Positions 1 through 64,000 of a stretch of DNA of 64,000 nt are shown piece after piece (positions within the stretch are counted from its first letter, which is position 1; the number at the start of each line of letters is the position of its first letter). Origin of the DNA: Oculina patagonica (taxonomy: Eukaryota); contig NC_135763.1 in assembly GCF_052425735.1 (NCBI RefSeq), forward strand, positions 5,518,001 to 5,582,000, read 5' to 3'. The notes beneath the pieces were generated by a model. The model was not told the DNA's origin. It made no database searches and saw only the letters and a program-made list of their open reading frames with translations. Position numbers and translations under genes: made by a program.

Positions 1-13900: not shown

Positions 13901-16900
13901 CTGGCGACAAACTCTCCTAGACAAAAACTTTATTTAAATAAACACACTGCGTTACATTTACGCTAAAAACTTCGTATCGCATCGAGGAAACTTTGCCACA
14001 AGCGAATAAACTACTGGCGAATCAACTGGCGAATTGTGAACAAATTGTGGCAACACAGCGAGTCGGTTAATTAAACAATAATTACCACGTAAATCCAGAT
14101 TAAAAATGCAGTTTACTTAACCAAGACGATCCCAAAAGTGCCTGAATATTCTTAGAAAGTCCGCGGATGTGTTGTTAGTTCCGATGAAAGTCTTGTCTTC
14201 GCTTTCACTTATCGACACTTCGCCTTCGCCTGTCTTCACTTCGCCTTTGAAGAATGATTTATATCACTGCTGTATTCTTTAGGTTTTGCTTAGCGTGTTT
14301 CTGTTGGCTTGCATTTCCATTAAGTTCTTAAAAGGCAAACTTTTGTAAAGGAACAAAACGTGTAGCCATGTTTTCAAAACATAAACTGCCGTCGGGAGCA
14401 AACTTGCCGCTCGCTTTCTCAACCTCGTTGGAAACCATTTGAATTCTGGCGCTGTAATTGGTTGAGTCGTACTACTCTAGATGCTGATTGGTTATATTTT
14501 TCACATGTGAAGAAAGCTATACGCGAAGCTGATTGGACGTATCGCTTTTTTCACATGTGAAATATAGCAAATATAGAATTCTATTTGCAAGGTTTATTGC
14601 TTAAAATTCTCGCTATATATATGATAAAATCGCATTCTGTTGAAAAAGGATTCGAGGAAATTATAGTCCACGCGTACCACATCTATGATATTATGTTTAT
14701 AATTATTGCAAAGCACGGAAGTTACCATTGCAATAACATTGATCTTATCAGTGGTTTGCTGGTCTGGCCTTTAGATAAGAACTATCTGCACGGAACATGG
14801 CAAGCACGGTCGTTATTTCAAGTTGAGATTAACGTACTTTCTTACGTATTATAGGCGTTCCTGTTCAAAAAACAGAACCTTCAGGTAAGAAACAAGCCGT
14901 AGTAGTACTTAACATTAGAGAATAAGAGTTTTTTTTCCTGAGACATGAACATAAGACATGGCTTAAGGTGCACAACGCAATGCCAGGACACAAACCAAGA
15001 CATCGCATGCTTTTACGTTTTGTCTGACCGTTCCTGCTAGTTTTATTTAACTCTTTTTCTTGAAATGTATTAAACACCTGCATTAATGAATGTTGCGATA
15101 CATCATCTCATGATCAGCGTCTAATATAAACGATGCATGCCGTATCCTCGGATATATAATAGGAACATTAATCGTTCTTCTGAAGGCTACTTACGGAATT
15201 TAAGAATCATGATGAAATTTTGGAATGAAGTTAGCATTTTGATTGCAATCCACAGGTGAAAATACTACTGGACCTTCAACCGGTAAGTTTCTTGATATTG
15301 AATGGCCACTGCATGGTCAATTACCAAGAAACCGAAAAAAGATCAAAATCTGAAATTTCCTGGAATGTAGCTCTCTCGACCTCCTCTACCCAAAACGTTT
15401 TGTTCCAAGGGCTTCGGTCGAAGACAAGGGAATTTTCACGCGTAACATTAATCAAGTTGGGACAAATGGAGGGACTGTTTACATGTATTCTAGTTACTAG
15501 ATTTTCTACTTCATTTTTTACCTAGCTATATTTGGGTCCCTTTTGTCAATGGATCAGGCAACTACTATTTGGGAGCTATTTACGCAGTTACCTAGACTAC
15601 GAACAGTCTCCCTTTTTTCCTTAGTCTGTAGACGTGAAGCAAAAAAAGAGAGCAATGCAAGTGGACAAACGGTCAGCTTTCCACTCGCGCTTTTTCTAGT
15701 TTTACTCGACGGACTTAGAAGATAAAAGGAACAGTGATCGTGCTCTAGCAGTTTGAAAGCCAAACAGAAGAAAGACTGACAATAATACCGTAAGGCTCCA
15801 CGGTGTAAAAATAATTAAAATATATTTATATTTGATAAGGATAGGTCATTTGAACAAGTAAGACCCTAAAAGTAAGGACTTTAAAGTTCAAACGAATACG
15901 TTGAATGTGTTCAATTTTTTTAGGTTTGAATTTGCCGAACATGTTTTGGAATGGTCAACCAATGGGAGCCGTTCTACCCCTTGTCCCGTCAATGGTCCCA
16001 GTGAATCCTCAGGCTCTTGGTCGTGCACCCAACATTTGGAATTACGTGATACCGATCCAGCAAAATCCAGTTGCCCCAGATCCATACACTGTACACGACA
16101 GCTCCCTAGCGTACAGCAGTGAGTGACTTTTTTTTTCGCGTGCCAATTGTACAAAGTTTGATTTACTGTAATTTAAGGTTTGTCATGGAGTGCCTAAAAT
16201 TTAATTTCCCTTTGCAATATTAACGTATTGTCAAGCAGACAGGTGTAGATAATAATGCGGTATAAGAGATTTAAAATGTCATTTTGAACGGGCGCGATCG
16301 ATCGCTCTCATTCAATTCAATGCCGCGTAATTTGATTTTACTACAGTGCTCAACGATAATTAAGCTTGACAGAAAAAAGAAGATCTGAACAGACAACAAC
16401 GTAATTTGATTTATTTTCCATTTTTCAAACGTATTTTCTTATGTTATCTCTATTTAGCAACTGAAAAAGAAACAAAACAAAAAACATCGCAAATTCTTCA
16501 TTGGCACGTAAAGCGTGGTATGTCGTTTGAGAAATCGCTGGAGCAAAATTTTTATCTGAAATGCATAACGTTAGATTTTTTCAATAAGAAGTTTAAAGAA
16601 TTTGTATACTCTGTCAGAAATTTAAAAGCATGTGCTAGAACCTTTAATATTTGTTAACCTGGTGTTCAACATGCATCCCTGATTATCAATGTCACGTTGT
16701 TTATAGCTGCGTGTGTTGATTACGACCCAGCCTGTTCTGGTTACGGTGTCAACGGATATTGTGATGGACCAGCCATTGGCTTCAGCGATGATTATTTAAT
16801 GAAGATGTGCAAAAAGAGTTGTGGCTTCTGCAAGACGTAAGTTTGATTCTAATTTATTGCTATTTATTAACCGCGGAGTAGAAACTGAAAACTGAACTTT

Positions 16901-18722
16901 GTTACGGTGCATTTGATTGCGACCATTCGGACATGGGCGGGTATGTACCACACTTTAAAAAAAGGACTGGAACTCGTCTGAAATTTTGCTTTTCAGTATA
17001 ACATCAAGCTCTCTAGCTCTATAGGTGTATCCTTGCGACGATCGATCCAGCATCCCGTTCTGGTAGTAGACGGGCAATTACTGTTGCGTAACGCAAGAGA
17101 AACCTACTATTAAATGTATGTGGTATGTGCCACTTGGCCCGACGCAGGCAATGAAAAAAAAAAAAGAAAAAATAGGGTCGGTCCACTTAAACAGAAATGC
17201 GTAATGGCTATTAAAACTCTACTTCTTCCTAACCTTTCCTAAGTACATATACATGCACATAAGTGGCTGTAATTGAACTAAAAAAGAGGGTGTAATTGAA
17301 CTGTAGTAATTTTACATTTACTACATCGATATCTAGATTAAAAACATTAAATTGATTTGTTTTCAGAGATCAAGACTTCACATCCGCTGGTATATGGATC
17401 AAGAAGACTAGAATCCCAAAGAGTTCCAAACATAAAAAAAATGCAAAACCTCCCCACCTCTAAGAAATACGAAAACAAGAAAAAAAAAATGGACATAATT
17501 TGGCGTCTACTTTTTTGTGAAGCAGGGAGCAAGTCATAACGTCAGACTTGCAGGGAAACGTTTGAGGAATTGTTCACAAGGAGGTTAAATACCGCTGGAT
17601 TTCACGATGCCAGTTCGCATATGTTCGCGAATCTTACCAGGGCAGAACCAACCTTACCAATCCAAATCTGCGTACGCGGCCCCTAAGGACTAAACTTGAC
17701 ATCGTTCAAACATAGTTATTTATTTCAGTTTTGATAATCTAGTTTTTCTAATCTCTCAAAAGGGTCTCCCCTTTACAAGCAGAAAAAAAAGAAAATGTGT
17801 TATTTTCACGTCTACACTAGTACTTGAAATCAATGTCAATTATCAATGATTTTGCTGAGATAAAACAAACTGTGAGACCATATTGCTGGAAAACTGTATG
17901 ATATCGTGATGCATGCATGCATTTGCTACTAACGCTCTCGATGGCAAAAAAAGGCGTCATGTAGTAAAAATTGGTACTAACGCTAATGTCGTACTAATTG
18001 GTTACGTTCTTCGCACATTCATTTTACGTAGAACATTCTAAACAAGTAATTAATGTTTCACGAAATGACTCATGTTCGTTGATCTACTTGTTCTGGCACC
18101 CGTCGTTCCTTATTCCTTTTAGTTGTTTACCTTAAGGGCAAATAGTCGCCCAACTAGTAATTTTTTTTCGTGGACAATACACTTCAAACAATTAAAAAAC
18201 AAAGAAACAAACGGCTCCAGTAGTTTTCGGCTCAGATGAGTCATCGGTGCCCCAATAACTCCACAACAAAGCAGTTCCTTGTTTTTCTTAGTCCGTGGAG
18301 CGTGAAACGAAAAAAAAAAAAATGCGCGAGAGGAAAAACGGCGGCCCGAAATCTTTTTATTCGCATCACACTCGACAGACGAGAAGAGAAGTTAAGAGCT
18401 GCTCAATGTCTATCCAAGAATCATCCAACTTTCTTCGTACAGCTCCTGAAATCGGGGATGGCGCTTTTCCGAAGGTAACTGCACTGAATTGGTCATTGGC
18501 TTTTAGTGTTCAAGATTGTCCATATGTTTATGATGATAAAAGTCACAAGGTTACAAACAAGAGAAATATTTATCTAATACCTTGTAAACTCGATTTCGAC
18601 CCACAGACCCTGCGCTTTAGCAGCTTCTTGAGAATTACACGTACATGTACCCGTATATATTGATATTTGCGACTTTGCTTTCTACTTTTCAGTATAAATC
18701 CTTACGACCCGCCGCACGATAA
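526..18722 (+). CDS. Gene A (5'-partial): large multi-VWA protein (collagen VI/matrilin-like VWA array, at least 8 domains) with Pro-rich linkers and a C-terminal ShKT domain, about 1800 aa within the window
   Basis: Phase-compatible GT-AG exons: 526-1083, 1949-2020, 2486-3037, 3372-3689, 4144-4689, 5389-5940, 6880-7443, 7815-7859, 8581-9126, 9957-10004, 10660-11196, 12462-13109, 15924-16118, 16707-16836 (ShKT), 17367-17389, 18443-18474, 18693-18722 (YKSLRPAAR*, AATAAA at the stop). The last three small exons are less certain; gaps may hide exons. Confidence 0.8.
2486..3037 (+). CDS. Gene A VWA exon 2
   Basis: tttag| EAKISLGFLIDGSDNVG...VFCVGVG...KIEE g|gtaggc; 552 nt, phase 1-1. Confidence 0.9.
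3372..3689 (+). CDS. Gene A Pro/Gly/Thr-rich linker exon
   Basis: ttcag| ARTSYIPPEDP...PPLVPVE g|gttagt; 318 nt, phase 1-1. Confidence 0.8.
4144..4689 (+). CDS. Gene A VWA exon 3
   Basis: cgcag| DEKLDLTFLLDGS...THVGFVVYG...IFCIGIG...IRK g|gtaact; 546 nt. Confidence 0.9.
5389..5940 (+). CDS. Gene A VWA exon 4
   Basis: tatag| DVKMELIFLLDVN...TRIGIVTYG...PKILVVITGGKSRDDV...IKK g|gtgaaa; 552 nt. Confidence 0.9.
6880..7443 (+). CDS. Gene A VWA exon 5
   Basis: cacag| AVQVDLGFLVDGSGNV...GVEIFCFGVG...VAI g|gtaatt; 564 nt. Confidence 0.9.
8276..8550. other. Assembly gap
   Basis: Run of N. Confidence 1.
8581..9126 (+). CDS. Gene A VWA exon 6
   Basis: ccaag|cag (NAGNAG acceptor) EAIDLVILIEGSNS...THVAVAVYA...IKK g|gtacgt; 546 nt. 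Confidence 0.88.
10107..10239. other. Assembly gap
   Basis: Run of N. Confidence 1.
10660..11196 (+). CDS. Gene A VWA exon 7 (highly divergent)
   Basis: tgcag| ETRLDIAFIVSNC...VPQVLIVFLAGKSDDDV...LER g|gtttgt; 537 nt. Confidence 0.85.
11863..12361. mobile_element. MITE with repeated tttcgcga subterminal motifs
   Basis: left tacctgaaattttcgcgacac / right gtgtcgcgaaaatttcatgtaataaggta inverted ends. Confidence 0.75.
12462..13109 (+). CDS. Gene A linker + VWA exon 8
   Basis: cccag| VTAPSS...PVDLVFLVEGSD...THVALVVYG...LKE g|gtcagt; 648 nt. Confidence 0.88.
13558..14627 (+). mobile_element. About 1.07-kb non-autonomous element with terminal foldback, copy 1
   Basis: Near-identical reverse complement at 25421-26718; internal hairpin about 13575-13710. 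Confidence 0.9.
15924..16118 (+). CDS. Gene A Pro-rich pre-ShKT exon
   Basis: tttag| GLNLPNMFWNGQPMGAVLPLVP...LAYS a|gtgagt; 195 nt, phase 1-1. Confidence 0.75.
16707..16836 (+). CDS. Gene A ShKT-domain exon
   Basis: tatag| CVDYDPACSGYGVNGYCDGPAIGFSDDYLMKMCKKSCGFC ...ac|gtaagt; 130 nt, phase 1-2; not in ORF track. Confidence 0.9.
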
Positions 18723-19341
18723 ATAAAATTGCCCTAATTAACCTGAAAAGGCACCTTACCATTCAACAATCCACGCCATTTCTTTCTTATTTTTGATTAT
18801 CCTCTCCGGGCACATACCGCTATAGGCCGTCCTATTTTTCTACATATATTTTTTTCTGTCCAAAAATCCGAGTTTGAACGAATATAGTTCCACTGCCAGT
18901 GTCTTCCCTCGTTGACTTGGTCTCAAGATAAACAATATGGAACAGAGTAAGTTTCAAGAAGTTAAATTAGGTAATAATTGCTATTGTTGAGTGGCTTTAA
19001 CATTTTTAACCGAACAAGCGATAATTTTGAAGTTTTTGACGACAGTTTACACATAAATGACCTGCGCTGGGCTTTAGACGTTGAAGACCTTTGCAACCTA
19101 ATTTTTAATTCATTGGTTCTTTCAAGGTGGCCTCTTGTCTTGGCAAAACACCGGCCATTCTACTCTAGTTTCTCGGCCGTCCTATCCACAGCAAAGTAAA
19201 AATTATCCCAAAGGAAAATACCATGTGACTATTCTTTGATGCACAAACATGCCACTAAGGAATGGATAGATTGGCTTTCACCCACAGACACGTATTTAAT
19301 GCGGCATTTCGACAAAGGATTCTCTGTGAGTGGGTTCAACC

Positions 19342-22300
19342 ATGTGTCTTCGATTATTGTGGAAGCTAAAAATATTTCTTCTCATAGTTTGGATTTCAGC
19401 TGTCTCAACGTTAAGGTTGAAATCAGGTTAGTGATACCTTCGTTTATCTTCGCCTACAATTCACTATTCATTCTACTAATTGTCTTTGATACAAACATTT
19501 AATAATTTACAAGTAGAGGCGTGCTAAACACTTTGACCAATTTGCTGTTTTATTGTTTTCTTTTTTCTTCCTTCCTTTATATATAAGCAATTCAAGCATT
19601 ATCTGGGCCCAACTATTCCAAACGAAAACGTTCCTAATATTTAATGCTATATACACACAAAATTACCTATTTGTTAATTTGCTACAGCCTATTTGAATAA
19701 GGGTTATTTTAAATTGATGGATCTAAAGTCACCCGTTGCTGTTGTGACTACGCATTTAATCTCAATATTTCGTCTGGCGTACTCGTTCTACCAACGCGAA
19801 ACACGAATAATTATATTTGTGATATTTTTTAAGTAAAACTGATCTAACATGAACACAGTGTAAGCATTTTCTAGAGGGCAGGGAAATGGTTTAACAGATT
19901 TGTTTGGTGATTGCAATAATTTCCGCAAATTTGTCGAGGTCAAATCAAGTACAAACACGACAGAAATATGCTACACTAGCTAATAAACACTTCTGCACTG
20001 CCTTAACAAACTGCCTTAACAAAATATGCTACACTAGCTAATAAACACTTCTGCACTGCCTTAACAAACTGAATTACAGCAAGTTTATTGTAATGAATTA
20101 TTTTACTTGAATACATTTTCTTTCGCTCTAGCAAAACACCATAAAGACCATAAAGCATCGCGGCGTTACCATGTCAACGATTACCACAACAGCTCTCTGG
20201 CTTCAAGACGAACTACGTATCGTATAAACATGCCGATGAAGGTGGCAAAACTCATTCTCCCTCAAATCACAAATAAAAACCAGGAAACAATCATCAGAAT
20301 ATTTCCAGACAAATCAGCTCCGACGCAAAATCAAAGCGGGAGTAATTACATGTTAAGCCTCAGTTATAAGAAGCTCAATGACGATAACCTTTCGAACAAA
20401 CTCAAGGTTGGGAGGCGGGCTTGCTATTACGGAAAAGGCCCAGGGTGCTGTTCATCTTGTTGTCCTTCGTGTAAGTACTTATCTTTCTGTTTATTGCCCA
20501 CGTTCGCTCTGTGGCACATTCCTGCAGGGAATCATTGGGACATCTTTTGTTTAACACAACTGCCATGTTTCCCTGCATGTACGTTTCATGGATGCAACTA
20601 GGTACTGTGCATGATATCATGTTTACTTGACTCGTTAGTCTCCAAAATATACATGTACTTGGCCTTTAAATTTGGCTGTCCTGTTGCTTTTCTGCTTTGT
20701 TTTAGTTTGCTTAGCACTTCCACTATTATTCTGCTTAACGAATATCTAAATTCAATTTACAATAGATTACTGCCAAGAGGGAGGCGCGGTGGCCTTAATG
20801 GTTAGCGCGCTCGGCTCCGAGTCGAACGGCCCGGGTTCGAGACCTGGCCGGGGCGCTGCGTTGTGTTCTTGGGCAAGACACTTTACTCTCACAGTGCCTC
20901 TCTCCACCCAGGTGTATACATGGGTACCGGCGAACTTACTGCTGGGGGGTAACCCTGCGATGGACTAGCATCCCATCTAGGGCGGAGTAGCAATACTCCT
21001 AGTCGCTTAATGCTACAGAAACCGGGATAAGCTCCGGCTGTATGGGCCACTTAGGCTCGGACACAGACTTTCCTATTTTACTGCCAAGAGCAAACATTGA
21101 AACCTGGTTTTTAATACTAAACTACACCAAGATGAAAAACTAGTGAAAGCAGACCACCAATCCTTCATTGTGCGTGGAGTTTAAATACCTCCTACTGATG
21201 TCTGATAATTTATATTTAGGAGTTTTATAAACATATTAAAGCAAAAAAACAATAACAACACCAACAACGAGTTTTTATATGCTTAAATCGCGTGAACGAA
21301 AGTAATCAATTCTTGTAGAATAATTCCCGCCTTATGGTCACCCTTGCCCTTGTATAATTACAACTAAGTAATAATAAAAGTATATTTATTTCTTGTTTTG
21401 TTTTGTTTGTTGCAGCAATGTGTAACCCTTCCATGTTACCAGGTAATATTACTAAATAAATGTGTTAAAGAAATAAAAAAAAAAAAACGCAAGTATCCAC
21501 CATCAGTTTACATGTCTGGATCAAACTTGTTCTCAGGGCTTTTCCAGGGGAACGAGGTTGTGCTTGGATGACAAAGAGGGCGTGGCTTACTTACCAAGCC
21601 TTAAAATGTTATAATCACCTCCCCCGAGGTAATAATAGCATCATAAATCGAGTTTCTCGACCAAAACTTGATAGAGGACGCGTGTAACCTAAGCCACGTG
21701 CTTTATGGAGCTATAATAAACTCGAACTGACCAATCATAGCGCGTGCATTTCTCCAAACATTGTATAAAGATATAAAGCTACTAATAAAATAAAGTAATA
21801 ATGAGCAGAACAAACGTAGGAAAGAGTATTTACTAACTCATAAGAAACCAGAGCGTTTTATGAGTTTTGCATAATTAATGCTTTTGCAATGAAAAGCGAA
21901 ATCAGGATTTGCCTTCACCACTAGCTGGCCACCGACACTAACATGTATGGTTGTTTTACGTGAATAGTTGCTTTATATTGTATACTAAAACAGTGATAAT
22001 ATTGCGCTAAAGGATTACTTTTGACTAGTTTATACCTGTCAAAAATAACCATTTTTCTCGCGCGCATTGTTCGGAGGTGAATAGCCTCCAGCGAAATATC
22101 GCGGAATATCGCCTGATACTTAGCCGACAAGGCCGTAGACCGAGTTGGCTAAAATCGGACGATATTCCGCAAGATTGAGCAGGATAATTGTTTTATTACT
22201 CAACAAATTGTCAAGGAAACACATTCTGCAGAAAGAAAAACTATAATTATGCAGCGCTCTACAAGACTTCAGACGAATCTTCGCATTCTACATATATCGC

Positions 22301-25300
22301 AGGATATCTGTTATGTACGGATGACAGATAACGTTAACATTTTGACCATATATTGGCAGAGCGCACATTTGTTGAATAATAACAAAGGATATTCGGAGTT
22401 TGAGTACGTAGCCAATCAGCGCGCGCCAAAAACGCTATTCACTGTTTAACAAATGGTAAACGTCACAGCGTGCACTATTGAGTTACAGATGCACGCGGGA
22501 GGTTGCTAAGCACGAAAGATGCGTAAGAGTCGCCCGAGGCGATAGCCGAGGGCGACTCTAGCTTCTTGAGTGCTTAGCAAACCTCCCAAGTGCATCTGTA
22601 ACTCAATAGTGCACGCTGTGACGTTTACCATTTGTTTTATAGCACAACTTTTAGGCGATTTATTAAAGTTTCTTTGAGGTAAAAGTGCGCGCGCTTATTT
22701 AAACAATTGCGTGTAGTGCTCGCGTAAGCGCTGACGAACACCCAAAAGAAAAAAAACAAACAAAACAAAGTTTTGAATTATTTCAAACTTGCATTATACC
22801 TCAAAGTCTTCAGCGTTATGGAAAAATAGGTTTCTTATGTTTAGCTTTTCAAATTCACAGGAAAATCGAGAAAACAAGTAAAAACTCGTTAAGTAGTGGC
22901 ACTTTCTTGTGCCATGTCGCAACAGATCAGCGCGCGCGCTCAAGTTGAAGCATACGTCAGCGTGCACCCATGGGCAAATAGTAGACGCTAAATTAACCAA
23001 TCAGAACGCGCGCTTTACTTTAGTTGTGCTATAATTTAGTATATACCAGAAACCCATAAGGGTTGAAACGTGTAACGCGCGCGCACAGCGTTTGAATATT
23101 CATTTTGCTAAGTACCATATTTGGAATCACGAAGAATTTGTACGCGAATGCTTTATACACGTAATGGCACACGCAACATAATTTTTGGTTTTGCGGTTGA
23201 ATTGAATTGAATTTCGACCTAAACACCGTAATTTTCTTACAGAAACTAAAGAAATACAAAAAAATTAACCAAATTTAACTTTATTCAAGCAAGCTTGTTC
23301 AAAAACAAGATTACGCCATCAAGCGCGAGCTAGCGACGCTGTGAATTTAATCCAAATATAGTAATTTTGATTGGTTAAATGTTACTCGTGATTTTCCAAA
23401 TATGGTACTTAGTGTAAAAGAATGTGCAAACGCTTTGTACAATGTGAATCATAGGGAGTTACACGTTTCAACCCTTATGGGTTTCTGTATATACTTATAT
23501 CTTCTACTTATTCGGCGCAAATTAGCATGTGAATATGATCAAATGCGCCTACATCAAGTTAATTTAAAACTTAAAAAGAAGAAAAACAAACAAATTTACA
23601 AATATTATATGAAGATATATATAAGAATACAATATATAGTAATTCACTAAATAAATTCACTAAATAAATCTTCTTCTCTACCTAAACTGATTTTACTTGA
23701 CGTTTTTCAGGATCGTGCGTCTGCTGTCCGAGTAAGTAACAGTTCTTAATTAGTTGCTGAATATTTGCAAGTTTAGTTATTGGCCCTCTGATTACCGAAG
23801 TCGTTTAATAAGTAATGTTAATCATCACACATAAATTATTTCATGCATATAGCTAAAACCTGCGCAATTTAGCAGAATCAACACATAATTTTTATATCGA
23901 TTCAAAGCCCATCGCGCGGTGAAGGGTTACACAATTCACAAATGAATTCGAAGGTTACGAGCTTGAGTTTCGTTGAAGTTTGCGATGATCTCTTTCTCTT
24001 TCGTGTTGTTAGTGCCGGTCGACATATTAGCCACTATTTACTAATTTCATATTGTTATTTTTTTATTGCATATTAAACTTCGCTTCAGTTTGTCCACAGC
24101 CACGTAAGCATGTTTTTGCTTTGCCTAACACCATAGCTATAGCTTACATACTTTTATATCTATATATTTTAATATAATGCTCAGGAAATGCCAGTAGAGT
24201 ACAATCGTGTATTAGTATTATATTATAAAAAAGCATATACATGGACTCAACTGAAATATTTTCAGCTAGTAAAATTACATTGAACAAGAGGAATTAAAGC
24301 TTCATATACTTTGATCTCTGCCCTTAAATAAGTACCGCCGATTGTTAAAATTAGTTATCTTATCTTATCTTATGACTTTTTATTCGAAAACGTTTGGTTT
24401 TTATTTGAACATATTATAGCCTTTAAACCTTAAAAAAAACATAATTTAATTGCTACCTTTATTATTCACAAAGTTATTAAAAGCTTTTGTTAAATTATTT
24501 TCAGCTTGCTGCTGCTGTTGTTGTTCCAGTTCACCACCTCCACCACCCCCTCCCCCCAAGAAGCCACCGCCTCCCCCTTGCCCTATGGTTTGTCTACCGA
24601 TTTGCCTTCCCTGCCCCAAACCACCTCCGTGCCGCCCAATATGTATACCCCGCCCGATAATCAGGCCTTGTCATCCCCCCCTGCCGCATACCCGCACCAC
24701 CAGTGACTGGACCGATCAATGGTCCATGCCTCCCGGCACCACCCATCACGGGACCGTGCCATCCACCCTGTTTACCTCAGAACCCAGTTCCACCCGTTCC
24801 GCTTCGTCCTGCTCCACCAATGATCGTAAACAGACCAGTTGTGGTAGATCATCCCTTAAAGGGCCCTCCAATATTCATAGGTAAGTTACGGCGTTATTTT
24901 AGTTGGTTGAAAAAGTTGGTGTTCTGCTAATTGGGTTCATGTAGCATTACTTTAGAGTAACGTTACTTGATGTTATTTTTTTAGTATTGAATATCACATG
25001 AACTCGAGTGCTTTTTATTCAGCTTAATTAGCTTCTTAGTTATCCCGAGTAAATTTATCTTTTTTTTGTATTAATACGTTATGTTGTGTTTTTGTCATAT
25101 TATGTAAATCTAATAAAGCGTATGTTATTGTTGTTGTTTTGCAATGGGGAATAGACCTGTTTCGCATGGTTGGTTTGTTTTCCCATTGCAGACGATGTGA
25201 TGCTCTCTAGAGAATTTTTACTTTTATCCACTTAAAATTATTCATTCATATACACGCGACTATTTTAAAATTTAAAAGCAAGAATTCTCAAGAGTATCAT

Positions 25301-37200: not shown

Positions 37201-40200
37201 TGCGTTCTGTTGAAATAAAATTCTTCTGCTACATCCTCTGTTAATTCTTCGTATTACGATTAACATTAGAAACGAAAAGTTGACCTCTCTTGAAATGTTG
37301 TGCTCAGGAAGACGTGAAATGGGAAATAATAAACTATATCTCATGTTGAAGTAGTTAGCATTGATTCAGCACTATTGTTATAGGCAAAACTAGTACAAAA
37401 GTTTGTTGGTGCCCGAAGTGTCAAATGCAAACGTCAATAAAGCTCTATAAATAGCTTTACGTGGAGGAATTTGTTTCTTTATTTCCTGTACAACTCGAGA
37501 CTTGAACCAACTTTAGCATACTTTTTTTAACTATAAATATTAAAATCTTCATAAATACCACTCTCCGTTTATCATACTCTGACAAGCTAGGACAATAAGG
37601 TTGGAGAGATGAGAGTGCCCAGTAGACTTCGCTATAAAATCATATTCATTACGAATTGAAAATTCGAGGACATCGCATATTTTTGTTTCTTTAATTTTAC
37701 AGGGCAGTCTGACGCTGTGAAAGAAGATTTTATTCAAAGTTATCAAGGTATGATCAAAGACATTATATATCTTCGAGCTTTTGAGAGCTGAAGACAGCGT
37801 GGCCTAGTGGTAGGGCGTTGGAATTGTAATCCGGAGGTTCCGGGTTCAAATCCACCTCCCTGCGCGCCACTAGTTGGATTTGTGTTTGGTGGTCCCAAAT
37901 TCAAATTATGCGCGCTTTGTAAATAGCCAGCTGGTCAGCCTACTGCCAGCTGGGATTTTTAACTAGTTTATGTTTGATTTATAATATTTGTTTAATTAAT
38001 TACAGGGTTCCCAATTAGCAAAGTCGTGCTTAATACATTGACTCTTAAATAAAGTTATTTATTTAACTGATAGCTTGATTATCCGTCAATTTCTTGTAGG
38101 ACCAGCGAAGGTAGTATTTTTATTGGATGGCTCAGGCAACATAGGCTCCAAGGAAATTCAGTCTTATAAACTGTTTGTCAAGGATGTGTATGAAAACTTA
38201 AAAATCCCCCCAGGTGGCATTACTTTCGGACTTCTGGAATGCGGCAGTACGCATTACACCCAAAAACGAGTCCTGACAAGAACATTTCAGAGCACAAACA
38301 TGCTTGACCTTACACTGGACAAAATTGTGCCTACAAATGGAAGTTGTGAGTTGGGACATTCCCTTAAAATGATGAATATGAAAATATTCAAGAAATTGCC
38401 AGGTGGTGCTCCAAAAGCATTGGTTGTAGTTTTGGCAGGAAAATCGGCTGACGACGCTACTAACGAAGCGGAGGAACTTAACAAAAAAGGCGTGAGAATT
38501 GTGGCTTTCGGTGCCGGTGGTCAGGCTGATATGAGACAGCTAGTCGGAATTGCTGATTCGCCACTTTACGCTTTCAAGGTTCCCATGTTTAAGTATTTGC
38601 CTTCGATGTCCAGTACGGTGGTTGGATTTATTAACGAAGGTAATTATAAGTCGATCAACTACGCACTTGTTTTATTTTATTTCTTTCTCTAATATTAAGA
38701 AACGTTCATTTGATTCAATAATTTCATGTAGCTACACCGAAATCAAAGTTGCCCTCTTTATTTTGTATATCTTCCTTATGAGGGTTAACAATTGGTCCGC
38801 TAAGCGATGGCACGTGTGCGAAACGTCACCAATCAGCCTTGAAAGAATCGAATTGTCAAATTGTTACAACTCGCACGTCAAAAAACGTGAATTTGCATGG
38901 CGATACCAAATTGAATATAACCGTTTACCGTTTGGGTCACTTAGCTACTGTGAATCGATAACGCAACCTTCTGAATTACAAATGTATTACTATTTCATGC
39001 TCCTGCTCCATTCTGACCTTTGTTTCCCACTTCTACTTTTTCATTTAGTCCCAGTCTTCTTGTTCTCTCTCATTTTTCCTTTCATAAATTGTATAGTGAC
39101 TGAACCTAATTTCTTCAACAACAAAGTGGCTCCGTCGGATCCTCCTGGATTTTCCAGCGAAGAAAAACAGACTGCCTATCATGATGGACTTGAAAACACT
39201 GATTCCTCAGACATCGATGAATCCCCCAACAACGATGATGATTTACTACAAAGTCTTCCTCCAATTCTCGATGAGTTGGAGGGGCATGAACCAGGTACTT
39301 TATAAAAATTGCATGTACTTTGCAAGAACGAACTAGAACTTTTAGAACATCAAGGCTTTTTTTTTGTGAAGCCGGCTAATATATCTACATCTACATTTAA
39401 TATGTCGGTAAAAAGTCCATACGGATATCACACCAACGTCTAAAAATAATTAAAAATACAATATGTACATATATAATAACTGAAAAATTCTAAATTAATT
39501 CTAAAAATCTAAAAATTCTAAAATTATATGGGTAAATCACTAAATTAATAAAAATGCTCGCGCAGTCCAGACTGGAAAGACGTAAGAGAGTCGGACTCAA
39601 CAATCGACGCAGGATGTGCATTCCACTCTCTTATGGTCCTCGGAAAATACGAGTAAAAATACTCATTTTTCGTCGCTCTATATTGCGTATATTTGACTAA
39701 TTATGGCTGCCGCCAGTTCTGGATTCATTATGTCTACTAAGATAGGAGTCAACATTTATATCTACAAGGTCGTGACTCATTTTATATAGTAATGTAAGTC
39801 GGAAAGATTTTCTTCGTTGTTCCAATGTTTGCCAGCCCAACTCCTGGATCATAATGTTCCACTAGAGATTGAACGTTGGCATATATGTCACAAAATAAAT
39901 ATGGGATATAAGAGAGCAAAATTCTTGCAATCGACTGATTTCCGTAAACTCACAATTGATACAAACGTCAAAAATCTCCTATTCAATATGTAGATTTAAC
40001 CGCTCGACATATTGCCATTAAGAAAATACAAATAAGCACGATCGACTCATTCTTACCTTCAATTTTTGTTTTTGATTGAAGAGTGCTGAGATATACAAGC
40101 AAATCTTGAAATATCAAGTTACAATATAAATATCTACCACATTCCTATTATGATTAGGATAAAAGCAATGTAAATATGTAGTAAATAAACCCCTTTAGGC

Positions 40201-43200
40201 GGCTGGTATATTGGAGGATAATGCCCGAGGCTGAAAGATTGTCGAAAAATGAACAGTTGGCCGAGAAGCGAAGCTTCGAGGGAAAATGTGAAATTTTGAG
40301 GACAATCTTTCAGTCAAGGGCATTATCCACCAATATACCAGCAAGCCAGAAAGGGTTTTTTTATAACCCTCCAATTAATTTTTACAACGCGCTTTATTGC
40401 CAGTAAATCTATAGGTAAAAACCTACGTAATAAACCTGGAGTAACTGTGGTTGAAACAGATGTAAGTTGATTGGTTTACGTGATTTTTTAACTCTGTGAT
40501 TTCATTAACAGTTAGAATTGAATAAGGTGACTTCATTCGTTTGTTTTGGGCTTGCCTACAAAATCGGGCGACGGATATCAAATCGGACGGGGTATTTTCA
40601 CTGATACCCATCGTCTGGTTTTGTACCACGTGATGCGTTTGGTCTAATGAGCGCGGGGTATTTTCACTGATACCCGTCGTCTGGTTTTGTACCACGTGAT
40701 GCGTTTGGTCTAATGAGCGCGGGCAAACATTAATGGGTGGGTTATAAGTTATGATACAAGTGAAACAATCCTTTGATATAAATCCTACCTTTAGGTAAGT
40801 TGTTGCATAAATGCATCTTTTAAAATTCCAATTCACTTGTATCTATAGATTCTTGGATATCTGCACTGGAAAGTGATATTGGGAATCAAGATAATTCTCG
40901 CCCGGACCATAACATGCGTCCTTCTCAAACCCCACCATCTACAGGTGTCTATGGCGCACGTCCGACACAGCCATATGTAGGTGAGCCAGATGCTGCCACG
41001 CAAAATGATTGGAGTTTTACAGGATCTAAAGCATCTCCCACAACACGGACAGGGGAAAATTATTTTCATGATGTCAATAGTATGGAAGACAATACACAAA
41101 GCGTGCAAGGTAACACTTTATCAAATAATCAAGGAAAGGTTTATCCGACTCCTCATAAAAGCAGTTCTGAAGGTCCTGTACCTTCCGTTCAAAGTGGTGG
41201 CAGCCCGAACAGCAACAGCAACGGTAATAGCAACGGAAACAGTAACAACAACGGAAACGGCAACGGCAACGGAAACAGTATCGGAAACGGCAACGGCAAC
41301 GGAAACGGAAACGGAAACGGCAACAGCAACGGAAACGGAAACGTCAACGGCAACAGCAACAGAAACGGAAACGTCAACGGCAACGGCAACAGTAACAGCA
41401 ACGGCAATGGCAACAGCAACGGAAACGAAAACGTCAATGGCAACAGCAACGGAAACGGAAACGTCAATGGCAACAGCAACAGAAACGCCAATAGCAACGG
41501 CAACAGCAACGGCAACGGCAATCCTGCTGCTCAAACTACTGGCACAAATGGAGCGATAAGCCCAGCTACTGCAACCGGTCTAGTTCAAGTCGGTGGTATC
41601 CAAGGGGCAGTCTCACAACCGGCTGGTGGTGCTGGAAACACTAATAGTCCAGGAACCAACGGAAACAGCGGGGCAGGAACTATTGGGAGTACAATTGGAG
41701 GACCTACAAACCCAGGTCAACCGGCTGGTAAGAAACCGCAGAACATTTTATAAAAGCTAGCGTTAAATTAGAATATTTTGACACATTTCGAATGTATTGG
41801 TGCTTCCAAATTTTTAAATAAGATATTGTATTAGTTTTGCTTACCTAGGGATAAGGCCCCCAGCAATCTGGCAACCAGGTTGATTATGCTGTTGCGTTTT
41901 TCCCAGGAGAACGTGGGGGCTAGGAACCCATGCCAGGGAGAGGATTATGATCCAAACCCCTAGTTGACCTTTGTTACCCTGCGTCTTTTTTCTCTTGGCA
42001 ACTCAAGCACTTTATCCCCTACACCTTTTCTCCTATAGACCTTGTTGTTGCTGACTCGTCCCCAGTCGTCTTTGAGTCCGTCTGGAGTCGACTGCTGAAC
42101 ATGGAGGGAAACATGGGAAGGAAGAGATTAGATTACATGGGTTGGGAGCGTTAATCATATGTTTTTGTCCCAATAGGCCCTGTGCAAGTGGTGCAAACGC
42201 AATTACTACCCATTCCAGTTCTTCCAATTCAGACTATTCCCATCCAAGCATTATCTCCTGTACAGTCGCCTGCCGGGCAAAATCAACAACCGCCAGTAGC
42301 AAATCAATCCATAACCCCAGAGGGAAATAATAACCAAACTGATAGCAAAAACCAAGCTGGAGGGAAAGGAGGAAACAGTCAGAATCCGACTGCACCGGTC
42401 AGCACTTTAGCTCCCACGAAAGGTAACCAGGAAGAAGCAAGCGGAAAAGTGCAAGAGGCGCCTGTTAACCCAACAACCCAGCAAAGTAATACTAAATTAC
42501 CAATTTCTGTCAGTAATGTCACTCCCAAACCCGCGACAAATAAACCGTCACCACTCACATCTTCAGCTCCAGGGCGTCCATCGGTAGGCAGTGGTATGCC
42601 AAACTCAGGCAAATCGAGCAAACCGAAAAAAGGTAAGAACAGTCCTTCAACGCCATCCCCTGGAAAATCAGGACCTATTACTGCAACAGCAGTTTCTCCA
42701 AAAAAAGAAAATACGTCTAGAAAACCGGATGGATCTAAAAACAAACCAACCTCTGATCCTGCTGAGGCAGGTGGTGCGACTTCTGGCAATGCTAAATCAC
42801 AGAAACCAAATGGAGCAGTTACGAACCCAACCCAGCAACCACCGATCGTGCTATGCCAGATTATATGTGGATCTAAATGTTGTCCTCCTACATCTAAACC
42901 AACAACGAAAAAATCAACAATACCGACATCAAAGACAACCGTTCCAACAACTGTCACCAAATCGACGTCACCAAAACCAACAACAGAGCCATTACCCCAG
43001 GTGATTGGAGCACCACCTGTTCCATTACCCTACCCCCACCATCAAGGATCGTTTCCACACGGTGCTCTTTCTGTTCCTCATGAGCCTCTTCCTTTTCCTC
43101 TTCCATTGCCTATGTTTATGACTCTTCCACCTGCAACACCCTCTCCACAAGTCAGTTTACATCATGGAAGCCAAGGACATGTTTCCTCATCTCTTCCATT

Positions 43201-44705
43201 GTCAATGGATATGGCTGTTCCCACAGCAACAGCCTCTATGGAAGACGATTTACCCCATGGAAGCCAAGGGGAAGTTTCTTCGTCTCTTCCATTGCCAATG
43301 GAGGCAGCAGCCACACCGGAAATCAACTTACATCATGGAAGCCAATATCCCGTTTTTCATGGTAAGAACTGAACAGTACTGATAATTAACAATGGTATGC
43401 ATATTTACTCTCGCTTTAATCGCGTACTGTTTTCGCTGTTCAAACATACAATTTCGATCGTTAGCTACTTTAAACAATCCTTTTATGCTAAGTCAAATTT
43501 TCGTTTGTTTTCGGGCCTGTAGCCTTAGGTTTGTTTTGCCGGGATATATACATCTTATCGAAGTCGCTTTTTAATGCGTTGATCATTCAGTGATTAAGTC
43601 GGTCAGTTGGCCAGTCTTCAGTCGGTTGGAAGCACTCAGATCGTTCGGTGGGTGGGTGGATCAGGGAGAATGTTTCATTTTTAACTCGGAAAAGAGTTGT
43701 AGTGGGCGAAGTGAATTCACTCCTTCACTCCTTCACTCCTTCACTCCCTCACTCCTTCACTCGTTTCCTGTTAGACATAGGCACGCAATGCGTGCAAGTG
43801 TTTTAAGGCCTCTAGAGAATTAGACCTTTTCTCTGATACCTACATTTCTTGTTAAATTACATAAAATTAACATGCTTTGTCACCAATCGAAATATTGTAT
43901 TCGTGTCAGTTTTCTTGAAATAACATTATGATATTTATTCAGCTATAAGCTGAGACCGTAAACCTTTGGTTTTTGAAAACCAGTTGGAAAAAACTAACCC
44001 AAAACACTCCGCTAAAGATGAATTTATTTCAGTACGATTTGGTGAAAAAAAAATCGCTCGACTTATAGCCAATGATATTATTATTATAATTTGTATTAGC
44101 AAACCTTTATTTGTCAGTTTGCTGTTTTCGATTCTTGTTTCATAATAACTTTTCCGAGTTTAGTGGCTTATAGCCACTTTTAGTTATTTTAAATAATGTG
44201 ATTGCAATGTTATGTTTTTAGGACAGTGCGAGGACATGCACCCTGACTGCGGTTCATTCGTCATGAGTGGTTTGTGTGAGCAACCCAGTCCTTTTCAAGA
44301 TATATTTAATGTGCTGGAGTTCTGCAGGCGATCCTGTGGTGCCTGTAACAAGTAAGTATATAAGAAAACAATCGTTAAAGCAAAACACGGTTTTTTACTT
44401 TAAGTATAATAAAAAGACAGTTGAGCAAGCAAGCAAGTAAACGTGGAAAAAATGTGTCATGGATGAATGAGCGAGCTAACGCAGGAATGAAACTCAATAT
44501 TTACACACGCAAAGTAAAAAAAAATAGTTTATAATTTTGTTTTGTCATTTTATCTCTCCTAAGTTCAATCAAAAATGATAAGGATATTACAGATGGCTTA
44601 CAACACAAAGACAAGAAGCCTGAAGATATTGGATTCCCTGAGTACAGCAAGAAATTTCTTAAACGTCAAGTGCGTGGAATTCAAACAACTCAAGAAACAC
44701 GTTAA
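34220..44705 (+). CDS. Gene D: secreted 2xVWA + acidic linker + Gly-Asn repeat + mucin-like/His-repeat + ShKT protein, about 1318 aa
   Basis: Exons 34220-34307 (MKVVIILLLIFTTSLEVKA signal peptide), 35802-36047, 36630-37178 (VWA), 38100-38639 (VWA), 39097-39294, 40849-41727, 42177-43361, 44222-44351 (ShKT), 44564-44705 (TAA); total 3957 nt, frame-consistent; AATAAA near 45083. Confidence 0.85.
35230..35470 (+). mobile_element. Degenerate SINE family 1 copy
   Basis: gggaggcgtggtgacctaat...ggattcgagccctggc...gtgcctctctcc...taaatgggtagcggc. Confidence 0.8.
36630..37178 (+). CDS. Gene D VWA exon 1
   Basis: ttcag| VCRPSVDLAFVIDGCG...TRVGVILYS...VPKVLVVITA...DLCL g|gtaaga; 549 nt. Confidence 0.9.
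37792..38064 (+). mobile_element. tRNA-derived SINE, family 2
   Basis: gacagcgtggcctagtggtagggcg (A box), gggttcaaatcc (B box), distinct core tgtaaatagccagctggtcagcctactgccagctgggatt, AT-rich tail. Confidence 0.75.
38100..38639 (+). CDS. Gene D VWA exon 2
   Basis: tgtag| GPAKVVFLLDGSGNIG...ALVVVLAGKSADD...FINE g|gtaatt; 540 nt. Confidence 0.9.
39382..39875 (-). mobile_element. 5'-truncated LINE (CR1/L2-group-like) ORF2 C-terminus, 3'UTR and short tandem tail
   Basis: Minus-strand translation IQELGWQTLEQRRKSFRLTLLYK...FYSYFPRTIREWNAHP (one frameshift/stop); tail atgtagatgtagat. Confidence 0.8.
40180..40750. mobile_element. Non-autonomous element with terminal hairpin and internal 66-bp duplication
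   Basis: Hairpin about 40185-40362 centred on gaagcgaagcttc; two 66-bp copies at 40589-40722. Confidence 0.7.
40849..41727 (+). CDS. Gene D exon containing the Gly-Asn/Asn-Ser repeat
   Basis: tatag| DSWISALE...NSNSNGNSNGNSNNNGNGNGNG...GQPA g|gtaaga; 879 nt, phase 1-1. Confidence 0.85.
42177..43361 (+). CDS. Gene D Pro/Thr/Ser/Lys-rich (mucin-like) exon with CQIICGSKCC motif and HGSQ repeats
   Basis: aatag| GPVQVVQT...YPVFH g|gtaaga; 1185 nt, phase 1-1. Confidence 0.85.
44222..44351 (+). CDS. Gene D ShKT-domain exon
   Basis: tttag| GQCEDMHPDCGSFVMSGLCEQPSPFQDIFNVLEFCRRSCGACN aa|gtaagt; 130 nt; not in ORF track. Confidence 0.9.
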
Positions 44706-46118
44706 TAACTGTTTGTGGATACACATATAACCACGCAATGACACGACTTAAGTTTTATTCGAGTGTTAAAAAGTCTGAAAGTTTTGTTTCTCTATTTCAG
44801 CCATAAAAGTACCGGTATGGCCTATCACAACATATCCATAAATGAATCTGCCCTATAGTATCTTTATCAGTTGTCATAGCTATCAATTCAATATTGTTCT
44901 ATTTTCCACCTTACAACGCTAAAACTATTCAACGCTTTTTTTTCTCCTTTTTATACCTAAGTATTGGTTTGTATGAAAATATCATTTATCTCGTAATTCT
45001 AGTATGAAACATTACTTTTTGTTTCAGAAGTCTAAGCGTAGTATTTTGTTTTTCAGTATTTTTAGCTTTTTAAAATGTTAATAATAAAAAAGCTGAAATG
45101 CATCCCCAAGATTGCCTAGAGCCAGATCTACAATTAAATGTCTGATATCACGATTTTATTGCATAGTTGTCGTTCCACCGGCCGTTAACACATGCAAAAT
45201 GTGCGACGCTCGCACTCGAGCAGTCCCAAATAGTTTCACTCCGAGACCGGACCGCACTAGCTCTGTTTATTCCGAGGCATTCCTTTTTATGAGCGTAATT
45301 GACATAGACTCGCACCGTTTTTTTACGCACTGCTATATCTTCAAAGAAAAGTGCCGACCCCCCCCCCCCCCCCCCCCTCTCCCTGTTCCAAGTGAATAAA
45401 AAGCTTTTTCGGCCCAATTTTGGAATTAACCCATTTTGAACCGCTTTGTTGTAAAATTGACAGCCCAATCGAGTAGCCAAAACATGGAATCATTTGATTT
45501 GAATATACAGTCGAACCACCACTACAGGCCAGCACTCCAAAATACGAGTGGCGGTTGTAAAGAGGTTCAAAACTAGTGTGATAAGTTCATCGAGTGATGT
45601 CTCACGATCTCAAAGCCAAAGTGAGCCGGGAGATGTTCACAAATCTCCAGAAGTTTATAATTTTCGGATACCTTCGTTATTTTCTGCGGTCAGGCGGGTC
45701 ATCTTTGGCATCCTTAAGTTTTCTTAAAAGAACATTAGGGGATGAACGCTGAACGCTGAACATGAACGCTGAACAAAATTTAACGAAAGGTCGATATCTA
45801 AACAAATCAGTATTCAGTAATTTGGGGCTCTAGGTTGTAAGATCGGTTACTTCAGCAGGCGCAATGGCAAGTTTCTTAATGGTAACCAGTAACAACGGTT
45901 ATCCATAATTGAACATTTTCTTATGTTAACTGTGGTTGGAAGAGTTACTGGGTCACCTTCATATTTGCAAATAAACAGGTCATGACAACACTGGAAACTG
46001 ATATTTTTTTTCTTCAGTTAGATCCTTGGCAACTTCTTGTAAAATTTAAAAACGTGACTGTTAGTCGCATTGAAACGCGATCGATAATGCCACAAGCTGG
46101 ATGAATTACTTCTCAACG

Positions 46119-48672
46119 ATGCAGCGTTTAACGTTTTATAGACTATCCTTTTTTGTTTGTTTGTTGTTTATTCTCGTCATTCTTCCACTGGAGGCCAAAC
46201 CCAGGAAGATTTATTTGAAAGCAAGAAAAGGTGCGTTCAGAAGTCTCATTTAATTATAGATATAATGGATTATGGCTTTTTCTTGGGAGATTTGATGTTA
46301 ATCACCTAGTCCCAAAGTCAAATATTTCACACCTTAACTTATAATTCATGTGGTTTTCACTACACCCCTCATTTAAAGAAACGCGTTTGGTTAATAAGTC
46401 AGCACAAGAACTCATTGACGCGAGTCTTAAGCGGCAATCGCAATTAGTTAAATTAATATATAAACGTTAAAAATGGGAATTCTTTGAGCTAAAGTCCTAT
46501 ATTTTATTCTAATATTTTGTTTTGCTGACAACAATTTCTGATCATTACTGTAATCGGGTTTTCATATAATTTTATTTTAACGCAAGATTACGCAGAAGAG
46601 AAGGCAGACTGTCGTTGAAACAAATTTGCTACTTATTCAGTATCACTTTTTAGGGTCGGCCAGGAGTTTTAGGTAAACGGTACACAAGGGGATTTTAAAT
46701 TGGATATACATTATTTACGCTAAAATTATTCCTTTCATGTGTATTTATTGCATATATTTGAGGGGAAATTTTGGGTATACTGGGTGCATATGTTCAGGTA
46801 TATTGGTATACCACTTACCCCCCCCCCCCCCCGGACAACCCTGGCATGACTGGAAATGTTTATTTGTTAATGGTATATACCGTGCGCAAATAGTATCAAC
46901 ATGCGTTTGGTTAAAATGATTCAGATTTTGCTGTCACAAAATTCTCCTCACCAACGGAACAAACTCTACAATCTGTTACCATGCTTATCCTGCTCAAATA
47001 GAATTGATAAATGCTTGCATTTAAATCGCTCTCAGCTGATGATTTCCCATGTAGAAAATGCTCTTTATTATAACAGACCAATAGCATCAAAACTCGGGCT
47101 TGAGACCGACTGGGTACACCTAAGCCAAAGTTAGGGTCTATTTCAGCTAGAATAAATTTTATGTTAAAAGTAAATGTCATGCAATGATATATGGCATCAC
47201 AGGGAATTTGTGTCGTTTAAAGAACCAATAGTTACACCATAACTTTATTTTCAAGGTTCCTGTAAAGACTATGATCCTCGATGTCCCTCCTTGGTTAGGG
47301 CAGGCTGGTGTGACTATCCGCTCTCCTTCAGTGCAGATATCAACATTAGGGATTACTGCATGGCTTCCTGTGGGTTTTGCAACAAGTGAGTAAAACAAAT
47401 TTATAGTCCATAGCTATAATTAATTATAACATAGCGCGCGCGCAAGCCCTATCTAATTCCTGTTGAGCGATTATGGTATAAATCTTTATCTATGCACGGC
47501 CGTGCGTATATAAGATGACGTGTGCATTTGCATTTTAGCTAAGTCGAGTTTTATAGCTGCGAGTTCCCTTTGTCTACTCCGAGTTGGCTTTAACCTCTCG
47601 TATCCAGTAAGGGCGAATGGAAAATTGTTATATTTTAAAATTCTTGGACATTTCCTTTCGACTTAAACGAAGTGATAGTCAAAGAGGCGGGAAAATCTGT
47701 GCCACGGTGTTCACTTCTTGAGTTGAATGAACCCGCGAGGAGAGCGAACAAGAGAGTTTTCTGTCGAAGATTTCTTCAAACAATCTCCTCCAAAGTCGTC
47801 TATACGCCCTGGAAAATTGTGAAAACAGTAAATTTCCGAAGATCCGAAGCAGTATATTTTCTGGAGGTTATACGCCTTGTACAAGTCGAACAAAGCAAGC
47901 GTTTACATTGTACTTGTTTACGGCTCCACGGCTGTCATGAAGACTACTATATTATGCTGAAACTGAAGCGAAATTAAGCTCAAAGTGTTTCCAACAAGTT
48001 TTTACTTGACGTAGAAGGACAAGACCAAGATTCAAAGGTACAAACTTTAATATTTACGAAAGTGTCGAGCCTAATTTTATGTCGTACACTCTGAGTCTCT
48101 GACTGAACAAAATTTAGTTGTCAGTTTTCCGGTCATCCCGTACTAAATTATTTGCTGCTTTTCATCTTCATTCAGTCGCTCTTTTTGTACATTTACAAGT
48201 ATCTTTAATTAAACATTTCGCATCAATCCTTTTGTTTTGCGTAGTTGAGTTAACTATAACATTTTTGTGGTTTTAAGGAAGGCCGATTGCTGTATTTCTT
48301 GTGTTTCAAAACTCGACAAATTTGCTATTTTTAACCAAGTTTGTAGTCGTTATGTTATAAAAGAATTGGTTCATGCTTTTAGCTGTGCGTATATCGAGTT
48401 ATGGATGCACTTGGGAAGTTTGGAGAGCACTCAAGAAGCTAGAGTTGCTCTCGGCTTTCGCCTCGAGCAACTCTTACGCTTCCTTCGTGCTCTCCAAACT
48501 TCCCGCGTGCATCCATAACTCGATATACGCACGCTAAGCATGAACCAATTCTTAAGTGGCCAGAGCAAATTTGATGCAACAAAATGCATGTGCTTATTTC
48601 TCCTCTAGTTTCCAGAGGGACGAAAATATCAATGGGTCTTACAAGAAGACAAAGGATACTAAAGACAATTGA
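46119..48672 (+). CDS. Gene E: small secreted ShKT precursor, about 126 aa
   Basis: Exons 46119-46230 (MQRLTFYRLSFFVCLLFILVILPLEAKPRKIYLKARK g|gtgcgt), 47055-47129, 47256-47385 (ShKT), 48609-48672 (FQRDENINGSYKKTKDTKDN*); 381 nt, frame-consistent. Confidence 0.75.
47256..47385 (+). CDS. Gene E ShKT-domain exon
   Basis: tcaag| SSCKDYDPRCPSLVRAGWCDYPLSFSADINIRDYCMASCGFCN aa|gtgagt; 130 nt. Confidence 0.9.
48362..48553. mobile_element. Foldback hairpin related to 22448-22636
   Basis: agaattggttcatgctt...gagttatggatgcac / gtgcatccataactc...agcatgaaccaattct. Confidence 0.8.
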
Positions 48673-49211
48673 TTTCCAGAATACAACCAAAAGTTTATTA
48701 AACGACAATTTGCTTAATGAGATCTCAATAAGTTGAATAATACACCTGTCATACTGCAATGCAGACAAGGATGAGCCTGGAACAGTGACTCATAAGACAG
48801 CAGCTATTTGCATGCTCATGACGTGACAAATTACCTTCGCAATGTGTTTAACGTTTCGTTATTGGACAATAAGATTTCTGCAGAACATAATATAAAATTG
48901 GCGGTATTTGTATCAACTTGTGCACAACAGAAACTTCCCAAATGGTTAAATGTTCACACCTTTGCTCTTGGAAAGCCATTATAATAGCGGAGGAAAGTTG
49001 ACGCAAAAAGTGATTTATGATTTTCTAAGATAAAGTAGTCGAGTGTCTCTGTAAGTTTATTCCTGCACTCGTTACTAGACAAATAGCTAGAGAACTGTTA
49101 AATCTGATTTATTTGAATAAAAACATTTTGAATAGTTAATTCTATAAAAAAAAAAAAAAAAAAAAAACTTAAAAAAAGGTATTTATACGGAGAAAGGCAC
49201 ACCAGAAATAA

Positions 49212-49737
49212 ATGATAGTCTGAATGGGGGTACTTTGATAACACTAAACACTTAATTTTTTGGCTCTGTAACATGAAACAGTTAATTTTTAGGCATTTTA
49301 ACACTAACAGTAAAAAAGTCACTATAACAGTTAATGTTATCCTGAAAGAAACAAAAAAGGCTCCTAAAGGCCAATATTATTTTGTTAAGTATATCAAAAA
49401 GTTTTCGGCCATTTTCCGACGATTTCCGATTATTTCGGAAGATTTCCGAGGACTACCGAAGATTTCGGGAGATAACCAAAGATTTCCGGAGACTACCGAA
49501 AATTTCTGAAGTCTACCGAAGATTTCCGAGGAGAAATCTGACAATTTTATTACCGCTTTTTGAAGAGCAGATTTTCAATTGCTAAAAGACTCTGGGTTTT
49601 TTCACGAAAAACCATCCAAACACTTAACAGTATTTTCTCCGGAAACAATAAACATCAAAAAATTGGCCAATTTAACATCAAACACTAAACATTATGGAAA
49701 AATTACACTAAACACTAAACCCCATTCAGACCATCAT
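49212..49737. mobile_element. MITE with 18-bp TIR and internal ccgaagattt-like decamers
   Basis: atgatagtctgaatgggg ... ccccattcagaccatcat; decamer array about 49410-49530. Confidence 0.8.
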
Positions 49738-51156
49738 AAATGACTCCTGACATGAAGCACTATCAATGCATGAAAAGAAATGCTTTCTACCCTGAGGTAC
49801 AGGTATCCTCTGGGTACCCGTTTTAGACAAATAAAACTGATTGTATTGGTGTAAGAAGGAATACACAGTAATAGTTTTTGTCAGACTTTTTTGATATTAG
49901 AAATGACTGACCCTTCTTCTGATGGAATTATAGTTTTTCAGAGCGGGCGGGAATTTCCTTTTTATTCCTGGTCTTGCATTATTGGCCCTATGACAGCTCT
50001 GTCAGGTCTGTCAGGATTTACAATTGCATCTTTGGAAGGCGTCATTTTGAGCGTCTGTACTGTAAAATGTCATTCTCATTTTATTGTCTTGTATTTTGGC
50101 GTATTCCACCATCGAAACCTCAGACAAAAGTATAAAAAGAAAAGAATAATTACTAACAACCTTTAAAATGAAACCGAGTCATATTTCCCAATGTTAATCG
50201 CCCTTTGGCCGAAACCTAGCCTCTGAAGAGGTTTCCCAGTGTGCCGAGTTTACAGCAGAAAAACAAATTATAATCGCCTTGTCGAGCGCGACCTAGTCGC
50301 CTTTCCTTTCTCATTTGTTTCTTTTTGGGTTGTTTCGCTCCGCTCGCTGATTTAATTTTGCTTTCAGGGATTAAAAAAACAACTAATTATTGCATAACTG
50401 TTACGTATCCTCTGCCGGACTCGACGATTCAATAACACTACTTGACAACAAAATTTAACGAACTGAACGTTTTTCTTATAGCTACCTGCCAACATGTAGT
50501 CGTATATCATTTCCTTTTCTTTGAAAGATTGGAAAATAAGAGGCCGTTCTTAAATATATACTAGAGACGTGTCACCCGTCCGTCCGAGCTTCGGCGAACA
50601 TTTTGTAGTTTGTCTGGTTATGCGTCTCTAGTGTAAAGAAGGACACAAGACGAGTTACCCGTCTAGACGAGCTACTTTTCGAAATGCGTCTTGAAAGACA
50701 AATTACGAAAAGAAGCTCCTTCAGACGTTTTACGCTTCGGTCTTGTGTCCGTCTTTATACAAGAGACGCATGACCATGCAGACGAACTAAAACTGAAAAT
50801 GGTTTGCTTATGGCAAAATTCCAACGCTTGACCGATGAAGATAGCCGCTCCCTTAGACGCAAATCACGGTTGCAACATGAATATGACAATGAAAGTACTT
50901 AATGCATGCTCTGATCAAAATAACGGTGACTCGTAAGTTACGCTGACTGAGCGCTTACAATTTGAGTAACGGTTCCCCTGCATATTTAATAATACGGTCC
51001 TAACCGACATATAATACATGTATACTAAGTTTAAAATCACTGACATAGTAAAGCGATGTTTTGTCGGTTTTTTCCCGATTTTTTATCCTATTGCCTTAGC
51101 TGCCAATTTCGATAAACTGTATTTTGCGCCATCAAGTCTCTGTTTTCGATTGTAAT

Positions 51157-51393
51157 AGACTCCGTCCACACTGACCCGGGTAAGTTTGAATACGGAGAAA
51201 TTTGAAAACGCCGGGTAAAATGTTTTCCGTCCACATTTACCCTGTTAAATTTGAAAGCGATATCCAATTTGGAGAGCGTTTATGAAAAGCTCCCTTTTCG
51301 GTGACCAAAAACGACGTTTTAGTGTGGACAGTTGGCCTTTCCGTGTAAAAAGATGCGTTTTCAAATTTACCCGGGTCAGCGTGGACGGGGCCT
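51157..51393. mobile_element. PIF/Harbinger-like MITE, copy 1
   Basis: ccgtccacactgacccgggtaa ... ttacccgggtcagcgtggacggggcc. Confidence 0.8.
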
Positions 51394-52146
51394 TAGTGCA
51401 CATGCAAATGTACGCTATATCTTCATTACTTAATAACAAGTCAACCGTAAAAAATATCTTTGCTACCGTTGTGTAATCAAGTGGTTCATTTTAACTCGCA
51501 ACTGAAAGGTTTTTTTATAACAAGAAATTATAGTTTTTCTTAGTGATTTTAAATAGTAAGTAAACTAAAGATACAAAATTGAAAACGTAACGTGATAATA
51601 ACGTTGATGTTATTTATTTGTACAACTAAAACACTACATGTACGAAATATCGCTTTGTCCGAATACAGAAAGAAAACTGTTTCCTATGACATTTATAAAA
51701 AAAAAAAACTAGCTTCTTTGTAATCACCAAAAAATTAAGCTATATAAAAATCAAAGTCATTTTATTTCAACCATATCTCAATACTTTATTATCGACCATT
51801 GTATGTATTCGCCATTTTTTTTTTAGTGTCCGGTAAGTAAATACGGCGAGGAAAAGACTTGTACATTGTTCTTAATATTTTAATGTAACTGACATTTTTC
51901 GAACTTGCGGAAAATCTCTGATGCTAGTAGCTTTCTCTATCTTCTATCTTTAAAAGCTACAAGATTATTCCAGAACAGCAAAATAAAATACTAAATATCC
52001 TTAAAACACCTCAGTTCCTGGCATGTTTGCTTTAACCCGTCTTATTTCTGGTACCATGTCAAGGTATATCTATTGTTATCGATCTATGACCAGAGAATAA
52101 GTTTACTTTTCTCGGTCATATTCACCCATGGAAGTGTAATGTGAAA

Positions 52147-52257
52147 TATAAAATGCATATCTACACCTGTACTACTGCTTGGCGAATATCGGTGGGCCGG
52201 TGATAATAAGAGTTTGAAGTTATATTGGGTTCAAAGGACAATCGACGAGCCATACAG
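52147..52257 (+). promoter_or_regulatory. Candidate TATA box and non-coding first exon of gene F
   Basis: TATAAAA at 52147, strong donor cag|gtgagt at 52257/52258; the ATG exon is preceded by an acceptor (ctcgccag, 53530). Confidence 0.4.
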
Positions 52258-53532
52258 GTGAGTGCAAAATGTCATTTTTGTGATACAAGTTATATTCATT
52301 CAATATTTTTTAAGCTTTGAAATTATTGTGAGTTGCCAGTTGTGAGTTAGTGAGGCGCGTTAGTTTCCGTGGCTTGAAAAAGTATTTATTTTTGAGATTC
52401 GGGATACAGATATAGGGAAAAATTGGTATTAAACGAAACGCTGCTTCTGCGTTTATGACTTGATGAACCTGGCCATTTTACCCGCGATCGGTTACCATAA
52501 ATAACTGCCCAGATTAGAACTTTCATTTATAGTACGTTGGTAGCCTTCTTTAGCAGTTTAATTTTCAGTTAGCTTAACTGGTCCATGTAGACAATCAAGC
52601 AAACATAAGAACAGTGCAAATTTTGTTGATGTAAGTCTGTCATACATTGAGTGACTACGTTCATCAACTTCTCCACAAATGATCACTTTAAGTCAAAGTT
52701 ATCTGTAAGATAAGAACCTGAGGCTCGAATTTAATTTTACATTTCGAAAACCAAACTAATTTAAAAATTCAATTAGTGTCATGGGGGAAACCCAATAATA
52801 AAAATTGCAATAGAATCGGGGACGAAATTCTTGGGAGCTTTTTTGATTTTTTTTAAACTCTAGATCTCTAGGATACGATCATCGGAGTTTTTAACATTGA
52901 TGAATTCTGACCGCAGTACCTACATAGCGTCAAATCAGACATAGTATAATTATAGTTCTGTAGGTGCATGTGTCAATTTCATGGCTACTTGTATTAAAAT
53001 TGCATCTCCATTAACCTGTCTGTAAAAAAAAATGGCTCACAGTATTTTCTTCAGTTTTAACCTTTATTTTCTCAGTTTTAAGCTTTTTTGAACAAATTGT
53101 GGCTTATTTTATTATAAAGACTACGATGGTTTCCTAGGAACTAAAACACTCGATCGCAGGCACCGGTTTTAACCGCCTAATTTTAGGACTTGAGTAAGTA
53201 GTCTTTACTTTAAGAAGGCTGCACGTTATTGATTATAAAGAACAAACATGTGGCTCTCAATATTACCAAAAGTAATTATGACAATAGAGCCAGGAAAGGT
53301 AAAAATAAGGACAGCACAATAAATTAAACGCTAACAAGAGATATAAAAATAGAAATATGAAAGGAAGATAACAGTACTAAATTATATAATAATTTATATA
53401 ATTTAGCGAGTTTCATAAGATATTGGTAAATCGTCAGTTGTTTAATTCCAATAAAGTTATTTGGTAAATAATTCTGGTAAATTTCTGTGTACAAGTATTT
53501 TACAGGTATTATGTACATTGTTCTCGCCAGAA

Positions 53533-56500
53533 ATGAATATGAAACTTCATTTTCTGCTCGTTTGGAGTGTCCTTGTATACTGCAATTGTTCATCGGCGGT
53601 TCGTGGTGTAAAGAAAGGTAAGGTCAAAATCGTCAGTTGTTTAATTTCAATAAAGTTATTTGGTCATTTGTACGTGCAGGTTTCAAACCACGAGACCAAA
53701 TGTTCTCATGTGGGTTCTAGTCGTATATTTTTTATAGACCCGAGGTAAACTGCTTTATTTGACTTGCACAAGGAATAAGTAGCTTTCAACAACGAAATCA
53801 ATTCCGATCTTCACGTCAAACGCTTTCCTTTTTTCACAATTTCACGGAATATAGACAATTTTATATGGGATTATATCGAAAGCTTTCCTTGCGTTTCACT
53901 CAACTCACAGAGTGAACACTGCGCAACAACTTGGCCTCTTCACACCACCACCTCGTTTAGATCAAACTGAAACGTTCACATCATCCAGTCGATTTATAGT
54001 TTAAGAAAAAAAAAAAAGTATTTTGGTTGTTTAAACGCTACGCAAAATGCGACCGGTGAACAATACAATGGAACTTTAATTGTTTAGCTATTGATACAGT
54101 TTGGGATAAATATAAGGAAATCTCGCGCACGTGCAGTGCAAGCGGCGTACGCACGGGCGGACAATTCTGTGTAGGTATGGGGCTCCGTTTGCGTGCGTTT
54201 CGGCGTGTACTGTAGCCTGCACAACAGGCGGTTTATTTTGCGGGTCGAAGCGCGAAGTGCGAGTTTTTATTTTGCGGGTCGCGTGGGGGCGAGCGCGAAG
54301 CGCGAAGGAAAAATAAAGAATAAACCGCCTGTTCTGCAGGCTACGTGTACTGCAACGACGCTATCAACCACTTGACGCGGATGTTTAATACGTTCACATT
54401 CCCTATATAATGCCATCCCAGTTCCCGCAAGTCTATAGAAAAAAAGCATGAGTAAGTTTCATCGTTAACTCTGTCGTTTTTTTTTTCTTTGTTTAGCTCA
54501 ACGTACCACAATTAATCATGAACATTATCATTTACTTGAGAAGCATCCTTCTTTGAAGAAGTTAAAGAAACTTCATTCACTCAAATCCCACTCAAACTCG
54601 TCAACCACTTCAAATCAACTTTTCGTGAGGAATCTCCTTCCAAGACAATCGGCCGTAAAAGGTACATGGATAGACAGTTGTAGTAGACACAGCTATAACG
54701 GGCACAATTCATATATGAAGTACATGTATACATAACAACAACAACAAATCAGTGATTTGGTTTATTCCAACGGAGGCCTAATGATTAGCTCGATGAATTG
54801 TACTCTGGAACGAGCTTTCGGGCCTCTCTTATACGAGAGAATTCAATTCTTCCTTCCCGTCCTAGAGATCCAAGAGAGAGGGGAGGGGGGGGGGGGGATG
54901 GAAATACTGCTTGTCGCCAGGTTAATGCTACGGGTATAAACCTCGGCCTAATGGGACACTAGGCTCTAAGTTTGACTTAACCTTTCACCTTTTCTTATTT
55001 TTTTATTTTAGAGTGTAAAACTCAAGTCGATCTTGGATTCCTAATTGACGGTTCCGGGAGCGTAAACCATTACGGTGCAGGAAATTTTGACCGATGTTTG
55101 GAGTTTGTAAAATCCCTCACGAGGGCGTTTGTTATTTCTTCAACGGATACAAGAGTTGGAGCCATCGTCTTTTCTTCTCGAAGCCAGCTTCAATTTGATT
55201 TCAACCAGTATACATCGCACGAAGATGTAGAGGCGGCGATTGATCGCATTCCATACCCTGGCTATAGGACGAATACTGGCGTTGGATTGAAATTGTCGGG
55301 AGAAAAACTATTTAACGACGTCAGACCTGGTGTACCTCGTGTTCTTGTCGTTATAACTGATGGAGCTTCTACCGACGATGTTGCAGCACCTTCTGAAGCA
55401 CTTAGACAAACTGGAGTTATAATAATCTCAGTCGGTTTGGGAATTGAGCGACGTTTAGCGAGATTTAAACCACAACTTACTGCCATGGCGAGTGAGCCAA
55501 AACAGGAACACGTGTTTACAGCTGATTTTCCACAAATGCAGGATATAGTTACTGCGATACAGGACAAATTATGCCAAGGTTAGGATAGTCCAGTCCCTGA
55601 ACCCTCCCTTCTCGTGCCTGGGTCCAACCCCTATAAAGGGCGCGCGGAAGAGAGAGTTCAGGAACTGGACTAAGGTTAGGAATGATTGTTAAGACGGATT
55701 CCGCTGAAGAATCCAGCGATTAGTGCAAAAATAATTTGTCAAAATTTCTACTCATAGCACGGTAACATATTGTATACTATTTGATACATCTCACTGTAAT
55801 TCATTTCTGTAATTGACCCAACGATTGAATTCTGAAAAATTCTCAAGAAAGTTGATCTCAAACCTTGTAAAATGCTCAAAACGCATGTTATTTTGTTTTG
55901 AACTGACGTGAAAGGACTCTCTTAGCTTAAATATGAGAGCTTCAAATTGACTAAACCAGGAAACATTCAGTGCTGTGGACGCAAACGTTTCCCAGTTTAG
56001 CCACGCTGGAAACATTTGCTTTCGAAACAAATTTTGCCGGCTTCAAAGAAACAAAAACTGTTTCTGCCTCAAGTCAAAAATATTTTTCGCTTCCCGTGCC
56101 CGTACACAAATTTGTTCCTGAAACATATGTTGCCTAGTTTAGCGAGCACGGAAGCAATATTGACTAGCTTGTGCGCATACGTGACCCTTGGTTCGGGGAA
56201 CATTGTTTCCTAGTTTAGCGATTTTGGCAGCAAAACATCTTATTTGCTTCCAGCTAATTGAGCCAGCTAGAAAAGCCACCTAGGTCCTAGTTTAGCCAGG
56301 TCTTTGTACTAACCGCGTGGTCGCAAACATTTTACTTTGCGTTCAGTGTCGCGTCACTGCAACGAATATTTTTTCCTCGAGACGGTCACTACGGTATTTT
56401 TAATGAACTTTTCTTCTGATTTTACAGCTGCTACCAAGGCTGTTGAAGAGGGAACAAGTGAGTATACTTTCGTTACGTTGAATTTACTGAAAGAGGAAAA

Positions 56501-59500
56501 AGCCTTTTGTGACCCCTAAAGGAGGTCAGAAAGTGCCCACGACAATATCTAGTAATTTATCTTGAACGTTGTATGACTAGTGTTTAATATGGCGTCACTT
56601 GGCGTCCCATTACAGATCAGGTGCTGCTACCCGTGCGACGATTTTTGTGTGTGTTAAATTCAAACAAATTCACGGGAAATTAATGAAAAATTGTCAGGTA
56701 GACAAAGGAAAACTTCTCAAAAAAGCATCACATGATCCAAAATGGACATTTTTACATAAGACACCTTATGACGTCTAATTGATGCTTAGTTTTAGTTATT
56801 TGAACAGGTCTTTATATTTTTTTTTAGCAATATATCCTTCTCGACTCTATAACAATTAAATTTGCTAATATCTGTTCTTATCACTTGCAACGCTTTTTTT
56901 AGCTGAAGGACCAATCGCCGCTGCCCCTGTGGTTACAGGTATAGTATTTCGCTGAGATTCAAGGTGGTTGAAAGCTGGCTGATGTTTTCCTGTATAAATA
57001 ATAAATACTAATACTTCCCCTCCCCGTCCCCGCCCCCTCCCCGCCTTCCCCGCGATTAGCTTTCATATTAAAGAGCCTTTTATTGAACAAAGAAGGAAAT
57101 AACTTTTACAGAGCCACGGCTGATTTTTGACGCACTAAGAAACATCAACTAGAGTTAGAGTGCCTTCACCTTACAACCTAGGCCTTCAGTTCAGCCATGA
57201 TTGTTTCAATACGTTAATGCATATTCGATGGAAATTGTAGACCTCTTGCATATAAACTGTAAGGTAATTATTACCTCTGAACTTTTCTCTTAGACAACCC
57301 CTTAAAAGAGACAGAAGTCCCCTCGACACTTCTAACGTAGATGAATCAGCCAATACTTTTGTTTGCTGAAAATATACTACAGGAATTACCTTTTTATGTA
57401 AGACTAAAGTAAATTACAACTGAGGACCCGTCCACACTGACCTGGGTAAATTTGGAAACGCATTTTTGTTTTACCCAGATAGGCCAACCGTTTCCGAAAA
57501 CGGTACTTTTCAAAACGTTCCCCAAAGTAAGTAAATTTCAAAACGCCAGCTAGGTGGTGTAGTGTGGACAGTGAAATTAGGCGAAACTGGGACTTTTGAA
57601 AACGCTGACGTCAAATAGTCATGTATTCCCTAGCTGTCAAAACAAAATGTTTAATAAGCTTAACAATACCTCTGTGCATGCTTTGTAACTCTAGGTGCGA
57701 TAAAGCTTATCGTTTTCAAGTTCACCCGGGTTAATGTGGACAGAAAACATTTTATACTGCGTTTCAAATTTTTTCGTTTTCAAATTTACCCGGGTTAATG
57801 TGGACAGGGCCTGAAATCTTCAATAATAATTGGAATTGGGTTTATTATAATAAATTTTTTACCCATCTGCTGTCCACCGAGTTTCTTGGCATAGTGTCTC
57901 GACTTTTGTTTGTAACCCAGAACACGTTATCTGTTTCTACAGCAGGTGGCCTCGACCTGGCGATCATGGTGGATGCATCGATGAGTATAAGAAGCAGAGC
58001 AAACTTTCAACTTGTTATGAATTTTGTCACCAATGTCTTCCACACCTTTCCTCTCGGGGGTCGTGTCAGATTCGGATTAGCTATCTTTGGTTACCGTGTT
58101 AAGGTACACACCAAATATATACATGTGAGGACTCCTATATGAAACGGACGGGGATGCTCGTCGGAAATTTTGAAAAGAACCCCTAAAAGAGACCAATCTG
58201 GGTGTGGCTCAAGCTTTTCTTGACCCCTAAAAAGATACCAAAAAAGCTAAGAATAGAATTTATATTTGTATACTCTTCGTGTGTAACCCTAAACGAGACC
58301 ATCTTGGCTAAAAATCAAGCATTCCCGTCACTTTTATATGCGAGACCCCCGGGGAAAATTTAAACAGGCGCACCGGCCTGGAGCACAGGATAAAAGCGTG
58401 ATTGGAACAGGCAATGTAAATAGATGAATTATGACCGTGAACCAAACTATGAGGGAGATCGGTTATTTTTCGTTAAATCAAATAATGAACAGATAACAGT
58501 AGTATGTTTTCAGTGACGAAATTGAGTCGTAGTTTGGCTTTCTTTTTACCTTTTCAAAAAGGAAACAAGGAGTTTCGAGTATTATACAACGTTAAATATT
58601 TAACAAAATGTTTCAATATTTTTTCAACTACTCCAATTTTGAAACCAGGATTAGTTAGCCAATGTTGTTTTAGGCTGCCCTTTAAGATCATTGTGTTGTG
58701 CTCTTGGGCAAAATTGTTTTTACTCTCATAGTGGCTCTTTTCAATCAGTTGTATAAATGGGTACCAGATAACTAGTATTGGGGTAACCTTGTGATGAGCT
58801 CGCATGCGATATCGTGCGGGATAGAAATATTTCTTGTCGCTTATGCTAATGAAACCGAAATAAACTCCGGCGGTGTGAACCGCTTGTCTCGCAGAAGGCA
58901 TCATTTTTGTTTTTTTGTTTTTTTCTTAGATTGTATTTGGTTTTAATCAGTACACCTCCTTCTATGACATTGATGCTGAAATTGCACGCCTCACTTTGAC
59001 TGGTGGAAGCTGCAATGCGGGTGCTGCTCTTTTGGAATGTAAGAAATCTCTGTTTGTTGGTGACGCAGGAGCGACAACACGAATCCTTCTCGTACTCATT
59101 GCGGGGCAATCTAATGATGACGTCACGAGAGCTGCTGGGTCGCTTAAAACAGCGGGGATCAAGACAATTGCTGTTGGAGTGGGAAGTTCATTTGCCCGTT
59201 CGCAGCTTTCTGCTATGGCATTTTCCTCGGCACACATCCTGACTACTTCCGTATTTGGTAGTTTAGCTGGCATCAGAGGACGCGTCGCCGGCCTTATATC
59301 ACAAGGTTCCTGCGACATAATTTACTTACTTTTTGACCATGTTTTGTCTTTTCTTTTACTCATATAGCTACTACAAATTCGTTATTTAACTATACTTTTT
59401 ATCGTTATTTAGTTAGTCGCGTCAACATCAGAGCAAGTGCAGCAAACACAGGAGGTGGGTTTGTGATAATATTTTTTTTAATTATTTCTTGCATATATTT

Positions 59501-60337
59501 TACAATTATTTCATGATCGTGCGTTGGATATGGAATGTCAGATAACCACGCGGTACGTAGGGCCAATTTTGCTATATCTATCTCATATCCAACTGAAACA
59601 ATTGTCTTATTTAAGACACCCATGTAAAGAATTGCCTTCGCACGGTTGGTCAATCAGTTTCCGGAATTCGCAAAATTCCGCCCCATCAAAAGCTTAGAAA
59701 AATAAACATAAAAAATATACGTATTTTTAATAGTTAATATCTGTATATATTGCAATTAATTTATAAGCAAATTTTCAAATAGCAACCAAATCTTTATTGG
59801 CCTCGGTTCTTCACGCCCCGTTGCAATACTCTTTCAACACCGGTTACACAGCAATTGCCATTTTTTTTGCAGGAGGTTCTGACCTTGCGTTTATAGTGGA
59901 TGCTTCGTCGAGTGTTAAAGGAGAAGCAAATTTTAGGCATGCTATGAGTTTTGTCACAGGCTTCTTTCACTTATTTGCTCGCGGTGCCGGTGTGCGACAC
60001 GGATTGGTTTTATTTGGTAGCCACGTTCAGGTATGCTTCGATAATATGTTGTATGTTAAATTGTAAAATTCATTAATTATTAATGAGGGTGCAAACCAAT
60101 CCCAGCACACTATTCAGATCACATGTACACAACTGTAAACCCCAATACAAATCAAACAATAGAATTAACTTTTGATACAGTCTCCTGCTCAGCTAATTCG
60201 TATTCATTAACTTTTAATACAGATCTCTACTGATTCGCATAACAATACTTTGCATTCAATTTATTGTTTTCATTTCACAAGTAGAATAAAATATTCGCGT
60301 CCGATCTACAATGGCTCGCCTGTCGGCTCGCCATTGT

Positions 60338-60380
<43 letters not shown>

Positions 60381-63274
60381 ACAATTAGCCAGAAAGCAGG
60401 CTCCTGATCCGATCGGCGCGCGAAGCAAGGCGAAGAGAGCCTGTTCACAGGCTAAACTAAATTCTTCACTGGATATCTGTCTACAATTTTCTTAAAAATT
60501 AAAAAAAGGAGAAAACTAATCATGCGAACTTGGAATTTAAAACAATAAGGATCGGCGAGCATTTTTTTAGTTCGTCTAATAATTCGTCTGTGTATAAATG
60601 CGGGCAAACAGATGGATCATCCGTCCAGACGAACTATCTTCGTAATTCGTCTGCCAAGACGAACTAGCCAGATAGTTCGTCTGGACCGGATGATCCGTAT
60701 TTTTTGCCCGTGTTTAAACACGGACGAATTATCAGACGAACTAAAAAATGCTCGCCTAATAAAAAATGCAAGTTCGTCCAGACAGATCAACCGTATCTAG
60801 TATAAATCGAGCCATTTAAAGAGGGAATCGACAAACAGTAAAAAATGATCAACTGGCGGCCCTCAAATGACAAATTAATATATGTAGTTTAAAGACTAAC
60901 AGGAGTTTCAGTGTAAAGTATCATCATACATTTCAAGTCGTTATTTGTTTGTCTTTTGACTCGCCCTTTGAGCACGCCAAATTACTGCAAGACGCACACA
61001 AATGTACAACCATACCAGCAACTATGATGTGTAAAAATATATATGTATGAACACTGATATAAATAAGTACACTGCAATTCTTTCAAAAAGGGGTTTTAAT
61101 TATGTAGGAATAATTAAGGGATGGTTTCTTGTAGCAAGCATGTTTTTAAGTTTACTGAGTGCAAAGGCAAAAATTCTTATACTACACCCTTGAAATCAAA
61201 TGTATTCTGGATATTAAGGACCGTTTTTTTTTTTCACTTGTAGGTTGTCTTTGGGTTTGATCAGTATACCTCAGGTTCAGACGTTGATTCGGCAATTGCC
61301 AACGTTAGGCTGATCGGTGGTAACTGCAACGCAGCTGCGGCTATTAAAGAATCTAAGTCGACGCTGTTTGCCGGTAATGCTGCGGGGCGATCTCGTATTT
61401 TGATTGTACTCATGGCTGGAAGATCTTCAGAACCTGACATGTCAAGTGTTGCTGGGTCTTTGAGAGCGATGGGAATCAAGATTATTGCTGTTGGATTTGG
61501 TGGTTCGTATGATCGGTCACAGCTTTCAACGATGGCATCTTCTTCGTCCCATATCCTGACAAGTTCAACATTTAATTTGGCTGGGGTTTCCCAAGGCGTG
61601 GGTGCCCTAATAACGAAAGGTACATGAAAAATAAAATAAATGTGAATGAAAGGCAATTGTACGGTGAATTCAAAATATCAGTGTGAAGTCAAAATTATCA
61701 TCTGAGTGACTGGACTCAGTGGAGTAAAATTCAGGGAGTAAAGGAGCGAGTACGGTAATTTAAAAATCGCTCAAAAGAACAGCGGGATGCCAATTTTAAA
61801 TTACGAGCACGATTACTCTCCGAGTAGCCTGCGTCGCATCCGAACGTGTCACAAAACCTCGGTATTTAGTTCGTCTGCAACGCAGCCTACTCTCCGAGCT
61901 ATACGATACGAGGTCCAATTTATAAATTAACCTTCTTATAAACAAATTTTAAAACAAGGGAACCTCTGAGGCCCTCTTTTGTGCAAACAGACTCGATGGT
62001 ATATTTATTTAGTTCAACAACTTAGATTATAAGCACGAATAAAAGCTAAAATTCACCCCTCAAGTGCGCATAAGATTTTCGCGACAACGGCGTTCACCTA
62101 CAGGTATCTAATTACAACAAAAGCTGTACATATCGAGATGTGAAGTTTGCATATCAATGCATTATCATCATTTTTTTTTCCTTTCAGAAAGCGGAATCAT
62201 ACTCAGAGGTGGTTCACTAGTTGTAGGAGGAGGTTTGTATTTTTCATTTCTTCTCGGCTTTCTTTTTTGGCAATATATCAGTTTATCATTATCCGATCAT
62301 CACTGCAAAGAACCAAATATTCTAACACATTCTTTTGTGTGTTTATCCAATTTTGGAATAAGGATAGCATTCAGTCGCATTCTGGTTAAATACCATCTGC
62401 ATGTAATAATCTTACCAACTGACTGACTGACTGACTGACTGACTGACTGACTGACTGACTGACTGACTGACTGACTGACTGACTGACTGACTGACCTTAT
62501 GAGTCTTATAGACTAACTGACGTAACAACTTAATAACGAACTGACTTTACGTCTGACTGACCGAGCGGCCAACTGATATACTCAGAACCCTACGGTGTAA
62601 TTAAAGTGCAATATAATCATATTGTTTGACGAAACTGCATTTATAACGTTTTGTGAATATTAGGCTGAATATTAGCTTGTGAAAAAAACAACAATTTCTT
62701 TTACTTCAATTTTCAGCCTGTAAAACTAAGAAAGTTGACCTCGCATTCCTAATTGATGGTTCTGGAAGCATAAACCACTATGGCGCAGGCAATTTTCAAA
62801 AGTGTTTGGAATTTGTGAAATCCCTAACAAGGGCCTTCGTTATTTCTCCAACGGAAACAAGGGTCGGGGCGATCGTCTTTTCATACCGCAGTCAGCTTCA
62901 ATTCAGCTTTGATCAGCATAAGACACAACAAGCTGTGGAGGCAGCGATTGGGCGCATAAAATATCCTGGATATTCCACATACGCTGGTAGAGGACTGAAA
63001 ATGACGGCTGAAAAACTTTTCAGCGACTTTAGGGAAGATGTTCCTCGTGTACTTGTTGTCATAACAGACGGGTTTTCCAGTGACGACGTTGTTAAACCTT
63101 CTGAAGAGCTTAGAGATGCAGGGATTATTATAATATCAGTTGGTCTTGGCACACACTACAACAAGGCACAGCTATTTGCTATGGCCAGTACCCCACAAGA
63201 AGAACACGTTTTTGCGGTTGAGTTTTCGCAAATGGCCAATGTAGTCAGGGCCGTGCAGGACAAGTTCTGCAAAG
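53533..63274 (+). CDS. Gene F (3'-partial): secreted multi-VWA protein (matrilin/collagen VI-like, at least 4 VWA)
   Basis: Exons 53533-53617 (MNMKLHFLLVWSVLVYCNCSSA signal peptide), 54497-54661, 55012-55578, 56428-56457, 56903-56938, 57943-58103, 58930-59305, 59413-59454, 59873-60030, 61244-61619, 62188-62232, 62717-63274; all phase-compatible; continues beyond the window. Confidence 0.85.
54213..54343. mobile_element. Mini-MITE TAG...CTA with 9-bp TSD
   Basis: cgtgtactg|tagcctgcacaacaggcgg ... ccgcctgttctgcaggcta|cgtgtactg. Confidence 0.9.
55012..55578 (+). CDS. Gene F VWA1 (intact MIDAS)
   Basis: ECKTQVDLGFLIDGSGSV...GYRTNTG...VLVVITDG...DKLCQ g|gttagg; 567 nt. Confidence 0.92.
55586..55672. 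mobile_element. Mini-MITE TAG...CTA with 9-bp TSD overlapping a splice donor
   Basis: aggttagga|tagtccagtccctgaac ... gttcaggaactggacta|aggttagga. Confidence 0.9.
57424..57811. mobile_element. PIF/Harbinger-like MITE, copy 2, with 3-bp TGA TSD
   Basis: tga|ggacccgtccacactgacctgggtaaattt ... aaatttacccgggttaatgtggacagggcc|tga. Confidence 0.8.
57943..59305 (+). CDS. Gene F VWA2, split by a phase-0 intron (57943-58103 + 58930-59305)
   Basis: GGLDLAIMVDASMS...YRVK | IVFGFNQY...ILLVLIAGQSNDDV...LISQ. Confidence 0.85.
58690..58900 (+). mobile_element. Degenerate SINE family 1 fragment
   Basis: tgtgctcttgggcaaaa...tactctcatagtg...gtataaatgggtacc...gctaatgaaaccg...aaactccggc. Confidence 0.6.
59873..61619 (+). 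CDS. Gene F VWA3, split by a phase-0 intron (59873-60030 + 61244-61619)
   Basis: GGSDLAFIVDASSS...SHVQ | VVFGFDQY...ILIVLMAGRSS...LITK. Confidence 0.85.
60554..60756. mobile_element. Palindromic MITE
   Basis: ggcgagcattttttt-agttcgtct ... agacgaactaaaaaatgctcgcc; near full-length foldback. Confidence 0.8.
61825..61889. mobile_element. Mini-MITE TAG...CTA with 9-bp TSD
   Basis: ctctccgag|tagcctgcgtcgca ... tgcaacgcagccta|ctctccgag. Confidence 0.88.
62418..62494. repeat. (ACTG)n microsatellite
   Basis: About 19 perfect tetramer units. Confidence 0.95.
62717..63274 (+). CDS. Gene F VWA4 (intact MIDAS; close paralogue of VWA1)
   Basis: ACKTKKVDLAFLIDGSGSINHYGAGNFQKC...VLVVITDG...DKFCK g|gtaaga; 558 nt. 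Confidence 0.92.
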
Positions 63275-64000
63275 GTAAGATCAACACTATATTTGTCTCA
63301 TCATATATATAAGCCATAAACTTTTATCACTCGCGTTAGAGGATCGGGTAAGTAGCAGTGCATTTCATAGACTTGCTCCAAGTCGACCTCGTAAAAATGA
63401 TAGCGAGCGATATGATAGCGATAGCCAGCGAGCATACAGTTTTAATACATTGTTTATTTTTTAATTGTATTTTTTGCCTCGAACGCAGTGGAGCACTATT
63501 AAAGAATTTTGGAGAGTTTGACTCTTAGAAAAATCAAGCTCATTTAACGGCATATGTTATAAAACAAACGAACGCTAATGTAGCCACATCACACATCACA
63601 TCAGCTTAATTTAAACCTCCTGATTATGAGAGCAATCAATATTAATCGTAATACATCGTCGATTATAATTCAAAAATTTAAGGTATATATCACGTCTATT
63701 CGCCATCTCACTGAGAATTAAATCGTTCAATTATTGTTTGGTTGCCAAACGCGTAGGTTTAGAGGTAAAGAAAGGGTTAGAGTAAAATATTTCGTGCGTA
63801 AGCCATCACATGTACACCCTCTGTTTTCTAGTTTACGAAAATGGTTTATTTGAAATACGGAGGAGATAAAGTATTATCATTTCAGGCTTTTAGAATAAAA
63901 CGCCAAGTTTAACAAAGTACAAAAAAAGTAAAGTACAATTAGTACGACAGTTAAAATTTCTTGTTTAGAAGGTAGCAATGAAGATAGTCTTTTGGTCTTT

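Follow-up and report, generated by a model that had tools for sequence, protein, structure and literature searches.

A coral gene with eight coding exons, three of them micro-exons, encoding a predicted secreted Cys/Pro-rich protein with an ShKT domain

The window, i.e., the whole stretch of 64,000 nucleotides of Oculina patagonica that was analyzed, carries a coral gene with eight coding exons (19342-28014, plus strand) that is single-copy and transcribed, with a predicted product of approximately 433 aa. Its features are as follows:

18966-19341, plus strand: exon 1, 5' UTR portion with an approximate start; the 5' UTRs of L007 and L008 align over 18966-19427
19342-19426, plus strand: coding part of exon 1, with the start codon, the signal peptide MCLRLLWKLKIFLLIVWISAVS..., and a phase-1 donor; corresponds to the start of the ORFs P0009 and P0005
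20132-20470, plus strand: exon 2 (339 nt), a basic stretch up to ASRR, the orphan N-domain TYRINMPMKVAKLILPQITNKNQETIIRI...SLSYKKLND, then GRR-ACYYGKGPGCCSSCCPS
21416-21442, plus strand: micro-exon 1 (27 nt, phase 1-1), SMCNPSMLP; AG/GT borders, 24/27 letters shared with the L008 mRNA
23711-23731, plus strand: micro-exon 2 (21 nt, phase 1-1), GSCVCCP; AG/GT borders, L008 blastn 95%
24089-24103, plus strand: micro-exon 3 (15 nt, phase 1-1), ICPQP; 15/15 letters identical to the L008 mRNA
24505-24880, plus strand: exon 6, six Cys, poly-Pro, a CX3C/Pro-rich stretch, and the Pro-rich end VVDHPLKGPPIFI
24675-24681, plus strand: 7-C homopolymer in the window sequence, a +1 frame shift as assembled
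26883-27012, plus strand: ShKT-domain exon, entered in phase 1 and left in phase 2; Pfam PF01549, L008 blastn 88%
27705-28014, plus strand: last coding exon, tail DENAALLRR...RAKLNRALAQII...; tblastn/blastn of P0005, L007, and L008

The mRNA contigs L007, L008, and L009, which belong to relatives, contain uninterrupted ORFs of 407-419 aa that map onto the window exon by exon. A near-identical spliced read contig (X1 record 1) covers 19300-19424, 20130-20468, and 24505-24880, contains the junction 19426|20132, and extends about 134 nt upstream of 19300; together with X11 record 7 it aligns on exon 2 (20130-20470), while exon 6 is covered by the spliced contigs X1 and X2 and the DNA contig X16 and has orthologues in P0001-P0005 and P0009. 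The 5' UTR block is also conserved in L003; at the other end, the stop codon TGA lies at 28012-28014, and the 3' UTR, with AATAAA at about 28172 and 28214, ends at about 28190-28240. A search of the species' own genome for paralogues, using the N-domain and both halves of exon 6, returned self matches only. The first-pass annotation had confined the gene to 20405-24880; the first exon that it drew is real but constitutes merely the last 65 nt or so of exon 2, and the gene proves larger on both sides, from the signal-peptide exon upstream to the tail exon ending at 28014.

Three consecutive phase-1 micro-exons encode part of the Cys-rich stretch. The 27-nt and 21-nt exons of the earlier spliced product were correctly recognized: both have AG/GT borders and phase 1-1, and both are matched directly by the mRNA contigs L008 and L009 (blastn, 92% for micro-exon 1 and 95% for micro-exon 2). 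The 15-nt exon at 24089-24103 had been left out of that product. Exactly 63 letters separate exon 2 from exon 6 in X1 record 1, which equals 27+21+15 and thereby reveals the third micro-exon; since pieces shorter than about 31 nt were not aligned in the read contigs, the micro-exon joints of X1 are deduced from this letter count. In the L008 mRNA, the homologue of micro-exon 3 sits directly between those of micro-exon 2 and exon 6, and the mRNA ORF P0009 reads, in order, ...CCPG-SMCNPSMLP-GSCICCPRP-ICPQP-PCCCCCCC.... With ICPQP included, the residue preceding the Cys run is P, not T. Micro-exons 1 and 3 are conserved in L003 with their splice sites (AG/GT for the latter). The sizes found here (27, 21, and 15 nt) differ in other lineages; for example, micro-exon 2 is 27 nt long in relatives (GSCICCPRP), and L003 carries such a 27-nt version with splice sites. 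X11 record 7 has apparently about 74-75 letters, rather than 63, between exons 2 and 6, and the surplus may stem either from a poly-Pro of different length or from a micro-exon 2 of 27 nt in that organism. The three micro-exons carry 1, 3, and 1 Cys; because each number is odd, skipping or gaining any one of them would alter both the number and the parity of the cysteines.

As assembled, exon 6 is broken by the 7-C run, and the first PCHPPC of the earlier product cannot be read in the window, the frame having been changed silently at this run. All relatives read CHPPCRIPAPP unbroken across the site, and the ShKT exon is compatible in phase only with the second frame of exon 6. Four read runs, one of them a DNA run and together bearing four organism labels, are all, by letter count, one letter shorter than the window within 24645-24880; they differ from it by about 1-4% on exon 6, and thus none is demonstrably from the assembled individual. 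JGI metagenome contigs, scanned for exact matches to the homopolymer with 6 C or with 7 C, contained neither and therefore provide no independent check. Because every relative and all four runs are one letter shorter, the likeliest source of the extra C is a homopolymer error in the assembly, and residual single-base errors of this kind are common in assemblies. The opposite reading takes the extra C as real and the window copy for a true null allele or pseudogene yielding a truncated product devoid of the ShKT domain. It draws on the broken frame and on the 1-4% divergence of the runs; it is nonetheless quite unlikely, as the additional base is missing from all four runs and all orthologues, and downstream of the break the splice sites, the ShKT cysteines, and the stop codon are intact with a dN/dS of 0.165 (against L008; 0.09 before the break).

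Many stony corals have orthologues, which evolve under strong purifying selection (dN/dS of about 0.1); the values fall to 0.05-0.08 in the N-domain (0.05) and in the micro-exon and poly-Pro/CX3C stretches. Two public gene models are true orthologues, namely, KAJ7385827.1 of Desmophyllum pertusum ("ShKT domain-containing protein"), which starts inside exon 6, and LOC107335553 of Acropora digitifera ("uncharacterized protein"), which continues into intron sequence past the first micro-exon; the full architecture is found in neither, because gene finders miss exons of 15-27 nt. Among the orthologous sequences, P0003 shows 79% identity to the window product in an alignment of 203 residues, and P0012 shares with that product leader, N-domain, and first Cys stretch. 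Hydra and sea anemone searches returned no homologue. This speaks against a core role in the cnidocyst, but such searches are weak on low-complexity, micro-exon genes. Literature searches on the orthologue accessions, the run numbers, ShKT domains with proline-rich coral proteins, and skeletal matrix gave nothing specific.

The product begins with a signal peptide, judged by eye from a hydrophobic leader also present in P0009 and P0005, and continues with a basic stretch ending in a dibasic site, the highly conserved N-domain of about 60 aa, the Cys-rich stretch, six Cys, the poly-Pro PPPPPPPPKKPPPPP, a Pro-rich stretch with CX3C motifs, one ShKT domain, and a conserved tail. The middle part of about 160 residues consists of 16-17% Cys and 35-37% Pro. 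The poly-Pro, between the Cys run and CPMVC, is conserved in orthologues, as are the positions of the CX3C motifs that follow it (CPMVC, CRPxC, and CHPPC twice), and the Cys positions after poly-Pro are conserved in six scleractinian sequences. Spacing of the Cys adjoining poly-Pro varies among orthologues: the window has CPMVCLPIC (CX3CX3C) where relatives have CX3CX2CX2C, and the poly-Cys run is replaced by CICCSCC or CCIPSC in other lineages. The Cys totals after the signal peptide are even in all three orthologues counted (34, 34, and 32). Hence the broad earlier description of a secreted, Cys/Pro-rich protein without a collagen helix agrees with the leader, the composition, and the several CX3C motifs, and its six-Cys run, its poly-Pro, and the lack of Gly-X-Y are all present in the window product. 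The dibasic RR site that had been named does exist, at GRRAC, but it is not supported as the end of a propeptide, because the Acropora-type clade lacks it; the site that is conserved stands some 70 residues upstream of GRR, before the N-domain, and reads A-S/A-R/K-R in every sequence covering the position in alignment A2 (18 orthologous pieces).

The ShKT domain, which had been rightly placed after the Cys/Pro part, spans 26885-27010 with six Cys and scores above the Pfam gathering threshold (PF01549, 33.6 bits against a cutoff of 20.9, E 5.8e-8, profile positions 1-37); the ShK match of P0003 has a Pfam E of 3e-6. The Lys-Tyr dyad of channel-blocking toxins is not evident in it by direct reading of the sequence. 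The LLRR that follows the domain is invariant in alignment A1, and the tail may be helical, a prediction of low confidence. Pfam returned nothing beyond ShK on all pieces and the full-length orthologues; a weak Chorismate_synt match (E 0.017, below cutoff) was discounted. With four sequences, AlphaFold gave an unusable model of full-length P0009 (pLDDT 34), whereas the N-domain with 18 sequences was modeled as a helix plus a hairpin with about 55 residues at pLDDT 70-80. Foldseek of the N-domain model against the PDB and AFDB clusters found no credible match (best E 0.25-0.7, TM <0.3), and an ESM Atlas feature search returned generic ShKT clusters alone, at 0.75-0.77, below the level that counts.

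Minicollagen Cys-rich domains (CRDs) are defined by the pattern CX3CX3CX3CX3CC and polymerize through disulfide reshuffling (PMC4863159). Neither the window product nor P0009 or P0005 contains this pattern, even at a relaxed spacing of 2-5 residues; no Gly-X-Y run of four or more occurs in the three full-length sequences; and phmmer with the Cys/Pro middle had no match at E<=10 in the complete collection of PDB chains, where any deposited CRD of at least 20 residues should be represented. The earlier likening to minicollagen CRDs is therefore not upheld, and, judged from its sequence, the coral protein is not a minicollagen. Common to it and the minicollagens are the signal peptide, poly-Pro with Cys-rich flanks, CX3C spacing motifs, and a dibasic site upstream; it differs in the missing CRDs and Gly-X-Y tract (about 12-16 repeats in minicollagens) and in its much greater length with unrelated domains. 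Minicollagens have a short charged propeptide that is cleaved at a dibasic site directly before the N-CRD; in the coral protein, the conserved dibasic site precedes the N-domain, and the GRR next to the Cys stretch is not shared by all lineages. Nematostella possesses "minicollagen-like" proteins with incomplete features (PMC12549020). Hydra CPP-1 has a polyproline stretch between Cys-rich domains and no triple helix, and these domains crosslink spontaneously via disulfides, integrating CPP-1 into the matrix (PMC6910907). By analogy, the design of the coral protein appears closest to that of CPP-1, as both are secreted (by prediction for the coral protein) and have continuous polyproline bordered by Cys-rich sequence with no collagen triple helix; however, CPP-1 has two canonical six-Cys CRDs and the coral protein none, the latter has in addition the orphan N-domain, the long CX3C/Pro-rich stretch, the ShKT domain, and the C-terminal tail, and no sequence homology between the two was detected.

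The preferred reading, put at somewhat below even odds (roughly 45%), is that of a secreted, disulfide-linked, polyproline-rich matrix protein that would be analogous, not homologous, to CPP-1 and the Cys-rich domains of minicollagens. The protein would be secreted and possibly cleaved by a prohormone convertase-type enzyme at the conserved dibasic site; its middle 160 residues would form extended polyproline-II-like segments, and many of the cysteines there would form intra- and intermolecular disulfides to yield a covalent component of a secreted matrix, with the ShKT domain and the N-domain acting as interaction modules. Deposition in the cnidocyst wall or tubule has about one chance in three, and deposition in another secreted matrix, such as mucus, mesoglea, or the skeletal organic matrix, about two in three. 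The even Cys totals count against a matrix protein, because all cysteines could pair inside one molecule; so do the missing CRD pattern, the lack of Pfam matches other than ShK and of PDB sequence matches, the low AlphaFold confidence for the whole protein, and the N-domain model without a fold match.

Other functions have to be weighed against this one. The gene may encode a precursor of a secreted ShKT peptide and/or an amphipathic tail peptide (signaling, antimicrobial, or toxin-like), cut at ASRR before the N-domain, at LLRR after the ShKT domain, and at GRR in some lineages, with the Cys/Pro part as a spacer. Cnidarian ShKT peptides with propeptides are common, and the conservation of the first two cut sites, the ShKT domain, and the tail fits such a precursor; yet it is rather improbable, since a dN/dS of 0.06-0.15 with retained Cys positions in the Cys/Pro middle is unexpected for a spacer, the single ShKT domain is embedded in a protein of >400 aa, and the channel-blocking dyad is not evident. 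Very unlikely, similarly, is a divergent true member of the minicollagen/CPP-1 family residing in the nematocyst capsule wall via degenerate CRDs. ShKT domains are frequent in nematocyst proteins, and secretion, the upstream dibasic site, the Cys-rich borders of poly-Pro with CX3CX3C right after it, and the Nematostella precedents all speak for membership; against it stand the failure of even the relaxed CRD pattern, a CX3CX3C that relatives do not keep, the lack of Gly-X-Y and of any sequence match to solved CRDs, and a long conserved N-domain and tail without minicollagen counterpart. Finally, the middle part with about 17% Cys, its CC pairs, CCxxCC, the six- to seven-Cys run, and the two conserved CHPPC could be taken for thiolate/His ligands of a secreted metal-binding (metallothionein-like) or redox-buffering protein. 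This is highly improbable, because a signal peptide is present and cysteines of the secretory pathway are normally oxidized, no metallothionein or other metal-binding family is among the Pfam matches, and the poly-Cys run is not maintained across lineages.

Whatever the function, a conserved coral gene family has been recovered that is known from broken public models only and that, apart from ShK, no Pfam family covers. The corrected model can now serve as a query against the proteomes of cnidocysts, mucus, and skeleton and against single-cell atlases of corals. If the product is a disulfide-linked matrix protein, the "polyproline rod plus cysteine cross-links" design of the nematocyst wall would have been reached a second time by a non-homologous route, and the gene would be a clear case of micro-exons supplying cysteine units to a structural protein. 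A wider proposal, unlikely as it stands, is that stony corals, and with them at least L013, a more distant relative, possess an independently evolved minicollagen/CPP-1-like disulfide polymer with an N-domain and an ShKT domain, its cross-linking Cys supplied partly via a series of frame-preserving phase-1 micro-exons, the skipping or gain of which would tune intra- versus intermolecular bonding; it would then form a new class of cnidarian structural cross-linker missed by current annotations.

A looser analogy is offered by the high-sulfur keratin-associated and small proline-rich proteins of vertebrates, which are likewise Cys/Pro-rich, with CC and CxxxC, and form a disulfide-crosslinked matrix, but which, unlike the coral protein, are intracellular, belong to an unrelated lineage, and have no ShKT domain. 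Elsewhere in the window, Rfam found nothing over the whole length, and ARAGORN found no tRNA in a SINE-like repeat. With cnidarian ShKT (PF01549) proteins the product shares one canonical six-Cys domain on its own exon; unlike a free toxin peptide, however, the domain here forms a small module at the C-terminal side of a large protein rich in Cys and Pro. The same strand of the window has four more ShKT exons, two of which score as relatives of this ShKT domain.

Gene B, on the + strand, comprises eight coding exons according to a model obtained by mapping mRNAs and proteins of relatives onto the window, and phase 1 holds at all junctions from exon 1 up to the ShKT exon.

Coding exons of gene B (CX3C, Cys-three residues-Cys)
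19342-19426, + strand, exon 1: start codon and hydrophobic leader; 5' UTR back to ~18966
20132-20470, + strand, exon 2: 339 nt
21416-21442, + strand, exon 3 (micro-exon 1): ttgcag/CAATGT...TACCAG/gtaata, canonical borders, phase 1-1
23711-23731, + strand, exon 4 (micro-exon 2): ttttcag/GATCGT...GTCCGA/gtaagt, canonical borders, phase 1-1
24089-24103, + strand, exon 5 (micro-exon 3): cttcag/TTTGTCCACAGCCAC/gtaagc, 15 nt, ICPQP
24505-24880, + strand, exon 6: Cys run, poly-Pro, CX3C/Pro-rich stretch
26883-27012, + strand, exon 7 (ShKT exon): Pfam ShK, E 5.8e-8
27705-28014, + strand, exon 8: tail; TGA at 28012

The 27-nt (21416) and 21-nt (23711) micro-exons proposed in the first-pass annotation are used, as shown by three independent lines of evidence, namely a TARA coral scaffold (L003), two spliced mRNAs of another coral (Logan contigs L008 and L009), and a near-identical contig (X1 record 1, 1196 nt). 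The scaffold is 71-83% identical to the window over conserved blocks and keeps both micro-exons with their splice sites; the mRNAs hold an unbroken 407-aa ORF (P0009) that reads ...CCPG SMCNPSMLP GSCICCPRP ICPQP PCCCCCCC..., and in blastn against the window they match micro-exons 1 and 2 directly at 92% and 95% identity. The X1 contig aligns to 19300-19424, 20130-20468 and 24505-24880, leaving exactly 63 letters for the stretch from exon 2, which ends at 20470, to the big exon, which starts at 24505; since 63 equals 27+21+15 and not 27+21, a third micro-exon of 15 nt is placed at 24089-24103. This exon is identical to the L008 mRNA at 15/15 positions, exactly where expected, and L003 retains both it and its splice sites; of the 15 AG...GT candidates in that intron that are open and phase-compatible, no other has such support. 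Because micro-exon 3 (ICPQP) lies in between, the junction residue T formerly read ahead of the Cys run is wrong, the run being preceded by ICPQP-P; the first exon proposed earlier does belong to exon 2, of which it covers only the last ~65 of 339 nt.

Micro-exon 2 measures 21 nt (GSCVCCP) in the window against 27 nt (GSCICCPRP) in L003 (~9733-9759) and L008 (CDS 454-480), and the Acropora-type mRNA ORF P0005 carries a different micro-exon set (MNVDPMSICNPG, CPVCPTP); therefore, micro-exon content differs among coral lineages. In the corresponding intron of a distant orthologue (L013), phase-1 Cys/Pro micro-exons of 36, 27 and 9 nt are predicted at 5430-5465, 5713-5739 and 5977-5985, with good polypyrimidine tracts and GTAAG donors. 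Public data hold the family as fragments only: the Desmophyllum pertusum model KAJ7385827.1 (P0003) begins inside exon 6, the Acropora digitifera model LOC107335553 (P0012) continues into the intron past the first micro-exon, and the rest consists of anonymous genomic ORFs and Logan contigs. These models, truncated or misjoined at the micro-exons, constitute a concrete case of annotation loss from exons <30 nt.

As assembled, exon 6 lacks a single reading frame, as a seven-C homopolymer at 24675-24681 introduces a +1 frameshift that places its halves, CCCCCC...RPCHPP and CRIPAPP...PPIFI, in different frames, the phase of the ShKT exon being compatible with the second only. CHPPCRIPAPP is continuous in every relative; within 24645-24880, all four sequencing runs (three spliced RNA-like, one DNA; four organism labels) are one letter shorter than the window; and purifying selection persists past the break, with dN/dS against L008 of 0.165 after it and 0.09 before. 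From these three observations, the surplus C most probably stems from an error of the assembly, and similar homopolymer errors may sit in other genes of the same assembly. A real pseudogene or null allele in the sequenced individual, to which none of the four runs can be tied, is judged unlikely. The product was handled with X at the break or as two pieces, and searches used natural intact orthologues.

Gene B thus encodes a secreted cnidarian protein, rich in Cys and Pro, with a ShKT domain; its identity to P0009 is 81%, and that to P0005 is 67%.

Protein features of gene B, from N- to C-terminus
Leader, N-terminus: MCLRLLWKLKIFLLIVWISAVS
Basic stretch after the leader: variable, His-rich, dibasic site at its end
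N-domain, ~60 aa: TYRINMPMKVAKLILPQITNKNQETIIRIYPD...SLSYKKLND, nearly invariant, dN/dS 0.05
Cys-rich stretch after the N-domain: ACYYGKGPGCCSSCCPS + SMCNPSMLP + GSCVCCP + ICPQP + PCCCCCC
Poly-Pro after the Cys run: SSS-P8-KK-P5
Pro-rich stretch after poly-Pro, Cys positionally conserved: CPMVC, CRPxC, PCHPPC, GPC, GPCHPPC
Conserved motif before ShKT: RPVVVDHPLKGPPIFI
ShKT domain after this motif: Pfam ShK match
Tail, C-terminus: invariant DENAALLRR and RAKLNRAL-QII; helical prediction of low confidence

The N-domain has neither a Pfam family nor a fold match. An orthologue at ~40% identity (scaffold family L012-L015) preserves the same order of N-domain, CCPGCC-type stretch, poly-Pro (16 P), CPMVCLP, PLVVDPPEKGPPIYI and ShKT.

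Minicollagens carry a Gly-X-Y helix between polyproline and terminal Cys-rich domains (CRDs) of the form CX3CX3CX3CX3CC, after a cleaved charged propeptide (PMC4863159; PMC12549020), and the Hydra capsule protein CPP-1 has polyproline between two such CRDs with the helix absent (PMC6910907). The first-pass annotation was right that gene B contains no Gly-X-Y run. Its minicollagen CRDs were not recovered, as the canonical or relaxed pattern occurs in none of the window product, P0009 and P0005; the CX3CX3C that follows poly-Pro in the window becomes CX3CX2CX2C in relatives; a sequence search against solved chains gave no match; and GRR, taken as the propeptide end, is missing in the Acropora-type clade (FKDPC, FRDPQC). 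On these grounds, minicollagen membership is rejected. What survives of the minicollagen-like reading, and of the likeness to CPP-1, is design only: a secreted poly-Pro rod with Cys-dense flanks bearing CX3C units. A verified run of three Cys-bearing micro-exons, together with this CPP-1-like design lacking a CRD, forms the main interest of gene B.

On the strength of that design, a disulfide-linked matrix protein is the best available reading, at somewhat below even odds. A capsule role is favoured by the design, by the conservation of the dibasic site and by the ShKT module; the missing CRD counts against a core one, as does the lack of homologues detected outside corals by an all-against-all HMMER scan and two word-indexed searches, methods with little power on low-complexity proteins, which usually come with broken gene models. 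A divergent true relative of minicollagens or CPP-1 is improbable. Somewhat less so, though still doubtful, is a peptide precursor cleaved at ASRR and LLRR: the former site (ASRR, ASKR or AARR) is present in every sequence covering the position in an 18-row alignment, and the latter ends the invariant DENAALLRR. In three orthologues, Cys makes up 16-17% and Pro 35-37% of the middle 160 residues. A metal-binding protein appears very improbable. No paper citing the orthologue accessions was found in the literature.

The window is eukaryotic DNA (GC ~38%; assembly 529 Mb) with introns packed with high-copy repeats, and gene B is present in one copy in the genome, its nearest named orthologues being those of the stony corals D. 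pertusum and A. digitifera; the window was accordingly treated as scleractinian. Its 5' neighbour is a VWA...ShKT gene with several VWA exons (~6930-13118) and a terminal ShKT at 16712, and the two genes stand in the same order in L003 and in the far more distant scaffold family L012-L015. Five ShKT-pattern exons lie in the window, all on the same strand.

ShKT-pattern exons
16712-16831, + strand: end of the upstream VWA gene
26888-27007, + strand: gene B
31331-31450, + strand: pattern match
44227-44346, + strand: pattern match
47261-47380, + strand: pattern match

Intron 2 holds a SINE-like element of very high copy number whose head resembles a tRNA (20778-21060); ARAGORN called no tRNA in it. 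Its summed contig depth is as high as ~1.7 million in DNA run X16, and in the RNA-like runs it reaches tens of thousands. Two hairpin/MITE-like elements with long inverted arms occupy intron 3 (~22440-22640 and 23047-23490), and in every run they are deeply covered, with numerous internal joints. The intron that separates exon 6 from the ShKT exon contains a minisatellite of period 61 nt (~25841-26090), which yields, on either strand, four identical 41-aa ORFs at 61-nt spacing.
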